From Candidatus Latescibacterota bacterium (GTDB lineage: Bacteria; Latescibacterota; UBA2968; GCA-2709665), in contig CBDCOX010000002.1 in the NCBI GenBank assembly GCA_965219995.1, positions 4,640,001-4,704,000 of the forward strand: a stretch of 64,000 bases of DNA, given 5' to 3'. The notes beneath the pieces were generated by a model, which saw nothing but the letters and a program-made list of their open reading frames with translations, made no database searches and was not told the DNA's origin. The position numbers and the translations under genes were made by a program. Position 1 is the first letter of the stretch. Each line of letters begins with the position of its first letter. Below are positions 1 through 64,000 of this stretch, piece after piece.

Positions 1-545
1 ACGAGGGTGGAGGGGCGCGGATCGCCGGAAGGGCCGCCGTCCAGGATGAGATCGACGTCGCGGCCGAGGACTTCGGCGGCTTCCAGCGCGCTTCGAACGG
101 GAGGCAGGCCGGAGCGGTTGGCGCTGGTGCTGGTGATCGGTCCGCCCGCATGGCGAAGCAAGGCGCCGGCAAGCCGCGCGTCGGACGTGCGAAGCGCCAG
201 CGTGGACGTGGATCCGAGCAGGTGCTTCGGGAGGTCGGGCGACGCGGGGAACACGAGGGTGAGCGGCCCGGGCCAGAAGGCGTCGATCAGGACTTCGGCG
301 GCCCGTGGAACGTGAGCGACAAGCGCGTCCAGGTCCTGCCTGCCCCTGACGAGCAGGATCAGGCCTTTCTCCGCTTCCCTGCCCTTGAGGTTAAAGATAC
401 GTTCGAAAGCGGACCGGTCGAACGGGTCTGCGCCCAGGCCGTAGACGGTCTCCGTCGGGTAGACGACAACGCCGCCCGTCCGGATCCGGTCGGCAGTCTG
501 AATGATGCCCGGCTCGTCGGCCGTGAGGATGGGCGCCCGTCCCAT
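1..545 (-). CDS. tsaC: L-threonylcarbamoyladenylate synthase (Sua5/YrdC/TsaC family), runs off the window start
   Basis: Not in ORF track. Manual translation from ATG at 545 gives MGRAPILTADEPGIIQTADRIRTGGVVVYPTETVYGLGADP...IFNLKGR...FWPGPLTL...PITSTSANRSG, with the PTETVYGL, KGR, WPGPLT and STSAN motifs. Confidence 0.93.
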   Translation of the reverse strand, partial: MGRAPILTADEPGIIQTADRIRTGGVVVYPTETVYGLGADPFDRSAFERIFNLKGREAEKGLILLVRGRQDLDALVAHVPRAAEVLIDAFWPGPLTLVFPASPDLPKHLLGSTSTLALRTSDARLAGALLRHAGGPITSTSANRSGLPPVRSALEAAEVLGRDVDLILDGGPSGDPRPSTL

Positions 546-547
546 AG

Positions 548-3500
548 TTAAAACCGGCTTCCCGGCCGGAAACGGGTCGATGGAGGGGTTCGTTCGAAGG
601 CGTTGACGAAGGCGATGAAGTCTCCGAATCCGACCGTTCCGTTGCCGTCGAGATCAAAACGCATATCGGCGGTTCCGTAGGCCCGGGCGAAGAGGATGAA
701 GTCTGCAAAGTCAACCGCGCCGTCGCCGTTGAAGTCGGCCGCGCCGTCCGCAGGCGGGGGCGGTGGAGGCGGCGGTGGAGGGTCCGGCGGCGACTCGCGG
801 TGGTATTCCGGGGGGAATTCAACGGTGAGTTGCAGGATGCTGTTGTTGTTCGTGTCGGCAATGTAGACCCCGCCATCCGGATCGGTTGCGAGACCCGACG
901 GTGAATTCAGCGACGTTTCCGTACCGGGGCCATCGGCCCGATTGAATTCAGGCGTCCCCGTTCCCGCCACGGTCTGTATGATGCCCAGGTTCAGGTCCAG
1001 AACCCGTATGCGGTGGTTGCCGGTGTCCGCGATGTAAAGGTATCCATTGTTGTCCACGGCAACGTCTACGGGGCCGTTGAGGATCGCCGTGGCCCCCGGC
1101 CCGCCGTCGCCGGAATATCCGGCCTCTCCGGTTCCGGCCACCGTGGTGATGACGCCCTCGGTGTCCACCATCCGGATCCGATGGTTTTCGGTATCTGCTA
1201 TGAACAGGCGGCCGCCGCCGTCCGCCGCAACACCCTGGGGCGCGTTCAGCGCCGCCGCTGTGGCCTGGTCTCCGTCACCCGCGTATCCCGCCTCGAAGCT
1301 TCCCGCTACGGTGGAAATGATGCCGCCGGCGCCCACCTTGCGGACCCGGTGGTTGAAGCGCTCCGCAATCCAGACGTTACCCAGCGGGTCCGACGCGATG
1401 CCCACGGGGCCCGACAGGTTCGCGTCCACGGCCGCGCGTCCGTCGCCGCCGTAACCGGGAATATCCCTTCCTGCGAAGGCGACGATATTCTCGCTCGCCA
1501 GGTCAAACCGGCGGACGATATGGCCGCTCAGTTCGCCTATGATGAGATCACCTCCGGGGAGGAGCGCGAGGCCCCGGGGATCGCCGAGACTGGCCTCGAC
1601 GGCCGGTCCTCCGGTACCGATGGAAATCCCGATTCCGTCACCGGCGATCGTGTTGATCGTCCCGTCCGCGCCAACCCTTCGCACCCGGTTGTTGCCCGAA
1701 TCGGCAACGTAAAGGACGCCGGCCGCCGTGACCGAGACGCCTCGAGGGCCGTTCAGAAACGCCTGGACCGCAGGGCCGCCGTCACCTCCGAAACCGCCCT
1801 GGCTTCCGCCTGTACCTGCAAGCGTACGGATTGACGTATGGTCCGGTCCGATGGGCGGCAGGAGAGAAATCCTGACCTCTCCGGGCGGGAGGTTCCCGAA
1901 CCGCGCGGTTGCGGAAACATCGCCCGGCGTCGTCCCGGCCTGAAAGAGGACGGATGCGAGTCCGTCCCGCACCATCGCCGTATCGCCGCCCACGAAAGCG
2001 CCGTCGCCGGACGAGACGTTGAATACAAGGCGCCGGTTGTTGACGAGCGCGACTTCGTTCCTGGCGTCCAGGATCCGGGCGCGTAATCGGGTCTGCGCCT
2101 CGCCGTTGGCGGCCAGCAACGGTACAACGGCATCCAGCGCAACGCGTACCGGCGGAGGCGGCGCCGTTTCGGTCAGGTCCAGGACGGTGTTTGCCGGGAT
2201 GTTCCTGAGCCGCTGTGCGATACCCGACGGCCACCTGACGGTCAGGGTATCGACACGGTCTGCGTCGCCCAGTCCGAAGGCGGCGGTAAGGGCGTCCTGC
2301 GACAGGTACGAGGCGCCGCCCGTAATCTCGCGGATCGCGGACGTGCCGTCGAAGGCAATTTCCAGCCGCGTACCGATCGCGTCCGAACTGCTCCGGGTTG
2401 CCCGCGGACGAACGGCCAGCCAGTTTCCGTTGAATTCCTGGTTAAGGAAGAGACGGTCCGCGCCATCCTGCACGGCCAGGAAGATATCCAGCCCGCCGTC
2501 GCCGTCGAAGTCCGCCAGGGCCACGCCGCGGCTGTTGGCGCCCACGGCAACGCGGAAGGACTCCGCCACGTCGTTGAATGTGCCGCCATCGTTTCGGAAC
2601 AGGTTGTTTTTCTCGCCCGCGTTGGAGACGTAAAGATCCAGATCGCCGTCGTTATCGAAATCGCCCCACACGGCGCCCCTGCTGTCCACGGTATCCGGGC
2701 CCGCCACGTTGAAGCTGCTGCTGGCTTCCTCGAACTGTCCGCCGGTATTGACGTAGAGGCGGTTCCCTTCGCCGAAGTAGGTCACGTAAAGATCCATGTC
2801 CATGTCGTTGTCGAAGTCGCCCCAACTTGCGCCGAAACTGGGACCGCCCAGGCCCAGTTCCTCCAGTCCCGCATCGGACGCCGCATCCACAAAGGTACCG
2901 CCGTCGTTTCGGAAGAGTCGATTCGGTCCGCTGTTGGCAAGAAAGAGGTCCGCGTCTCCATCGCCGTCGTAATCCGCCCACGCCGGCTGCAGGCTGCTGT
3001 TGGCGTCTTCCAGACCGGTTGCTGCCGCGGATTCGACGAAGCGGCCGCCCTCGTTGCGATAGAAGCGGTTTTCTCCGAAGTTGGCCACGTAGAGGTCGGG
3101 GTCGCCATCTCCCTCCACGTCGGCCCACGCCGCGCCGTACCCGTCTCCGGCGTCATCCACGCCAACCTGTGCGGCGATTTCGGTGAACACGCTGCCGTCG
3201 TTGCGGTAGAGCCGGTTGGGTTGACCGAAGTTTGTGACGTAGAGGTCCAGGTCGCCGTCGCCATCGTGGTCCGCCCACGCCGCCGCGCTTCCGTCGCCTT
3301 CATCCGCCACGCCCGCCCTTCGGGCAAGCTCCGTAAAGCCGTCGCCGTCGTTCCGGTAAAGCAGATTGGCCTGCAGGCTGCGCACCACGTAGAGGTCGGG
3401 GTCGCCGTCTCCGTCGTAATCCGCCCAGGCGGCGCCGAAGCTGGCGCCCTGGTCCGACACGCCGCGGTCGCCAGCTACGTCGAGGAATCCGCCGGGCATG

Positions 3501-5278
3501 GATTCCCTTCCAAAGCCCTCGACGGGGATTGCCAGCTCCGGTTCGTTCGGATCGTTGCTGTACAGGATGAGTTCGGCCCTCTGCGTGCCCGTCCGTGCCG
3601 GGCGGAAAACGACCTCGAGGCTTTGTATTTGGCCCGACGGGATGCGCAGTGTGTCGCCCAGGCTGACGGAGAACTGTACAGCGTCCGTCAGTTCGGCGCG
3701 GAAGACGGTCAGTACGCCGGCGCCCAGGTTCGCGACGCGGAGGACGGATGGCTGCTCACGGCCGACGTACGTCCGGTCGAACACGATGCGTTCGGGAAAG
3801 GCACCGATGTCCGGCGCCGCGCCGGTACCGGAAAGAGGGACGATGAGGGTGGGACGCCATGGGTCGTCGGTATTGATGGTCAGCGTCCCCTGCACGGGGC
3901 CCTCGTCCGTCGGGCTGAACCCCAACTGGATTTCGACTTCTCCTGCAGGATCGATTTCGATCGGAAATGCGTCCAGTAAGACGAACTCTTCCCGGTCGGT
4001 GTTCGCGCCTGCCACCGTGAGGGTGCGTCGGCCCGCGTTTCCAATGGTGAGGGCGCGCGTCGCCTGATCTTCCACGACGACCGCGCCGAAATCGACACGG
4101 GTGGCGGTAAGACGGAGAACGGGCGATTGAAAGGCGGGGTCGAAGAGTTTGCGGATGCGGCTGTTGCCGGTATCCACGATAAGCAGGTTGCCGTCGGGGT
4201 CGAGGATCACACGGGAGGGCTCCCGGAGTTCGGCGAGCGGGGCGGGCCCACCGTCGCCGGCGGCTCCGAAATTGCCCGTGCCCGCCAGGGTGAAGAGTAT
4301 CCCGGTGCCGGGATCCACGGCGCGGACGCGGTTGTTGCCGGTATCCGAAATATATAGGGTCCCGTCTGCGCCGACGGCCACCCCGCCGGGCAAATCGAGA
4401 CGGGCGTCGGGGGCCGGCCCACCGTCGCCCGAGAAGGCGCCTCCGCCTCCGAAAACGGGCCCGCGGCCGGCCACGGTGGTGATGATGCCCGTTTCCGCGT
4501 CCACACGGCGAATTCGGTAGTTGTTGAAATCGGCGATGAAGATGTTCCCTGAGGCGTCCACCGCAATGTCTTCTACGGTCAGGCCGGCCTCGACCGCCAG
4601 CCCGTCGTCGCCGCCGAACGAGAAATCGCCGTCGCCCGCCAGGGTGGTGATCACGCCGCTGTCCAGATCGATTCTCCGGACCCGGTTGTTCCCTCGGGCC
4701 TGCCCGTCCAACCCGTCCGCGATATAGAGTCCGTCGCGGGGGCCCACGGCCAGCGCGACGATTTCCCCGAATACGGCGGCGGCGGCGGGCCCTCCGTCCC
4801 CGTTGAAACCGAACGTTCCGTTGCCGGCGATGGTAGTAATGGTCCCCGTGACGGCGTCGATACGCCGCACGCGCCGGTTGCCCGTATCGCCGATGTAAAT
4901 GTTGCCGGCCTCGTCAACCACGACACCCTGGGGTCTATCCAGTCGGGCCGCGACGGCGGGCCCCCCGTCTCCCGAAAACCCGGCTTCCCCGGTGCCGGCG
5001 ACGGTCGTGATGCGTCCCGTGACCGCATCCACCCTGCGGATGCGGTGGGTGCCCGTGTCCGCGACGTAGACGTGGCCGTCGGCGTCGGCGGCGGCGCCCA
5101 GGGGGAGGCTCAGGGCGAGATCGGTCGCGGGAATATTCTCGCCTTCCCGGTTGCCTCCGCCGGCAATGGTGATCAGGGTGCCCCGGTCCTGAGCGAACGA
5201 CTCGCCGGCCAGCGCAAAGAGGGCACTGAGGAGAAACAGAGTTTCGCGTGTTTTCCGAAGGAAGCGCATAGATTTCAT
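548..5278 (-). CDS. Large secreted multidomain protein: signal peptide, NHL-repeat propeller, two Ig-like (ASH/choice-of-anchor D-like) domains, FG-GAP repeats plus ASPIC/UnbV, invasin-like Ig, second NHL propeller, poly-Pro linker, dockerin/EF-hand-like C-terminus
   Basis: Repeated [14 protein letters not shown]...[18 protein letters not shown] units; repeated [15 protein letters not shown]...NRLYRNDG units; [19 protein letters not shown] (ASPIC/UnbV); PPPPPPPPP; [17 protein letters not shown]...[13 protein letters not shown]. Confidence 0.88.
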
Positions 5279-5320
5279 CGGGACGATTACGTGTTGGGTT
5301 TCGCCCGGGAGACGACCGGT

Positions 5321-6322
5321 TCAACGCCCTTCGAAGAGGTCCCGACCCTTGACCAGGGCTTCGATCTTACGGTCGGCAACGCTGCGTTGGAGCATCCAGA
5401 AACCGCAATCGGGATGGACGCAGGCGATGCGTTCAGAACCGATCAGTCGGGCCGCGTCTTCGATGTCCGACGCAATTTCGTCAGGCGTCTCCACAACATT
5501 GCTCTTTATGTCGATCACACCGATCCCGATACGAACGGATTCGGGAACGTCTTTCAGACATTCGGCGTGTTCGATGCCCCAGCGTTTGAATTCGAGCACC
5601 AGATGGTCCGCCCTCAGTGCGGCGAGATATGGGATCAGCTCCTGCCATGTCCCGTGCTGAACGGTCTGGCCGCCGTAATTCCCGAAACAGACGTGTACGG
5701 CTTTTTCATTCGGAACGGCGTCGAGCACAATGTTCGCCGCCCTCGCGGCCCATGAGGCTTCTTCAGGGTGACCGGGAATATTGGCCTCGTCGATCTGTAT
5801 CACGTCCGCGTCGACGTCGGCAACCTGTCTGGCGAGGACTTCGCCCAGCGCCAGGGCCGCGGCTTCCGGGGTCCCATAACAACGATCCATGAGGACTTTG
5901 CTGAGCATGTGCGGCCCGGTGAGGGTGAACTTGATCGTGGACCGGGTCAGTGGCCGGACCGTCCGGAAGTCCGCGGGCAGATTGAGCGAACCCTCGTCCA
6001 GTTCGCGTTCGATCATGCCCGCGGGGTCCGCGCGGTAGGAGAGGCCGGCCTCCGCGCGAAATGCATTCAGGTCCTCACGCCCGAGTCGGGTCGTGATCCC
6101 TCCCAATCTTCGCGCGAAATAGTCAATCATGCCGTTGGTTTCGGGATGATTGACGTCGAACCGGCAGAGTTCGCCGTCTGCGACAACGTCGATTCCCGCG
6201 TCTTCCTGGGTCTTCAACACGACACGAATGGCATCGATCAGCGTCTGCCGGGAGGGAGAGGTCCGCAGCCAGTCCGGTACGGGATAGCTTCCAACGACGG
6301 AGGTGAGAATGCGGTGGGGCAT
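5321..6322 (-). CDS. Cobalamin-independent methionine synthase II family protein (single-barrel, MetE C-terminal-like)
   Basis: VVGSYPVP, DVVADGE, IQIDE, HVCFGN, LEF and PDCG Zn-ligand motifs; 333 aa. Confidence 0.85.
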   Translation of the reverse strand: MPHRILTSVVGSYPVPDWLRTSPSRQTLIDAIRVVLKTQEDAGIDVVADGELCRFDVNHPETNGMIDYFARRLGGITTRLGREDLNAFRAEAGLSYRADPAGMIERELDEGSLNLPADFRTVRPLTRSTIKFTLTGPHMLSKVLMDRCYGTPEAAALALGEVLARQVADVDADVIQIDEANIPGHPEEASWAARAANIVLDAVPNEKAVHVCFGNYGGQTVQHGTWQELIPYLAALRADHLVLEFKRWGIEHAECLKDVPESVRIGIGVIDIKSNVVETPDEIASDIEDAARLIGSERIACVHPDCGFWMLQRSVADRKIEALVKGRDLFEGR

Positions 6323-6370
6323 GGTTCAGGGTTTCATGGGGAATCCACGACAGATCACGCGCGTAAGGAT

Positions 6371-7570
6371 TCACTGTCGCCGGGTTGTCGGGGTTCTCAG
6401 TTCCTGGCGGATCGCCTCCAGCCTGCTGCGGTTTGCCGGATCGGGACTCCGGACCGCTTCGAGCAGGAACACGACCAGAATGCTCAGAAGCAGGCTCAGA
6501 CCGGCGGCCGTAACGACCATCAGCGCGCGCCGGGGCCGGCTCCGGAAATCGGGCGGCACGGCCGGGTCCAGAACCACGACCACGGATGTTTCCTTTTTCT
6601 CTTCGAAACTGCTTTTCTCGTATTCCTGCAGCACGAATTGATAGATGAGGTTACGGATCTCCATCTCCCGCATGTGACGCAGGGCCTGGAGGCCCAGGTC
6701 GGGAATCCGGTCCATCGGCAGCATGATGTCCGGCAGATCGCGTGCCGCGCGGACGCTGCTGTCGGGGCGCACCCCCCCCAGGATGCCGTCCAGCGCCTCT
6801 TTCGCGCCCTCGATTTCGATATCGAGTTGTCTGACTCTGCTGTTGTCGGGATTCATCTGAAGAGCGGCGATTTCGCGGCGGATGATCATTTCACCCAGCG
6901 TCGATGTGATCAGGGAGGAGTAGGCGTCGATCTGCGCCTTGGTCTGGCTCTCGACGTCGATGGCCGAATGTTCCTTCTGAAACGCATTGTAGGCCTGTTC
7001 CGCCTCGATCACGCTCCTTTCTGCCTGGGCGAGCCGTTTTTCCAGGTACCTGCGGAGGTCGCGCGCCTGCTGTTCGCGTCGGTGCCGCAGCGCAAGATCG
7101 AGTTCCTCGACAAAGGCATTGGCGATTTCGGCGGCCCGTTCCGGAGTTTCGGCCTCGTAGGATACGGTCAGGAACTGTTCCCGCGAAAGTTCCACTTCCA
7201 GCCTGTCGTCGACCATCTGGAGGAGTTCCTCGCGAGTATCGACCTGGTACGCTTCCTGTAGATTGAACCGGCGGATGATCGCTTCGGCCACCCGCTGGCT
7301 CTTGAGGACAGGTACGAATTCCGTAGCCGAAACCCCGCTTTCCCCCATGCCCAGCATACCTACCGGCAGTTTTTCGAGAATGGCGGAGATACCCAGCGTT
7401 CCCTGGCTCTCGCTGGGCGGAAAGAGGACGGCGCTCGTACGGTAGACCGGGGTCATGATCAGACTGACCCCCGCCGTCGCGACCGATACGGTGAGGCAGG
7501 TCACGAGTATCGTTCGTCGCCAGCGGACGAGGACGGCCAGATGGTCGAGGAAGTTCTTTTGGCGTTCCAT
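6371..7570 (-). CDS. Polysaccharide chain-length determinant (Wzz/GumC-like)
   Basis: N-terminal TM followed by PVYRTSAVLFPP, coiled-coil periplasmic region, VVLDPAVPPDFRSRPRR and C-terminal TM; probable start MERQKN at 7570 overlapping the upstream stop. Confidence 0.85.
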   Translation of the reverse strand: MERQKNFLDHLAVLVRWRRTILVTCLTVSVATAGVSLIMTPVYRTSAVLFPPSESQGTLGISAILEKLPVGMLGMGESGVSATEFVPVLKSQRVAEAIIRRFNLQEAYQVDTREELLQMVDDRLEVELSREQFLTVSYEAETPERAAEIANAFVEELDLALRHRREQQARDLRRYLEKRLAQAERSVIEAEQAYNAFQKEHSAIDVESQTKAQIDAYSSLITSTLGEMIIRREIAALQMNPDNSRVRQLDIEIEGAKEALDGILGGVRPDSSVRAARDLPDIMLPMDRIPDLGLQALRHMREMEIRNLIYQFVLQEYEKSSFEEKKETSVVVVLDPAVPPDFRSRPRRALMVVTAAGLSLLLSILVVFLLEAVRSPDPANRSRLEAIRQELRTPTTRRQ

Positions 7571-9249
7571 TAACGGCTGATGCTCCGTACCGCGATGACC
7601 AGTGCGGCCACCTGTGAAAGTACGACCAGGGTCTCGCGAAAGAGGCGCCAGCCGTGTACGGGTTTCCTGCCCATGACGAAAATCGTGTCTCCGGGATTGA
7701 CCTGTTGAATCCTGGAGGCTTTGGTCCAATTTCCGGTACTGCCCTGTATCACGTATATCTCGCCTTTCTCGGCCTGTTCATTCAACCCGCCGGCCCTGCT
7801 GATGTAGTCCTGAACGCCGAGATGCGGTTCGTAGGGAATTGCGCCGGGGGTGATGACGTATCCATTGACCGCAACCGAGGGGACCAGCCTCGGTATCCGG
7901 ACGATATCTCCGTCCCTGAGCAGAATGTTCTGGGAATCGTCCTTTTTCTCGAAAAGAGCGGCGAAGTCCACCGGCAGGCGCCCCGACATCTGCTGTTTCT
8001 GCATGGCCACATAGGTCCGCTGGGCGTCGGTCAGGCTGATGGGGCCAACGCTCTGCAATTGCTTCGGACCGGCGACGCCTTTCGGAAATTCGACGCGGCG
8101 GACCACGATGGATTGGGCGAGAGAGGCTTTGGACGTGAATCCGCCGGCCTTCCGGATCAGTTCTCTCAGTGTTATCCCCGAACCGATGAAATAGGACCCG
8201 GGGAAGTAGACTTCGCCCTCCACGGTGACCCGGCGCTCCTTTATAGCCACGTGGAGCTTGTCCCCGGCGCGCAGGGGCAGGTTGGCATCCGCGTCGCCGG
8301 CCAGCGCACGCGAGAGCCGGACGGCGTTCCGTTCTTCGCGCCCTTCCGCGAAGAACGTACGGAGCAGTTCGGCGCTGGCGGTGGCGGCATCGCCGTTCAA
8401 CCCCCCCGCGAGAGCAACCAGATCGGAAACGCGGTCCCCGGGGATGAATTCGTAGCTACCGGGCTTGTAGACCGCGCCTGCGACACGCACGGAGTCCACC
8501 AGCGCGGGCACGAAGATCTGGTCTCCATCCAGCAGGAAGGGATTGTGCGCGATATCGCCGGAAAGCCGCCACAGCGCGAGGTCCGCCCTGCGCTCCGTAT
8601 CCATCGGCCTGCCGTGTTCGGAGAGCCGCTGAATCCGGATGTTCCGGCGCGAAGCCCTGCCGTCCGGAGGTTTGAGCAGCCCGCCTGCCTGGCTGATGAG
8701 CTCGGAAACCTGTTCGGTTCCTTCGACCATGTACGTGCCGGGATGCACCACATGGCCGACGACGTTGACCGGAAAACTGCGCAGCCGCGCAAGAGAGATC
8801 TGGATATCGAGCTGGTTCAGGCGCTCGCTGACCGCGTCCCGGATCTTCCGCCGGCACGCGCCAAGGTCGAGTCCGGCCAGCTGGATGGCGCCCACGTACG
8901 GAATCACCAGTTTGCCTTCCGCGCCAACGAGAATGGGGAGCGTGACGGGTTCCTCGCCGGCCTCGATATGGATGCTGAAGGTATCGCCGGGACCGACGAT
9001 GTAGCGCTCGGAACGAATGATCGCGTCGTAAGCGATCTTTCCGATCCATTTCACGTCCAGACCTTGCATCTCGTCAGACTGAAGCGATGCGCCGATCGAT
9101 TTGCGGTCTGACCTTCGCCGTCCCACGTCCCGTCCCGGGCGTGATTGCGCGAATACGATGACGGGTTCGGAGATCAGCCACACGACAAGCGCGACCGCAA
9201 CCAGACGAAAGGCGAGAGACGGACTGCGATAGGAGAAAAACCCGGTCAT
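7570..9249 (-). CDS. Polysaccharide export protein with multiple SLBB domains (Wza/KpsD-like)
   Basis: YIVGPGD Poly_export motif, then four V.V.G.V..PG.Y / AGG / L.DGD SLBB repeats. Confidence 0.87.
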   Translation of the reverse strand: MTGFFSYRSPSLAFRLVAVALVVWLISEPVIVFAQSRPGRDVGRRRSDRKSIGASLQSDEMQGLDVKWIGKIAYDAIIRSERYIVGPGDTFSIHIEAGEEPVTLPILVGAEGKLVIPYVGAIQLAGLDLGACRRKIRDAVSERLNQLDIQISLARLRSFPVNVVGHVVHPGTYMVEGTEQVSELISQAGGLLKPPDGRASRRNIRIQRLSEHGRPMDTERRADLALWRLSGDIAHNPFLLDGDQIFVPALVDSVRVAGAVYKPGSYEFIPGDRVSDLVALAGGLNGDAATASAELLRTFFAEGREERNAVRLSRALAGDADANLPLRAGDKLHVAIKERRVTVEGEVYFPGSYFIGSGITLRELIRKAGGFTSKASLAQSIVVRRVEFPKGVAGPKQLQSVGPISLTDAQRTYVAMQKQQMSGRLPVDFAALFEKKDDSQNILLRDGDIVRIPRLVPSVAVNGYVITPGAIPYEPHLGVQDYISRAGGLNEQAEKGEIYVIQGSTGNWTKASRIQQVNPGDTIFVMGRKPVHGWRLFRETLVVLSQVAALVIAVRSISR

Positions 9250-10148
9250 TCCGTGGTAGTCCCGTCTTTATCGACATAAAGGACGGCAGTGTCGACCTCC
9301 ATGTTCTGTCGCGACCAGGCTTCTTTCATGGCTGTCGCAATTTTCGGAGCGTCGTCTGTCGCAAACGCCAGCAACGTGGGGCCGGCGCCGCTGAGGCATG
9401 CGCCCATGGCTCCCGCTTCCGCGGCTGCCTCGAGTACTTCCTCAATTCCCGGCACGAGTGAAGCCCGGTAGGGCTGATGGAGGCGGTCGCGCATTGCGGT
9501 TTTTAAGGCATGAAGTTCCCCGCTCATCAGCGCCGCCGTCACCAGGCACGCGCGGCCCACGTTGAAGACCGCGTCCCGGTGCGGCACCTGTTCCGGCAGG
9601 GCCGCTCGCGCAGCTTCCGTTTCGAGTTCGAATCGGGGAACCGCAACCACCGCGCGAAGTTCCCGGGGCGGCAGGGACCGGATCGTTTCGACCCGACCGT
9701 TTTCATGGGAACAGACGACCAGACCGCCCAGGAGGCACGGGGCGACGTTGTCGGGATGGCCTTCCAGTTCCGTGGCGAGGTCGAGAAGGGCGGGTTCGGA
9801 AAAGGGTTCTCCCATCAGCAGATTGGCCGTATAAACTCCGGCTACGATCGCGGTGGAACTGCTGCCCAGGCCTCGGGAGAGCGGAATACCGTTTTGCATC
9901 TCCACTTCCAGGCGCGGCAGGGACCGGCCTGCGCGCTGTGCGGCCACGTCGACCGACCGGAAGAAGAGGTTGGATTCGTCCACGGGGAGCTTCCCGGCGC
10001 CTTCCCCGGTGATGCGCATCCTGCGATGCCCGTCACCGGCCACCGTCCGGACCGCAACCCGGTTGTAGACGGTCAGCGCAAGGCCGAGGGCGTCGAAGCC
10101 GGGCCCCAGGTTGGACGTGGAGCCGGGCGTTCTCAGGCGTATTTCCAT
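9246..10148 (-). CDS. thrB: Homoserine kinase
   Basis: SNLGPGFDALGLAL, IPLSRGLGSSS, EGHPDNVAP, DRLHQPYR, LSGAGPT. Confidence 0.96.
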   Translation of the reverse strand: MEIRLRTPGSTSNLGPGFDALGLALTVYNRVAVRTVAGDGHRRMRITGEGAGKLPVDESNLFFRSVDVAAQRAGRSLPRLEVEMQNGIPLSRGLGSSSTAIVAGVYTANLLMGEPFSEPALLDLATELEGHPDNVAPCLLGGLVVCSHENGRVETIRSLPPRELRAVVAVPRFELETEAARAALPEQVPHRDAVFNVGRACLVTAALMSGELHALKTAMRDRLHQPYRASLVPGIEEVLEAAAEAGAMGACLSGAGPTLLAFATDDAPKIATAMKEAWSRQNMEVDTAVLYVDKDGTTTE

Positions 10149-11251
10149 TCCATCTCTCTGACCAGTTCCGCACAGACGAGATCCGCCAGCAGAAGTCCCC
10201 GGCGGGTGAGGCGGACCCTGCCCTCTCTCCGTTCCAGGAGATGATCGGGAATCAGGGCGATCGATCTGCCCGCCGTGTCCAGTAGCGACTCGGGAATGCC
10301 ACTGGTTCGGCGGAGGCCAAGCATCACCTGTTCCAGGCGCCTGTCGCGGGAGGAAATAACCTCCTCCCCTTCAACGGCGGCGCCCGAGGATTCCACACTC
10401 CCTATATACGCCATGAGGGGGCGGATGTTCCAGGTCCGGCGGTCGTTGAAGAAAGAATGGGCCGAAAGCCCGATGCCAAGGTACGCGCGTCTTTCCCAGC
10501 AGGCGATATTGTGGCGGCATGCAAACCCGGGTTTCGCGAAGTTCGAGACTTCGTACTGAACGAAACCGGCCTCGCACAGCTTCTCCTGCGCGGTCTCGTA
10601 CATCTCGGCCTGAACATCCTCGTGAGGCAGCGGCAGGCGGTCTTCTTTCATTTTGCGACCAAATGCCGTGCCGGGTTCGATGGTAAGCCCGTACACGGAG
10701 ACGTGCTCGGGCCCAAGGTCGATGGCTCGATCCAGGGTCTGTCCCCAGGCGTGAGCCGTCTGTCGCGGCGCGGAGAACATCAGGTCGATATTGATATTTC
10801 CGAAGCCGGCCCGGCGTGCGGCGCCGGCGGCCGCTGCGGCGTCGGCAACGGTATGATGCCTGCCCAGGGCCCGGAGCGTTGGGTTGTCCAGGGCCTGTAC
10901 GCCCAGGCTGAGCCGGTTGACGCCCATGGCCGCCATTTCCGGAAACCGCGAATGGTCCTCCGGGTTGGCTTCAGCGGTAATCTCCGCTGCCGGCGCGATG
11001 TGCGACAGTGAGCCGGCAGCGTCAAGGATCCTGCGCAACGACTGCGGCGACACTTCGGAAGGCGTGCCGCCGCCGAAATAGACCGTATCGAAGACCGTAC
11101 GTCCGCCCATCCCGGGTAGACGCGCCCGAACCTCGCGGATGACCGCGTCCGTATATCGTTCCGCCAGGTGCGTCTTGCCCACGTAAAAGGCGAAATCGCA
11201 ATAAGGACACCGGGACTTGCAGAACGGAACGTGGATATAGAGACCGGACAT
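10133..11251 (-). CDS. hemW: Radical SAM heme chaperone HemW (HemN-like)
   Basis: LYIHVPFCKSRCPYCDF, YFGGGTPS, YEVSNFA..G..CRHN; adjacent to lepB/lepA; start taken at MSGLYIH. Confidence 0.9.
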   Translation of the reverse strand: MSGLYIHVPFCKSRCPYCDFAFYVGKTHLAERYTDAVIREVRARLPGMGGRTVFDTVYFGGGTPSEVSPQSLRRILDAAGSLSHIAPAAEITAEANPEDHSRFPEMAAMGVNRLSLGVQALDNPTLRALGRHHTVADAAAAAGAARRAGFGNINIDLMFSAPRQTAHAWGQTLDRAIDLGPEHVSVYGLTIEPGTAFGRKMKEDRLPLPHEDVQAEMYETAQEKLCEAGFVQYEVSNFAKPGFACRHNIACWERRAYLGIGLSAHSFFNDRRTWNIRPLMAYIGSVESSGAAVEGEEVISSRDRRLEQVMLGLRRTSGIPESLLDTAGRSIALIPDHLLERREGRVRLTRRGLLLADLVCAELVREMEWKYA

Positions 11252-11443
11252 AAGGCAACCGGAAGCAGCAAGAGCAGCCATCAGCTCTCAGCCGTCAGCC
11301 TGAATCAAAGACCCAATCGGTTGACGTCGGCGTCGTGAAGAGGCAGCGCCGGAAAAGGCCCGGCGACACGGGATGATTCGACGGATGAATGGTGACCTGT
11401 AACCGGCACCGAACACAAGAACGGATGGAACCGTGAGTCGTCG

Positions 11444-12205
11444 TCACTTGACCGTCCGCCCGATACGGCTCCATCGTGCGCGCCCGAACCCGTGTATCAG
11501 GTTGTATAAGGCCATTTTGGGAATGGAAAGGATGTTCTCGAACTTCGGCGCCTCGGGATCAGGCGCCCACGACCAGTAGATGATGTTCGCTTGCGCCCGG
11601 ATCCGCTCTTTCTCCAGAAAGCTCCAGTACCGGCTGTCCTCGCTGTTGTCCCGGTTGTCTCCCATCACGAAATAATGCCCCTCGGGGACTCTCCTGAGGC
11701 GCATGTTGTCGCGAACGCCGCCGGGGGACGAAACGGGCAGGATGACGGGATCCACGTATTTGGACAGCGGCGGATCGATCGTGCGCTTTCCGTCCACGTA
11801 GAGGATCTTGTCGCGGATTTCGACCTCCTGGCCGGGCACGGCCACCACACGTTTGATAAAGTCCCTGGCCGGGTTTCTCGGGTACTCGAAAATGATGATA
11901 TCCCCGGGTTCGGGATCTCTGAATCCTGGTAGCCGTGCCTCCGTAAACGGAATTCTGGCGCCGTAGACGATTTTGTTCGCCAGAAGAAAGTCGCCCACCA
12001 GAAGCGTGTTTTCCATGGAGCCCGTGGGAATGCTGAAGGCCTGAATCACAAAGGTTCTCAGAAAGAGCGCCAGGGCAACGGCCACCAGAATGGCTTCGAG
12101 GTATTCTCTGGCCACGGATTTCTTTCCTCGGCGCGTTCTTCCTTTACGCGCCTTCCGGGTCGGGGCCTTTTTTGCAGCCCGCGTGCGTCGTGCGGATTTG
12201 CCCAT
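11444..12205 (-). CDS. lepB: Signal peptidase I
   Basis: IPTGSMENTLLVGD (Ser), FIKRVVA (Lys), MGDNRDNSEDSRYW; follows lepA. Confidence 0.96.
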   Translation of the reverse strand: MGKSARRTRAAKKAPTRKARKGRTRRGKKSVAREYLEAILVAVALALFLRTFVIQAFSIPTGSMENTLLVGDFLLANKIVYGARIPFTEARLPGFRDPEPGDIIIFEYPRNPARDFIKRVVAVPGQEVEIRDKILYVDGKRTIDPPLSKYVDPVILPVSSPGGVRDNMRLRRVPEGHYFVMGDNRDNSEDSRYWSFLEKERIRAQANIIYWSWAPDPEAPKFENILSIPKMALYNLIHGFGRARWSRIGRTVK

Positions 12206-12238
12206 TTTTCCGGTATCGTCGCTCGGCTGATGTACGCT

Positions 12239-14038
12239 TTACATTTCCATGCGAAGGACGGCGAGGAATGCTTCCTGGGGGATTTCAATGTTTCCCACCT
12301 GCTTCATCCTTCGTTTCCCTTCTCTCTGTCTTTCCAGGAGTTTTCGCTTTCTGGTCACGTCGCCGCCGTAACACTTGGCGGTGACGTTCTTGCGGAACGG
12401 ACGTACCGACGTCCTGGAGATGACTTTCCTGCCGATGGCGGCCTGGATGACGACCTCGAACATCTGTCTCGGGATAAGTTCCTTGAGTCTGGAGCAGATC
12501 GCCCTTCCCCAGTCGTAAGCCTTGTCCCGATGGACAACGGCGGACAGAGCGTCCACGGGGTCTTCGTTGATGAGGAGGTCCAGCTTGACCAGGTCGGCGG
12601 ACCGGTGCTCCCTGTACTCGTAATCGAACGATGCATACCCTCGCGTAACGGATTTCAGGCGGTCATAGAAGTCGAGTACGATTTCGGACAGGGGAAGTTC
12701 GTAACGCAGCAGGGCGCGCGCCGGATCCACGAATTCCGTGGTAATATAGATTCCGCGGCGGTCCTGGGCAACCTGCATGGCCGCGCCGATGTATTCGGAA
12801 GGTACCAGAATCTGGGCGTTGAGGACGGGTTCCGCGATTTCGTCGATCTGAACGGCGGCAGGCATCTCGGCGGGGTTGTGCACGATTTCGACGTCCCCGT
12901 TCGTGAGCAGAACCTCGTATTCCACGTTGGGCACGGTGGTAATGATTTCCATGTCGAATTCGCGGGCGAGACGTTCCTGCACGATCTCCATATGAAGCAG
13001 GCCCAGGAAGCCGCATCGAAAGCCGAATCCCAGGGCCGTCGACGTCTCCGGCTCGAAACGAAGCGACGCGTCGTTCAGGCGCAGTTTCTCCAGGGCGGTC
13101 CGGAGGTCGGTGTAGTCCTCCGCGTCGACGGGGTAGACGCCGGAAAATACCATGGGTTTGACTTCCTGGTACCCGGGCAGCGGTTTGCCGGCCGGCTGGC
13201 TGGACCCGGTAACGGTGTCGCCCATGTGGAGCTCTTCGAGGTCCTTCACGCCAGCGATGAGATAGCCGACTTCTCCGGCCTGCAGCGTGCGCGTCTTGAT
13301 GCGTTTCAGTTTGAGGACGCCGATTTCTTCGGCCTCGAACTGGCGACCGGTTGAGAAAAAGCGGATGGGCATGTCGGTCCGGAGGCTTCCCTGGAAGACC
13401 CGGATGGAGGCGACGGCGCCCCGGTACCGGTCGAAGATGGAGTCGAAGATCAGGGCCTGGAGGGCCGCGTCGGGATCGCCCTTTGGCGGCGGAATCCGTT
13501 CGATGATCGCCTGCAGCAGGGCTTCGACGCCCACACCCTGTTTGGCGCTGATTTTATGGATATCGGATTCCTCGACACCCAGAAGATCGTGGATCTGCAG
13601 GACCACCCGGTCCACGTCGACGTTGGGCAGATCGATCTTGTTGATGACCGGGATAATCTCGAGGTCCTGGTCCAGCGCGAGGAGCACGTTGCTGATCGTC
13701 TGCGCCTCCACGCCCTGCGCGGCGTCGACCAGGATAAGGGCGCCTTCACAGGCGGCCAGGCTTCTCGATACCTCGTACGAAAAGTCGACGTGTCCCGGCG
13801 TGTCGATGAGGTTGAGGATATACTGCTGACCGTTTGAAGACCGGTAGTCCATCCGTACGGCGTGGGACTTGATGGTGATGCCGCGCTCCCGTTCCAGGTC
13901 CATATCGTCCAGGACCTGGTCCATCATCTCGTTTCGCGACAGCGTCGAAGTCGTTTCCAGGAGGCGGTCCGCCAGGGTCGATTTGCCGTGGTCGATGTGG
14001 GCGATGATGCAGAAGTTTCGGATGTTCCGGGTATTCAT
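12239..14038 (-). CDS. lepA: Elongation factor 4 (LepA)
   Basis: IRNFCIIAHIDHGKSTLADR, GFRCGFLGLLHMEI, KNVTAKCYGGDVTRKRKLLE. Confidence 0.98.
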   Translation of the reverse strand: MNTRNIRNFCIIAHIDHGKSTLADRLLETTSTLSRNEMMDQVLDDMDLERERGITIKSHAVRMDYRSSNGQQYILNLIDTPGHVDFSYEVSRSLAACEGALILVDAAQGVEAQTISNVLLALDQDLEIIPVINKIDLPNVDVDRVVLQIHDLLGVEESDIHKISAKQGVGVEALLQAIIERIPPPKGDPDAALQALIFDSIFDRYRGAVASIRVFQGSLRTDMPIRFFSTGRQFEAEEIGVLKLKRIKTRTLQAGEVGYLIAGVKDLEELHMGDTVTGSSQPAGKPLPGYQEVKPMVFSGVYPVDAEDYTDLRTALEKLRLNDASLRFEPETSTALGFGFRCGFLGLLHMEIVQERLAREFDMEIITTVPNVEYEVLLTNGDVEIVHNPAEMPAAVQIDEIAEPVLNAQILVPSEYIGAAMQVAQDRRGIYITTEFVDPARALLRYELPLSEIVLDFYDRLKSVTRGYASFDYEYREHRSADLVKLDLLINEDPVDALSAVVHRDKAYDWGRAICSRLKELIPRQMFEVVIQAAIGRKVISRTSVRPFRKNVTAKCYGGDVTRKRKLLERQREGKRRMKQVGNIEIPQEAFLAVLRMEM

Positions 14039-14110
14039 CGTCCGGGCGCTCTCCAATTGGTGGCAACTTCAAAAAATTCAACCGTCTACACGTTGTATAT
14101 TGAAGGTTAG

Positions 14111-14139
14111 AATATACTCTGTTCGAGGTTTGAAGTCAA
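14111..14139 (-). promoter_or_regulatory. Putative sigma70 promoter of the lepA operon
   Basis: Minus strand TTGACT-17 nt-TATATT about 70 nt upstream of lepA. Confidence 0.6.
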
Positions 14140-14163
14140 CCGCGTAACCCGAATCGCCCCGGC

Positions 14164-14206
14164 GCCCTGAGCCGCTCCCTGAGCTTGTCGAAGGGTCGGC
14201 GAAGGA
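14164..14206 (+). repeat. Two-layer nested REP-like element (CCCTGAGC...CGAAGG)
   Basis: GCCCTGAGCCGCTCCCTGAGCTTGTCGAAGGGTCGGCGAAGG; related copies at about 16948, 17401 and 61444 (reverse). Confidence 0.75.
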
Positions 14207-14319
14207 CGTTGGGGGCTTCTGGGGTCTAAAGAGTTTGACATGGCGGGAAATCCGTCGGTATATTTCGAGAACAACCCGTCGGTTTCGTGCATGGTCCTGA
14301 AGTTGGGAGATCCGGCATC

Positions 14320-15531
14320 ATGGAAAGGCTTCGGATTGCGGTGATCGGTGTGGGCGCGGATCCGGGTTCCAGGTCACGGCAGTATCTCGATACAATCGTC
14401 CGGTTGACGGACCATTACGAACTCATCGGGATCTGCGACCACGACGCACGCGCCCTGGCCCAGGCACCCTCGGGCCCCTCAACGGCCCGCTTCCGGGATA
14501 TCCGGTCGCTCTTTGCCTCGTCCCGGCCCGACGTGGTGCTGAGTATGACGCCCAAGGACTCCCACGTCGTGATCGCGATGACGGCCGCGCGGCATGGGGC
14601 CCATGTCATCACGGAGATTCCCGTGGGGCTCACCCGGCGCTACGCGAGGGCCGTTGCGAGGACGTGCGAGGAACACGACGTGCTGTGGGAGGTAGCGGAG
14701 CAGGTGTGGCTGTGGCCGCGGGAGCGGCTTAAGAGGAGAATTATCGAGGCCGGCCTGCTGGGCGACCTGACGCATTCGCGATTGTGGTACCTGACGGGTC
14801 AATACCACGGATTCAACGGCGTCCGTTCCCTGCTGGGCGAAGAGGCGAAACGCGTGCTGGGCTATTGCGGGGAAGTACCCGCCCTGCCGTACGAGGCCTA
14901 TGGCGGAGAGCCTGAGACCACTGTGAGGTGGGACCACGCGGTGGTGGAATTCGAGAGCGGCATCGCGTGTCTGTTCGAAAAACCGCCGCGCGCCTTTCCC
15001 TCCGCTGCGCAGGGGTTCCCCACCGGCTGGCACGTGGAAGGGACCAGGGGATACATGGACCAGAATCGCCTCGTCCTGTACGGAGACGATGCGTCCCGGG
15101 CGTACGATCTGCAGGAGCGTTACGAGGAAGTCGACGGACAGCAGGTACTGGACGCGGCGCACGTGGATACGGACCCGCCGGTAATCTGGGAAAATCCGTA
15201 CGGAAAGTGGCGGATCGGGTCGGCCGACGACGTCGCCAAGGCGAACATCCTCGTCAGTTTTCACCAGGCGATAACCGAAGGCGGCCGGCCGCAGTACGGA
15301 CATGAAAATGGGTTGAAAGACTGGGAGATCTGCCTGGCGGTGAGGGAGAGTTCCGATCGCGGGAATACCTGGGTCGATTTGCCCCTGGGCGCACCGACGG
15401 AATTGGAGAGCAGGATCGAGGCGGAATTCGTGCGGCGCTACGGCCACGACCCGATTGAAGCGCCTGAAAAACTGTTGGACGCGAATTTCACCCGATCGGC
15501 AACCCTGTGGCCCTTCGCGCACTGGCTGTGA
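14320..15531 (+). CDS. Gfo/Idh/MocA family oxidoreductase
   Basis: LRIAVIGVG Rossmann start; H....AARHGAHVITEIP (EKP-like); TTGACA-18-TATATT upstream at 14235-14264. Confidence 0.8.
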   Translation: MERLRIAVIGVGADPGSRSRQYLDTIVRLTDHYELIGICDHDARALAQAPSGPSTARFRDIRSLFASSRPDVVLSMTPKDSHVVIAMTAARHGAHVITEIPVGLTRRYARAVARTCEEHDVLWEVAEQVWLWPRERLKRRIIEAGLLGDLTHSRLWYLTGQYHGFNGVRSLLGEEAKRVLGYCGEVPALPYEAYGGEPETTVRWDHAVVEFESGIACLFEKPPRAFPSAAQGFPTGWHVEGTRGYMDQNRLVLYGDDASRAYDLQERYEEVDGQQVLDAAHVDTDPPVIWENPYGKWRIGSADDVAKANILVSFHQAITEGGRPQYGHENGLKDWEICLAVRESSDRGNTWVDLPLGAPTELESRIEAEFVRRYGHDPIEAPEKLLDANFTRSATLWPFAHWL

Positions 15532-15627
15532 GAAGAGGGAACGGATGACAGCAACCTCGGGCAACCAGCCCGATCTGCCGACCATGCCGCCGGCCGTTGA
15601 AACTCTGAATCTGGAGAGGACCTGTGC

Positions 15628-16737
15628 GTGAAAATTGACTCCGCGGAAATCAGATACGTGGAACTGCCGCTGATTTCGCCCTGGCGGACCGCTTACGGCG
15701 AGGATGCGTCAATCCATTCCGTGATGGTCAAACTAGGCGGCGGGGGGACGGAGGCCTGGGGCGAGGCGGCGCCGTTCTACGCCCCGACCTATTCGCCCGA
15801 ATCCGCGCGGTCCGTTTATGAGACGGCCCGTGAGTTTTTCCTGCCGCGGATCGTCGGCCATACGCTGGACTCGGCCGATGAAGTCATGGATCGGATGTCG
15901 ATCTTCAAAGGGAATCCGTTCTCCAAAGCAGCCGTGGAAACGGCGTGGTGGGCGCTGGACAGCAAGCTGAACGGCATCCCGCTCTGGCGCGCGCTGGGAG
16001 CTGACGAACCGGTCGTGCGATGCGGCGCCGATTTCGGGGTCCAGGATACGATCGACGAGCTTCTCGCGCTGATTCAGGGTGCGGTGGACGCGGGTTTCCC
16101 GCGGATCAAGCTGAAGGTCAAGCACGGATGGGATATCGAGATGCTGGACGCCGTCAGGTCGGCATTCCCCGATCCGGTGATTCACGTGGACTGTAACTCC
16201 GGCTACAACCTGAAAGCGGATTTTGACACGCTAAAGGCATTCGACCGGTTCAGCCTGGCCATGATCGAACAGCCGCTGGACCATACCGACCTCATCGAGC
16301 ACGCCGAGTTGCAGCGTCGGATCGGGACGCCGGTGTGCCTGGACGAATCCGTGACGCGGCCGCGGGATTTCGAACTTGCGCTGAAGATCGACGCCTGCCG
16401 CGTGATCAACGTGAAGCCGGGGCGCGTGGGCGGGCTGCGCAACGCGGTGCGGATTCACGATATGGCGCGGGACGCGGGGATGGCGGCCTGGGTGGGCGGC
16501 ATGCTCGAGAGCGGGGTGGGCGCCGGGATCTGCGCCGCGCTGGGGACGCTGCCGGGATTCACCTATCCGGCGGACGTGTTTCCGTCTTCCAAATTCTACA
16601 CTGAGGATATCACGGGCCGATGGATCGAACAGGATGAGAATTGCAACGTCGTGCTGGACGACACGCCTGGAGTGGGTTTCGATCCCGTGCCTGAAAGGCT
16701 GGATGCCGTGACGTCAATGTGCGAGGTGATTGACTGA
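15628..16737 (+). CDS. menC: o-succinylbenzoate synthase / N-acylamino acid racemase (enolase superfamily)
   Basis: RIKLKV, VDCN, IEQPL, CLDES, INVKPGRVGG, WVGGMLESGVG; no men operon nearby, so may act as a racemase. Confidence 0.8.
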   Translation: MKIDSAEIRYVELPLISPWRTAYGEDASIHSVMVKLGGGGTEAWGEAAPFYAPTYSPESARSVYETAREFFLPRIVGHTLDSADEVMDRMSIFKGNPFSKAAVETAWWALDSKLNGIPLWRALGADEPVVRCGADFGVQDTIDELLALIQGAVDAGFPRIKLKVKHGWDIEMLDAVRSAFPDPVIHVDCNSGYNLKADFDTLKAFDRFSLAMIEQPLDHTDLIEHAELQRRIGTPVCLDESVTRPRDFELALKIDACRVINVKPGRVGGLRNAVRIHDMARDAGMAAWVGGMLESGVGAGICAALGTLPGFTYPADVFPSSKFYTEDITGRWIEQDENCNVVLDDTPGVGFDPVPERLDAVTSMCEVID

Positions 16738-16748
16738 GGAGATTCAAT

Positions 16749-17627
16749 GGAAGTGATCTCCCGTCGCTGATGCCAATAGGCGACGGGTTTTTGTGTGAGG
16801 GTGGGGCAGACATTCCTGTCTGCCCACGTGCGATAAAACTGTCATCCTGAGGAAGCGCCCGGCCTGCCAGAGAATCATTGGCAGGCCGGCTGACGAAGGA
16901 TCTACTGCAGCATCGGATTTTATGCTCGGATGTCGGTCACTGACCGCGCCCTGAGCCGCTCCCTGAGCATGCGGTGCCCTGAGCTTGTCGAAGGGTCGAA
17001 GGGTCGGCGAAGGGATTGCGAATCGTTTACGGGCTGCCTGAACGCGGGCATTTCGACAAGCTCAATGACCACGCATTAATAGGCGATCTTCGAATTCGCT
17101 CAGAATGACAGTTTGGCCGATCATTACCGTCGCGGAAGGCCGGGCGCCCACAAGGTACGCCCATACAAAGGCCAGGGGGGTTGAACGTCAAATCTCTTGG
17201 AAGTGATTCCCTCGTCGTTGGCTGAGCATGCGACCGGGTTTTTTGTATGAGGGTGGGGCAGACATTCCTGTCTGCCGACGTGTTCTGAACCTGTCATCCT
17301 GAGGAAGGCGCCCGGCCTGCCGGAGATTCATTGGCAGGCCGGCTGACGAAGGATCTACTGCAGCATCGGATTTTATGCTCGGATGTCGGTCACTGACCGC
17401 GCCCTGAGCCGCTCCCTGAGCATGCGGTGCCCTGAGCTTGTCGAAGGGTCGAAGGGTCGGCGAAGGGATTGCGAATCGTTTACGGGCTGCCTGAACGCGG
17501 GCATTTCGACAAGCTCAATGACCACGCATTAGTAGGCGATCTTCGCTGCGCTCAGAATGGCATGTTTTGCAATGGCAATATGCGAAATGTCTCGGTCATA
17601 CGTTTGCCGGGACTGTCATCCTGAGGA
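16749..17627. repeat. ~450-bp tandem duplication of a composite nested REP/MITE-like element
   Basis: Copies at about 16749-17111 and 17199-17563 with about 200 bp identical core; outer inverted ends CTGTCATCCTGAG...CTCAGAATGACAG; the start of a third unit at 17613-17627. Confidence 0.9.
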
Positions 17628-18977
17628 TCAGGCGAACAGCTGTGCCAGCAGGTCGCTCGCGAGGGTCTCCATGGCAGGCGCGGTGCCGACGCCGCCCAGG
17701 GAGGAGTTGGCCGCCCAGGTCTCATATCCGCCTTCTTCGGTAAGGGCTTTGTCGGTGCAGATATAGCCGATGTAACCATTGGCGAGGCTCACGATGAAGA
17801 CAGGGCCGGCGGATGCTTGCGACTTGATGTTCAAACCTGATTCGACGAACACCTCTCCCGGCAGGGCCGCGATGGCGGCGTTGCCGAGTCTGAAGGTCTG
17901 TACGATGGCGTTCATTCTGGACGGGAGTTTCGCGAGGCGTTGACATTCCAGGGCGTAGATATCGACGATCGACCGGGGGATGGGTTGACCCACGACCCAA
18001 CTGAAGGGGCCGTCATCGTATCGGGGTGGATTGTCCGGCGACGCGAGGATTCTATCGGCCATCTCCAGGTCTTCGGGTGTGATCGTCCTGGGCGCGAAAT
18101 CGAACGTACCGGTCGCGGACGCAAGATCAAGGGTATCCTGCATCTCCATAAGCTGGATTTCCGTGAGCATGTGGCCGGCAAGAACGTTGGCCATTTTTTT
18201 CGCATGGACGTGGCCCCGGTCTTTCCATCTGCGGCGCCCGCTGAAGTCGATATTATTGATCTGGCCGGACGCGGCGTTCCAGAGCAGCGGGACGCACTCC
18301 CCGCCCAGGTAACCCTGCATCTGCCGGAAGAAGTGCCCGAAATAATCCGCCGAAATGCCGCCGCCGGCGCCGATATAGTGGAGCGAGTAACAGGCAACCG
18401 CCGAGACCGGGTTGCCATCCAGGTCTTCCACGTAGAACATCGCGAGTTCGGGATCGGTGGGGCCGGAAGGTTCGATCAGATTCGGATCGGCCACGCCCGG
18501 ATTCATCCGTACGGTTCCGTCCTTCATCCGCCAGCGGCGATTGAATGCGATACGGTCTTCCTCCACGCTGGCAAAGCCGATTCGCGCGGGGCGCAGGCGG
18601 CGGCACGCCAGTTCGGCGGCGTCGGCGATCTTGAGGTGGAGCCATTCGATATAGTCTGAGTCGCCGTCCGTACCCAGCAGATCGGCGATGCCGCCCCCGC
18701 TGTGCGTATGGGTCGCGTTGATCATCGTGTGATCGACGGGGATGCCGCACCTCTTCGCAACGCGCTGCCTGGCGGGTTCCGCGATGTTCTGCGGCATAGC
18801 GATGAGATCGCAGGTGATGAAGGCCAGGCGGGTGCGGCCGTTGTCCAGCACGAGGGCCTTCGCCAGGAGTTCGTCGTGCACGTCTTCGGCGTACCCTGCC
18901 CGATGCCCGCCCGGAATGGTCACGCCCAGCCATGGGGTGATGTTGGCCGTGGCGGCGCCTGCCTGTAGAGTGCCCAT
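17628..18977 (-). CDS. Neutral/alkaline ceramidase-like hydrolase
   Basis: LQAGAATANITP, HDELLAKALVL, NATHTHSG, GPTDPE, SADYFG, LPGEVF, LANGYIGY, GGYE. Confidence 0.8.
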   Translation of the reverse strand: MGTLQAGAATANITPWLGVTIPGGHRAGYAEDVHDELLAKALVLDNGRTRLAFITCDLIAMPQNIAEPARQRVAKRCGIPVDHTMINATHTHSGGGIADLLGTDGDSDYIEWLHLKIADAAELACRRLRPARIGFASVEEDRIAFNRRWRMKDGTVRMNPGVADPNLIEPSGPTDPELAMFYVEDLDGNPVSAVACYSLHYIGAGGGISADYFGHFFRQMQGYLGGECVPLLWNAASGQINNIDFSGRRRWKDRGHVHAKKMANVLAGHMLTEIQLMEMQDTLDLASATGTFDFAPRTITPEDLEMADRILASPDNPPRYDDGPFSWVVGQPIPRSIVDIYALECQRLAKLPSRMNAIVQTFRLGNAAIAALPGEVFVESGLNIKSQASAGPVFIVSLANGYIGYICTDKALTEEGGYETWAANSSLGGVGTAPAMETLASDLLAQLFA

Positions 18978-19001
18978 AGCAGATCTCCTCAAATGACGGA
19001 G

Positions 19002-20003
19002 CTATTCGATTCTCAGAAACTCGCCGCCCCTGCGAGCGGATGCTTCCGCCATGATGCATGCTTTGGCGACAGCCAGTACGTCCGAGGTCGATATGAAATT
19101 CTCTTCGTCACTGGAGAATGCGTTCACCATGCGCTCCACAAAGCCGGTGTTGCGCTCAGGCGGGAATTCGGGTTCGTAAGCGCCCTTGCCGTCGGCGACG
19201 ATCAACAGGCTGTCCGACGCGTAGGCCCGGAGGTGGGCCGAACCCTTTGTGCCCATGATGATGAAGCGCGTGTCGCCGAAGGACGGGGAGTCAACGGGCG
19301 TCAGCCAATCCGCCGTGAGCAGCGCGCACGCTCCCGTGCTCATCTGAAACGATGCCTGAACGTGGTCCATCTCCAGCCTTTGGGGCCCGTGTGTGTGTTT
19401 CTTGCATGTGCCGATGGCGTGGACGCCCACGCATTCCGCGCCCGTGAGCCATCGGACCTGGTCCACGCCGTGGCACGCGACGTCGCTGAACGTGCCCGTA
19501 TAGATTTCGGGATCGAAATACCAGTCGGGCGCCCAGTCGCCCAGTTTGTGGGGATGGGTGGAAATCAGGCTGACGATTTCCCCGAGTTCTCCCGCCAGAA
19601 CGGCTTCCCTCAGTGCAATGAAGGGCGGGTAACTGCGAGAGGTGTAGAACATTGTCAGGCGGACGTTGTGGCTCCGGACCGCGGTCCGGATGCGGTTCCA
19701 GTCCTCCAGGGACCGGCACAGCGGCTTGTCCAGAAAGACGTGTGCGCCGGCCGCGGCGCAGGTTTCGACCATGTCCACCTTTTCGTGATGGCCCACGCCC
19801 TCCATGACGACCTCGGCCCGGGTTGCGTCCAGCATATCCTGGAGGGTGGGAAAACGGGGGATCTCGTTATTACGTGTGTATTGTTCGTACAGGGCGTCGT
19901 CCGGCTCCACGATGCCAACCAGTTCCGCATTGGGGGCGTTGACGGCCGACCGGAACATGCCCCCGATGTGTCCGTAGTGCAGGCCCATGACTGCGATTTT
20001 CAT
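19002..20003 (-). CDS. Gfo/Idh/MocA family oxidoreductase
   Basis: MKIAVMGLHYGH, GAHVFLDKPL, GTFSDVACHGVD, GTKG. Confidence 0.85.
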   Translation of the reverse strand: MKIAVMGLHYGHIGGMFRSAVNAPNAELVGIVEPDDALYEQYTRNNEIPRFPTLQDMLDATRAEVVMEGVGHHEKVDMVETCAAAGAHVFLDKPLCRSLEDWNRIRTAVRSHNVRLTMFYTSRSYPPFIALREAVLAGELGEIVSLISTHPHKLGDWAPDWYFDPEIYTGTFSDVACHGVDQVRWLTGAECVGVHAIGTCKKHTHGPQRLEMDHVQASFQMSTGACALLTADWLTPVDSPSFGDTRFIIMGTKGSAHLRAYASDSLLIVADGKGAYEPEFPPERNTGFVERMVNAFSSDEENFISTSDVLAVAKACIMAEASARRGGEFLRIE

Positions 20004-20024
20004 AAGTACGGCTCCCGATTGCAC

Positions 20025-21143
20025 CTACCCGGCATACCGCTCGACCCTTTCTCGGTCCAGTTCGACTCCCAGGCCCGGTGTTGTGGGTATGGTGAGCAGG
20101 CCGTCGTCGTCGAGCCGGAAGGGTTCGGTCAGGATATCTTCGATGTACGGCGACGGCGTGATGTATTCCACCCAGCGCGCCGTGGGGTGGGCTGCGGCGA
20201 GATGGAGATCGGCGGCCAGGCCGACTGCGGTATTCCATCCGTGGGTGACCAGAAGGACATTGTGGTTGCAGGCATGCCAGAGGATGCGCCGGGTCTCCGA
20301 CAGGCCGCCGACTTTGGTGGCATCCGGCTGTACGATGTCGAAAGCGCCGCGCGCGATCCAGGGCAGGAAGCTCTGCCGGCGGGTCAGGACTTCACCTCCT
20401 GCGATCGGTACCGGCGCGTTTCGACGGAGGGCGATGAATCCTTCCATATCGTCCGGAGGCAGGGCCTCCTCGAACCAGACCACGTCGTAGTCCGCGAGCA
20501 TCCGGGCCGATTCGAGCGCCCACTTGTACCCGTGCGGCCAGAACTGATCGCTCCCGCCGGCGTCAACCATCAGTTCGACGTCCGGGCCCACCGTCTCGCG
20601 GGCGAGTCTGACGAGCCGCTCGTCGGTTCGCTTGTCCACGCGACCAAACGGACCCCACCCGAGTTTGAGGGCGCGGAAGCCGCGGGAAACGGCCGACTCC
20701 AGGGTCTGCCGGAAATCGTCCTCGCCAGCCTCGAAGAGGAGAGAGCCGTAGGGTTTGATCCTGCGCCGGTAATAGCCGCCCAGGAGGCGGCCCACGGGTT
20801 GCCCGCTGGCCTTGCCCAGAAGGTCCCACAGCGCGATGTCGATTCCCGATACGGCATGCGTGACCGAGCCGCCCCGGCCCTGCCAGAATGTCGATTGGTG
20901 GAGTTTTTCGGAGACCCGTTCCGGTTCGATGGCCGATTCGCCGATAAAGTGTGGCTTGAGAAGGTCAAGCGCGGCGTCGACCAGGGCCTTGCTCGTGGCG
21001 ACGCTACCAAGCCCGGTGAGACCGCTGTCGGTATGCACTTCCACAAGGGTGTGCAGGTTTTCCGCCGGCGGGGTTTCGGCCGTCCAGCCCGACTTGGGCG
21101 TTGCGCCCTGGAGAGCGATTGTCTGAATGCCGGTGATTTTCAT
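20025..21143 (-). CDS. Mandelate racemase/muconate lactonizing enzyme family (acid-sugar dehydratase-like)
   Basis: SGIDIALWDLLGK, LMVDAG, WFEE, IAGGE, DIVQPD, THGW. Confidence 0.88.
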   Translation of the reverse strand: MKITGIQTIALQGATPKSGWTAETPPAENLHTLVEVHTDSGLTGLGSVATSKALVDAALDLLKPHFIGESAIEPERVSEKLHQSTFWQGRGGSVTHAVSGIDIALWDLLGKASGQPVGRLLGGYYRRRIKPYGSLLFEAGEDDFRQTLESAVSRGFRALKLGWGPFGRVDKRTDERLVRLARETVGPDVELMVDAGGSDQFWPHGYKWALESARMLADYDVVWFEEALPPDDMEGFIALRRNAPVPIAGGEVLTRRQSFLPWIARGAFDIVQPDATKVGGLSETRRILWHACNHNVLLVTHGWNTAVGLAADLHLAAAHPTARWVEYITPSPYIEDILTEPFRLDDDGLLTIPTTPGLGVELDRERVERYAG

Positions 21144-21493
21144 ATTTTCCGATCAGTGAGGAAAGAAGCCGGGAGCGTCGCGACGTCCGGGTCCGGGTCG
21201 TGAACGTCAAAGAAGCGTTTGAGCCTGCGCTCGTGATCACGCGAATGCATGTTGAATGTTCCAATATATGGAATCCGTTCGCACGCTTCAACAGGTATTC
21301 GCGAATTGCCGGCGCAACCGGCGTGGCAGCGATCTGCCATTTTGGCAGTTTGCGGACTTTCGGTTGCCCCGATTTGGAGTGCTACGAATTTCCTGAGCGA
21401 GACATAATCCGTAAATATATATATTACAATAATTTATTGACATAGTGCTTTTTCGGGCACAATAGTTGCAGGTGTTCAGTCTCTGCGAGGGAG

Positions 21494-21535
21494 ACCCTCA
21501 CCCCCCAACCCCCTCTCCCAAGGGGAGAGGGGGAG
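21494..21535. repeat. CCCCTCTCCC...GGGAGAGGGG palindromic REP-like repeat
   Basis: CCCTCACCCCCCAACCCCCTCTCCCAAGGGGAGAGGGGGAG; reverse-orientation copy at about 28564-28603. Confidence 0.75.
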
Positions 21536-21617
21536 CAGACAGCTTGAGGCAAAACCGGGACACCGCGAGGGGATCACAGTTTCCCTTTCCGTCAGGAAGA
21601 GGGTAGGTCTCGTAAAA

Positions 21618-21783
21618 GCGGGTAGAAGTAAGACGTGAGGCGGGAGATGACATCAGAGCCTGTTCGGTATCATCTCTTGCCAGCGGCATAATGGAAGAAC
21701 CAAACGGGCAAGGACGTCATCTACCGTCTACCCTCTACCGTCTCACCGCTTTCATCTTCCGTCTTGCGTCTCACGTCTCACCG
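21618..21783 (-). repeat. Heptamer-flanked modular repeat element, copy A
   Basis: Reverse complement reads CGGTGAGACGTGAGACGCAAGACGGAAGATGAAAGCGGTGAGACGG...GGTAGATGACGTCCTTGCCCG..., homologous to 28614, 39757 and 48696. Confidence 0.85.
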
Positions 21784-21819
21784 AAGTTGGATGGTTGACA
21801 AGCAGAAGGAGCAGACAGA

Positions 21820-24324
21820 ATGTCGAATGAGACGACGCCAAAGAGCATCGAAGTGATTGACGGGTCGCACGTGCCCGGTGAGGTGCCCGTGTTAAGAAGC
21901 AGGGACGTGGTGATCTTTCCTTACATGCTGTCGCCGTTGTCTGTCGAAAGCGAACAGGCGATCCGGGCGGTGGATACGGCCGTGAACGGCGGACATCGGG
22001 TCGTTGCGTTGTTCGGGCAGAAGCCGGGTAAGGAGCCGGAGAAACCCGAACCTGAGAACGACGGCGCCGAGGAGGAAGCAGAGATTCAAGCCGAGGACCT
22101 GTATCAGGTGGGTACCGCGGTGCAGGTGGTCCGGATGCAGCGAACGACCGACAACAAGCTGCAGGTCCTCGTCAACGGCATCGCCCGCGTGGGTCTCGAG
22201 GCACTGGTTCAGACCGCGCCCTATCCGCTGGCGCGGATCAGGGTGTTGGACGGCTGGGCTGAAAAGACGAACGAGTTGGAGGCGCTTTCCCAGAACGTGA
22301 TGGACCTGTTCAAAAGGGCGATGGACCTGGTGCCCAATGTGCCGAAAGAGCTGATCGCGGCGCTGGATTCACTGAGCGAACCGGAGAAGAAGGCGGACTT
22401 CATCGCGTCCCAGTTCAACCTGAGGTTCGAGGAGCGCCAGGAGGTGTTGTCCGAGCTCAACCTCCGGCTGAGGTTCGAGCTGATTCACAAGGTTCTGACA
22501 CGGGAAGTCGAAATCCTGGAACTGCGGCAGAAGATCCAGAGCGATGCCGCCGGTTCGATGGACGAAGCGCAGCGCGAATATTTCCTCCGACAACAGCTCA
22601 ACGCGATTCGAGAGGAGCTCGGTGAGGGCGAGGATGAGGCCGAGGAGATCGAGGAGACGCGGGAGAAGATCGAAGCGGCCGGGATGACCGGCGAGGCGCG
22701 GAAGGCCGCCGACCGCGAGCTCTCGCGGATGGAGAGAATGCCGGGGGAATCGGCGGAATATACCGTCTCGCGGACCTATCTCGACTGGCTGGTTGAATTG
22801 CCGTGGAGCAAGTCGAGCGAAGACCGCATCGACGTGGACCGGGCGCAGAAGATCCTGGACGACGACCACTACGGCATTGAAAAACCCAAGGACCGGATTC
22901 TGGAATATCTGGCCGTAAGAAGGCTTAAAAACGACATGCGGGGTCCGATTCTGTGCCTGGTGGGTCCGCCGGGCACAGGGAAGACCTCGCTGGGCCGTTC
23001 CGTGGCCCGAGCCCTGGACCGCACTTTTGTCCGGATATCGCTGGGCGGCGTCCGGGATGAATCGGAGGTCCGGGGCCACCGGAGGACCTACGTGGGCGCG
23101 CTGCCGGGTCGGATCATCCAGGGGCTGCGGCGGGCGGGTACGAACAATCCTGTCTTCATGCTGGATGAGATCGACAAACTGGGCGCGGATTTCCGCGGCG
23201 ACCCGTCCGCGGCGCTGCTGGAAGTACTGGATCCGGAGCAGAACTGCCGGTTCGAGGACCATTACCTCGACGTGCCGTTCGATCTTTCGCAGGTGATGTT
23301 CATCGCCACCGCGAATACCCTGCATACGATCCCGCCCGCGCTGCTGGACCGGATGGAGGTCCTCGAACTTCCGGGCTATACCGAGCAGGAAAAGCTGCAA
23401 ATCGCCCGCATCTACCTGGTGCCCAGGCAGCTTGACGAGCACGGGTTGACGGAGAGTCGGCTGGCGATCGACAACGATGCGTTAACGGGCCTGATCCGAT
23501 ACTATACCTGCGAGGCGGGGTTGCGAAACCTCGAGAGGGCGGTGGGAACGCTCTGCCGCAAGGTTGCGCGCCGGTTCGCGCAGGGCCGGAAGCGAAAGGT
23601 CAGCGTCAAGACCAGGCACCTGCACGAATACCTGGGGCCGCGGCAGTTCCAGCACGAAATCGCGGAGGACGATGATGAGGTGGGCGTTGCGGCGGGACTG
23701 GCTGTGACGTCCGCGGGCGGCGACGTGATGTTCGTGGAGGCCACGCTGATGCCCGGGGGCGGGAATCTGAATTTGACCGGCCAGGTGGGGGACGTGATGC
23801 AGGAGTCCGTCCAGGCCGCGATGACGTACGTGCGTTCGCGGTGGGAGCGCCTGGGCCTGCCCGAAAAATTCAACGTGGAGAAGGACGTGCACGTCCACGC
23901 GCCGGCGGGAGCCGTGCCGAAGGACGGCCCGTCCGCGGGGATAACGATGGCGGCCGTCCTGGCGTCGGTGTTTACGGGTCGTCCGGTCCGGAAGGACGTG
24001 GCGATGACAGGGGAAATCACGCTGCGGGGCAAGGTCCTGCCGGTTGGGGGCGTGCGGGACAAGATACTGGCGGCCCACCGCGCGGGTTTCCGGACGGTGA
24101 TTCTACCTGCGAAAAACCGGAAGGACCTGGAGGAAGTGCCGGACACGATCCGGAAGGACGTGAAACTGGTGTTCGCCGACCACGTGGACAAGGTGCTGAA
24201 CACCGTGTTGTTGAAGAAGCGAAGGGCGTCGACCGGACGCCGGTCGCCGGCAGCAGGGAGCAGGCCGTCGGTCCGCACCGGCAACCGTCCAAGACCTGCC
24301 GTGAGCGCGGATTCCGGTAAGTAA
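21820..24324 (+). CDS. lon: ATP-dependent protease La (Lon)
   Basis: LON N-domain, GPPGTGKTS Walker A, LDEIDK Walker B, PKDGPSAG catalytic Ser, GGVRDK; AAGGAG RBS. Confidence 0.97.
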   Translation: MSNETTPKSIEVIDGSHVPGEVPVLRSRDVVIFPYMLSPLSVESEQAIRAVDTAVNGGHRVVALFGQKPGKEPEKPEPENDGAEEEAEIQAEDLYQVGTAVQVVRMQRTTDNKLQVLVNGIARVGLEALVQTAPYPLARIRVLDGWAEKTNELEALSQNVMDLFKRAMDLVPNVPKELIAALDSLSEPEKKADFIASQFNLRFEERQEVLSELNLRLRFELIHKVLTREVEILELRQKIQSDAAGSMDEAQREYFLRQQLNAIREELGEGEDEAEEIEETREKIEAAGMTGEARKAADRELSRMERMPGESAEYTVSRTYLDWLVELPWSKSSEDRIDVDRAQKILDDDHYGIEKPKDRILEYLAVRRLKNDMRGPILCLVGPPGTGKTSLGRSVARALDRTFVRISLGGVRDESEVRGHRRTYVGALPGRIIQGLRRAGTNNPVFMLDEIDKLGADFRGDPSAALLEVLDPEQNCRFEDHYLDVPFDLSQVMFIATANTLHTIPPALLDRMEVLELPGYTEQEKLQIARIYLVPRQLDEHGLTESRLAIDNDALTGLIRYYTCEAGLRNLERAVGTLCRKVARRFAQGRKRKVSVKTRHLHEYLGPRQFQHEIAEDDDEVGVAAGLAVTSAGGDVMFVEATLMPGGGNLNLTGQVGDVMQESVQAAMTYVRSRWERLGLPEKFNVEKDVHVHAPAGAVPKDGPSAGITMAAVLASVFTGRPVRKDVAMTGEITLRGKVLPVGGVRDKILAAHRAGFRTVILPAKNRKDLEEVPDTIRKDVKLVFADHVDKVLNTVLLKKRRASTGRRSPAAGSRPSVRTGNRPRPAVSADSGK

Positions 24325-24360
24325 GGGGTCCGCAGGGATGGCAGAAAGCATGTCTGTCGA

Positions 24361-24407
24361 ACAAAAAAGGGTCGAACCGCGCAACAGCGGCTTCGACCCT
24401 TTTTTGT
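24361..24407. terminator. Bidirectional intrinsic terminator
   Basis: ACAAAAAAGGGTCGAA-CCGC-loop-GCGG-C-TTCGACCCTTTTTTGT between convergent lon and lipoprotein genes. Confidence 0.85.
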
Positions 24408-24495
24408 CTCACGATCGTTCAGATGGGATTCTCGATTCGGGACATAATCTCGCTGTACGCCGGATGCTGTCCGGTGCCGGGTCTGAAGGATATCG

Positions 24496-25554
24496 CTATT
24501 CCGTCACGCCCTTAGTATCCGCGTCGGCGTCCTCGGTGTCCGGAGCGTCCCGTCTCTGCTCTTCAAGCCGGCGCTTCTCTTCAACGCGTCTGTTCAGTTC
24601 AAGTATGGCGTTTCTGTATTTTGCCGTCGACTTTCTGCCATTGGCTTCCCGAAGCGCAGCGCGCGCCTGGTCGAACCGGTCCGTATACATGCAGCTCACA
24701 CCGAGATTGTAGTATGCCTTATGGACTTCGGGAGAACCGGAATAGTTCTCGGTTGCCACTTTGAAAATGTCGATTGCGGCATCCCAGTTGCCCGCCTGGA
24801 CCCTTCGGAAGCCGTGTTCCAGTTCCGGCAGTTCCTTGTCGGTTTCGAATGAGACGTGCACGCGCTCGGCATACGGCACGATCATCCTCTCGAGAGAACG
24901 CACGATGTCTGCACGGCACCTGGCGAACAGCCGTCTGCGGTCGGCATTGTCGATGCGGGCCTTGTCCAATGACTTATCCGATTTCCTGATTATCTCACGT
25001 TCGGCGAATCTCCTTGTCGCCAGAATCCGCGACGTGCTCAGGTCCACGATTCGCAGTTGGACTTCCACGTGCGCGGTCCCTTTGAATGCGTATTGCCGAC
25101 TGTCGGTTTTCTTGTTCGTCTTTTTTCCCGTCTTGTCAGCGTCTTCCCCGGTTTCCTCCTCCTCGTAGTCGTATGCCAGGATTCCGCCCGAAATGAGGAC
25201 GGTGCTACCGTTATCGTCCTTCGGACCACGACCGATCTTCAGATTCTCATAGTCCAGCAGTTCGAATCGCCCGGAATGCGCAATTGCCTGCGCCATCTCA
25301 GCGGACAATTTCCGGGCCCAGGTGTCTTTGGATTCAACACCCTGCAGAAACTTGCCGAGGTCGCCGAGTTTCGATACGAATCCGCCGCTGGAACCCTTGA
25401 TATCGCCGATTGTGATTCTGTCGTACTCACTCAGGTTGACTTCAGCCGGACGCGTCACCAGAAAGGAGATGCTCCTGCCGCCGCAGGCCGTCAACAGACC
25501 CGAGACCGTCAAGACCGACCAGAGGGTAAGATGACGCAAGGAAGTTTTCAACAT
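24496..25554 (-). CDS. Lipoprotein with CsgG-like/DUF6340-type domain and C-terminal TPR
   Basis: Lipobox LLTAC; VTRPAEVNL; VEVQLRIVDLSTSRIL; TPR-like KAYYNLGVSCMYTDRFDQARAALREA. Confidence 0.65.
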   Translation of the reverse strand: MLKTSLRHLTLWSVLTVSGLLTACGGRSISFLVTRPAEVNLSEYDRITIGDIKGSSGGFVSKLGDLGKFLQGVESKDTWARKLSAEMAQAIAHSGRFELLDYENLKIGRGPKDDNGSTVLISGGILAYDYEEEETGEDADKTGKKTNKKTDSRQYAFKGTAHVEVQLRIVDLSTSRILATRRFAEREIIRKSDKSLDKARIDNADRRRLFARCRADIVRSLERMIVPYAERVHVSFETDKELPELEHGFRRVQAGNWDAAIDIFKVATENYSGSPEVHKAYYNLGVSCMYTDRFDQARAALREANGRKSTAKYRNAILELNRRVEEKRRLEEQRRDAPDTEDADADTKGVTE

Positions 25555-25610
25555 AACACAATGCTCCGGGCGGAATGGGAATTCGCCTGCAAGAGCCGAA
25601 TCCCGTATAG

Positions 25611-26393
25611 CTACTCCTCCGTTCCAGTCAGGGCGCGGATGCGGTCGACGATTGCCTCGACTGTCTCGGTGACCACGGTAAGCAGCGCGATCCGGTCCTC
25701 CACGAAGACCTGTGCGCCTTCATATCGGTAATGTACAGCATACCGGGTCAGCCAAGTAAGACGCTCGCCGGCAGGGGTGTCATTTTCGGCGGAATGCTGC
25801 CTTACGATCGCGGCGAGGTCCGCCAGATCATGTGTGTTGACGTAGTCTGCGTCAAGCGCGGAAATCCAGCCCTTCAGGGCGTTTTCGAGTGCCTGTTGCG
25901 CGTGAAAGCCAATGGCTTCCTGAGAAGACCGGGGGTCTTCCGTGAGCACTTCCAGATCGCCGAGACAGCGCTGGGCGTTGGCAATGCGCTGCTTAATGTC
26001 GGGCCAGTTGCTCGGCGCCGGATTGTCGTAGTTTACTTTGTCACCATTGGCGTCGAAACCGTCGCGGACGGCTTGGCCCGCCACGTGGTTGCGCGCGCGG
26101 CGACCGTAATGGAAATCCACGACGCTCATTTCGACGAGGTCGACGCCGACCGAGCCGCCGTACAGTGCTCTGGCTTTTCCGTGAGCGATCGAACTGGCGC
26201 GCTGGTACGAGCCATTGTCCAGGGGATCGGAGTCCGTAACGACGAGCAGATCGACGTCCGAATCCGGGACGAAGTCGCCACGGGCTCGCGAGCCGAACAG
26301 GATCACCCGGTCCGGATGGACCGCGTTGCCAACGGCGCGGGCCACGGCGCAGGCTTTCGGATCGGGTGCGTAACGTGTCGGGAACTTTGCCAT
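25611..26393 (-). CDS. MNT-HEPN fusion protein (minimal nucleotidyltransferase plus HEPN)
   Basis: Start MAKFPT at 26393; VILFGSRARGDFVPDSDVDLLV (MNT), then IGFHAQQALENALKG...THDLADL...YAVHYRY (HEPN). Confidence 0.88.
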   Translation of the reverse strand: MAKFPTRYAPDPKACAVARAVGNAVHPDRVILFGSRARGDFVPDSDVDLLVVTDSDPLDNGSYQRASSIAHGKARALYGGSVGVDLVEMSVVDFHYGRRARNHVAGQAVRDGFDANGDKVNYDNPAPSNWPDIKQRIANAQRCLGDLEVLTEDPRSSQEAIGFHAQQALENALKGWISALDADYVNTHDLADLAAIVRQHSAENDTPAGERLTWLTRYAVHYRYEGAQVFVEDRIALLTVVTETVEAIVDRIRALTGTEE

Positions 26394-26476
26394 TGTAGAC
26401 GTAACCCTTTTGCGCCGCGCGGCCGTTTTCCGTCCGTCCGCCGAGCAGCGGACAGGGACTTGACCGGGGTCTCGGC

Positions 26477-27844
26477 TTAGCCCGTCCAGGGTCCGGTAAT
26501 AGCCAGGGTGATACCCGGCGACTGGATGTTGGCGTAGAGCGTGCGGCCGTCGGGCGAGAACGTGGCGCCTGCGAACTCGGACTCGTTGAAGGCGTTGCGG
26601 CCGAGCTTGTAGAGCCGCCCCTCCGGAGTGACCCCCACCAGGTGGTTGTCCCCGCCGCCGTCCTCGCAGAGCACGAGGTCGCCCCAGGGCGCCACCGTCA
26701 GGTTGTCGCAGTTCTCCACCAGGTTGCCGTCGTTGGGCTCGATGAACAGCTCCAGGGTCCCCGGCGATTCCGTTTCTTCGGGCGTCCCCTCGCCGGGGCT
26801 CGGTTCGTAGCGCCACACCTGTCCCTTCTTCTCCTTGCCGCCGCTGGTGCATGCAAAGTAGACGGCCTCCCTGCCGTACCACATGCCCTCGCCGCGGGAG
26901 AATCGGGCGGCGCCCTTGTCGAATCCCTGGTTGCGCAGGTCATTGTTCGGGGACTCCACGTCCTCCACGTCCACCCAGGCCGCGGCCATGCGGTCCCCGG
27001 GAGCGACGGTCTGCGACTCGTGGTTGGACGTGTCCAGGCTCGGCCGGTCGAGGGCCATGAGCGCCTGCAGCCGGCCGCCTGCCGCGAGATTTCCGGGCTC
27101 GTCGGGCAGGTAGCGGTAGATGAGACCGTCGCCGGCGTCCTCGGTCTGATAGACGATGCCCGTTGCCGGATGGACGGCCACGGCCTCGTGGTTGAACCGG
27201 CCCATGGCCTTCAGGGCGACCGGCTCCACCGGCCCCGTGGCCGGACCCGCCGGGACCTCGAAGTTGTACCCGTGGTCCTGTTCGTGGTTTTCGTCGGCGC
27301 GCTGGGTCGTTTCCTCGCAGGTGATCCAGCTTCCCCATGGGGTGAGGCCGCCGGCGCAGTTGCGTACGGTGCCGGCGAGGCTGAGGTAATGCGTCTCCAG
27401 CTCACCGGCGGGGCCGAGCACGAAAGTCGTCGTCCCACCCTGCGGCGGGTCGCCGTGGCCCCAGTCGTAGAACCGCTCGCGCGGCAGCTTGTCGAGACGC
27501 TCGTTCTCATCGCCGAAAGCGCCGACCTTGCGGGCACCCGCGGAGAGTTCGTGGTTGCAGACCAGCAGGGTCCGTCCCTCCGCCCCGGGAAAGGCGGCCA
27601 TGGCGTCGGGAAGTCCCGGCACCCGCAGGCCGTCGTTCATCTCGACGCCGGTGCGGGAGATCACCCGGTAGGTGAAGCCCGGGGGCAGGTCGATGATCCC
27701 GCCAGGGTCCGGTCGCATGGGGCCGTAACCCGCGGAGATCCCCTCATCGCGGGCTTCCCCCCAGACCACGTGGTACTGCAGCCCATGGAATCCCAGGGTG
27801 ACGGCGGCCGCCGACTTCAGGAACTGCCTTCTGGAGACTGGCAT
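26477..27844 (-). CDS. phoX: PhoX-family alkaline phosphatase (DUF839), Tat-exported
   Basis: SRRQFLK Tat motif; NHE, NCAGGLTPWGSWITCEE, MGRFNHEAVAV, RGEG, DNL, CED, EFAGATFSPDG..LYANIQSPG. Confidence 0.88.
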   Translation of the reverse strand: MPVSRRQFLKSAAAVTLGFHGLQYHVVWGEARDEGISAGYGPMRPDPGGIIDLPPGFTYRVISRTGVEMNDGLRVPGLPDAMAAFPGAEGRTLLVCNHELSAGARKVGAFGDENERLDKLPRERFYDWGHGDPPQGGTTTFVLGPAGELETHYLSLAGTVRNCAGGLTPWGSWITCEETTQRADENHEQDHGYNFEVPAGPATGPVEPVALKAMGRFNHEAVAVHPATGIVYQTEDAGDGLIYRYLPDEPGNLAAGGRLQALMALDRPSLDTSNHESQTVAPGDRMAAAWVDVEDVESPNNDLRNQGFDKGAARFSRGEGMWYGREAVYFACTSGGKEKKGQVWRYEPSPGEGTPEETESPGTLELFIEPNDGNLVENCDNLTVAPWGDLVLCEDGGGDNHLVGVTPEGRLYKLGRNAFNESEFAGATFSPDGRTLYANIQSPGITLAITGPWTG

Positions 27845-28380
27845 CTACCCCTCCGTTTCGGTCAATACGTGAATGCGGTTGACGATTGCCGTGACGGTCC
27901 CGGTCACCTCCTCGAGCAGCTCGGAGCGATCGTGAAGCAGGACTGCCGCGCCTGCATAGCGATATCTCACCGCATACTCTGTCAGCCACGCCAGCCGTTC
28001 GCCGGCGGCCGTGTCGTTTTCGGCGGGATGCCGCCGCACGGTCGCGGCCAGGTCCGCCAGATCGTGTGTATTGCCGTAGTCTGCGTTGAGCGCGGAAATC
28101 CAGCCCTTCAGCGCGTTTTCGAGTGCCTGCTGCGCGCGAAAGCCGATGGCTTCCTTCGCAGCGTTCGCCTCTACCAGAATCTTCAGAACGCTGAGTTCCC
28201 GCTCGGCATTCGCGATGCGCTGCCGTACATCGGGCCAGTTGCTCGGCTCCGGGTTGTTGTAATTTACCTTGTCTCCATTGGCGTCGAAACCGTCGCGGAC
28301 TGCCTGGCCGGCCACGTGGTTGCGCGCGCCACGGCGCAGGCTTTCGGGTCGGGTGACAGGCTTGTTGGCGTCACCGGCAT
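27845..28380 (-). pseudogene. Second MNT-HEPN paralog with MNT domain deleted and frameshifted
   Basis: ATG at 28380 with AAGGTG RBS gives MPVTPTSLSPDPKACAVAR, matching copy 1, then joins RNHVAGQAV out of frame at GCGCGCGC (28322-28329); the HEPN part is intact at 27845-28315. Confidence 0.85.
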
Positions 28381-28613
28381 GGTTGATTCACCTTTGCGTG
28401 GTACGGATCATATGGCCGGAGTCGACTGGTTTCCCCCCTGGGGGCGAGGGCATCCTGCCCTCGAGGCGCCCGTTCCGGTTACGCCACATCACGGCGCAGA
28501 CGCCAACGGATTGGTTTCTGCTTCAGACTGACAGCTAAAGGCTGATAGCTGAAAGCTGGTTTTCTCCCCCTCTCCCCTTGGGAGAGGGGGCCGGGGGGAG
28601 AGGTCGCCAAAAA

Positions 28614-28778
28614 CCGGTGAGACGGAAGACTTTAGACGGTAGATGAAAGCGGTGAGACGGTAGACGTTAGACGGTAGATGACGTCCTTGCCCGATTGGTT
28701 TTTCCCTTATGCCTGCGGCACAAAATGAAACCGGACGCGGCGGACAATCTCTCCCCTCTTACATTTCACGTCTCCCCT
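28614..28778 (+). repeat. Heptamer-flanked modular repeat element, copy B
   Basis: CCGGTGAGACGGAAGACTTTAGACGGTAGATGAAAGCGGTGAGACGGTAGACGTTAGACGGTAGATGACGTCCTTGCCCGATTGG...inverted CTCTTACATTTCACGTCTCCC. Confidence 0.85.
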
Positions 28779-28836
28779 CCTTCAGCTCTTTCTCTGTCTT
28801 TCCTTTGTGTCTCCCTATGGGTTGGTTTTCGCTTTT

Positions 28837-28863
28837 ATCCTGTTCATCCTGTCCATCCATGTT
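28837..28863 (-). repeat. 9-mer GGA-rich repeat (AACATGGATGGACAGGATGAACAGGAT)
   Basis: Same motif at 38921-38947 (-), 46622-46640 (+), 48625-48653 (+), 51937-51964 (+). Confidence 0.85.
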
Positions 28864-28887
28864 GGTACAGGACTGTGAATTTAACGG

Positions 28888-29124
28888 TCAAACCCGTTTG
28901 GCGATTTCGGGCTGAATCTCTTCGTACTCGGGGAAGCGGCCTTCCTTTATCTTGGAGAAGGTGAGTTCACCGTCAATGGTGACTTCGAACTTCCCACCCC
29001 CGGAAGGAATGAGTGTGAAGCCTTGAATGTCCTGTTTGAACTCTCTGAGGAGTCTGTCCGTCAAACTGACGGTCTCGTCTTCGTAGCCTCAAGCTGCACA
29101 ATATTCGATGTCGATTCTGGGCAT
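28888..29124 (-). CDS. SelW/SelT/SelH (Rdx family) selenoprotein, 78 aa, Sec at codon 12
   Basis: Not in ORF track. AAGGAGG RBS; MPRIDIEYCAA-UGA-GYEDETVSLTDRLLREFKQDIQGFTLIPSGGGKFEVTIDGELTFSKIKEGRFPEYEEIQPEIAKRV*; CxxU plus GGGKFEV and RFP Rdx motifs; CCGTCA-GTT-TGACGG hairpin 16 nt after the UGA. Confidence 0.92.
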
Positions 29125-29197
29125 CTGGCGCCTCCTTGACGTGTGCGGATGAAATCCGGAGTCGGGTAGGATATCGAGGTGATTTCAGGACTGATTT

Positions 29198-29226
29198 AAT
29201 ATATCTCCTCCCGCCGGGATTGTCAA
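29198..29226 (-). promoter_or_regulatory. Putative sigma70 promoter of the selenoprotein gene
   Basis: Minus strand TTGACA-17 nt-TATATT. Confidence 0.65.
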
Positions 29227-29331
29227 TACGAGGGTCGCGAAAGATGTCAGGATTCCGCTTGACCGTCGCCATTGCGGGGTATAGATTGCGTTGGCATTCG
29301 GGGCGGTTTTCGGCATGTGGAAAAGGAGTGC

Positions 29332-30846
29332 ATGATGTCTGCGCAACGGGCTTACGAAGATCTCATCGGCCGATGGAAGGAACTTCAGGTGCTGGAATCC
29401 TGCGCGGCCGTGCTCGGGTGGGATGAACGCACCTATATGCCCCGGGGGGGCGCCGCTCACCGCGCGGAACAGCACGCCCTTCTGGCCGGGATGGCGCACG
29501 AACGGGCAACCGCGCCCGGGGTGGGGGAACTGCTGGCGCGGATCGAGGCGGACGTCAACGGCTTCGAAGTGGATTCAGCGGCTGCCGTCAACGTGAGGGA
29601 AATCCGGCGGGAATACGACCGGAGGACGAAGTTGCCGCGGTCCCTGGTGGTGGCGCTTGCGAAGGCGACGACGCTCGCGGAACAGGCGTGGCAGGAGGCG
29701 CGTGAAGTCTCCGCGTTCGAGCCTTTCCGGCCGCATCTCGAGGAGGTGGTGCGGCTTACACGGGACGTGGCTGAGGCGCTCAGGGATGGAGACTCGTTGT
29801 ACGATCCTCTCCTGGACCGGTTTGAACCTGGCGAGACATCCGACAATCTCAAAAGGGTGTTCGGCGCGCTGCGAGACGAACTGGCGCCGCTCGTCGCCGC
29901 GATCGTGGAATCGGGAACAACGCCGGACGCTTCGATCCTGACCCGGGAGTATCCCGTGGAAAGGCAGGCCGCATTCGGCACGGCGGCCGCGGAGGCGATC
30001 GGCTTCGACTTCGAGCGCGGGCGCCTGGATGAAACGGTGCATCCGTTCTGCTCGGGGATCGGTCCGGGCGACACCAGGATTACGACCCGCTACGACCGCA
30101 ACCAGTTTGCGCAGGCCTTCTTCGGGACCCTTCACGAGACCGGCCACGGCCTGTACGACCAGGGTCTCGACGCCGCGCATTACGGGACGCCGATGGGCGA
30201 CGCCGTATCCCTGGGGATACACGAGTCCCAATCCAGGATGTGGGAGAATTTCGTTGGACGCAGCCGGGCGTTCTGGACGCATTTCTTCCCGCGGGCGCGG
30301 GACGTCTTTCCCGCGGCGCTGGCGGGTGTTTCGCCGGACGCGTTCTATTTTTCGGTCAATGACGTGCGGCCGTCGTTCATTCGCGTGGAGGCGGACGAGG
30401 CGACTTACAACCTTCACATTCTGCTGCGGTTCGCGCTGGAGGAGGCGCTGGTGGAGGGCGATCTTGCGGCAGCGGACGTTCCTGGCGCCTGGAACGAGCG
30501 GTTCGAGCGGGATTTCGGATTGAAGCCGCCCGACGACGCGCACGGATGCCTTCAGGACGTGCACTGGAGCGCCGGACTAATCGGATATTTCCCCACCTAT
30601 ACGCTCGGCAATCTCTATGCCGCCCAGTTATTCGAAGCGGCCCGAAGGGACCTGGGCGATCTCGAGGGGCAATTCGCCCAGGGGGAATTCGAACCGTTGC
30701 TGGGATGGCTGAGGGAAAGGATACATCGGCACGGGAATCGCTACCGGGCCCCGGAACTGGTACAGAAGGTCACGGGAAACCCGCTGGACCACCGGGCGTT
30801 GATGGCGCACCTGAAGGCGAAATTCGGACGGTTATATGGGGTCTGA
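29332..30846 (+). CDS. Carboxypeptidase M32 (Taq-type)
   Basis: LGWDERTYMP, HPFC, RITTRY, HETGH (HExxH), HESQSR, IRVEADE, GCLQDVHW, GYFPTYTLG; AAGGAG RBS. Confidence 0.95.
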   Translation: MMSAQRAYEDLIGRWKELQVLESCAAVLGWDERTYMPRGGAAHRAEQHALLAGMAHERATAPGVGELLARIEADVNGFEVDSAAAVNVREIRREYDRRTKLPRSLVVALAKATTLAEQAWQEAREVSAFEPFRPHLEEVVRLTRDVAEALRDGDSLYDPLLDRFEPGETSDNLKRVFGALRDELAPLVAAIVESGTTPDASILTREYPVERQAAFGTAAAEAIGFDFERGRLDETVHPFCSGIGPGDTRITTRYDRNQFAQAFFGTLHETGHGLYDQGLDAAHYGTPMGDAVSLGIHESQSRMWENFVGRSRAFWTHFFPRARDVFPAALAGVSPDAFYFSVNDVRPSFIRVEADEATYNLHILLRFALEEALVEGDLAAADVPGAWNERFERDFGLKPPDDAHGCLQDVHWSAGLIGYFPTYTLGNLYAAQLFEAARRDLGDLEGQFAQGEFEPLLGWLRERIHRHGNRYRAPELVQKVTGNPLDHRALMAHLKAKFGRLYGV

Positions 30847-30850
30847 GCCA

Positions 30851-31792
30851 TTGACAAGGCGTCCGGTGATTCTGGACGCGGACCCCGGCGTGGACGACGC
30901 CCTGGCGATGATGCTGGCGCTGGGCTCCCCGGAATTGGAGGTGCTTGGAATATGTACCGTCTGCGGCAACGTGCCGATGGAAGTCGGAACCGGAAACGCG
31001 CTGAAGTTGCTGGCATTGCTGAGTCGCGGCGACGTGCCGGTTTACGCGGGCGCCTGCCGTCCGCTGAAAAGGATAGCCGTATACGCCACCGAGGTACACG
31101 GCAAGGGAGGATTGGGGGACGCAGTCCTGCCGTCGGCCGGCCGGCCGTCATCGGGCGACGCGGTCAGATTCATCGTTGAGACCCTCTCGGCCCGGCCCGG
31201 ACATGTGACGTTGATCGCCGTTGGGCCGCTGACCAACCTGGCGCTGGCTGAATCACGGGCCCCCGGGGTGTTGAAAAAAGCCCGGGAAGTGTGCGTGATG
31301 GGCGGTGCGGTGGACGGGCCGGGCAACGTGACGCCCGCGGCCGAGTTCAACTTCTTCGCCGATCCGGACGCCGCGCGGCAGGTGGTGCGCTCCGGCGCAA
31401 GCATTGCGCTGGCGCCGCTGGACGTGACCCATCGCGTGGCGCTGGAAGACGCGCACCTGGCAGGCATGCCGGCAACGCCCGCGGGTCGCTTTGTGAGAGA
31501 CGCGGTGAGACCGGCCATGGATCATGCGATGCGTATGCAGGGCCGGCGACGTTTTTTTCTGCACGATCCGTTGGCGGCAGGGCTGGCGATCGATCCGTCG
31601 TTTTTCAGAATCGAGACGGTGCGTGCAGACGTGGAATCAGAGGGAGATCTCACCGCGGGGGAGGTGGTTGCGGACCGGCGGTCGTTCTCCAGGGAGGAAG
31701 ACCGGATGGGACTGCCGCTGAAGTGCGCGCTGGACGTGGACGCCGGTCGGTTTCTGGCGTTTTTCCTGTCCCGGATTTTCCCGGGAGCCTAA
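30851..31792 (+). CDS. Inosine-uridine preferring nucleoside hydrolase
   Basis: ILDADPGVDDALA, GNV, VHGKGGLG, GPLTNLA, AEFNFFADP, LHDP; start uncertain (30836 or TTG at 30851). Confidence 0.9.
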   Translation: MTRRPVILDADPGVDDALAMMLALGSPELEVLGICTVCGNVPMEVGTGNALKLLALLSRGDVPVYAGACRPLKRIAVYATEVHGKGGLGDAVLPSAGRPSSGDAVRFIVETLSARPGHVTLIAVGPLTNLALAESRAPGVLKKAREVCVMGGAVDGPGNVTPAAEFNFFADPDAARQVVRSGASIALAPLDVTHRVALEDAHLAGMPATPAGRFVRDAVRPAMDHAMRMQGRRRFFLHDPLAAGLAIDPSFFRIETVRADVESEGDLTAGEVVADRRSFSREEDRMGLPLKCALDVDAGRFLAFFLSRIFPGA

Positions 31793-31811
31793 TTTCGGAA
31801 GGTGTTCCGGC

Positions 31812-32558
31812 TTGAAAGGGATTATCATCGGCGCGGGTCGTGGCATCCGATTGATGCCGCATACGAAAGACGCGCCGAAATGTCTTGCCGAAGTGAGAGG
31901 CAGGCGGATTCTGGATTGGGGTCTCGACGCCCTGCGGGCGGCCGGGGTGCACGATATCGTGTTCATCGGCGGCTACCGCATCGAGCAGGTGCAGGCCGAA
32001 TATCCCGGCCTTACGTATTGTCACAACGCGGACTGGTCCAATAACAATATCCTGATTTCCCTCATGCATGCGGAATTCCACATGGACGACGGCTTCGTCT
32101 GTGCGTATTCCGATATTCTCTACAGGCCTGAGATCGTCTTGAATCTGATGGAGAGCGTGAATGAAATAACGTTGGTCTGCGACACGGCCTGGCGCACACG
32201 CTACAAAAAGCGGACCGAGCATCCCGAGATCGATGCGGAGAAGATGGCCACCGTGGGCAATCGGGTGGTAGCCATTGGACGCAACATACCCGGCGAAATC
32301 GCTCACGGCGAGTACACGGGCATCGCCCGGTTCGGGCGAGACGGGTCCGTGCAGTTGCGGGAGGCCTTTCACCGGGCAAAGACCCGGTACAACGGCAGAC
32401 CGTTTCAATCGGCCGCCACCTTTCAGAAAGCGTATCTGATCGACCTCTATCAGGAGATGCTGGAGGCGAAGGTCCCGATGCACCTGATCGAGACGCCGGG
32501 CGGATATCTGGAAATCGATACCAATCAGGATTTCGAGATCGCACGCAAGGAGTGGTAG
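31812..32558 (+). CDS. NTP transferase, phosphocholine cytidylyltransferase (LicC)-like
   Basis: IIIGAGRGIRL..T...PKCL, YSDILY, AEK, GEYTGI, EIDT..D. Confidence 0.8.
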   Translation: MKGIIIGAGRGIRLMPHTKDAPKCLAEVRGRRILDWGLDALRAAGVHDIVFIGGYRIEQVQAEYPGLTYCHNADWSNNNILISLMHAEFHMDDGFVCAYSDILYRPEIVLNLMESVNEITLVCDTAWRTRYKKRTEHPEIDAEKMATVGNRVVAIGRNIPGEIAHGEYTGIARFGRDGSVQLREAFHRAKTRYNGRPFQSAATFQKAYLIDLYQEMLEAKVPMHLIETPGGYLEIDTNQDFEIARKEW

Positions 32559-32561
32559 GGT

Positions 32562-33623
32562 ATGGTAAACGAGCATGTTCCGTTTCCGGCGGGCGTTGTG
32601 GGAAGCATGCCGCGTTCGCAATTTGTGCGCGACCTGCTGGACCCCCATAGTGCGCCCGAAGATCCATCGGAGTTTTCCGCACGGATGGATGCATCGGTGG
32701 ACTACGTCCTCGCGCTGCAGGAGGCCGCCGGATTGGACGTCGTTTCCGACGGAGAGTACCGCCGCCGGTCCTATATCGGCATTATCGCGGACGTGGCGGA
32801 CGGGTTTGTGCGGGAGCGGAAAGAAGGGTTGTGGTGGCACACGGTCGTGGCGCCCGTGGTCGCGAAGAGGACGGGTCTCGCCGCTGCCGAGGCGGCATAT
32901 CTCCGCGCGCGGACTCAGAAGGCGATCAAGGTGGCCCTGCCCTCACCATACCTCCTGGGCCAGCGGATGTGGCACAGGGATCGTTCGCGCGACGCGTATC
33001 CCACCCGGGAGGCGTTCATGCGGGCGCTGGTACCGGTCCTTCGGGACGAACTGCTGCTGCTCCGGGACGCGGGCGCCGATACAGTCCAGTTCGACGATCC
33101 GCATCTCTGTCTGTTTGTGGATCCCCGCGTTCGCGGAAGGTACGCAGACCCCGATCGGGAGATGGACCTATGCGTGGATCTCATGAACCAGATTGTGGAT
33201 GGCGTTGAGGGGATGGCCGTGGCCGTGCATCTGTGCCGGAGAAACAAGGGGCGGGCAGGTTGGGTCGGCCAGGGCGGTTACGGTCCGATTCTGCCCGCGT
33301 TGCTGCGACTGAACGTGGATCAATACGTAATGGAATTCACCGTTCCCGTCGCGGGCGATCTGGACGTATTGAAACGGATTCCGGAAGACCGGCAGGTGGG
33401 GCTGGGCTGCGTGGACTGCAGGTCTGCCCGGATCGATACCGTTGCCGAAATCATCCATCGCGTGGAACAGGCCCTCGAATTCCTGCGTCCAGACCAGATA
33501 CTTCTTAATCCCGACTGCGGCTTTGCGCCGGGTAACGCTGCCGAGATCCCGGTTGAAGAGGCTTTCGCCAAGCTCCGCAACGAGGCAAGAGCCGCGGAGA
33601 TTCTGAGGGAGAAATACGGGTAG
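32562..33623 (+). CDS. Cobalamin-independent methionine synthase II family protein
   Basis: VVGSMPR, GLDVVSDGEYRR, QFDDP, HLCRRN, MEF, LNPDCGF. Confidence 0.85.
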   Translation: MVNEHVPFPAGVVGSMPRSQFVRDLLDPHSAPEDPSEFSARMDASVDYVLALQEAAGLDVVSDGEYRRRSYIGIIADVADGFVRERKEGLWWHTVVAPVVAKRTGLAAAEAAYLRARTQKAIKVALPSPYLLGQRMWHRDRSRDAYPTREAFMRALVPVLRDELLLLRDAGADTVQFDDPHLCLFVDPRVRGRYADPDREMDLCVDLMNQIVDGVEGMAVAVHLCRRNKGRAGWVGQGGYGPILPALLRLNVDQYVMEFTVPVAGDLDVLKRIPEDRQVGLGCVDCRSARIDTVAEIIHRVEQALEFLRPDQILLNPDCGFAPGNAAEIPVEEAFAKLRNEARAAEILREKYG

Positions 33624-33638
33624 GATCGAAACGGGACG

Positions 33639-34598
33639 TTATGGATTCTTCCGGAGATGGAGGTAGGACTCGTACCGCTGGCGTGAAACTTTCTCCAGGT
33701 CGACGGCATCTCTGACAATGCATCCGGGTTCACGGACGTGGGTGCAGTTACGAAAACGGCAATGTCCGGGCAGGCCCCGGAATTCCGGAAACAGTCCGTC
33801 GATTTCTTCCGGGTCGATCTCCCACAGGTGGAATTCTCTCACGCCCGGCAGGTCGCCGACCATGCCGCCGGTTTCGAGTTCGACGAGTTCCGTGTGAGTG
33901 GTCGTGTGCCGGCCTTCGCCGGTGGTTTCGCTGATTTCGCTCGTGCGCAACCCGAGGCCCGGCTGCAGCCAGTTGAGCAGGCTGGATTTGCCAACGCCCG
34001 AAGGACCCATAAAGAGCGAAGTCCGGCCTTTCAGGAGGTCCAGGAAAGCTTCTTTGCCCCTGTCGGTGACGATGCTGGTGAGCACAACCGGGTATCCGAT
34101 CTGTTCGTAGATCGAAGCCGTTGCCTCGAAATCGTCGGGACCGGGCAGGTCCAGCTTGTTGAAGCAGACGGCAGCCGTTATTTCGCACCATTCCGCAACG
34201 GCCAGCATCCGGTCCAGCATATTCCAGTCCGGCGGCGGCTCCGCCACCGAGAAGACCGGGAGGAGCTGATCGATATTGGCGGCCAGGATCTGTTCTTTAC
34301 GTGAACTTCCGGAGGCCCTTCGAGAGATCTTGTTCCGCCTTGGAAGGACTTCACGGATCAGACCGGTATTTCCTTCGCCGGGATCGATCCGGACGCGGTC
34401 GCCGATGGCAACGGGGTCCACAACCCGGGCGCGGCGTACGGCCTGTACCCGCTTTCGGCGCGATCCGGGCGATGCTTCGGGATATTGAAGCCGTTTGCGC
34501 AGCTTGCTGGAAATCGCACAGTCAACCACCCCGTCTCCGGTGGCGACGTGGTAATGCCTTCGGTGTTCACGAATTACGGTGCCTTCGATGGTCTCCAT
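33639..34598 (-). CDS. rsgA: Ribosome small subunit-dependent GTPase A
   Basis: ANID, NKLDL, GPSGVGKSSLLN, GRHTTT, DLPG, CRFRNCTHVREPGC Zn finger. Confidence 0.95.
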   Translation of the reverse strand: METIEGTVIREHRRHYHVATGDGVVDCAISSKLRKRLQYPEASPGSRRKRVQAVRRARVVDPVAIGDRVRIDPGEGNTGLIREVLPRRNKISRRASGSSRKEQILAANIDQLLPVFSVAEPPPDWNMLDRMLAVAEWCEITAAVCFNKLDLPGPDDFEATASIYEQIGYPVVLTSIVTDRGKEAFLDLLKGRTSLFMGPSGVGKSSLLNWLQPGLGLRTSEISETTGEGRHTTTHTELVELETGGMVGDLPGVREFHLWEIDPEEIDGLFPEFRGLPGHCRFRNCTHVREPGCIVRDAVDLEKVSRQRYESYLHLRKNP

Positions 34599-34804
34599 AA
34601 GAGGTCCCGGCAGATGCCGACGACTTGCTGCTCCTGCGTTGTATTTTTCTCAAGATGCTGTAAAAATGAATGTTATGGACAAAACCGAACTGCAATGAAA
34701 CAGCCGGAAAGCGCGGAAAATTAAGCGCTGAGGAATCTTTGTCAAGAAAAAAGGCGACGTGAAGGCGATTCGGGAGACGCCATCGAGATGCACCGTGAAT
34801 CGGG

Positions 34805-34832
34805 TTGACTTTGGCAGGGCATTTGTTATTAT
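34805..34832 (+). promoter_or_regulatory. Putative sigma70 promoter (divergent from a TTGACA promoter for rsgA near 34718-34745)
   Basis: TTGACT-16 nt-TATTAT with TGn extension. Confidence 0.45.
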
Positions 34833-34959
34833 TCTCAAGAAGCGGGTAGACGTAAGACGTAAGAGGGAGATGATATCACCGCCTACCGATCTCGTTCTCC
34901 TTTTCATTAGCCGGTTTGGTCTCTCCGATCGCAAGGGTCCGTTTCTTCAGGAACTTTAC

Positions 34960-35706
34960 ATGGAACAGGATTTATCGCCGATTTTCAAACGCTGGATATT
35001 CGATGCCCGGAAGACCTGCACCAGAAAAATCGTGGGAATCGACGGGCGGGAGAAGCTGCAGGTCCGGTTTGAACTTGGCCTTCTTCAGATGGAAATGACC
35101 GGTCGGCCCGACGGTACATCCCCGAACGGGTATGAGTCCGCACTCGACGAGTACCTCGATTGCCTGGAGGCCCACCGAAGGAACCATGGTTCAGACGACG
35201 GGTTCCGCCTGGATGAACGGGCGTGTATCGTGCTGTGGACGGAAGGCGTACAGTACTATCAGCGGTACGTCTGCCTGATGCACCTGAGCGATTTTGAAGG
35301 GGTCCTGAGAGACACCACGCACAATCTGGCGTTGCTGGACCTGGTCCGGACCTATGCCGCCAACGAAGAGATCAAGTGTGAATTCGAACGGTCCCGCACG
35401 TGTGTGCTCATGGCGCACGCCAGGTCCAAGGGCGAAATCTGCCTGCAGAATGGAGATTCCGAAGGCGCACTCGAGGTGGTCCGGGAGGGAATCGACGAGA
35501 TTCGGTCCGACGCAAACGGGTCCGAAGACCCGGAGCATCCGGAATCCGGCGATGCGCTTCGTTCCCTGGAAGCCTGGGCGGAAGAGATTCGGCGGCGATA
35601 TCCCGTCGCCGGCGAAAGCCTTATAGAACAGATTCAGACAGCGGTTGCCGGGGAGCGCTACGAACAGGCCGCGGGTTTTGGAAACCGATTGCACGGACTG
35701 AACTGA
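34960..35706 (+). CDS. Conserved protein with C-terminal UVR (UvrB/UvrC) motif
   Basis: DGREKLQVRFELGLLQMEMTGRPDG, EGVQYYQRY, RDTTHNL, AVAGERYEQAA; start MEQDLS. Confidence 0.7.
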   Translation: MEQDLSPIFKRWIFDARKTCTRKIVGIDGREKLQVRFELGLLQMEMTGRPDGTSPNGYESALDEYLDCLEAHRRNHGSDDGFRLDERACIVLWTEGVQYYQRYVCLMHLSDFEGVLRDTTHNLALLDLVRTYAANEEIKCEFERSRTCVLMAHARSKGEICLQNGDSEGALEVVREGIDEIRSDANGSEDPEHPESGDALRSLEAWAEEIRRRYPVAGESLIEQIQTAVAGERYEQAAGFGNRLHGLN

Positions 35707-35906
35707 ATTCTGTTGTCGACAGTTGAACATGCTGTCCGCGCGGGTCTATCGGCGCCGGTTGTGCGAAGCACCGTTTATTCCGATCCTGAACAGCGATGCG
35801 TTTTCAGATCGGGATTTTTTGTGTGTGGTCCAGCGAATGGCCGCGGCGGGTGTTCGGTACCGGAGTTCGTTTACCGCGGTGACGACTTTCCAGGTCCGGA
35901 CACCTG

Positions 35907-37178
35907 ATGGAGGACCGGATGAACCCGGAGTTCATGATCGCCCGCAGGCATTTCCGGTCTTTGCGAGACCGGAAGCGTATCTCTTTTACGATATGTGTCG
36001 CCGCAATTGGCGTGGCGCTGGGCGTGTCATCGCTGGTGATCGTCATGTCCGTCATGAACGGATATACGAACATGATCCGGCAGCGCCTTCTGGGCGTGAA
36101 CGCACACTTGACCGTGCGCAAGTCCTATCGCAAGCCAATAGCGGATTACAAGCCGGTGGTCCGCACCCTGGAAGACCACGCTGAAGTGCTTGCGGCGTCG
36201 CCATTCATCCATGCGGAGGGGTTTGTCTTCCGGAAGCCCGCCGGAGCGGGCGCGGTCAAGTCGGGTGTTCTGGTGCGAGGAGTGGATCCGGAGACGTTTG
36301 TCCGCACCAGCGACGTGGGATCGTACATTCAGAAAGGAGCGATAGACCTCGGTCCGCTGGAGAAACCGGGTTCGCGTGTGGTATACGGTATGGTGTTGGG
36401 GCAGGTGCTGGCGCAAAAGCTGAATGCGGCGCCCGGAGACGACGTGTTCCTGGGTCTGGTGCCGAAGGACGTGTTCAGCGGACGCGGACGCCGGTGGCAG
36501 CGATTCCGGGTAACCGGTGTCTTCAATACGGGCTATTTCGAGTTCGATTCCCGTCTCATCTATATTTCTCTGACGGCCGCCAGACGGGACCTGGGATGGC
36601 AGGACGTTGTCACCGGAATCCGACTGCGGCTGCGGGATCCGATGGAAGCCGACCGGATGGCCGAGACGCTCAGACGGGTCCTGCGTGAGGCATATCCCGG
36701 TCTGTTCGCAACGTCGTGGACACGGAATTTCGGTAACTTCTACGTACTGATCCAACTGCAGAAGTGGACGTTTTTCCTGATTCTGAGTCTGATCGTGGTC
36801 GTGGCAGGATTCAACATCATCAGTATCCTGACGATGAACGTGACCGATCGCCGCCGGGAGATTGGAATCCTGAAGGCGATGGGAATGATCCCGGGGCGGA
36901 TCGGCAGGATTTTTACCCTCGAGGGCGTGGTGGTGGGCGTGTCGGGCATTGCAATCGGCAATCTCCTGGGACTTTCGCTTTGCTGGATTCAGAAGCGGTT
37001 CGAAGTGATTCGCGTGCCGGGGGAGGTCTATTACGTCAGTTCGTTGCCGGTGGAAATGCGCCTCGAGGATTTCGGCCTGGTTTCCCTGTGCGCGGTTCTC
37101 ATCTGTTATCTCTTCAGCCTGTTTCCTTCCCGCGATGCGGCGGCGCTGGATCCGGTGGATGCCATCCGCTATGAGTGA
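35907..37178 (+). CDS. LolC/LolE-family lipoprotein-releasing ABC permease
   Basis: GVALGVSSLVIVMSVMNG, FNTGYFEFD, VAGFNIIS.L, REIGILKAMG, AALDPVDAIRYE. Confidence 0.9.
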   Translation: MEDRMNPEFMIARRHFRSLRDRKRISFTICVAAIGVALGVSSLVIVMSVMNGYTNMIRQRLLGVNAHLTVRKSYRKPIADYKPVVRTLEDHAEVLAASPFIHAEGFVFRKPAGAGAVKSGVLVRGVDPETFVRTSDVGSYIQKGAIDLGPLEKPGSRVVYGMVLGQVLAQKLNAAPGDDVFLGLVPKDVFSGRGRRWQRFRVTGVFNTGYFEFDSRLIYISLTAARRDLGWQDVVTGIRLRLRDPMEADRMAETLRRVLREAYPGLFATSWTRNFGNFYVLIQLQKWTFFLILSLIVVVAGFNIISILTMNVTDRRREIGILKAMGMIPGRIGRIFTLEGVVVGVSGIAIGNLLGLSLCWIQKRFEVIRVPGEVYYVSSLPVEMRLEDFGLVSLCAVLICYLFSLFPSRDAAALDPVDAIRYE

Positions 37179-37281
37179 TTGACGATACCCGGCCGCCGCC
37201 GGACCTCGGGTGAGGAGTGACGAATCGACGGGAAAACGGTGAAAAATCATCGGGACAGGACACCAGGACAGGACGCCGGCG

Positions 37282-38532
37282 ATGGTTGAATTGTTGATTG
37301 CGCGACGGTATCTTCGCTCTATGCGCCGCCGGAAACGGGTGTCGTTCACGGTGGTCGTGGCGGTACTGGGCGTGGGCCTCGGCGTGGCGGCGCTGGTGAT
37401 CGTGCTGTCGGTGTCGAACGGTTTTTCGTCGCTGGTGTGGGACCGGCTGCTGGGCGTGAACGCGCATGCGACGGTGCGCATGGAGAGGGGAGGTCCGATC
37501 GAGGATCCCGGGGCGCTCCTGACCGCGCTGGACGCCCATCCGCTGGTCACGGGCGTATCTCCGTTTGCGGCTTCGGAAGGCGCCCTCCTGCACCGTTCCT
37601 TTGAAGAGGAGGTGTACAGCGCCGCGTTGATGGTGAGGGGCGTGACACCGGACGGACTGGAAGCAGTAAGCGACCTGGAGGACTATATCTGGGGAGGCGC
37701 CCTGGATCTCGGTCTCCAGGAAACAGAGGGCCGCGGCAGAGTCTACGGGATCGTCGTCGGACGCTATCTGGCCGATCAACTGGGCGTGCGGGTGGGGTCG
37801 GAGGTGCATCTCTGGATCCTGCCGCACGAGGTCTTCGCGGCGCAGACCCGGTTCCGGCGATACGTGGTCACCGGCATCTTCAGTTCGGGCAACCCCGAGT
37901 TCGACAGCGGATTGGCGTATGTTTCACTTTCAGCAGCCCGAAGAGACCTCGAATGGGAACACCGGATCAGCGGAGTCCGGCTTCGGTACGGCGACGCCTT
38001 TCGGGCTCGCGAAATCAGCGCGGCCGTTGAAAGAGCAGCCAGGTCGCTGGATCCGGCGCTTGCCGTGCATCCCTGGATGCGAGACCACGGCAATCTCTAT
38101 TTTTCCATACATCTGGAGAAGTGGGCGAGTTTTCTGGGAATCGGGCTGATCGTCGTGGTTGCAGGCTTCAACATCGTCAGCGTGCTAACCATGAACGTGG
38201 CGGAAAGGCGGAGGGAGATCGGCATTCTCAATACCCTTGGCGTGCCGCCGCGGAGAATCGGACGGATATTTACCTGGCAGGGGCTCGCCGTGGGCCTCTC
38301 CGGCGTGTTGCTGGGTAATCTGCTGGGCTTCGCCCTGTGCTGGGCGCAGCAGCGGTACGAGCTTCTCGAAATACCGGGAGACGTGTTGATTACGCAGGCG
38401 CTGCCCGTAGAAATGCAGGTGTCTGATTTTCTGGCGATTTCGGTTTCCGCCGCGTTGGTCTGCTATCTGTTTACGCTGTTTCCGGCTCGGGACGCCGCAG
38501 CGCTGGACCCGATCGAGGCGATCAGGCAATAG
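37282..38532 (+). CDS. LolC/LolE-family lipoprotein-releasing ABC permease (paralog)
   Basis: ELLIARRYLRS, GVAALVIVLSVSNGF, AGFNIVS.L, REIGIL, AALDPIEAIR. Confidence 0.9.
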   Translation: MVELLIARRYLRSMRRRKRVSFTVVVAVLGVGLGVAALVIVLSVSNGFSSLVWDRLLGVNAHATVRMERGGPIEDPGALLTALDAHPLVTGVSPFAASEGALLHRSFEEEVYSAALMVRGVTPDGLEAVSDLEDYIWGGALDLGLQETEGRGRVYGIVVGRYLADQLGVRVGSEVHLWILPHEVFAAQTRFRRYVVTGIFSSGNPEFDSGLAYVSLSAARRDLEWEHRISGVRLRYGDAFRAREISAAVERAARSLDPALAVHPWMRDHGNLYFSIHLEKWASFLGIGLIVVVAGFNIVSVLTMNVAERRREIGILNTLGVPPRRIGRIFTWQGLAVGLSGVLLGNLLGFALCWAQQRYELLEIPGDVLITQALPVEMQVSDFLAISVSAALVCYLFTLFPARDAAALDPIEAIRQ

Positions 38533-38599
38533 TGGCATGTCCGGAAAGCACGTCGTCTTTCTCCCGCCGACTTAGCAATGCAGGAACCTGAAAGGCTTC

Positions 38600-38764
38600 A
38601 TGGACCCCGATCCACTCAAATCGTACCCGCCGGGCGACCCCAGGCGTCCGCCACCGAGGTGGCTTCTGGTGCTGATCGCCGTTGCCGTTGCGATTGTGGT
38701 GACGTTGTTCGCCTTTCTGATCGCCTATCTGCGCGACGTCTGGACGGCCCGGCCGCTTGGGTAA
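38600..38764 (+). CDS. Small single-pass membrane protein (54 aa)
   Basis: Below ORF cutoff. GAAAGG upstream; MDPDPLKSYPPGDPRRPPPRWLLVLIAVAVAIVVTLFAFLIAYLRDVWTARPLG*. Confidence 0.6.
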   Translation: MDPDPLKSYPPGDPRRPPPRWLLVLIAVAVAIVVTLFAFLIAYLRDVWTARPLG

Positions 38765-38987
38765 GGAATCGGGTCCGCCAGGTTGTTTTTCTGAGTATCC
38801 GGTGTAAGACAAAAGGAAAGCGGTTAATTTTCAGGGATCGCGGTGGTTGGAGTGATGATTTGTGGTATATGGTGAATCGATACACGGCAGTTCCTCGTTT
38901 TCTCGCGCTCTTTGGTTTTTATCCTGTCCATCCTGTCCATCCATGTTTCTTTCGTCGGTTTATGAGTTAAAGAGACGAGACTTTCGG

Positions 38988-39725
38988 TCAGTACGTGGCG
39001 CGGCCGCCGCTGGCGTCAAAGCACTGCCCTGTTGTGAAACTGGCTTCATCCGAGGCCAGGAAGTGTACCAGCGCGGCGACCTCGCCGGGTTTGCCGAGGC
39101 GGCCCATCGGTATCCTGGACGTGAGAAAGGCGGCCCGATCCGGATCCAGACCGAGGGTCATCCCGGTCTCGATGAGTGCGGGCGCGACGCAGTTGACGCG
39201 AATGTTATGGTCCAGCACCTCCCTGGCAAGCACCTTGGTAAAACAGATGACGCCGGCCTTCGAAACCGAGTAAGCCGCCATATTGGCGTTCCCTTCCTTG
39301 CCCGATATCGAGGCGACCGATACGATTGCGCCCCTGTTGCGTTCTGCCATGTCCCCGATGACCGCGCGCGAGCAGAGGAAGACGCCTTTGAGATTGGTGT
39401 CCATCACGCGGTCCCAGTCCGCTTCGCTCAGTTCCCGCACGGGCGACTCCGGTCCCACGATGCCGGCGTTATTGACCAGGACGTCGATCTGGCCGAGCCG
39501 TTCCAGCACGGTGTCCACCATCCGTGTGACGTCTTCGCAGCAGGAGACATCCGCTTTCACGGTGAGACTGACGTAGGATCGACCCCCGTCGGGCGGATCC
39601 ACGTCCACGATGGCGACGGTCGCGCCCGCGGTCGCCAGACGGTCCGCGATGGCCGCACCGATGCCCCTTGCGCCGCCGGTGACGAGGGCAACGCGTCCCG
39701 TAAGGTCCATGAACGTCTGTGACAT
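38988..39725 (-). CDS. Short-chain dehydrogenase/reductase (FabG-like)
   Basis: TGGARGIG, NNAGI, YSVSK (YxxxK), PMGRLGKP. Confidence 0.92.
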   Translation of the reverse strand: MSQTFMDLTGRVALVTGGARGIGAAIADRLATAGATVAIVDVDPPDGGRSYVSLTVKADVSCCEDVTRMVDTVLERLGQIDVLVNNAGIVGPESPVRELSEADWDRVMDTNLKGVFLCSRAVIGDMAERNRGAIVSVASISGKEGNANMAAYSVSKAGVICFTKVLAREVLDHNIRVNCVAPALIETGMTLGLDPDRAAFLTSRIPMGRLGKPGEVAALVHFLASDEASFTTGQCFDASGGRATY

Positions 39726-39756
39726 GGTTTTTCTCTCAATCGGTAACGTCTAACTT

Positions 39757-40043
39757 CGGTGAGCCGCAAGCCCGTAGATGAAAAGCTTGAAAGCGGTGAG
39801 ACGTGAGACGCAAGACGGTAGAGGACGTCCTTGCCCGATTGGTTCTACTTTTATGCCTCTGGCGAGAAATCAACCCGCACAGGGCAATAAAACCCGTTAG
39901 ACGCAAGACGGTAGACGGTAGATGATAACGTTACCACAGTGTCTCCACGCTAACCGTGCCTGTTTCTCTACCGCTATCGTAACGACTAGAAAAACCATAT
40001 GCCACTCACATCATCTCCCCTCTTACGTCTAACGTCTCCCCGC
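39757..40043 (+). repeat. Heptamer-flanked modular repeat element, copy C (long form)
   Basis: Repeat - spacer 1 - repeat - spacer 2 - inverted repeat (TCATCTCCCCTCTTACGTCTAACGTCTCCCCGC). Confidence 0.85.
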
Positions 40044-40109
40044 CTTTAGGGTGTTTCCCGGTTCCCTTTGTGCCTTTGTGTCTCCGTGTGAGTTGAATTT
40101 CGGTTTCGG

Positions 40110-41198
40110 CTATATCAACTCCGTCCCGTCCATGAATTCGATCAGTGTCCGGTTCGCCCGGGAAAATGCATAGTCTTCGAGGCTTTCGGGTACGACCCAT
40201 TTCGCGTCCGTACAGGTCCGCGCGCGGGCTCTGCCGCCTTTGTAGTCGCATCGAAACGCATGCATGGTGACGCTGAAGTGGGTGAAGGCGTGTCTGACGG
40301 TCCTGAACCGGCTCCGCAGGGCGGCGTCGACGCCGGTTGCCTCGCGCACCGCGCGTATACATGTGTCACCCAGGGCCTCGCCCTGCAGTTGTCGGGCCGA
40401 TGGAAATTCCCAGAGTCCGCCGAGAAGCCCGTTTTCCGGCCGGCGCGCGATCAGGATCTTGTCTTTCCGGGATACGATTCCAACACCCAGGATGTGGTGC
40501 GGGCGCGATTTCGTCGGGGCTTTGACGGGTAGCGATTCCGCGGTACCTGATTGATACGCGGCGCAATATTCGTCGACGGGACACGAGCCGCATCGGGGAG
40601 CGCGCGGGCGGCAGACCGTCGCGCCAAGTTCCATGATCGCCTGGTTGTACTCGCCGGCGTTGCCGCTGTTCAGAAGGTCGCCGGCCAGTTTCTGAAGACG
40701 CGTTCTGGTGCGGGTTTGCGCGATATCGTCCCGAATCTCGAAGAGCCGGGAAAGAACGCGGATTACGTTGCCGTCGAGAACGGCGTAGTCCCGGTCGTAC
40801 GCGATACTCAGGACGGCGGCCGTGGTGTAGGGTCCCAGACCGGGCAGAGAGGAAAGATCGTCGTAGGCATCGGGCACGGCGCCGTTGAATCTCTCCACGA
40901 TGTACCGGGCCGTTCTGTGCAGGTTTCGGGCGCGGGAATAGTAGCCCAGGCCCTCCCAGGCCTTGAGGACCCTGTCTCCCTCCGTTCGGGCGAGGTCCTG
41001 CACAGTCGGGAAATCTCTCAGGAACCGCCTGTAATAGGGAATGACGGTCTCGACCCGGGTTTGCTGAAGCATGAACTCGGCGAGCAGAACGTGGTATGGA
41101 TCGGACGTATGACGCCAGGGGAGATCCCGCTTTTCGCGACGATACCAGGCGAGCAGGGCCCTCTTGATCGATCCAAATCCTGACGGGTCGGCAGTCAT
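40110..41198 (-). CDS. mutY: A/G-specific adenine glycosylase
   Basis: RDLPWR, EFMLQQTRV, WEGLGYYSRARNL, LPGLGPYT, DGNVIRV, ELGATVC...PRCGSCPV..C, GGLWEFP; start MTAD. Confidence 0.96.
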   Translation of the reverse strand: MTADPSGFGSIKRALLAWYRREKRDLPWRHTSDPYHVLLAEFMLQQTRVETVIPYYRRFLRDFPTVQDLARTEGDRVLKAWEGLGYYSRARNLHRTARYIVERFNGAVPDAYDDLSSLPGLGPYTTAAVLSIAYDRDYAVLDGNVIRVLSRLFEIRDDIAQTRTRTRLQKLAGDLLNSGNAGEYNQAIMELGATVCRPRAPRCGSCPVDEYCAAYQSGTAESLPVKAPTKSRPHHILGVGIVSRKDKILIARRPENGLLGGLWEFPSARQLQGEALGDTCIRAVREATGVDAALRSRFRTVRHAFTHFSVTMHAFRCDYKGGRARARTCTDAKWVVPESLEDYAFSRANRTLIEFMDGTELI

Positions 41199-41221
41199 CA
41201 GTTTATCCGGTGAAGGGCATC

Positions 41222-41533
41222 TCACCGCGCGTGAACGTCTTCCTTTCGGCGGCGTTTCTCCTCTGCTATATCGCTGGCGTGTCCCGTGACGACGTCTGGC
41301 GGGCTGGTCCTGATCAATTGCTGCAGGGCCAGCAGGAACAACAGGATGTCTTCGCCATAGCCCAGGTGCGGGAACAGCGCTTCCGGCAACAGATCCACGG
41401 GGGAAATCCCATATAGAATAATCAGGTACACAAGCAGTTTGCTGTACCAAGGCACGCGCGGGTCTCTCATCAGGCGCCAGGAGAGTCTGACATACTGGGG
41501 CAGGCGAAAGAGAATTGAGAAGATGCCGCGCAT
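41222..41533 (-). CDS. DUF1232/YkvA family membrane protein
   Basis: RDPRVPWYSK...LYGISPVDLLPE...LGYGED. Confidence 0.8.
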   Translation of the reverse strand: MRGIFSILFRLPQYVRLSWRLMRDPRVPWYSKLLVYLIILYGISPVDLLPEALFPHLGYGEDILLFLLALQQLIRTSPPDVVTGHASDIAEEKRRRKEDVHAR

Positions 41534-41597
41534 GGCAGTAGCGTGCGGGGACAGGTGGACGTGATTCTCTGCGCGATCGTTCAAGAGGCGGTTTTGC

Positions 41598-42590
41598 CTA
41601 CGGGCTGCCAAGAATGGATCTGACTCTGGGGTGGTTCAACACGTCCGGATTGATGACGTGCGCGGGTTCCCTGCCCTCCATGACATCGGTGAGTTGCCCG
41701 AAGGTCCGGCGGTCCAGGCGTACCGCGGAAGCGTCCGTCATTCCGGCGTTATGGTTGGTACAGATGATGCGGGGGTGTCCCTTGTGGATGGCTCGCGGGC
41801 CGTCAACCGGGTCGTCGACCACGTAGTACCAGAGTCGCTTCTCGACAATGGCGCGGTTGACGGCAATATCGTCTACGAGGGTGCCGCGCGACGGGTTGAT
41901 GAGGGAGGCATGGGGCTGCATGGCACAAAGCAGGTCGTACGTGACGAGGGTGTCGGCGCCGGAAACGTGCAGGGAGACGGTATCGCATTCCCTGAACAGG
42001 TCTATCGGTTCGCCCACGGCCTCCGCCCCGAATCGGGACGCGAGTTCCGCGATGTCCGGCCGGACGTCGTAAACGAGCAGGCGCCCCCTGTCACCGAGGA
42101 GAGGCTTCGCCCGTTCGGCGACCGCCTGACCGATGCGGCCGAAACCATACAGACCAAGTGTGGTCTCGGCGACTTCGTAGGTTCTGATGAGAGAAAAGTC
42201 GCCGCTGTGGGAGAGCCGGTTCAGCGTGTAGAGCCGTTTCATTGTCGCCATCCACTGGGCAATGGCGTATTCTGCGACCGTGACCATGTGCTCGGGAGCA
42301 ATGGTGACGATCACACCGCGGCGCGTCGCCACGTCGAGGTTGACTTTTTCGTAACCCACACCCCATCGGGAGATGATGCGCAGGTCCGGCGCGGCTTCAT
42401 AGAAGCTTTCGTGAATCAGCGCGGAACTCGCGAGAACGCCGACCACGCTGTCTGCTTCGTTTGCCGTCAGTTCGCCGGAGTAATACTCTACACTGGCAAA
42501 GCCGGCCAGTCGTTCCAGTCGCTTCTGCCGGCTGTCGGAGTCGAATTCGGGGTTCCGCATATTGGCGGACAGCAGGATTCTCCGTGGCAT
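41598..42590 (-). CDS. D-isomer-specific 2-hydroxyacid dehydrogenase family
   Basis: SRWGVGYEKV, VAEY, GLYGFGRIG, VSLH, INPSRG. Confidence 0.85.
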   Translation of the reverse strand: MPRRILLSANMRNPEFDSDSRQKRLERLAGFASVEYYSGELTANEADSVVGVLASSALIHESFYEAAPDLRIISRWGVGYEKVNLDVATRRGVIVTIAPEHMVTVAEYAIAQWMATMKRLYTLNRLSHSGDFSLIRTYEVAETTLGLYGFGRIGQAVAERAKPLLGDRGRLLVYDVRPDIAELASRFGAEAVGEPIDLFRECDTVSLHVSGADTLVTYDLLCAMQPHASLINPSRGTLVDDIAVNRAIVEKRLWYYVVDDPVDGPRAIHKGHPRIICTNHNAGMTDASAVRLDRRTFGQLTDVMEGREPAHVINPDVLNHPRVRSILGSP

Positions 42591-42623
42591 GCAATTCCTT
42601 TACGTGTGAAGTGATGCGGAAGG

Positions 42624-44306
42624 TCAATTGAACCGGTCCACGATTTCCTGTACGATTTCCCGAAGGGCGCTGCGTTGGACCTTGCCCGTAGACGTCATCG
42701 GCAAGCGGTCGGGGCTGAACGGAATGGTCCTGCAGGGCGCTTCGAAGGCGCTCAGGTTCGCCACGTTTCCCGCCAGTCCCTCGCTCAGGATCCGCCCGGC
42801 AGCTTCCACCTGCTTCCCGGGCGCCATGCCGTTGCGGAAGACCAGCGCGGCGCAGACGTCCTGTCCCCAGCGTTCGTCCTCCAGGCCGGTAACGTAGGCT
42901 GCGGCAAGCTCGGGAAAGGCTTCTACAAGGGCGTTTTCGACGGCTATCGGAGAGATGTTTACGCCGCCCTTGATGACGATCTCCTTCTTGCGGCTGTGAA
43001 CGAAATAGTAGTCACGGTTGCCGATCGCGCACCTGTAGCCAACGTCGCCGGTGTGAAACCAACCCTCCCTGAAGACTTCCTCCGTGGCTTCCGGCTGGTT
43101 GAGGTAGCCGCCCGACACAACCGGACCGCGAACCAGGATCTCACCAAGCTCGCCGGGGGGAGGATCTCCTTCGAGGCGGATGTTGTTGTTTTGGAGTTCG
43201 ACTCCCGCGGCGTTCCGCTGAAGCGCCTCCCGGTATTCGTCTTCCGGCAGGTCCGGCGGAACACCGGTGACCCGAAGGCTGACTTCGGTGGTGCCGTAGC
43301 CCTGGATCAGGCGCACGCCGAATCGATCGTGGAAACGCGCCGCGGGGCCCGCGGGTACAGGGGCGCTGCCGATCATTATCTTCGTGAGTGCGGAAATGTC
43401 GTGCCCGGCCGCGTCGAACGCGTCTGCGTCGGCAAGCAGGTCCCGCATGATGGTGGGAACAATGCTGCTTGACGTGGCTTTTTCTTCTGCAATGACGGGC
43501 CAGAAGCCGGAAGCGCTGTATCTGGAGTTGAGAACGAGCGTTCCGCCGGCCATCAGGAGCGCAATTGAAAAGACGGTTGAATTGACGTGATGCAGCGGCA
43601 GCACGAGGCTGAGTCGTTCGGTTTCGTCGAAATGCAGCCAGCGGACGATCCCGTCCGCATTGCTCACGATGCTCTGTCGCGTAAGCAGAACGCCCTTGGG
43701 TTTGCCTGTTGTTCCGGACGTATAAAGGATGATCCCCGCGGCCTGCTCCGCCGCCGGGTCCCCGCTCCATTCCGGTTCCAGGTCCCTGGTCCGGTCGACG
43801 TCGCCCGCGAGCAGAGCATCCGTGGCCGCAATGGGAACTTCCGGTGCAACTTCCCGTTCGGAATCCAGATCATCCGGAAGGACGCACAGCAGTCTGGCGC
43901 GGGAGTCTGCGAGTTTGTATCGTTTTCGATCGGGCGAGTCGCGCCTGAGGTCCAGCGGGACGGCAGTCGCGCCAAGCCGGAAGAGGGCATGGCAGATCAG
44001 AAGGATTTCCGGGCAATTCGGCATGGCCAGGGATACCCGGTCTCCCGGGCCGATGCCATAATCGTCGTGGAGCCGGGCCGCCAGCGCCGCGGTCCGGCGG
44101 TTCAGGTCTCCGTATGCGATCACCGACCGTTTTTCACCGTCCAGGTCGCGGAAGATCACGGCCGCGCGATCTCCGCAATGTTCAGCCCGATGTTGAAGAA
44201 GGCGCGTGAAGTTCGACCATGGAAAGCGATAGACGTGAGGACGTCCATTCTTCGTGCAGGTGAAGATCTCTGGATCCATAAAGATTGGACCGCGTGACGC
44301 AGGCAA
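42624..44306 (-). CDS. Class I adenylate-forming enzyme (acyl-CoA ligase)
   Basis: YTSGTTGKPKG, QGYGTTE, GWFHTGD, RKKEIVIKGG, PMTSTGK; start may be 44279. Confidence 0.88.
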   Translation of the reverse strand: MPASRGPIFMDPEIFTCTKNGRPHVYRFPWSNFTRLLQHRAEHCGDRAAVIFRDLDGEKRSVIAYGDLNRRTAALAARLHDDYGIGPGDRVSLAMPNCPEILLICHALFRLGATAVPLDLRRDSPDRKRYKLADSRARLLCVLPDDLDSEREVAPEVPIAATDALLAGDVDRTRDLEPEWSGDPAAEQAAGIILYTSGTTGKPKGVLLTRQSIVSNADGIVRWLHFDETERLSLVLPLHHVNSTVFSIALLMAGGTLVLNSRYSASGFWPVIAEEKATSSSIVPTIMRDLLADADAFDAAGHDISALTKIMIGSAPVPAGPAARFHDRFGVRLIQGYGTTEVSLRVTGVPPDLPEDEYREALQRNAAGVELQNNNIRLEGDPPPGELGEILVRGPVVSGGYLNQPEATEEVFREGWFHTGDVGYRCAIGNRDYYFVHSRKKEIVIKGGVNISPIAVENALVEAFPELAAAYVTGLEDERWGQDVCAALVFRNGMAPGKQVEAAGRILSEGLAGNVANLSAFEAPCRTIPFSPDRLPMTSTGKVQRSALREIVQEIVDRFN

Positions 44307-44313
44307 CGGATAG

Positions 44314-44473
44314 CAGTCCGTTGGAAAAGTCGCTCTGCAGGCGAGGCCGAGTCATTGTGGCCGAAGACAAGACGCGCGACCGATGCGAATCCCTGGATTC
44401 GGGGAGGGAGCGCAACGCCGTATTTCGGTCACAAGGGCCGGACGCAGACCGGATGGACTTTTTCAACGGGCTG
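44314..44473. mobile_element. 160-bp MITE with 18-bp imperfect TIRs and ATAG target-site duplication
   Basis: Left end CAGTCCGTTGGAAAAGTC, right end GACTTTTTCAACGGGCTG (16/18 complementary); ATAG directly flanks both ends; related right half at 57428-57491. Confidence 0.75.
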
Positions 44474-44495
44474 ATAGGGCGCCGGGAACTCCGAT

Positions 44496-45587
44496 TCAGG
44501 GCCCGCCCGAGTCACACCGGGCCCGGTGGACGAGATGGTGGTCGGCCAGGACGAGCGCGATCATGGCCTCAACCATCGGCACCGCACGGGGCAGTACGCA
44601 GGGGTCGTGGCGGCCGCGGCCCGATAACGTGGCCGGGTCTCCGTGAATGTCCACGGTCTCCTGGGACCTGAGGATGGTTGCCGTCGGTTTGAAGGCGGCG
44701 CGGACGACGATGTTTTCGCCATTGGAAATGCCGCCCTGAATACCGCCGGAACGGTTCGTGCGAGTGCGTATCCGTTCTCCATCGTTGTAGAACGCGTCAT
44801 TGTGGCCGGAACCGGTCAGCGTCGCGCCGCCAAACCCGGACCCGATCTCAAATCCCTTGCACGCCGGCAGAGACAGGACGGCCTTGCCCAGTTCCGCCTC
44901 CAGTTTGTCGAATACGGGTTCGCCAAGTCCCGGCGGCACGTTGCGCGCGATGGCTTCCACAACGCCGCCGAGGGAGTCGCCGTCTTTTCGTGCCTGTTCG
45001 ATCTGCCCGATCATCCGGTCCGCAGTTTCGGAATCGGGGCAGCGCACGATATTGGATTCAATCTGGTCCCGGGTGACGGTGTCGGGATCGGCACAGGCGA
45101 TCAGGTCCCGTACGCTCTTGACAAAGGCCAGGATCTCCACGCCAAGCGCCTGGTGCAGAATCTTGCGCGCGATCGCGCCGGCCGCCACGCGACCGATGGT
45201 CTCGCGTGCACTGGCCCGCCCGCCGCCCTGCCAGTCCCGGATCCCGTATTTTGCCTGATAGGTGTAGTCGGCGTGAGACGGACGGTATTTTACCCGCATC
45301 TCCTCGTAATCTTTGGATCGGGCGTCTTTGTTCCTGACGATCAGCGAGATGGGCGTGCCCAGGGTCTTGCCTTCGAAGACGCCGGACAGGATCTCGACGC
45401 GGTCCTCTTCCTTTCGCTGGGTGGTAATCCTGCTCTGCCCGGGTCTGCGCCGGTCCAGTTCCGTCTGAATCTCACCGACTTCGATCTCGAGATTGGGCGG
45501 GCAGCCGTCAATAACGACGCCCACGCCGCCGCCATGGGACTCGCCCCAGGTGGTGATGCGGAAGAGATGGCCGAAAGTGTTGCCCAT
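44496..45587 (-). CDS. aroC: Chorismate synthase
   Basis: [46 protein letters not shown]. Confidence 0.98.
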
Positions 45588-45754
45588 GCGGCGTTCGCTC
45601 CGTGTTTTGTGCGCCTGGATTCCCAGCTCGTTCGCACCGCCGGAAACGGCCTCAATTTACCGGATTCCCAAATGCGGGTCAAGCAAAAGTCTGCGCGTGA
45701 AAGCGCGGATTTGCGCCCGCCCCACCCTGTTGGAAGCCCCCGACCCGCGACATC

Positions 45755-45783
45755 TTGACAGCGTCCCGACGCGGGCCTATCTT
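45755..45783 (+). promoter_or_regulatory. Putative sigma70 promoter of the creatininase-family gene
   Basis: TTGACA-17 nt-TATCTT, 32 nt before the ATG. Confidence 0.6.
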
Positions 45784-45815
45784 GTGCTCGCCGACAGAAT
45801 GAACCGGAGGTCCGA

Positions 45816-46604
45816 ATGGCGGAGCGCTACTCAGGAATTCTCGAAGAAATGACCATCGACCAGGTTCGGGGGCTCAAGCCGGACGTTGCCGTCATTCCGA
45901 TCGGATCGACGGAACCGCACGGCCCGGCGCTGCCGTACGGTACCGACAGCTATCGGGCCGAAGCAATCGCCTGCGGCGCCACCCGGGAGGCGAACTGCCG
46001 GGGCGGCCGGGTGATCTGCCTGCCCACCGTCCGGGTCAGCCTGAACAACAATTTTCGCGCCTTTCCGTTCGCCTGCCGCATGGAGGTGTCGACGTTCATG
46101 GCGCTGCTGAAGGACCTCGTAAGAATGTGCGAGGCGGACGGCATCGAGAAGGTCGTATTCGTCAATGCCCACGGAGGCAATCCGGACGTGATCCGGGCGG
46201 CAATGCGGGACCTGGCCGCGGACGACGGCGCATTCGTCTGCATGATCCAGGCCTCTTCGTGCGCGTCGCCGGAGGCGCGGCAGGTCTGCGAAAAACCGAG
46301 CGACCACGCGGGCGAGGAGGAAACGTCGCAAATGCTCTACCTGCGGCCCGACCTCGTCCGAAAGGCAAAGATCGGCGACAATCCGCGGAGGCAGCCCGAG
46401 CTCGAGGTCCTGTCGGAGTTCCAGGTGGATTTCGTGAGACCGTGGCATCTTTACATGCCGGCATCCGCCGGCGGCGACGCAAGCCGCGCTACCCGGGAAA
46501 AGGGAAAGATCGTCATCGATTCAAGTATCGAGGGAACGGGCAGGTTTCTGGCAGAACTGTCCAGGGCCGACAGGGATCGCAATTTCCCTTACCCGCCCGA
46601 TTAA
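45816..46604 (+). CDS. Creatininase family amidohydrolase
   Basis: PIGSTEPHGPALPYGTD, NAHGGN, DHAGEEETS. Confidence 0.9.
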   Translation: MAERYSGILEEMTIDQVRGLKPDVAVIPIGSTEPHGPALPYGTDSYRAEAIACGATREANCRGGRVICLPTVRVSLNNNFRAFPFACRMEVSTFMALLKDLVRMCEADGIEKVVFVNAHGGNPDVIRAAMRDLAADDGAFVCMIQASSCASPEARQVCEKPSDHAGEEETSQMLYLRPDLVRKAKIGDNPRRQPELEVLSEFQVDFVRPWHLYMPASAGGDASRATREKGKIVIDSSIEGTGRFLAELSRADRDRNFPYPPD

Positions 46605-46668
46605 TTCATTAACCGTGAATAAACATGGATGGACAGGATTGAATTTCGCGTGAGCAGCAGAGGATATT

Positions 46669-47766
46669 ATGATCAACTACAGCAATCTGGGCGTAAGACC
46701 GTTCATCAATGCCAGCGGGACGATTACAACCCTCGGCGGCAGCCTGATGCATCCGGAAGTCCTGGACGCGATGCAGGCGGCGGCGGGGGCGTTCGTGGAC
46801 CTTCCGGAACTGAACGAAAGGGCGGGGCGATACCTGGCCGAAAAAATCGGCGTTGAAGCGGCATTCGTCTCCTGTGGCGCGGCAAGCGGGATGCAGCTTT
46901 CGGCCGCGGCGTGCCTGACGGGCACCGACGCGGAAAAGGTCCGGTCGCTGCCGCATACCGAAGGTTGGAGGAACGAGTTCGTGGTCAGTCTCGTGGACTC
47001 CCATACGTACATTCACCAGGGGATCGAGATCTGCGGCGGGAGACTGGTGCGGGTGGGCAGCAGGACGGAGGTGACGGCCGGGGACATCCTCGGCGGCATC
47101 AGCGACCGGACAGCGGCCGTCGTCCATTTCCTGGGCATGCAGAGCAAGGCGCAGCTCAAGGAGGTGATTGCCGGGGCGAATCGTGCCGGGGTCCCTGTGC
47201 TTGTCGACGCCGCGGCGCAGCTTCCGCCGAGGACGAACCTGACGGAGATTGCAGATATCGGCGCGAGCCTTGTAGTCTTCAGCGGAGGCAAGGGACTGAG
47301 GGGGCCGCAGTGCACGGGCCTGGTTCTGGGAAAAAGAGAATACGTGGACGCGGCCAGGCTGAATGCCAGCCCATTCAGCGCGGTCGGGCGCGGCATGAAG
47401 GTTGGAAAGGAAGAGATTCTCGGGCTGTTGGCGGCCGTTGATCTGTTTCTGGCGGGAAGCGACGACCAGGACCGGGCCACGTGGCGCCAACAGGCGAAAC
47501 GGGTCGTGGCGGCAGTGTCCGAAATTCCTGGCGTCGAGGCATATGTCCTGGGAGAGGGCCAGCAGGCGGCGCCCGATTTCGCTCCCAGGGCGTACGTGGA
47601 TCTTCCCGAGTCTGAAACCCGCGAGGTGATTCGGGCGATGCGTGAGGGAGACCCTCAGGTGGTGGTCCGTTCGAGCGGAAGTGGAATCGTTGTGGATCCG
47701 ATGACGCTGGCGCCCGGCGAGGAGGAGGTCGTCGGCCGTCGTCTGAAGGAAGTGCTGCGCAGATGA
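46669..47766 (+). CDS. SelA-like PLP-dependent enzyme (DgaE/D-glucosaminate-6-P ammonia-lyase type)
   Basis: INASGTITTLGGS, VDAAAQ, FSGGKGLRGPQ, GRGMKVGKEE; 365 aa, lacks the SelA N-terminal domain. Confidence 0.8.
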   Translation: MINYSNLGVRPFINASGTITTLGGSLMHPEVLDAMQAAAGAFVDLPELNERAGRYLAEKIGVEAAFVSCGAASGMQLSAAACLTGTDAEKVRSLPHTEGWRNEFVVSLVDSHTYIHQGIEICGGRLVRVGSRTEVTAGDILGGISDRTAAVVHFLGMQSKAQLKEVIAGANRAGVPVLVDAAAQLPPRTNLTEIADIGASLVVFSGGKGLRGPQCTGLVLGKREYVDAARLNASPFSAVGRGMKVGKEEILGLLAAVDLFLAGSDDQDRATWRQQAKRVVAAVSEIPGVEAYVLGEGQQAAPDFAPRAYVDLPESETREVIRAMREGDPQVVVRSSGSGIVVDPMTLAPGEEEVVGRRLKEVLRR

Positions 47767-48599
47767 TCGACGCCCATCTGCACATTGGACACCATGGCAG
47801 GAGTCTCGAGGATACGATCCGGCACATCGAAGGCATCGGGGCGGAGAAAGCCGTATTCCTGCCGATCGAGACAGCCGACCGGGAATACGAATGGCTCTCG
47901 GAAACCGTGGCGATGGCGCATGAGCGATACCCGGACAAAGTCATTCCCTTCTGCCACGTGGACGTGACGCGGGAAGACGCGGTTGCGGAACTCGAACGAC
48001 GCGCGCGGCCGGGGGTGTTCAGGGGGTACGGAGAACAGAAGCAGCACGTGCCATTGAATCATCCGGGTCTGGAACGCGTGCTGGCTTTCTGCAATGAAAT
48101 GCGCTGGCCCGTCACGTGGCATTTTCAGGAGGGGAGCCGGGGTTACAACCAGGGGATCGGACATCTGGAGTCGCTGGTGCGCAAGTTCCGCGATATCAGG
48201 TTTATCGGACACGCGCAGTCCTGGTGGGCCAATATCAGCGCGGACGTGCCGCCGCCCGAGGAGACGATGTACCCGCGAGGGCCGGTGGTACCGGGCGGAC
48301 TGGCGGACCGGCTGCTGTCCGATTACGAAAACGTGTATGCGGATCTGTCCGCAGGGTCGGGACTGGGAGCCGTCACACGCGACGAGGCGTTCGGCAGGGA
48401 CTTTCTGATGCGCCACCGGCGGAAACTGCTGTTCGCTACCGATTGCCCGTGTGTGGATGGAAAGGGAACCGATTACGCGCCCGGTTGTTTCGCGGCGAAG
48501 AGCCTGCCCTTTCTGAGACGAATGGTGGAAGATCCGGAAGCGCTGGAGGATATCCTGCACCGGAACGCGGTGCGCGTGATCGGGCTGGATGAGGGTTAA
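47763..48599 (+). CDS. Amidohydrolase_2 family metal-dependent hydrolase
   Basis: IDAHLH, GEQK, WH, FIGHA, YADLSA, LLFATD, NA. Confidence 0.85.
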   Translation: MIDAHLHIGHHGRSLEDTIRHIEGIGAEKAVFLPIETADREYEWLSETVAMAHERYPDKVIPFCHVDVTREDAVAELERRARPGVFRGYGEQKQHVPLNHPGLERVLAFCNEMRWPVTWHFQEGSRGYNQGIGHLESLVRKFRDIRFIGHAQSWWANISADVPPPEETMYPRGPVVPGGLADRLLSDYENVYADLSAGSGLGAVTRDEAFGRDFLMRHRRKLLFATDCPCVDGKGTDYAPGCFAAKSLPFLRRMVEDPEALEDILHRNAVRVIGLDEG

Positions 48600-48695
48600 C
48601 CCGTTAATTTTCCGGACTCGAACAAACATGGATGGACAGGATGGACAGGATAAGAGCCTCAAGAAGAGAACGAATGTAGGGGCGACCCTTGTGGT

Positions 48696-48948
48696 CGGTA
48701 AGAGGCGGTAAGAGGGTAGACGTTAGACGGTAGATGACATCCTTGCACCATAGGTTCTTACTCAATGCCTCTGGCAAGATGTGAAACCACACGGGGCAAT
48801 AGAACCGGTGAGACGTAAGAGGGTAGACGGTAGATGAAGACATTTATAGCAGTGTTTCTACACAAACCGTGCCTGCTAATTTACCGTTATCGTAGCAATC
48901 AAGAAAAACCATAGGGCACTCACGGTATCTCCCGTCTCCCGTCTCACC
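48696..48948 (+). repeat. Heptamer-flanked modular repeat element, copy D (long form)
   Basis: Collinear with copy C including both spacers; directly follows a truncated GTAGGGGCGACCCTTGTGGTCG REP. Confidence 0.85.
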
Positions 48949-49001
48949 ATGGAAGAGGGGCCGGGTGGGAAGTCTCCCCGCCTTCAGTCTGAGATTCTGA
49001 A

Positions 49002-50453
49002 ATGTCCATCGCAATAAAAAATATTGACCTGAACGTCCTGAACATGAAAGCGCGGATGCCGTTCCGGTACGGGATCGCGTCTCTCGTGGCTGTACCCCAT
49101 CTCTTCGTCCGGGTGACCGCGGAGATCAACGGACGCCGTGAAGTCGGGCTCGCGGCGGACGGGCTCCCGCCGAAGTGGTTCACCAAGAACCCGGAAGCGT
49201 CATTCGAAGACGACCTTGATGAAATGCTGGCGGTCATCCGCCATGCATGCCGTCTGGCTCTGTCCGCGGCCGGTGCGAAAACCGTCTATGATTTCTGGCG
49301 CGAGATCTACAACGGTCAGAAGGAATGGGCCCTGTCCACACCGTACCCGCCACTGCTGTGGGGATTCGGCGTAAGCCTGGTGGAGCGCGCGCTCATCGAC
49401 GCGTTCTGCCGGGCAACCGGGGCCGCGTTCGGTTGTGCACTGCGAGAGAACGGATTCGGCATTCGGCTCGACGATTTACAGCCCGATCTGGAGGGGGTCG
49501 AAGCCGCGGCGCTGCTGCCCGAACGCGCGAGCAGGTCGATTCTGGCGCGCCACACCGTGGGGTTGACCGATCCCCTGACAGACGCCGACGTCCCGGCGGA
49601 CGAGCGTGTGGAAGACGGCCTGCCGCAATCTCTCGAAGCCAGTATAAAGGCGTATGGCTTGACCCATCTGAAGATCAAGTTGTGCGGCGATGCGGACCGG
49701 GACGCGGACCGGCTGAGGAAGATCGCCGGATTGATGGAACGACATTCCGCGTCTGACTACGCACATACGCTCGACGGGAACGAGCAATATACTGAAATAG
49801 ATCCGTTCCGTGCGCTGTGGGAATCCGTCACGGCGGATCCGTCGCTCGATCGGTTCATGGAGCGGTTGTTATTCGTGGAGCAGCCCCTGAGGCGCGACGT
49901 GGCTCTCGGCGAGACCGTAGGCGGCGCACTGCGCGACTGGACCGGTCGCCCGCCCATGATCATCGATGAGTCTGACGGGACGCTGACCAGCGCGGCGGAG
50001 GCGCTGGAACTGGGATATGCGGGAACCAGCCACAAGAACTGCAAAGGGGTCTTCAAAGGCGTTTCCAGCGCATGTCTTATCGCAGACAGGCGAAAGAATG
50101 ATCCAGGTCGGACGTATATCCTCAGCAGCGAGGATCTGGGCAACGTCGGCCCGGTTGCGCTGCTGCAGGACCTGGCGGTGGCTGCAAGCCTTGGCGTGGG
50201 CCATACGGAGCGCAACGGTCACCACTATTTCACAGGCTTGAGTATGTATCCCCGGGAGGTACAGGCGCAGGTACTCCGGCATCACGGCACGCTCTACCGC
50301 CGGCACGAAGCGGGATTTCCCACCCTGGACCTTCAGGATGGCCGGCTGAACATCGCAAGCATCGTCGATGCGCCGTTCGGTTACGGGTTCGACCTGGACA
50401 CCTCGAGGTTTACACCGCTGGAAGACTGGTCGGCGGCCTCTCTGGACCTTTGA
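49002..50453 (+). CDS. Enolase-superfamily (mandelate racemase-like) protein of unknown function
   Basis: RMPFRYGI, HLKIKL, TLDGNEQ, FVEQP, IIDESD, SHKNCKG, SEDL, ERNGHHY. Confidence 0.7.
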   Translation: MSIAIKNIDLNVLNMKARMPFRYGIASLVAVPHLFVRVTAEINGRREVGLAADGLPPKWFTKNPEASFEDDLDEMLAVIRHACRLALSAAGAKTVYDFWREIYNGQKEWALSTPYPPLLWGFGVSLVERALIDAFCRATGAAFGCALRENGFGIRLDDLQPDLEGVEAAALLPERASRSILARHTVGLTDPLTDADVPADERVEDGLPQSLEASIKAYGLTHLKIKLCGDADRDADRLRKIAGLMERHSASDYAHTLDGNEQYTEIDPFRALWESVTADPSLDRFMERLLFVEQPLRRDVALGETVGGALRDWTGRPPMIIDESDGTLTSAAEALELGYAGTSHKNCKGVFKGVSSACLIADRRKNDPGRTYILSSEDLGNVGPVALLQDLAVAASLGVGHTERNGHHYFTGLSMYPREVQAQVLRHHGTLYRRHEAGFPTLDLQDGRLNIASIVDAPFGYGFDLDTSRFTPLEDWSAASLDL

Positions 50454-50540
50454 GGGTCCACGGTCCGTAACCTTTGCTCATTGCCAACAGATCCATCGCA
50501 GCTCAATTGAAGGCGATCGCCCGTTTCCCCGGAGACACGC

Positions 50541-51893
50541 TTGGAACCGATCGACTGGAACGCGGTCCGTGAGGAAGTGACGGGATACCTGCAGGAGCTG
50601 ATCCGTCTGGACACGACCAATCCGCCCGGAAACGAGACGCTTGCCGCCCGGTACCTTGCCTCCGTGTTACGTCGTGAGGGTTTCGATCCCGAGGTGACCG
50701 AATCGCAGCGGGGCAGGGGGAACGTCACGGCCCGGTTGGCCGGGGGCGGCGAGCCGCTGGTGCTGTTGGGGCATACGGACGTGGTCGCGGCCGAACCCGA
50801 CCGTTGGCGGCATCCGCCGTTCGGCGGACAGGTGCACGACGGATACGTTTGGGGGCGCGGCGCGCTGGATATGAAGAATATGGTGGCCGCCGAGCTGATG
50901 GTGTTTCTGTTGTTGAAACGACGACGGATCGATCTGACGCGGGACGTCATCTTCGCGGCCACCGCGGACGAAGAGGCGGGAAAGGGCGACCATGGCGTCG
51001 GGTGGCTGCTGGACAACCATCCTGAACAGGTGGATGCGCCCTTTGTGCTGACAGAGGGCGGCGGCGCGGACTTTCGGGTGGGCGATGCCCGGTTCTATAC
51101 CTGCCAGACCGGACAGAAGGGGATCTGCAGATTCCGGATGATCGCCCGCGGGCAGCCCGGCCACGGCTCCAGGCCGCACACGCAGAACGCCGTCGTGAGG
51201 CTGTCGGAGGCGGTTGCCTCTCTGGGACGGGCCGAGTTGCCGATGCATCCCTCCCGGACCGTCCGGGCGTTTCTCGACAGTATCGCCGCAACGCAGGATT
51301 CTCTCATCGCGGACCGGCTGCGTTGCGTTCTGGAACCCGAACGCAGCGAGGCTGCGCTCGAATCGCTGCCGCTTGCGCCGGAGATCGTTGCGAACCTGCG
51401 TGCGTCGCTGCGAAATACCGCTTCCGTGACCATGCTGGATGCCGGACAGAAGATCAACGTGATTCCAACGGAGGCTTCGGCGTGGGTGGACGGCAGGCTG
51501 GCGCCGGGGCAGACGGATGACAGCTTCTTCGAGGAGATCCGGCCACTGGTCGGAGACGACGTCCGGTTCGAAGTGGACCAGTACAGCCCGCCTCTGGAGG
51601 CCGGGGTCGACTCCCCGTTGTACCGGACGATCGTGGACGTGATGGCGGATCACGATCCGGGGGCGCGGGTTGTGCCGTCGCAATCCACGGGTGGTACGGA
51701 TGCCAAACACATCTGCCCGCGAAAGCCCGCAACGCAGGTATACGGGTTCATGCCCTACCGGGGAGCTCCCGGAGAAGAAGAGTGGCAGCTGATTCACGGG
51801 CATAACGAACGCACCTCGGTGGAGAACCTCTTGTTCGCTACGCGCGTGCTGTACGATATCGTGCATCGGTTTTGCGTTGAACGGAGTCCGTAG
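50541..51893 (+). CDS. M20/M25/M40 family metallopeptidase
   Basis: DTTNPPGNE, LGHTDVV, WGRGALDMK, ADEEAG, EGG, GHGS, GGTDAK, HGHNER. Confidence 0.92.
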   Translation: MEPIDWNAVREEVTGYLQELIRLDTTNPPGNETLAARYLASVLRREGFDPEVTESQRGRGNVTARLAGGGEPLVLLGHTDVVAAEPDRWRHPPFGGQVHDGYVWGRGALDMKNMVAAELMVFLLLKRRRIDLTRDVIFAATADEEAGKGDHGVGWLLDNHPEQVDAPFVLTEGGGADFRVGDARFYTCQTGQKGICRFRMIARGQPGHGSRPHTQNAVVRLSEAVASLGRAELPMHPSRTVRAFLDSIAATQDSLIADRLRCVLEPERSEAALESLPLAPEIVANLRASLRNTASVTMLDAGQKINVIPTEASAWVDGRLAPGQTDDSFFEEIRPLVGDDVRFEVDQYSPPLEAGVDSPLYRTIVDVMADHDPGARVVPSQSTGGTDAKHICPRKPATQVYGFMPYRGAPGEEEWQLIHGHNERTSVENLLFATRVLYDIVHRFCVERSP

Positions 51894-52026
51894 CGGACCG
51901 CGGATGGTTTTCTCTTAATGTCTGAATTCGAAACTTACATGGATGGACAGGATGAACAGGATAAGGACCCGGAAGGTGAATCCCTCCTTTTGCCCGGTCA
52001 TAGCGACAAATCGGCAGCGGAGGGCC

Positions 52027-52140
52027 ATGAAACAGCACCCTGACCAACCGGTTCGCGTATTCTTGAAGTCCTCATCGGTATTGGACGATGAAGTTATTGA
52101 AAATCAACTGATTATTCAGAAAGACCACCGGGATTCGTGA
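52027..52140 (+). pseudogene. Possible degenerate GxxExxY-family gene remnant
   Basis: GGAGGG RBS; MKQHPDQPVRVFLKSSSVLDDEVIENQLIIQK resembles the Q.P..V.(Y/F)K...D..VE..(V/L)I(I/V) segment of that family; follows a 9-mer repeat. Confidence 0.3.
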
Positions 52141-52173
52141 GTCATTCAATCCCGAGGCTGTGCGGGGATACCG

Positions 52174-53148
52174 ATGCGGGTGCTGGTAACGGACTATGCG
52201 TGGGCGGACCTCACCGTGGAACAGAGGGTCCTGGATGAGATCGGGGTCGAGCTCGTGGCCGCGCCGGATGGCAGCGAAGAGACGCTGGCGCGGCTGGCGG
52301 TCGGCGTCAGCGGCATTATGACCTGTTGGGCCATGACCACGCGGCGGGTCATTCGGGCCGCGCTGCCGGACCTGAAGGTGGTGACGCGCTACGGGGTGGG
52401 CCTGGACAACATCGACGTGGCCTGCGCGACCGCAAGTGGGATCCCTGTGGCGTACGTGCCTGACTATTGCATGGTGGACGTGGCGGAGCACGCGATGGCG
52501 TTGTTGCTGGCGCTTTCGCGCAAGGTGGCGGGGTTCGACCGTTCCGTACGCGGCGGCGTGTGGGATATCCAGGCCGGTCTGCCGCTGAATCGCCTGACCG
52601 GACGGACGCTGGGGCTGATCGGCTTCGGGCGCATTGCGCGGGAGGTCGCGGGCCGCGCGTCGGCTTTCGGTCTGCGCCTGCTGGCGACCGCCCCGTCGAT
52701 GACGCCCGGGTCCGCGGCGGCGGGGGACGTCGAGGCCGTGACGCTGGATGAACTGTTGCGGACGTCGGACTTTGTCTCGATTCACTGTCCATCCACGGAC
52801 GCGACGCGGGGACTCATCGACGCGGCCGCCCTGCGAAGGATGAAACCCACGGCCTGCCTGATCAATACGTCGCGTGGCGATATCGTGGATGAGACCGCGC
52901 TGGCCGACGCGCTGGCCGCGGGAGGGATCGCGGGGGCGGCCCTCGACGTCCGTGTGGAGGAGCCCCCGGGCGAGGACGACCGGCTTATCGGGATGCCCCA
53001 GGTGATCCATACGCCTCACGCGGCGTTTTATTCGGCTGAATCCCTGATTGAATTGAGGCAGCGCGCCGCGATGGAGACGCGCCGGGTCCTGCGGGGCGAA
53101 GACCCGGAGAACCTGGTGAATCCGGAATACCGGCGCGCCGGCGGGTGA
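52174..53148 (+). CDS. D-2-hydroxyacid dehydrogenase (CtBP/SerA-like)
   Basis: RYGVGLDNID, VPDYC..VAEHA, GLIGFGRI, SIHCP, INTSRG, LDV..EEP, TPHAAFYS. Confidence 0.9.
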   Translation: MRVLVTDYAWADLTVEQRVLDEIGVELVAAPDGSEETLARLAVGVSGIMTCWAMTTRRVIRAALPDLKVVTRYGVGLDNIDVACATASGIPVAYVPDYCMVDVAEHAMALLLALSRKVAGFDRSVRGGVWDIQAGLPLNRLTGRTLGLIGFGRIAREVAGRASAFGLRLLATAPSMTPGSAAAGDVEAVTLDELLRTSDFVSIHCPSTDATRGLIDAAALRRMKPTACLINTSRGDIVDETALADALAAGGIAGAALDVRVEEPPGEDDRLIGMPQVIHTPHAAFYSAESLIELRQRAAMETRRVLRGEDPENLVNPEYRRAGG

Positions 53149-53238
53149 CGTCATCCTGCGGGCACGACCCGTTCCACCAGCGGGTCCGCCATGAACGCGT
53201 CGCAGCGGAGACGGAAGATGACTGTGCGGGAGTCATAA

Positions 53239-54606
53239 TTGTCCGAACAGCCCAACATACTGGTACTGATGTGCGACCAGTTGCGACGCGACGCGCTGTC
53301 TGTTCACGGCGACGTGAACCTGCAGACGCCGAATATCGACGCGCTGGCAACACGGGGCGTGAGATTCACAAACGCCTGTTCAACCTATCCGATCTGCGTG
53401 CCCTTCCGCTTTACGTTCATGACGGGAGAATACGCGCACACGCGCAAGGTCCCCGGTATCGAGTACCGGATGTCGCCAACCGAATTCACGCTGGCCGACG
53501 CGTTCAACGAGGCGGGGTACGAAACGATATACGTGGGGAAATGGCACCTGGACGGCGGTCACGGTAGAATGGGATCGGCGCTGGAATGCGGGCGTACGCC
53601 GGTGCCGCGGGAGTACCAGGGACGCTGGGAGAAGTGGTTCGGATTCGAGCTCAGAAATGCCCCTTTCGACACGTATTATTTCGAGGACGACGATCCCGAG
53701 CCAAGGCCCATCGCCGGCTATCAGACCGACGGGCTGTACGATATCGGCATGAATTACCTTGCCGGGGAGCGGGACACATCCAGGCCGTTCTGCATGGTCA
53801 TTTCGGTCGAGCCACCGCACGACCCGTTCGAAGCGCCGCCCGATATTCAGGCGGCATGGGAAGCCAGGGAGATTGAACTGCCGCCCAATTTCGAGGCGTC
53901 CGACGGCGCGAGCCGGGAAGCATTCGTGCTGAATCGCAAGCGATATTACGCGATGGTGGAGAATCTGGACGCCAATGTGAAGCGGATGACGGACTTTCTG
54001 GAGGCGCAGGGACTGGCGGAGAACACCGTGGTGCTGTTCGTTTCGGACCACGGCGAACTGGGCGGCAGCCACGGGCTCAGAGGAAAGCAGTGGCCGTACG
54101 AGGAATCCGTGGGCATTCCGGCGATCGTCTGCGACCCCCGCTTTCCCGTCCGGGCGGGTACGGCAATCGAGGATCCGGTCTGCACGGAGGATTTTTTCCC
54201 GACGTTACTGGGGCTGGCGGGGCTGACCCCCGGCGATCACCTGCAGGGTATGGACCTGTCCCCGCTGATCCACGGTGAGACCGACTCGCTGGATCGGGAA
54301 GGGGTTATGCTGGAATTCGTGGCCGAACTCCGCAAGGGGATGGCCTTCAACCGGTGGGTGTGGCGCGGGTTTCGGAGCGCGCGATACAAATATACCGTAC
54401 GGGGAGACAAGATGGGCGCGGGCGCCTGGCAGTTTTTCGATCTGCATGCCGATCCGTACGAACGCCGGAACCTGATCGATCACCCCGACTTCCAGGACGA
54501 AATCGCGCGGCACCACAGGCTTCTCAGAGAACGCCTTGTTGAAACCGGCGACCATTTCGTGTTGCTGCCCGCGTTTGGATGCGACGGTGTAAACGTGTGG
54601 CGGTAG
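53239..54606 (+). CDS. Sulfatase (formylglycine-dependent)
   Basis: PNILVLMCDQLR, CVPFR (CxPxR), GKWHL, PPHDP, SDHGE, DPYE. Confidence 0.93.
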   Translation: MSEQPNILVLMCDQLRRDALSVHGDVNLQTPNIDALATRGVRFTNACSTYPICVPFRFTFMTGEYAHTRKVPGIEYRMSPTEFTLADAFNEAGYETIYVGKWHLDGGHGRMGSALECGRTPVPREYQGRWEKWFGFELRNAPFDTYYFEDDDPEPRPIAGYQTDGLYDIGMNYLAGERDTSRPFCMVISVEPPHDPFEAPPDIQAAWEAREIELPPNFEASDGASREAFVLNRKRYYAMVENLDANVKRMTDFLEAQGLAENTVVLFVSDHGELGGSHGLRGKQWPYEESVGIPAIVCDPRFPVRAGTAIEDPVCTEDFFPTLLGLAGLTPGDHLQGMDLSPLIHGETDSLDREGVMLEFVAELRKGMAFNRWVWRGFRSARYKYTVRGDKMGAGAWQFFDLHADPYERRNLIDHPDFQDEIARHHRLLRERLVETGDHFVLLPAFGCDGVNVWR

Positions 54607-54622
54607 GGTTCTAACGGAAGGT

Positions 54623-55663
54623 TTATGCGGCCTGAAACCAGCCGCGGAAGGTGGGTTCGAAAGGGGATCGGGCCACGCCCTTCTCCGTAATGATGGCCGA
54701 GACGAGCCGCTCCGGCGTGACGTCGAAGGCCGGATTGTAGACGTTCACCCCTCCAGGGGCGGTCTGCCTGCCCATCCCCCGGGTGATTTCCTCAGAGCCG
54801 CGTTCTTCGATGGGAATCTCCTCACCGCCGGTGAGGGACATGTCGATTGTGGACAGTGGAGCGGCGACGTAAAAGGGAACGTTGTGTTCCCTTGCCACGA
54901 TGGCCAGTCCGTAGGTGCCGATTTTGTTGGCCACGTCGCCGTTGGCGGCAATGCGGTCTGCGCCAACGATGACGCTGTCGATATTCTTCTGCCGCAGGAC
55001 GGATGCCGCCATGCTGTCGCAGATCACCGTGACGTCGACGCCGCTTTGACCGAGTTCCCACGCCGTGAGCCGCGACCCCTGCAGCAGGGGGCGGGTTTCA
55101 TCAGCGAAGACGGCGACCTGTTTCCCGGATTCGACGGCTGCATATACCACGGCCAGCGCCGTACCGTAATCCGCGGTGGCCAGGGCGCCGGCGTTGCAGT
55201 GGGTGAGCACGGTGGCGTCGTGCCCGATCAGTTCGGCCCCGTTTTTGCCGATCTGCCTGCATACCTTCCGGTCTTCCTCGAAGATTTCGTGTGCTTCCTT
55301 CAGCAACTGGTCCCGAATCTCCGCGGGGTCCTGATCGGCGACTTCGCTCAGTCGTCTGCTCATCCGATCCAGCGCCCAGAAAAGGTTCACCGCCGTAGGC
55401 CGGGTGCGAGAGAGTCTCGATATTGCCTCCTTCGTCCCGGAGACGATATCGCCGCCCGAGGCCAGGGCTTCCCGCGCGCCGATGACGACGCCATACGCCG
55501 CGGCCACGCCGATGGCGGGGGCACCCCGGACCCGTAGGCTCTCGATGGCTTCGGCGACGGTTTCCACGTCTCCGCAGTCGATCCGGACGTATCGTTCAGG
55601 CAGAAAGGTCTGATCGATCAGCCGAAGGGAGTCGTTTTCCCAGGTGATGGTTGGTACAGGCAT
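54623..55663 (-). CDS. mtnA: S-methyl-5-thioribose-1-phosphate isomerase
   Basis: VRGAPAIG, TRPTAVNL, LTHCNAGALAT, ETRPLLQGSRLTAWEL, GADRIAANGDVANKIGTY, NPAFDVTP; start MPVPT. Confidence 0.96.
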   Translation of the reverse strand: MPVPTITWENDSLRLIDQTFLPERYVRIDCGDVETVAEAIESLRVRGAPAIGVAAAYGVVIGAREALASGGDIVSGTKEAISRLSRTRPTAVNLFWALDRMSRRLSEVADQDPAEIRDQLLKEAHEIFEEDRKVCRQIGKNGAELIGHDATVLTHCNAGALATADYGTALAVVYAAVESGKQVAVFADETRPLLQGSRLTAWELGQSGVDVTVICDSMAASVLRQKNIDSVIVGADRIAANGDVANKIGTYGLAIVAREHNVPFYVAAPLSTIDMSLTGGEEIPIEERGSEEITRGMGRQTAPGGVNVYNPAFDVTPERLVSAIITEKGVARSPFEPTFRGWFQAA

Positions 55664-55688
55664 CGGTCGGATCCGTTCGACCCGGAAT

Positions 55689-56120
55689 TTAAGGTTGTTC
55701 GGGAGAGGATGTCCCGGCGAGTGCGGGATCTTCTTCGATCCGTTCGGACGGGGCGTCGCCCCAGAGGCGCTCCAGGCGGTAGAACGCCCGCGCCCTGGGC
55801 TGGAAGATGTGGACGACCACGTCGATATAGTCGAACAGAACCCAGGTGCGCGATTCCTGGCCCTCGATATGCCACGGCCTGTAGCCCGCCGCTTTCGTGC
55901 CTTCCTGCAACGCGTCTGCAAGCGCTCTTACGTGTACGTCGGAATTTCCCGTGCAGATGAGAAAGTAGTCCGCGACGTCGGAGACCGTCCGCAGATCGAT
56001 CAGGAGAAGGTCTTCGCCCTTCCGGGACTGAAGGCATTCGATACAGAGATCCAGGACTTCGCGTATCTGATCGGACAAGTCGGTCCCGTTCCGTGATGGG
56101 GTTGAAGGCCTTATCTTCAA
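55689..56120 (-). CDS. rsfS: Ribosome silencing factor
   Basis: KGED...IDL, ADYFLICTG.S..HV, WVLFDYIDVVVHIF, FYRLERLW. Confidence 0.93.
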   Translation of the reverse strand: MKIRPSTPSRNGTDLSDQIREVLDLCIECLQSRKGEDLLLIDLRTVSDVADYFLICTGNSDVHVRALADALQEGTKAAGYRPWHIEGQESRTWVLFDYIDVVVHIFQPRARAFYRLERLWGDAPSERIEEDPALAGTSSPEQP

Positions 56121-56140
56121 TGGTTGGCCCGCGGAGGCCC

Positions 56141-56647
56141 CTATCGCTGCGGGCTGCGGGTGAAGATGCTGAGGCGATCGTAATCCCTGCCTATGATAAC
56201 CGCGACCTGCTCGATGCGATATGGGTCGTGGACGATTTGCTGAATATGCGTGCGCAGTCCCATTGCGCTTGCCACCCTGCGTGCGTTTTCAAGGTTGCCC
56301 GTCCTGTCGATGACCATGGTTTCGGGATAGTTGAAGCTATCCGCGTTCTTCCACGTCATCACGTCGAAACCTGCTTCCCTCAGATAACGCCCCACCTTTT
56401 CCGCGACACCGGAAACGCCGCATCCGTTGAGTACTTCGATGCGGATTCGCCGCATCGAATCCGGACGGGCTCTTGCGACAGGCTCCGGATTCGGCGCCGC
56501 GGGAGTTTCCGGCGCCGGCGCGGCGGGGGGTTCAGGCTTTGGATCGACGGAAGGGGGCTCCGGCGGCAGCCGTCGCCGGATGTCCAGGACGGCGATCGCT
56601 GCAAAGGTCAAAACCGCCAGCGCGGTCAGGACGATTTTTCGTGACAT
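56141..56647 (-). CDS. LytR C-terminal domain membrane protein
   Basis: N-terminal TM, Pro-rich linker, IEVLNGCGVSGVA, NAD, VIIGRDY. Confidence 0.85.
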   Translation of the reverse strand: MSRKIVLTALAVLTFAAIAVLDIRRRLPPEPPSVDPKPEPPAAPAPETPAAPNPEPVARARPDSMRRIRIEVLNGCGVSGVAEKVGRYLREAGFDVMTWKNADSFNYPETMVIDRTGNLENARRVASAMGLRTHIQQIVHDPYRIEQVAVIIGRDYDRLSIFTRSPQR

Positions 56648-56732
56648 CTGCTATGCCGGAAAAACGGAACGGGACATCCGTCCGGTCCGTCCGGACAGTG
56701 TCCCGTTTGAAGGAGTTACAGCGAGGCGCATT

Positions 56733-57212
56733 TCAATACCGATATCCGCCTCTGTGTCTATAATAGGGCGAGTTACTCAGCTGAATTTCGATTTGGATGT
56801 TCTCCCTTGGCTGGTAGAACATACCCACGTAGGGAATGACAAGCCTGGCGTTGTTGTTACCCAGAGCGGATCCGAAAGTCGAGCTCCCCTTAAGCAAGTG
56901 TTCGAGGCCGACCTGCGCCTCGATCAGCAGGGGCTTTTTCGTATTTGCGCGGTAACTTATGGTATTCAGATAATATTGGCTGGCCCCGCCGAAGGCGCCG
57001 GAACGGAAGTTGAATCCGACCGTGTTCCTGAACGAAAGCCTGCCCGAATCCAACAGGCTCTTGAATTTATCGCCCAGTCCGAGAGGTTCAGGCGAAAAGT
57101 CGATTGTCTTAAAGGCGGGGAACTTCGCCGGCTGAGGTTGAGACGTTTGTTCAGCCGACGCCGAAGAGACCGCAAGGAACACTGTCGCCAGTAAACACGT
57201 AGTCATTCTCAT
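56733..57212 (-). CDS. Hypothetical secreted protein
   Basis: Signal peptide-like N-terminus, GGAGGAGG upstream, YQPRENIQIEIQ C-terminal strand; TTGACA-17-TATTCT promoter at 57268-57296 (-). Confidence 0.65.
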   Translation of the reverse strand: MRMTTCLLATVFLAVSSASAEQTSQPQPAKFPAFKTIDFSPEPLGLGDKFKSLLDSGRLSFRNTVGFNFRSGAFGGASQYYLNTISYRANTKKPLLIEAQVGLEHLLKGSSTFGSALGNNNARLVIPYVGMFYQPRENIQIEIQLSNSPYYRHRGGYRY

Positions 57213-57491
57213 CAGTTCGTCCTCCTCCACTCCCGGCCTGTAACCTCACATTCAATAGTCGTGAAATAGAATACGACAATAAAACCGGCGTGTCAAGGTC
57301 TATCAACGTCAATCGGCACGCCACATATTGGACGTTCGAGAGGCGGAATTCGTTCCATAATCCGTCCGCCTGCGTTAACGCGCCGATGAACGGACCCGTT
57401 TCCGAACTGCCGGGTGCCGTTGAAGGTCCGCAACGCCGACATTCGGTCATAAGGGCCGGACGTAGCCCCGATGGCCTCTTTCAACGGACTG

Positions 57492-58613
57492 TCAGGCCTC
57501 TTCCATCAATTCCACAAAACGATCGAAGAGATATTCGGCATCGTGCGGGCCGGCGGACGCTTCCGGGTGGTATTGTACGCAGAAGACGGGCAGGCGCCTG
57601 TGCCTCAACCCTTCCAGGGTACTGTCGTTCAGATTGACGTGGGTAACTTCCACCTCGCGGTGATCCAGCGAATCCGCGTCCACGGCAAACCCGTGGTTCT
57701 GGGACGTTATTTCCACCTTGCCGGTATCCAGCTCTCTGACGGGCTGGTTTGCGCCCCGGTGCCCGAATTTCAGTTTGTACGTCCGCCCGCCAAGGGCCAG
57801 CCCCAGCAGCTGGTGGCCGAGGCAGATGCCGAAGGTGGGTCTGGCGTGCATGAGCTGTCGGATGTTCTCCACCGCGTAGGCAAGCGGCTCCGGATCGCCG
57901 GGTCCGTTCGACAGGAAGATTCCGTCGGGGTCGATTTCGCGCAGCTGATCCGCCGGGGCGTCCGCCGGAAAGACGGTGACGTCGCAGCCGCGGCTGACGA
58001 GGTACCGGAGGATGTTCCGCTTGACGCCGAAATCGTAGACGGCCACCCTGAATCGGGCGTTTTCGCCGAGCGTTTCCGCCCGACCTTTCTCATAGTCGAA
58101 CAGGCCCTCCGTCCAGCGGTAGGGTTCGCTGCAGCTGGCCGCGCCGGCAAGGTCCCGCCCCACCATGGTCGGCGAATTTCGTGCTCTTTCGACCAGGCTG
58201 TCCCGATCCGTGTCCAGGGTGGACAGGACGCTCTTCATCGCGCCCTCGGTGCGGATGCGCCGCGTGAGCGCCCGGGTGTCGACGCCCTGAATACCCGGAA
58301 TGCCGTGGCGTTTCAGGTAGTTGCCGAGGGATTCGCTCGAACGCCAGTTGCTGGGCAGATCACAGTATTCCCTGACCACGAAACCCTCCACCTGGGGCCG
58401 CCCGGATTCGACGTCGATCGGATTGACGCCGTAGTTGCCGATGAGCGGGTACGTCATCGTGACGATCTGGCCCTTGTAGGACGGGTCCGTGAGAATTTCC
58501 TGGTATCCCGTGATGCTGGTATTGAAGACGACCTCGCCCTCGCATTCACCGGACGCGCCGAAGGATTCTCCTTCGTAACATGTGCCGTCTTCCAGGGCAA
58601 GTATGGCTTTCAT
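57492..58613 (-). CDS. carA: Carbamoyl-phosphate synthase small chain
   Basis: [55 protein letters not shown]. Confidence 0.98.
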
Positions 58614-58695
58614 GGGCGGGTGTGACTCCTGCCGGATGAATGTTCGTGGGAACTTTGAAGAGTCGGGGTTCATGGCCCCGCGTCTTCAGCGTATA

Positions 58696-60015
58696 TTACG
58701 CGCCATCAGCCGGACCGCATCCGTCGTCGGCAGATCTGTGGGTCACGCGTCCGCCGAGAATCGTCAGAACGGCCCTGCCGGTCAGGGTGTGCCCATGAAA
58801 GGGCGTGTTCCGGGACCTGGAGCGGAACGCGTTCGCGTCGACGGTCCATGTGCGCGCCGGGTCGATAACCGTAACGTCTGCCGGTGCGCCGGGCGACAGA
58901 GTGCCGCCGGGGATCCCCAGGATCCGGGCGGGCGTTACGGTGAGTTTGCGAATCGTTTCGGACGCCGGAAGGATGCCGGGCTCGACAAGGTGAGTAAAAA
59001 AGGTTCCCACGGCGGTTTCCAGCCCCAGGATGCCGTTGGGCGCATCGGGAAACCGCAGGAGTTTTTCCGAAACGGTGTGCGGCGCGTGGTCCGTGGCAAG
59101 AGCGTCTATGGTTCCATCGGCCAGGCCCTCCAGCAGGGCATCGCGATCATCGGCTGAACGGAGGGGAGGGCTCATCTTGCCCTGGGTGCCGTAAACCCGC
59201 ACGTCTTCGTCCGTGAGCGCGACGTGGTGGGGCATGGCTTCGCAGGTCACGGCCATGCCTTGCGATTTGGCCCGGCGAACGAGATCCACGGCGCGGCGAA
59301 CGCTGATGTGGAGGATATGCAGGCGCCCGCCCGCCGAGCGGACCAGGTTGATGTCCCGCTCGACCATGGCGGCCTCGCCTTCAGCCGGCATGCCCTTGAT
59401 GCCCAGTTCCCGCGACACCGCGCCCTGGTGCATGTGCCCGCCTCTTGTCAGCGCGAACACCTCTGAGTGCGGGCAGACGGGAAATCCGTGCAACTCCGAC
59501 AGGCGCAGAAGATCGCGCATGACGGCTTCGGTCTCTATCGGCAGACCGTCGTCCGAGAAGCCCACGGCGCCGGCTTCCAGAAGGGCCTCGACGTCCGTTA
59601 GTTCCCGGCCCTTCATCCCCCTTGTCGCGCAGGCGATCGGGTAGACCCGGGCATCCGCCTGTTCGGCCTTGTTCAGGATGGTGTCGACGACGTCGGGAGA
59701 ATCGATTGGCGGGTCGGTATTGGGCAGGCACGCAACGGCCGTAAATCCGCCGGCAGCGGCCGCGCGGCATCCGGTTTCCACGGTTTCCTTCTCGGGAAAC
59801 CCCGGATCCCGCAGGTGAACGTGCATGTCGATGAGCCCCGGGACGACCAGCGTTCCCGAGACGTCGATAACATCCGCGTCCGCCGGCGGTTCGATTCCTT
59901 CGGCAATGCGGTCGATCCGGCCGTGCCGGATCAGAACGTCCGACGGCGAGTCGACCGCGTTGGCTGGATCGATGACTCGTCCGTTTTTGAGGAGAATGGG
60001 TGTGGCCGGGCTCAT
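58696..60015 (-). CDS. pyrC: Dihydroorotase
   Basis: PGLIDMHVHLRDPG, GGFT, PNT, FSDDG, PHH, PPLR, ATDHAPH, NTPF. Confidence 0.95.
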   Translation of the reverse strand: MSPATPILLKNGRVIDPANAVDSPSDVLIRHGRIDRIAEGIEPPADADVIDVSGTLVVPGLIDMHVHLRDPGFPEKETVETGCRAAAAGGFTAVACLPNTDPPIDSPDVVDTILNKAEQADARVYPIACATRGMKGRELTDVEALLEAGAVGFSDDGLPIETEAVMRDLLRLSELHGFPVCPHSEVFALTRGGHMHQGAVSRELGIKGMPAEGEAAMVERDINLVRSAGGRLHILHISVRRAVDLVRRAKSQGMAVTCEAMPHHVALTDEDVRVYGTQGKMSPPLRSADDRDALLEGLADGTIDALATDHAPHTVSEKLLRFPDAPNGILGLETAVGTFFTHLVEPGILPASETIRKLTVTPARILGIPGGTLSPGAPADVTVIDPARTWTVDANAFRSRSRNTPFHGHTLTGRAVLTILGGRVTHRSADDGCGPADGA

Positions 60016-60189
60016 TGGAAAACGGGGGTGCGACAATCGGGAATTTTGGTTGCAAAGTTACCGGCGGCGGCCATTTCTGTCAAGCGGATTCCGTAAAAAC
60101 AAGCGGGATCGGCTTCCCCCGCTTGCTGATTTGCAGGACGATGCGTATCTTTGCAGCAAACCGGCTTCGGAATCGAATGGAGGTTCACC

Positions 60190-61320
60190 ATGTTTTCGGT
60201 ATTTCTGATAGCGTCGCTTATTGTGGCGCTGACGCTGGGTCCCGTGTCGGCCACCGCGTCTGAAGGCAATGGTCGGGGCGTGTCGTACAACGCATTGCCG
60301 GGACCGAAGGACCTTGAGATTTCAGCGGACGAGGATGTAGCGTTCCTGAATGGGGTGCTGAAGAGCATCTTCCCGGAAGGTACCGGCGGGTTGTCGGAAG
60401 AGCAGAAGGGGATCGCCATTCTGCGTTACGCGTCGTCGGCGCTCGAACTGAAGAACAACGGCGGGACCGCCACGAAGATCATCAGGGAGGGCTACGCGAT
60501 CTGCGGCGGGCTGTCGCACGTGCATCGGGTTCTCTGCCGGATGGTCGGGCTGCCGTCCCGGTACATCGGCGCATTCAATTTGCGTCCGATTATGGGCAGC
60601 CACGCCATCAGCGAGGTGTATTACGGAGGGAAATGGCATCTGCTGGACCCCACGTTCGGTATCTTCTTCTATTCGAAAACGCAGTATGACGGCACCGGTG
60701 AGATTCCGTCGTTCCACGATCTGGTGACTTCGCCGGGCGGGTGGACCGCGTTCAAGGTCGTGGAGAGGCCGTGGATCGGCCGGTACGACGATTCGGTGCG
60801 GTCCTTCGGGGTTGCGCCGGTCGAGGCTGACTACCTGAAGGACGTCTACAGAACGCCGATTATGGAACTTTACGAAAAGTACGTGGCCGAGACGTTTCCG
60901 ATCGCCTACGGACACCGCGATCCGGTGTCCTACCCGGTCGACGCGGACCTGAGAGAAGAGGAAGATTTCCGCGTGGGCGGCGTGGACGGGAACGCCGGGG
61001 ACGTGCTGAGGATGGTGACGAACGGAACCGGGTACGTGGGCGGGCACTACCTGGGCGGGAACTATCCGCCGGGGTTCCATACGTGGTCGATCCGGACGCC
61101 GGGGCCATGCCGTTTGCGGATCGAGTATTTCAGTACCCAGGACGACCCGCCCGGCCTTGAGCCGTCGCCCCTGAAAGCGGCGCGAATCACATCGGTTCGC
61201 AAGGACGCGAGAAGGGTCGTCATCGACCTCCAGGCGATCGGACCGGAGGTCATTGTGGCGGTCCATTGCCCCGGAGGCACCTTTGCGGTGGATGCCTTTC
61301 GGGCTGCGCGAATTCGCTGA
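60190..61320 (+). CDS. Secreted transglutaminase-like domain protein
   Basis: Signal peptide; GYAICGG...GLPSR...HAISEVYYGGKWHLLDPT (Cys-His-Asp triad pattern); GGAGG RBS. Confidence 0.75.
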   Translation: MFSVFLIASLIVALTLGPVSATASEGNGRGVSYNALPGPKDLEISADEDVAFLNGVLKSIFPEGTGGLSEEQKGIAILRYASSALELKNNGGTATKIIREGYAICGGLSHVHRVLCRMVGLPSRYIGAFNLRPIMGSHAISEVYYGGKWHLLDPTFGIFFYSKTQYDGTGEIPSFHDLVTSPGGWTAFKVVERPWIGRYDDSVRSFGVAPVEADYLKDVYRTPIMELYEKYVAETFPIAYGHRDPVSYPVDADLREEEDFRVGGVDGNAGDVLRMVTNGTGYVGGHYLGGNYPPGFHTWSIRTPGPCRLRIEYFSTQDDPPGLEPSPLKAARITSVRKDARRVVIDLQAIGPEVIVAVHCPGGTFAVDAFRAARIR

Positions 61321-61358
61321 CCGTTTCCGCCGGAGAGCCTGGCGCCACCTTCCAGCTT

Positions 61359-61482
61359 GTAGGGGCAGGTTTCAAACCTGCCTCCTGTTCCTCGCGTACC
61401 GAAGCGTGGTCATTGAGCTTGTCGAAATGCCCGCGCTTCGCTACCCTTCGCCGACCCTTCGACAAGCTCAGGGAGCGGCTGA
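61359..61482. repeat. Cluster of REP-like elements
   Basis: GTAGGGGCAGGTTTCAAACCTGCC, then the reverse complement of the CCCTGAGC/TTCGACAAGCTCAATGACCACGC composite seen at 16948-17076. Confidence 0.8.
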
Positions 61483-61599
61483 TGGTATCGCCGTTTGGAA
61501 TTGCAGCGGTTTTGCTGCCAAAACTGCCCCTACATTGACGGGCGCATTCCTCGGACCACGTTACGCCGCATTATTCCCTTACCAAAGAGGATTTCCAAT

Positions 61600-64000
61600 A
61601 TGATTCAGGTTCTGCGCGAGGAGCACCCCCGGCTGTATCGCCCTGCCGAAGATCCGCAATACAGGTTCGATCCGCCGAAGGATGCGGCGCGAAAGCGAAT
61701 TCTGGAAAACATCCTCGCGGACTGCGAGCTCTACTATCCCCAACGGCCGTGGAAACGGATTCCCGAGCGGCCCGACAGCCCTCATCCGTATCATCAACTG
61801 TATCTCACGTTCTATACAGGGATGCACGCCACAGCACTGATGGAGCACTATGCATTCGCGTGGCGGCTGACCGGTGATCCGCGCTGGCTGAAACGGGCGC
61901 GAGACTGGTTGCGGGCGGCGGCGGAATGGGAACACAGCGACCGGGTTGAGCAGCACTTCTATACGGCAAACAGGTACATGCAGGCTTTTGCGCTGGCGCT
62001 GGACCTGCTGGACGATGTGCTGCCGGACGAGGAGAAAGCACGGGCGACCGTGTGCCTGGTCCGGCTGATGGAGAGATGGTGGCCGGACGTGGAACGGTCC
62101 AGGTATTCGTCGGATGGACGACACCACGCCGTGGTGGACAACGGGCATTTCGGCGTGGCCGCGCTGCACCTTCTTGGAAAACACCCCGACGCCGAATCCT
62201 GGGTGTCTGCCGTCGTCGACCGGTTTCGCAGCGGGGTCATGCCCCATGGGTGCGGACGGGACGGCGAACCCGGGGACGGACCCTCGTTCTGGCCATGGGA
62301 GAACCTGTGGATGCTGCACTTCGCCGACGCGCTGAAGAACGTGACCGGCGAAGACCTCTACCGGGAGTTTCCAAAGCGGCTGGAACGTCCCCTGAAGTGG
62401 TTCCGGTATCATCTGGCGCCGCCGGAAGTGATCGAAGACAGGCTGTACTATCCCGAAAATGCGAACGTGATTTCAGGGAGCCAGCTCGATGCCTGTTCGG
62501 TCACCCTGCTGCGGCTGGCGCAGGAGGCGGGCGACGCCGGTCTGCGGCAGGTCGCGCTGAGCGACCCGCGACTCGGAAGACTCTACCGGTTCGGCATGGG
62601 CGTGAAGGGGACGTCGGCGGAGTGTATGGTGGCCTACGGCCCGTACGCCTATTGCTATTGCGAACCTGCGTTCCGGCCGTCGCGGCGTCGTACGGTTTCG
62701 TTGCCGCTCTCCAGGACGTTCCTCCGGGCGCACTACGGAGAAGTGGGCATGCTGCGGACCGCGTGGGACCGAAGCGCCGTCGTCGCCTGTGTGGCCGGAT
62801 ACAAGGGCGGGGGGGCGCACGGTTTCATGAACCTCCACGTGCAGTGGGCAGGATTTCCGGTGTTGCGGTCGATATCCGCGGAGGAGGCGCAGCCCGTGGC
62901 CTGCGGAAGCCTTCCCGTGGCGGGCGGGCAGAACGAGATCGTTGCCTTTCTGAGGCGGCTGAATTCCGGGGCCCGGTTCGACCGGCTGCGGGTCAGGTCC
63001 ATCCGAACGGACCATGAATACTGGCTGCTGACGGGTGCCTCTCCGGTCCTGGTGACCGCCCTGAGGCGCCGGCGCCGCGGCGTGAAGCTGATGCGCAAAC
63101 GGGACGAAGTCTTCGCCCGATTGAACGGACGGGACTATCTGCAGTACGAGCGCGAGGCACACTTCAATCCCAGGGCCGGCGAATTGAGGATGCGTTTCCG
63201 TCTGAACGGCGAGGTCCCGCAGGACGGTCCGAGGGTTCTGTTCAACACCGGGATCGGCGTTGGGCGAGTCATGGGAAGCCGGGTGAACAACTACTCGCTG
63301 GCGGTCATGGATGGAAATGCGTTGACGTTTGTCGTACAGAGCCAGCGGAACACCTCGGTGGAGGTGGTGTCGCCGGTGAAGATCGAACCCGACAGGTGGC
63401 ACGACGTCGCAATTCGATGGGGCGGTTTCAACCGAAAGGGAGACAGTCCGTTCATCGAGATCGAAGTCGACGGCCGGCGGGACCGGTGCGACGATCCCGC
63501 GGTCTTCGGGGAACTGGGGGTGGATTCGCAAAACCTGGAGTCGCGTTCGGAACCCAGGACGTTCTATATCAAGTCGAATACCGTGCTGGCCTTCGGGGGC
63601 GCGGTGCAAATGCCGGGGACCGGGGTGAAGTGCGACCTCGCTTCGGTGGACCTGAAATGTCCCGGACGCAGGCGGTTGCGTCCGGATTTCGAGACCGACA
63701 TGGGGCCGGAAACCGGAAGCGGCGCGCTGGGATGGAAGCTGAATCCGGTGGATCTGCACGACGTCGATTCCGACCTGGCGCGGTTCGGCGCGGGGGAGCG
63801 GACGATCGACGTGCTGCCGCTCTATGGTGACGACTTCCGCTTCGAACGGGAAGAGGTCCCGTTCGCGCCCGCGGGCCTCGCTGCAGGAAGCCTGAAGAGC
63901 TTCATTAAAGGGTCACGGGGACCGAACACGCGCGTACGTCTGTCCACCCCCGGAGACGTCCTGGTTTTCGCCTTCGCGGAGCACAATGGGAACACCCACG
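61600..64000 (+). CDS. Heparinase II/III / DUF4962-like polysaccharide lyase family protein with LamG-like domain, runs off the window end
   Basis: Not in ORF track. AGAGG RBS; open frame from ATG 61600 to the end: MIQVLREEHPRLY...AFAWRLTGDPRWLKRARDWL...DGEPGDGPSFW...EPDRWHDVAIRWG. Confidence 0.65.
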   Translation, partial: MIQVLREEHPRLYRPAEDPQYRFDPPKDAARKRILENILADCELYYPQRPWKRIPERPDSPHPYHQLYLTFYTGMHATALMEHYAFAWRLTGDPRWLKRARDWLRAAAEWEHSDRVEQHFYTANRYMQAFALALDLLDDVLPDEEKARATVCLVRLMERWWPDVERSRYSSDGRHHAVVDNGHFGVAALHLLGKHPDAESWVSAVVDRFRSGVMPHGCGRDGEPGDGPSFWPWENLWMLHFADALKNVTGEDLYREFPKRLERPLKWFRYHLAPPEVIEDRLYYPENANVISGSQLDACSVTLLRLAQEAGDAGLRQVALSDPRLGRLYRFGMGVKGTSAECMVAYGPYAYCYCEPAFRPSRRRTVSLPLSRTFLRAHYGEVGMLRTAWDRSAVVACVAGYKGGGAHGFMNLHVQWAGFPVLRSISAEEAQPVACGSLPVAGGQNEIVAFLRRLNSGARFDRLRVRSIRTDHEYWLLTGASPVLVTALRRRRRGVKLMRKRDEVFARLNGRDYLQYEREAHFNPRAGELRMRFRLNGEVPQDGPRVLFNTGIGVGRVMGSRVNNYSLAVMDGNALTFVVQSQRNTSVEVVSPVKIEPDRWHDVAIRWGGFNRKGDSPFIEIEVDGRRDRCDDPAVFGELGVDSQNLESRSEPRTFYIKSNTVLAFGGAVQMPGTGVKCDLASVDLKCPGRRRLRPDFETDMGPETGSGALGWKLNPVDLHDVDSDLARFGAGERTIDVLPLYGDDFRFEREEVPFAPAGLAAGSLKSFIKGSRGPNTRVRLSTPGDVLVFAFAEHNGNTH

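Follow-up and report, generated by a model that had tools for sequence, protein, structure and literature searches.

A genus-wide family of gene-less modular repeats with the heptamer-array ends of a four-helix-bundle gene cassette

We analysed a window of 64,000 nt (C2:4640001-4704000; by window we mean this whole stretch) from the genome G000, which comprises 5.44 Mb in two contigs at 60.6% G+C and is 98.6% complete. Public records of its genus are labelled 'Candidatus Latescibacterota' in part and 'Gemmatimonadota' in part. The window holds four copies, A to D, of a non-coding repeat element and one solo repeat unit, and the genes that flank the copies are housekeeping genes (lon, M32 carboxypeptidase, SDR, mutY, amidohydrolase and rsgA). 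A sequence-only reading had placed four copies and a solo repeat here, and direct reading of the window sequence found structures of the repeat type, R, at all five places. The copies are units of 150-290 nt with terminal inverted repeats, in which R units alternate with two conserved spacers, sp1 and sp2. As that reading had also proposed, the long copies C (39757-40049) and D (48697-48948) follow the order R-sp1-R-sp2-inverted R, and the short copies A (21783-21613, minus strand) and B (28610-28780) follow the order R-R-sp1-inverted R. The features are as follows, each with the evidence behind it.

21613..21650, plus strand: copy A, inverted R (orthologous-site comparison)
21651..21716, minus strand: copy A, sp1 of the short form (direct reading and orthologous-site comparison)
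21717..21783, minus strand: copy A, tandem pair of R units in the lon leader (direct reading and gene annotation)
28610..28681, plus strand: copy B, two tandem R units with a period of 35 (direct reading and repeat spacing)
28682..28745, plus strand: copy B, sp1 (direct reading and BLAST)
28746..28780, minus strand: copy B, degenerate inverted R (direct reading)
34840..34873, plus strand: solo R unit (direct reading and pattern count)
39757..39783, plus strand: copy C, degenerate leading R with GAGCCG/AAGCCCG heptamer variants (direct reading; degenerate in the same way at the orthologous site of G006, G009, G011 and G014)
39790..39825, plus strand: copy C, R unit forming the left arm, an AAAGCGG lead-in and four heptamers (direct reading, pattern count and arm consensus)
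39826..39888, plus strand: copy C, sp1, a potential hairpin (TTGCCC/GGGCAA, GGTT/AACC, TGCC/GGCA; 168 BLAST hits in the genome)
39889..39925, plus strand: copy C, internal R (direct reading and pattern count)
39926..40009, plus strand: copy C, sp2 (64 BLAST hits; 83/87 identical to the orthologous copy in G001)
40010..40049, minus strand: copy C, inverted R forming the right arm (direct reading, pattern count and arm consensus)
48600..49001, plus strand: composite insertion containing copy D (G001, G010 and G003 have the 6-nt GCGATC there, between a stop codon and the next start codon)
48697..48737, plus strand: copy D, R unit forming the left arm (direct reading; pair comparison with near-identical copies)
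48738..48799, plus strand: copy D, sp1 (133 BLAST hits)
48800..48837, plus strand: copy D, internal R (direct reading and pattern count)
48838..48923, plus strand: copy D, sp2 (64 BLAST hits; 98.9% identical to C2:3148683-3148770 beside the gene t1, described below)
48924..48948, minus strand: copy D, inverted R forming the right arm (direct reading and pair comparison)

Copy D shares the composite with modules of other repeat families: an array of 9-mers, a REP-like hairpin and a GC-rich tail.

The R unit measures about 40 nt and consists of a lead-in and four AGACGNN-type heptamers; R units form inverted ends around the conserved spacers. Its consensus, mirrored at both outer ends of the element (114 convergent clusters), runs from the lead-in TAAA(A/G)(G/C)CGG(T/G)G through three AGACG/AGAGG heptamers to a closing AGATGA. 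R had been described as about 30 nt of four heptamers: the heptamer build stood and the length did not, because a conserved lead-in, TAAA(A/G)(G/C)CGG, comes before the heptamers in either arm. Allowing up to one mismatch, we counted 38 occurrences of AGACGNNAGACG in the window, against 5.37 ± 2.21 in dinucleotide-preserving shuffles, and none of 100 shuffles reached 38. The spacers had been called homologous between loci and devoid of ORFs; both hold, in that each spacer recovers many relatives by BLAST and no TIGR02436/PF05635 ORF was found in the window copies.

Across G000, a simple pattern requiring at least three heptamers found 470 R arrays in 189 loci. A genome-wide BLASTN search bore out the expectation of further copies: the hits (168 and 133 for sp1 with copies C and D as queries, 64 with either for sp2) came after de-duplication to 173 places for sp1 and 65 for sp2. 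Inverted R units also enclose a third spacer, sp3. Neighbouring arrays on opposite strands are convergent in 131 cases and divergent in 10, and same-strand neighbours keep preferred periods of 35, 42, 49, 100 and 107 nt. When module orders and the ORFs between R units were catalogued, inspection by eye of 15 gaps between neighbouring R clusters found nothing recombinase-like, save one TIGR02436 gene. Counts of intergenic placement and orientation rest on a crude map of ORFs with 83% genome coverage: on this map 418 of the 470 arrays lie outside ORFs, and the flanking genes are configured 56 --, 55 ++, 39 -+ and 39 +-, which are the genome-wide proportions. Relative to co-directional flanking genes, sp1 is sense in 55 cases and antisense in 46, and sp2 in 14 and 19. 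The two variable positions of each heptamer are essentially limited to six dinucleotides (TA, GT, GG, TG, TT and CA). The arms are not tuned for perfect pairing, since R and its inverted partner match at 2.09 of 6 variable positions within an element, fewer than the 2.80 ± 0.13 of shuffled pairings; in the predicted fold, arm pairing is likewise imperfect, with 5-bp blocks and mismatched variable positions. G000 also contains gene-less arrays of a second, AGCTGAC type (for example at window positions 28528-28558), whose cognate gene is present only in sister genomes.

The element had matches in all 14 other genomes of the genus and in none of the seven genomes from four other genera of the family; a second family gave weak matches in 9 of 19 genomes. 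R-type arrays also occur in other phyla, in at least 111 stretches where about 2 would be expected by a rough independent-base estimate. A TIGR02436-like ORF piece lies in the 300-nt flanks of 3 of 49 R-type loci outside the genus, and most such arrays have no gene of this kind beside them. There was no match among phage records queried with the t1 protein, plasmid records queried with element DNA or IMG/VR queried with the R pattern.

Comparison of seven orthologous sites showed that modules differ between sister genomes and that copies decay to arm remnants. The copy C site, between the SDR gene and mutY, is 21-32 nt long with no element in G002, G003, G007 and G008, holds a short R-R-sp1-inverted-R form (206 nt) in G006, G009, G011 and G014 and long forms (318-394 nt) in G000, G001 and G010, and has unrelated inserts in G004, G005, G012 and G013. 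At the copy D site, G001, G010 and G003 read TAA-GCGATC-ATG, and in G000 a 397-nt composite replaces GCGATC without duplicating it; G008 has a different insert of 108 nt with a solo inverted R. In the lon leader, where copy A lies, G012 has no module, G001 a solo inverted R, G000 the short form and G010 the long form. At another site about 380 nt of modules in G000 correspond to no more than the terminal 18 nt of an arm in G001, and G010 has an element of the AGCTGAC-type heptamer family at that same place; at a further site a complete short element in G010 corresponds to an arm remnant of 24 nt in G000. Relatives had been expected to show empty sites if the element moves, and the sites of copies C and D do so, with occupancy that is not identical across relatives. 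Contigs from four DNA runs end within the repeats, and no contig bridged an empty form of site D; run X5 yielded contigs that match the window exactly and reach from each flanking gene into the insert. Orthologous copies of C in G000 and G001 are identical at 224 of 249 positions overall, at 60 of 69 in sp1 and at 83 of 87 in sp2, and third codon positions of the two genes flanking copy C are 86% and 88% identical between the same genomes. On this comparison the element drifts at about the neutral rate. For purposes of genome annotation, such elements account for the long and variable spacers found within operons of the genus that are otherwise conserved.

Copying between distant loci has been recent. 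Among 61 R-sp2-inverted-R copies, the identity to the nearest relative has a median of 0.908 and is at least 0.95 in 15; distant loci carry copies that are 95-99% identical. Copy D itself is 95.2% identical over 249 nt to C2:3148661-3148908, which lies 1.5 Mb away beside t1. We inspected eight pairs, comprising one self-match, one older pair of 86% identity and six young inter-locus pairs. In four of the six young pairs the homology extends to the outer limits of the two arms and no further, and the remaining two are parts of larger composite repeats. The unit from R to inverted R is what gets copied to new intergenic sites. No target-site duplication was found at the filled and empty forms of site D, in the flanks of 30 full copies or in the six young pairs. 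A TA or CTAG target, or a target duplication, drops out, since the TAAA lead-in also precedes internal R units, and the TA beside an arm is for the same reason part of the R unit. Cluster density peaks at 3.1-3.4 Mb, around t1 at 3.148 Mb, a region that GC skew also places on the origin-proximal side. The t1 locus was considered as a master copy or source of local hopping and set aside, the young copies being not significantly nearer to t1 (rho -0.18, p 0.15). What had been pictured as a mobile or recombining cassette is now seen as a modular element without coding content and in many copies, which comes, goes and changes form at orthologous sites and has recently been copied between distant loci.

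The absence of a neighbouring transposase or integrase gene, noted at the outset for the window, extends for transposases to the whole genome, as none lies in an R context anywhere in G000. The Y1 transposase profile (Y1_Tnp, PF01797) had no match in G000 and, as a control, matched in 6 of 14 genomes; no reverse transcriptase (RVT_1) was found in G000. The element had been open to recognition as the end of a described insertion sequence or as an Rfam family, and it is neither by our searches: no Rfam match reached the gathering score, and the resident IS630-family element, present in four copies and considered as a partner, has unrelated ends (CTAGTACTTA...).

Such an inventory of enzymes is what would be expected if the element had no dedicated mobility and spread through homologous recombination and gene conversion only, with the ~40-nt R units as portable homology. 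A spacer between two R units could then be copied into, or deleted from, any pair of R units, and allelic exchange between strains would move filled spacers. In its favour, neither a target duplication nor a transposase, Y1 transposase or reverse transcriptase was found; the modules act as exchangeable blocks, in their preferred periods of 35, 42, 49, 100 and 107 nt and in the long and short forms found at one orthologous site; different heptamer families substitute for each other at a single site; and insert D replaced a 6-nt spacer and did not duplicate it. We nevertheless hold this account to be rather unlikely, as it leaves unexplained how an element first arrives at sites that lack R altogether, such as the empty sites of 6 nt and 21 nt, and why homology stops at the arm edges in four of the six young pairs.

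The ends of the element are shared with a gene. G000 has three genes of the TIGR02436 family, one of which, t1 (C2:3148098-3148463), is enclosed by R arrays and has complete gene-less elements to its left and right; the other two have arm types of their own. TIGR02436 is the sole gene found in R context in G000. The t1 protein scores 119.5 bits with the TIGR02436 profile and 125.2 bits with PF05635 and matches the Avd model weakly, and its closest solved chain is PDB 2GSC (E 1e-29; one entry with five chains). The PADLOC defence library had no match for it. TIGR02436/PF05635 was first seen inside intervening sequences (IVS) of 23S rRNA and is a distant relative of Avd. Genes of the t1 type, with 83-92% protein identity, are present as seven copies in six further genomes of the genus, hence in 7 of 15 including G000, and all seven outside G000 have R arrays within about 130 nt. 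With a median dN/dS of 0.16 (21 pairs among seven copies), the t1-type gene is under purifying selection. It was not found in 8 of the 15 genomes, G001 and G010 (one contig, 99% complete) among them; both of these are element-rich, so the gene is not needed for the element to persist.

We asked how the gene cassette relates to the gene-less copies. In G003 the layout is R-R-R, a 55-nt leader, the gene, a 62-nt tail and an inverted R; the leader starts with CCTTGCC, as sp1 does, and the tail ends with GGGCACTCATAT, as sp2 does. Over the 64 nt to the left of this shared end, sp2 is 42-48% identical to the last codons and tail of the gene, against 33-34% in shuffles (p 0.001-0.018; anchored, ungapped). 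Local alignment of sp2 with the 3' end of the gene was not significant (z ~1.1). Descent of sp2 from the 3' end of the cassette is only suggested, because the local alignment does not confirm it.

That heptamer runs flank TIGR02436 genes had been suggested at the outset, and it proved to be general. Our pool drew on five distinct genomes together with the genus set and includes G000 and three unrelated genomes titled Acidobacteria, 'uncultured Bordetella' and Verrucomicrobiae. Period-7 tandem arrays lie within 260 nt on both sides of 26 of 35 distinct TIGR02436 genes and on at least one side of 32; the total is 35 and not 38, because the records G041 and G042, which are G006 and G011, had double-counted three genes. 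Upstream and downstream arrays are mostly reverse complements of each other, and different genes have different heptamers. The three unrelated genomes have 25 arrays in the 8,109 bp that lie within 260 nt of a gene, a density of 3.08 per kb, and 3 arrays in the 30,154 bp beyond 500 nt, or 0.10 per kb. The arms of t1 are exactly R, and t1 homologues of 60%, 48% and 37% identity adjoin AGAGG/AGACG-type arms in three unrelated genomes. Similarity of the proteins and of their heptamers covaries weakly (rho 0.15, permutation p 0.043, 19 representatives). Two 'Gemmatimonadota' records with 90-91% DNA identity to t1 were considered as cases of transfer between phyla and dismissed, as they belong to the same genus: their genomes coincide with G006 and G011 in contig numbers and coordinates, and the Lon proteins of both are 87-89% identical to that of the window, where identity is 95% within the genus and 67% to another family of the order.

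The family is real, genus-wide and recently active, and consists of gene-less modular repeats with the ends of an IVS-type four-helix-bundle gene cassette. The copies have the look of a pared-down selfish cassette, and not of a gene or an RNA, because their repeat-built ends are those that enclose the four-helix-bundle gene. We think it probable that the copies and the solo R are gene-less, non-autonomous derivatives of such a heptamer-armed cassette, spread across the genus. The full cassette would comprise an arm, a short leader, the TIGR02436/PF05635 gene, a short tail and an inverted arm; gene-less copies, having presumably descended from it through loss of the gene, would retain both arms and the adjacent parts, with sp1 or sp2 in the place of the gene. 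The arms would serve as cis-acting sites, and copying would use a factor supplied in trans, for which the pentameric four-helix-bundle protein and host recombination or repair are candidates. A classical transposase does not fit, as targets are not duplicated and no transposase has such ends. Recombination among the many R units may also shuffle, delete and tandemly amplify modules. Several points count against this explanation: no known DNA-breaking or DNA-joining protein is tied to the arms, none of the junctions examined shows a target-site duplication, element-rich genomes such as G001 and G010 lack a recognised t1-type gene, sp2 resembles the 3' end of the gene weakly, young copies do not cluster significantly near t1, proteins and heptamers covary weakly, and R-type arrays of other taxa mostly stand apart from such a gene. 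In diversity-generating retroelements, Avd binds an RNA stem-loop and is needed by the retroelement's reverse transcriptase, as described in a preprint (bioRxiv 10.1101/2023.10.23.563531). As an analogy for a trans-acting factor, Avd serves a reverse transcriptase, yet G000 has none.

The element could instead be a mosaic that the host uses, of the BIME/REP type, with R arrays and the sp1 hairpin as protein-binding sites (for nucleoid, gyrase-like or RNA-binding proteins) or as signals for mRNA stabilization or processing. Its intergenic placement (418 of 470 arrays outside crude ORFs) and its architecture of repeat units and conserved linkers would suit such a role, as would the restriction of the variable heptamer positions to six common dinucleotides and the identity of sp2 at 83 of 87 positions between the G000 and G001 orthologues. 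Between 61 and 85 of 85 copies retain the stem pairs of the potential sp1 hairpin, for the most part because the sequence is conserved or G-U wobble replaces a pair, and single changes favour plus-strand wobble (~48 versus 22 in our tally). We consider host use decidedly improbable, however: the element has no orientation or context bias, sister species have empty sites between intact flanking genes, the whole element diverges at about the synonymous rate, there is no Y1/RAYT gene, and the R unit is not a palindrome, unlike REP. Given the lack of orientation and context bias and the near-neutral divergence, the best reading is that the element would be selfish rather than functional. The earlier suggestion of a repeat-delimited non-coding RNA family, whether of structured small RNAs or of cis-regulatory RNA elements, is very improbable, for although the wobble pattern of the sp1 hairpin favours one strand and the predicted fold allows the two arms to pair around sp2, Rfam had no match in the 64-kb window and none at threshold in a permissive search with copy D (best E 0.19 and 0.76), the fold energies do not beat those of shuffled sequences (z -1.24 and -0.90), copy C yielded no site resembling a promoter or terminator, the element lies equally often in either orientation to genes, it diverges neutrally, at about the pace of third codon positions, and the match of 2.09 against 2.80 of 6 variable positions argues against selection for arm pairing.

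What is unusual in our preferred account, that of gene-less derivatives of the cassette, is that the ends are heptamer arrays whose only coding relative is a gene of the 23S-rRNA-IVS family under purifying selection, and that the element, with its interchangeable spacer modules, has multiplied to about 190 loci. Should the protein act together with the arms, this would open the function of a very widespread family of small proteins to testing and give heptamer tandem repeats in bacterial intergenic DNA an origin. A wider proposal, which we put forward tentatively and regard as unlikely as it stands, is that the S23p/TIGR02436 pentamer may be the dedicated partner of a class of transposase-less mobile cassettes, with the heptamer arms as its binding sites; gene-less families mobilized in trans would then be a main source of the long-noted, unexplained excess of intergenic heptamer tandem repeats in bacteria, and the ORF-bearing 23S rRNA IVS would be one special landing place.

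Among known systems, CRISPR arrays have unique spacers between identical repeats and usually come with cas genes; the element is not one, as its spacers are themselves repeated 65-173 times and its arrays end in an inverted repeat. BIME/REP elements of enterobacteria and pseudomonads are intergenic, high-copy mosaics of a palindromic REP unit, associated with a RAYT (Y1) transposase gene. The element resembles them in being intergenic and high-copy, with a short unit in two orientations, few conserved linkers and a varying number of modules; it differs in that R is a direct heptamer array and not a palindrome, that there is no RAYT/Y1 gene and that the arms are shared with a four-helix-bundle cassette. 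MITEs, such as the Correia elements of Neisseria, are short and non-coding, with terminal inverted repeats and a protein-coding parent that has the same ends. Here too the element is non-coding, of ~150-290 nt, with terminal inverted repeats, many copies, insertion polymorphism and a coding parent with the same ends, but it makes no target-site duplication, its parent encodes no transposase, and the ends of the resident IS630-family element are unrelated.

IVS of the S23p type are inserted in a helix of 23S or 16S rRNA, and their complementary ends form a stem that is cut by RNase III. In the available part of one report (PMC4990558), ORF-bearing 23S rRNA IVS, such as the 428-nt element of Coxiella burnetii, are sporadic, regarded as selfish and bounded by complementary ends; a solved member of the S23p family is a homopentamer of four-helix bundles, and the Coxiella IVS ORF is described as decaying. 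The likeness to the element, as far as that part of the report describes IVS, extends to the protein family (S23p is PF05635/TIGR02436, that of t1), the small unit, the complementary ends, the sporadic distribution and the reading as selfish. In contrast to IVS, the four window copies lie between protein-coding genes and not in rRNA, their arms are heptamer arrays, they have no ORF, and there are about 190 loci instead of one; and unlike the Coxiella ORF, reported there as decaying, the t1-type gene is under purifying selection.

Heptamer repeats as such have been described before. According to the available parts of two reports, TAACTGA repeats of Beggiatoaceae, cyanobacteria and Bacteroidetes are intergenic heptamer tandem repeats (PMC4679880), and Geobacter metallireducens has families of four or five tandem heptanucleotides (PMC2700814). 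On the evidence of those texts, the likeness lies in 2-6 heptamers at tens to hundreds of loci, mostly intergenic and patchy, with horizontal spread suspected; those arrays are direct repeats and were read as regulatory, whereas the arrays here are paired inverted arms with conserved spacers. In the main text of neither report did we find mention of a four-helix-bundle gene, S23 or 23S. Among the papers listed for the TIGR02436/PF05635/S23 family, no title or start of an abstract concerns heptamer arms, and that on intergenic heptanucleotide repeats and Latescibacteria holds no description of the element. Set against the heptamer-armed TIGR02436 cassette itself, the window copies have the inverted arrays of ~7-nt repeats and lack the gene between the arms, and we class them for that reason as its gene-less derivatives and not as members. 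The element is ordinary in kind, a dispersed intergenic mosaic repeat with no known mobility enzyme, and it is the partner that is unusual.

R elements, the gene-less modular repeats that carry R (a unit of four AGACGNN-type heptamers) and inverted R as arms, are accompanied in the window by other short repeats:

21500-21540 and 28560-28605, GC-rich hairpin repeat, CTCCCCCTCTCCCC..GGGAGAGGGGG..GGGGGGAGAGGTC
28528-28558, AGCTGAC-type heptamer array
28800-28830 and 40062-40110, further module after inverted R, ..TTCCCTTTGTGCCTTTGTGTCTCC..GAGTTG..TTTTCG
28837-28863, 38921-38942, 48630-48651 and 51941-51962, copies of a 9-nt-unit family
48672-48698, REP-like hairpin, GGGGCGACCCTTGTGGTCG

The GC-rich hairpin repeat, which often abuts R elements, has about 27-50 BLAST matches in the genome under study. 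Hairpins related to the REP-like one occupy the site of copy C, a long R element, in two other genomes of the genus (G004 and G005), and are also found in the lon leader of two more (G001 and G008). BLAST returned 21 matches in the studied genome for the module bearing TTCCCTTTGTGCCTTTGTGTCTCC, which is present in G010, of the same genus, as well. In sister genomes, AGCTGAC-type heptamers flank a TIGR02436 gene (loci L190, L185, L187 and L191) that is 44% identical to t1, the R-flanked TIGR02436 gene; the studied genome holds no TIGR02436 gene of this AGCTGAC-flanked type.

The 9-nt tandem units (GGATGGACA / ATCCTGTCC) form a dispersed family separate from R, and one copy occupies the left-hand portion of the insert containing copy D, another long R element. 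The core of this family gave about 100 BLAST matches across the genome, in which Tandem Repeats Finder (TRF) rows of period 9 (644) outnumber those of period 7 (517).

When counted in 100-kb bins, R loci were very patchy along the contig, with 0-5 per bin in the first 3 Mb. The four bins from 3.0 to 3.4 Mb, a stretch that includes t1 (3.148 Mb), contain 6, 18, 12 and 12. The minimum of the cumulative GC-skew falls at about 3.9 Mb.

Other repeated sequences were found on the same contig:

Window 16940-17006 and again 17393-17459, short arrays of CTGAGCCGCGCC x2.5 + GTCGAAGG x2.5 (TRF)
Contig 1808513-1808808 and 2538664-2538959, 296-nt repeat, two copies, 94% identity
Contig 972874, 2939747, 3560681 and 4479970, IS630-family element, 1164 nt, four copies

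The same two arrays occur twice in the region 16940-17459, at a spacing of 453 nt, which points to a tandem duplication of roughly 450 nt. The 296-nt repeat has inverted ends of its own (TCTAGTGTTCTGTCCC...GGGACAGGACACGAG) with an R element nested within, and is apparently a second family of miniature elements.

Public record titles for this genus are inconsistent as to phylum, Latescibacterota versus Gemmatimonadota; the records behind loci L021-L023, G041/G042, are G006/G011. Within the group the Lon protein is 87-95% identical, which shows that the records belong to one and the same group.

The four IS630-family copies are 96-99% identical, encode a 368-aa DDE_3 ORF and have the ends CTAGTACTTA.
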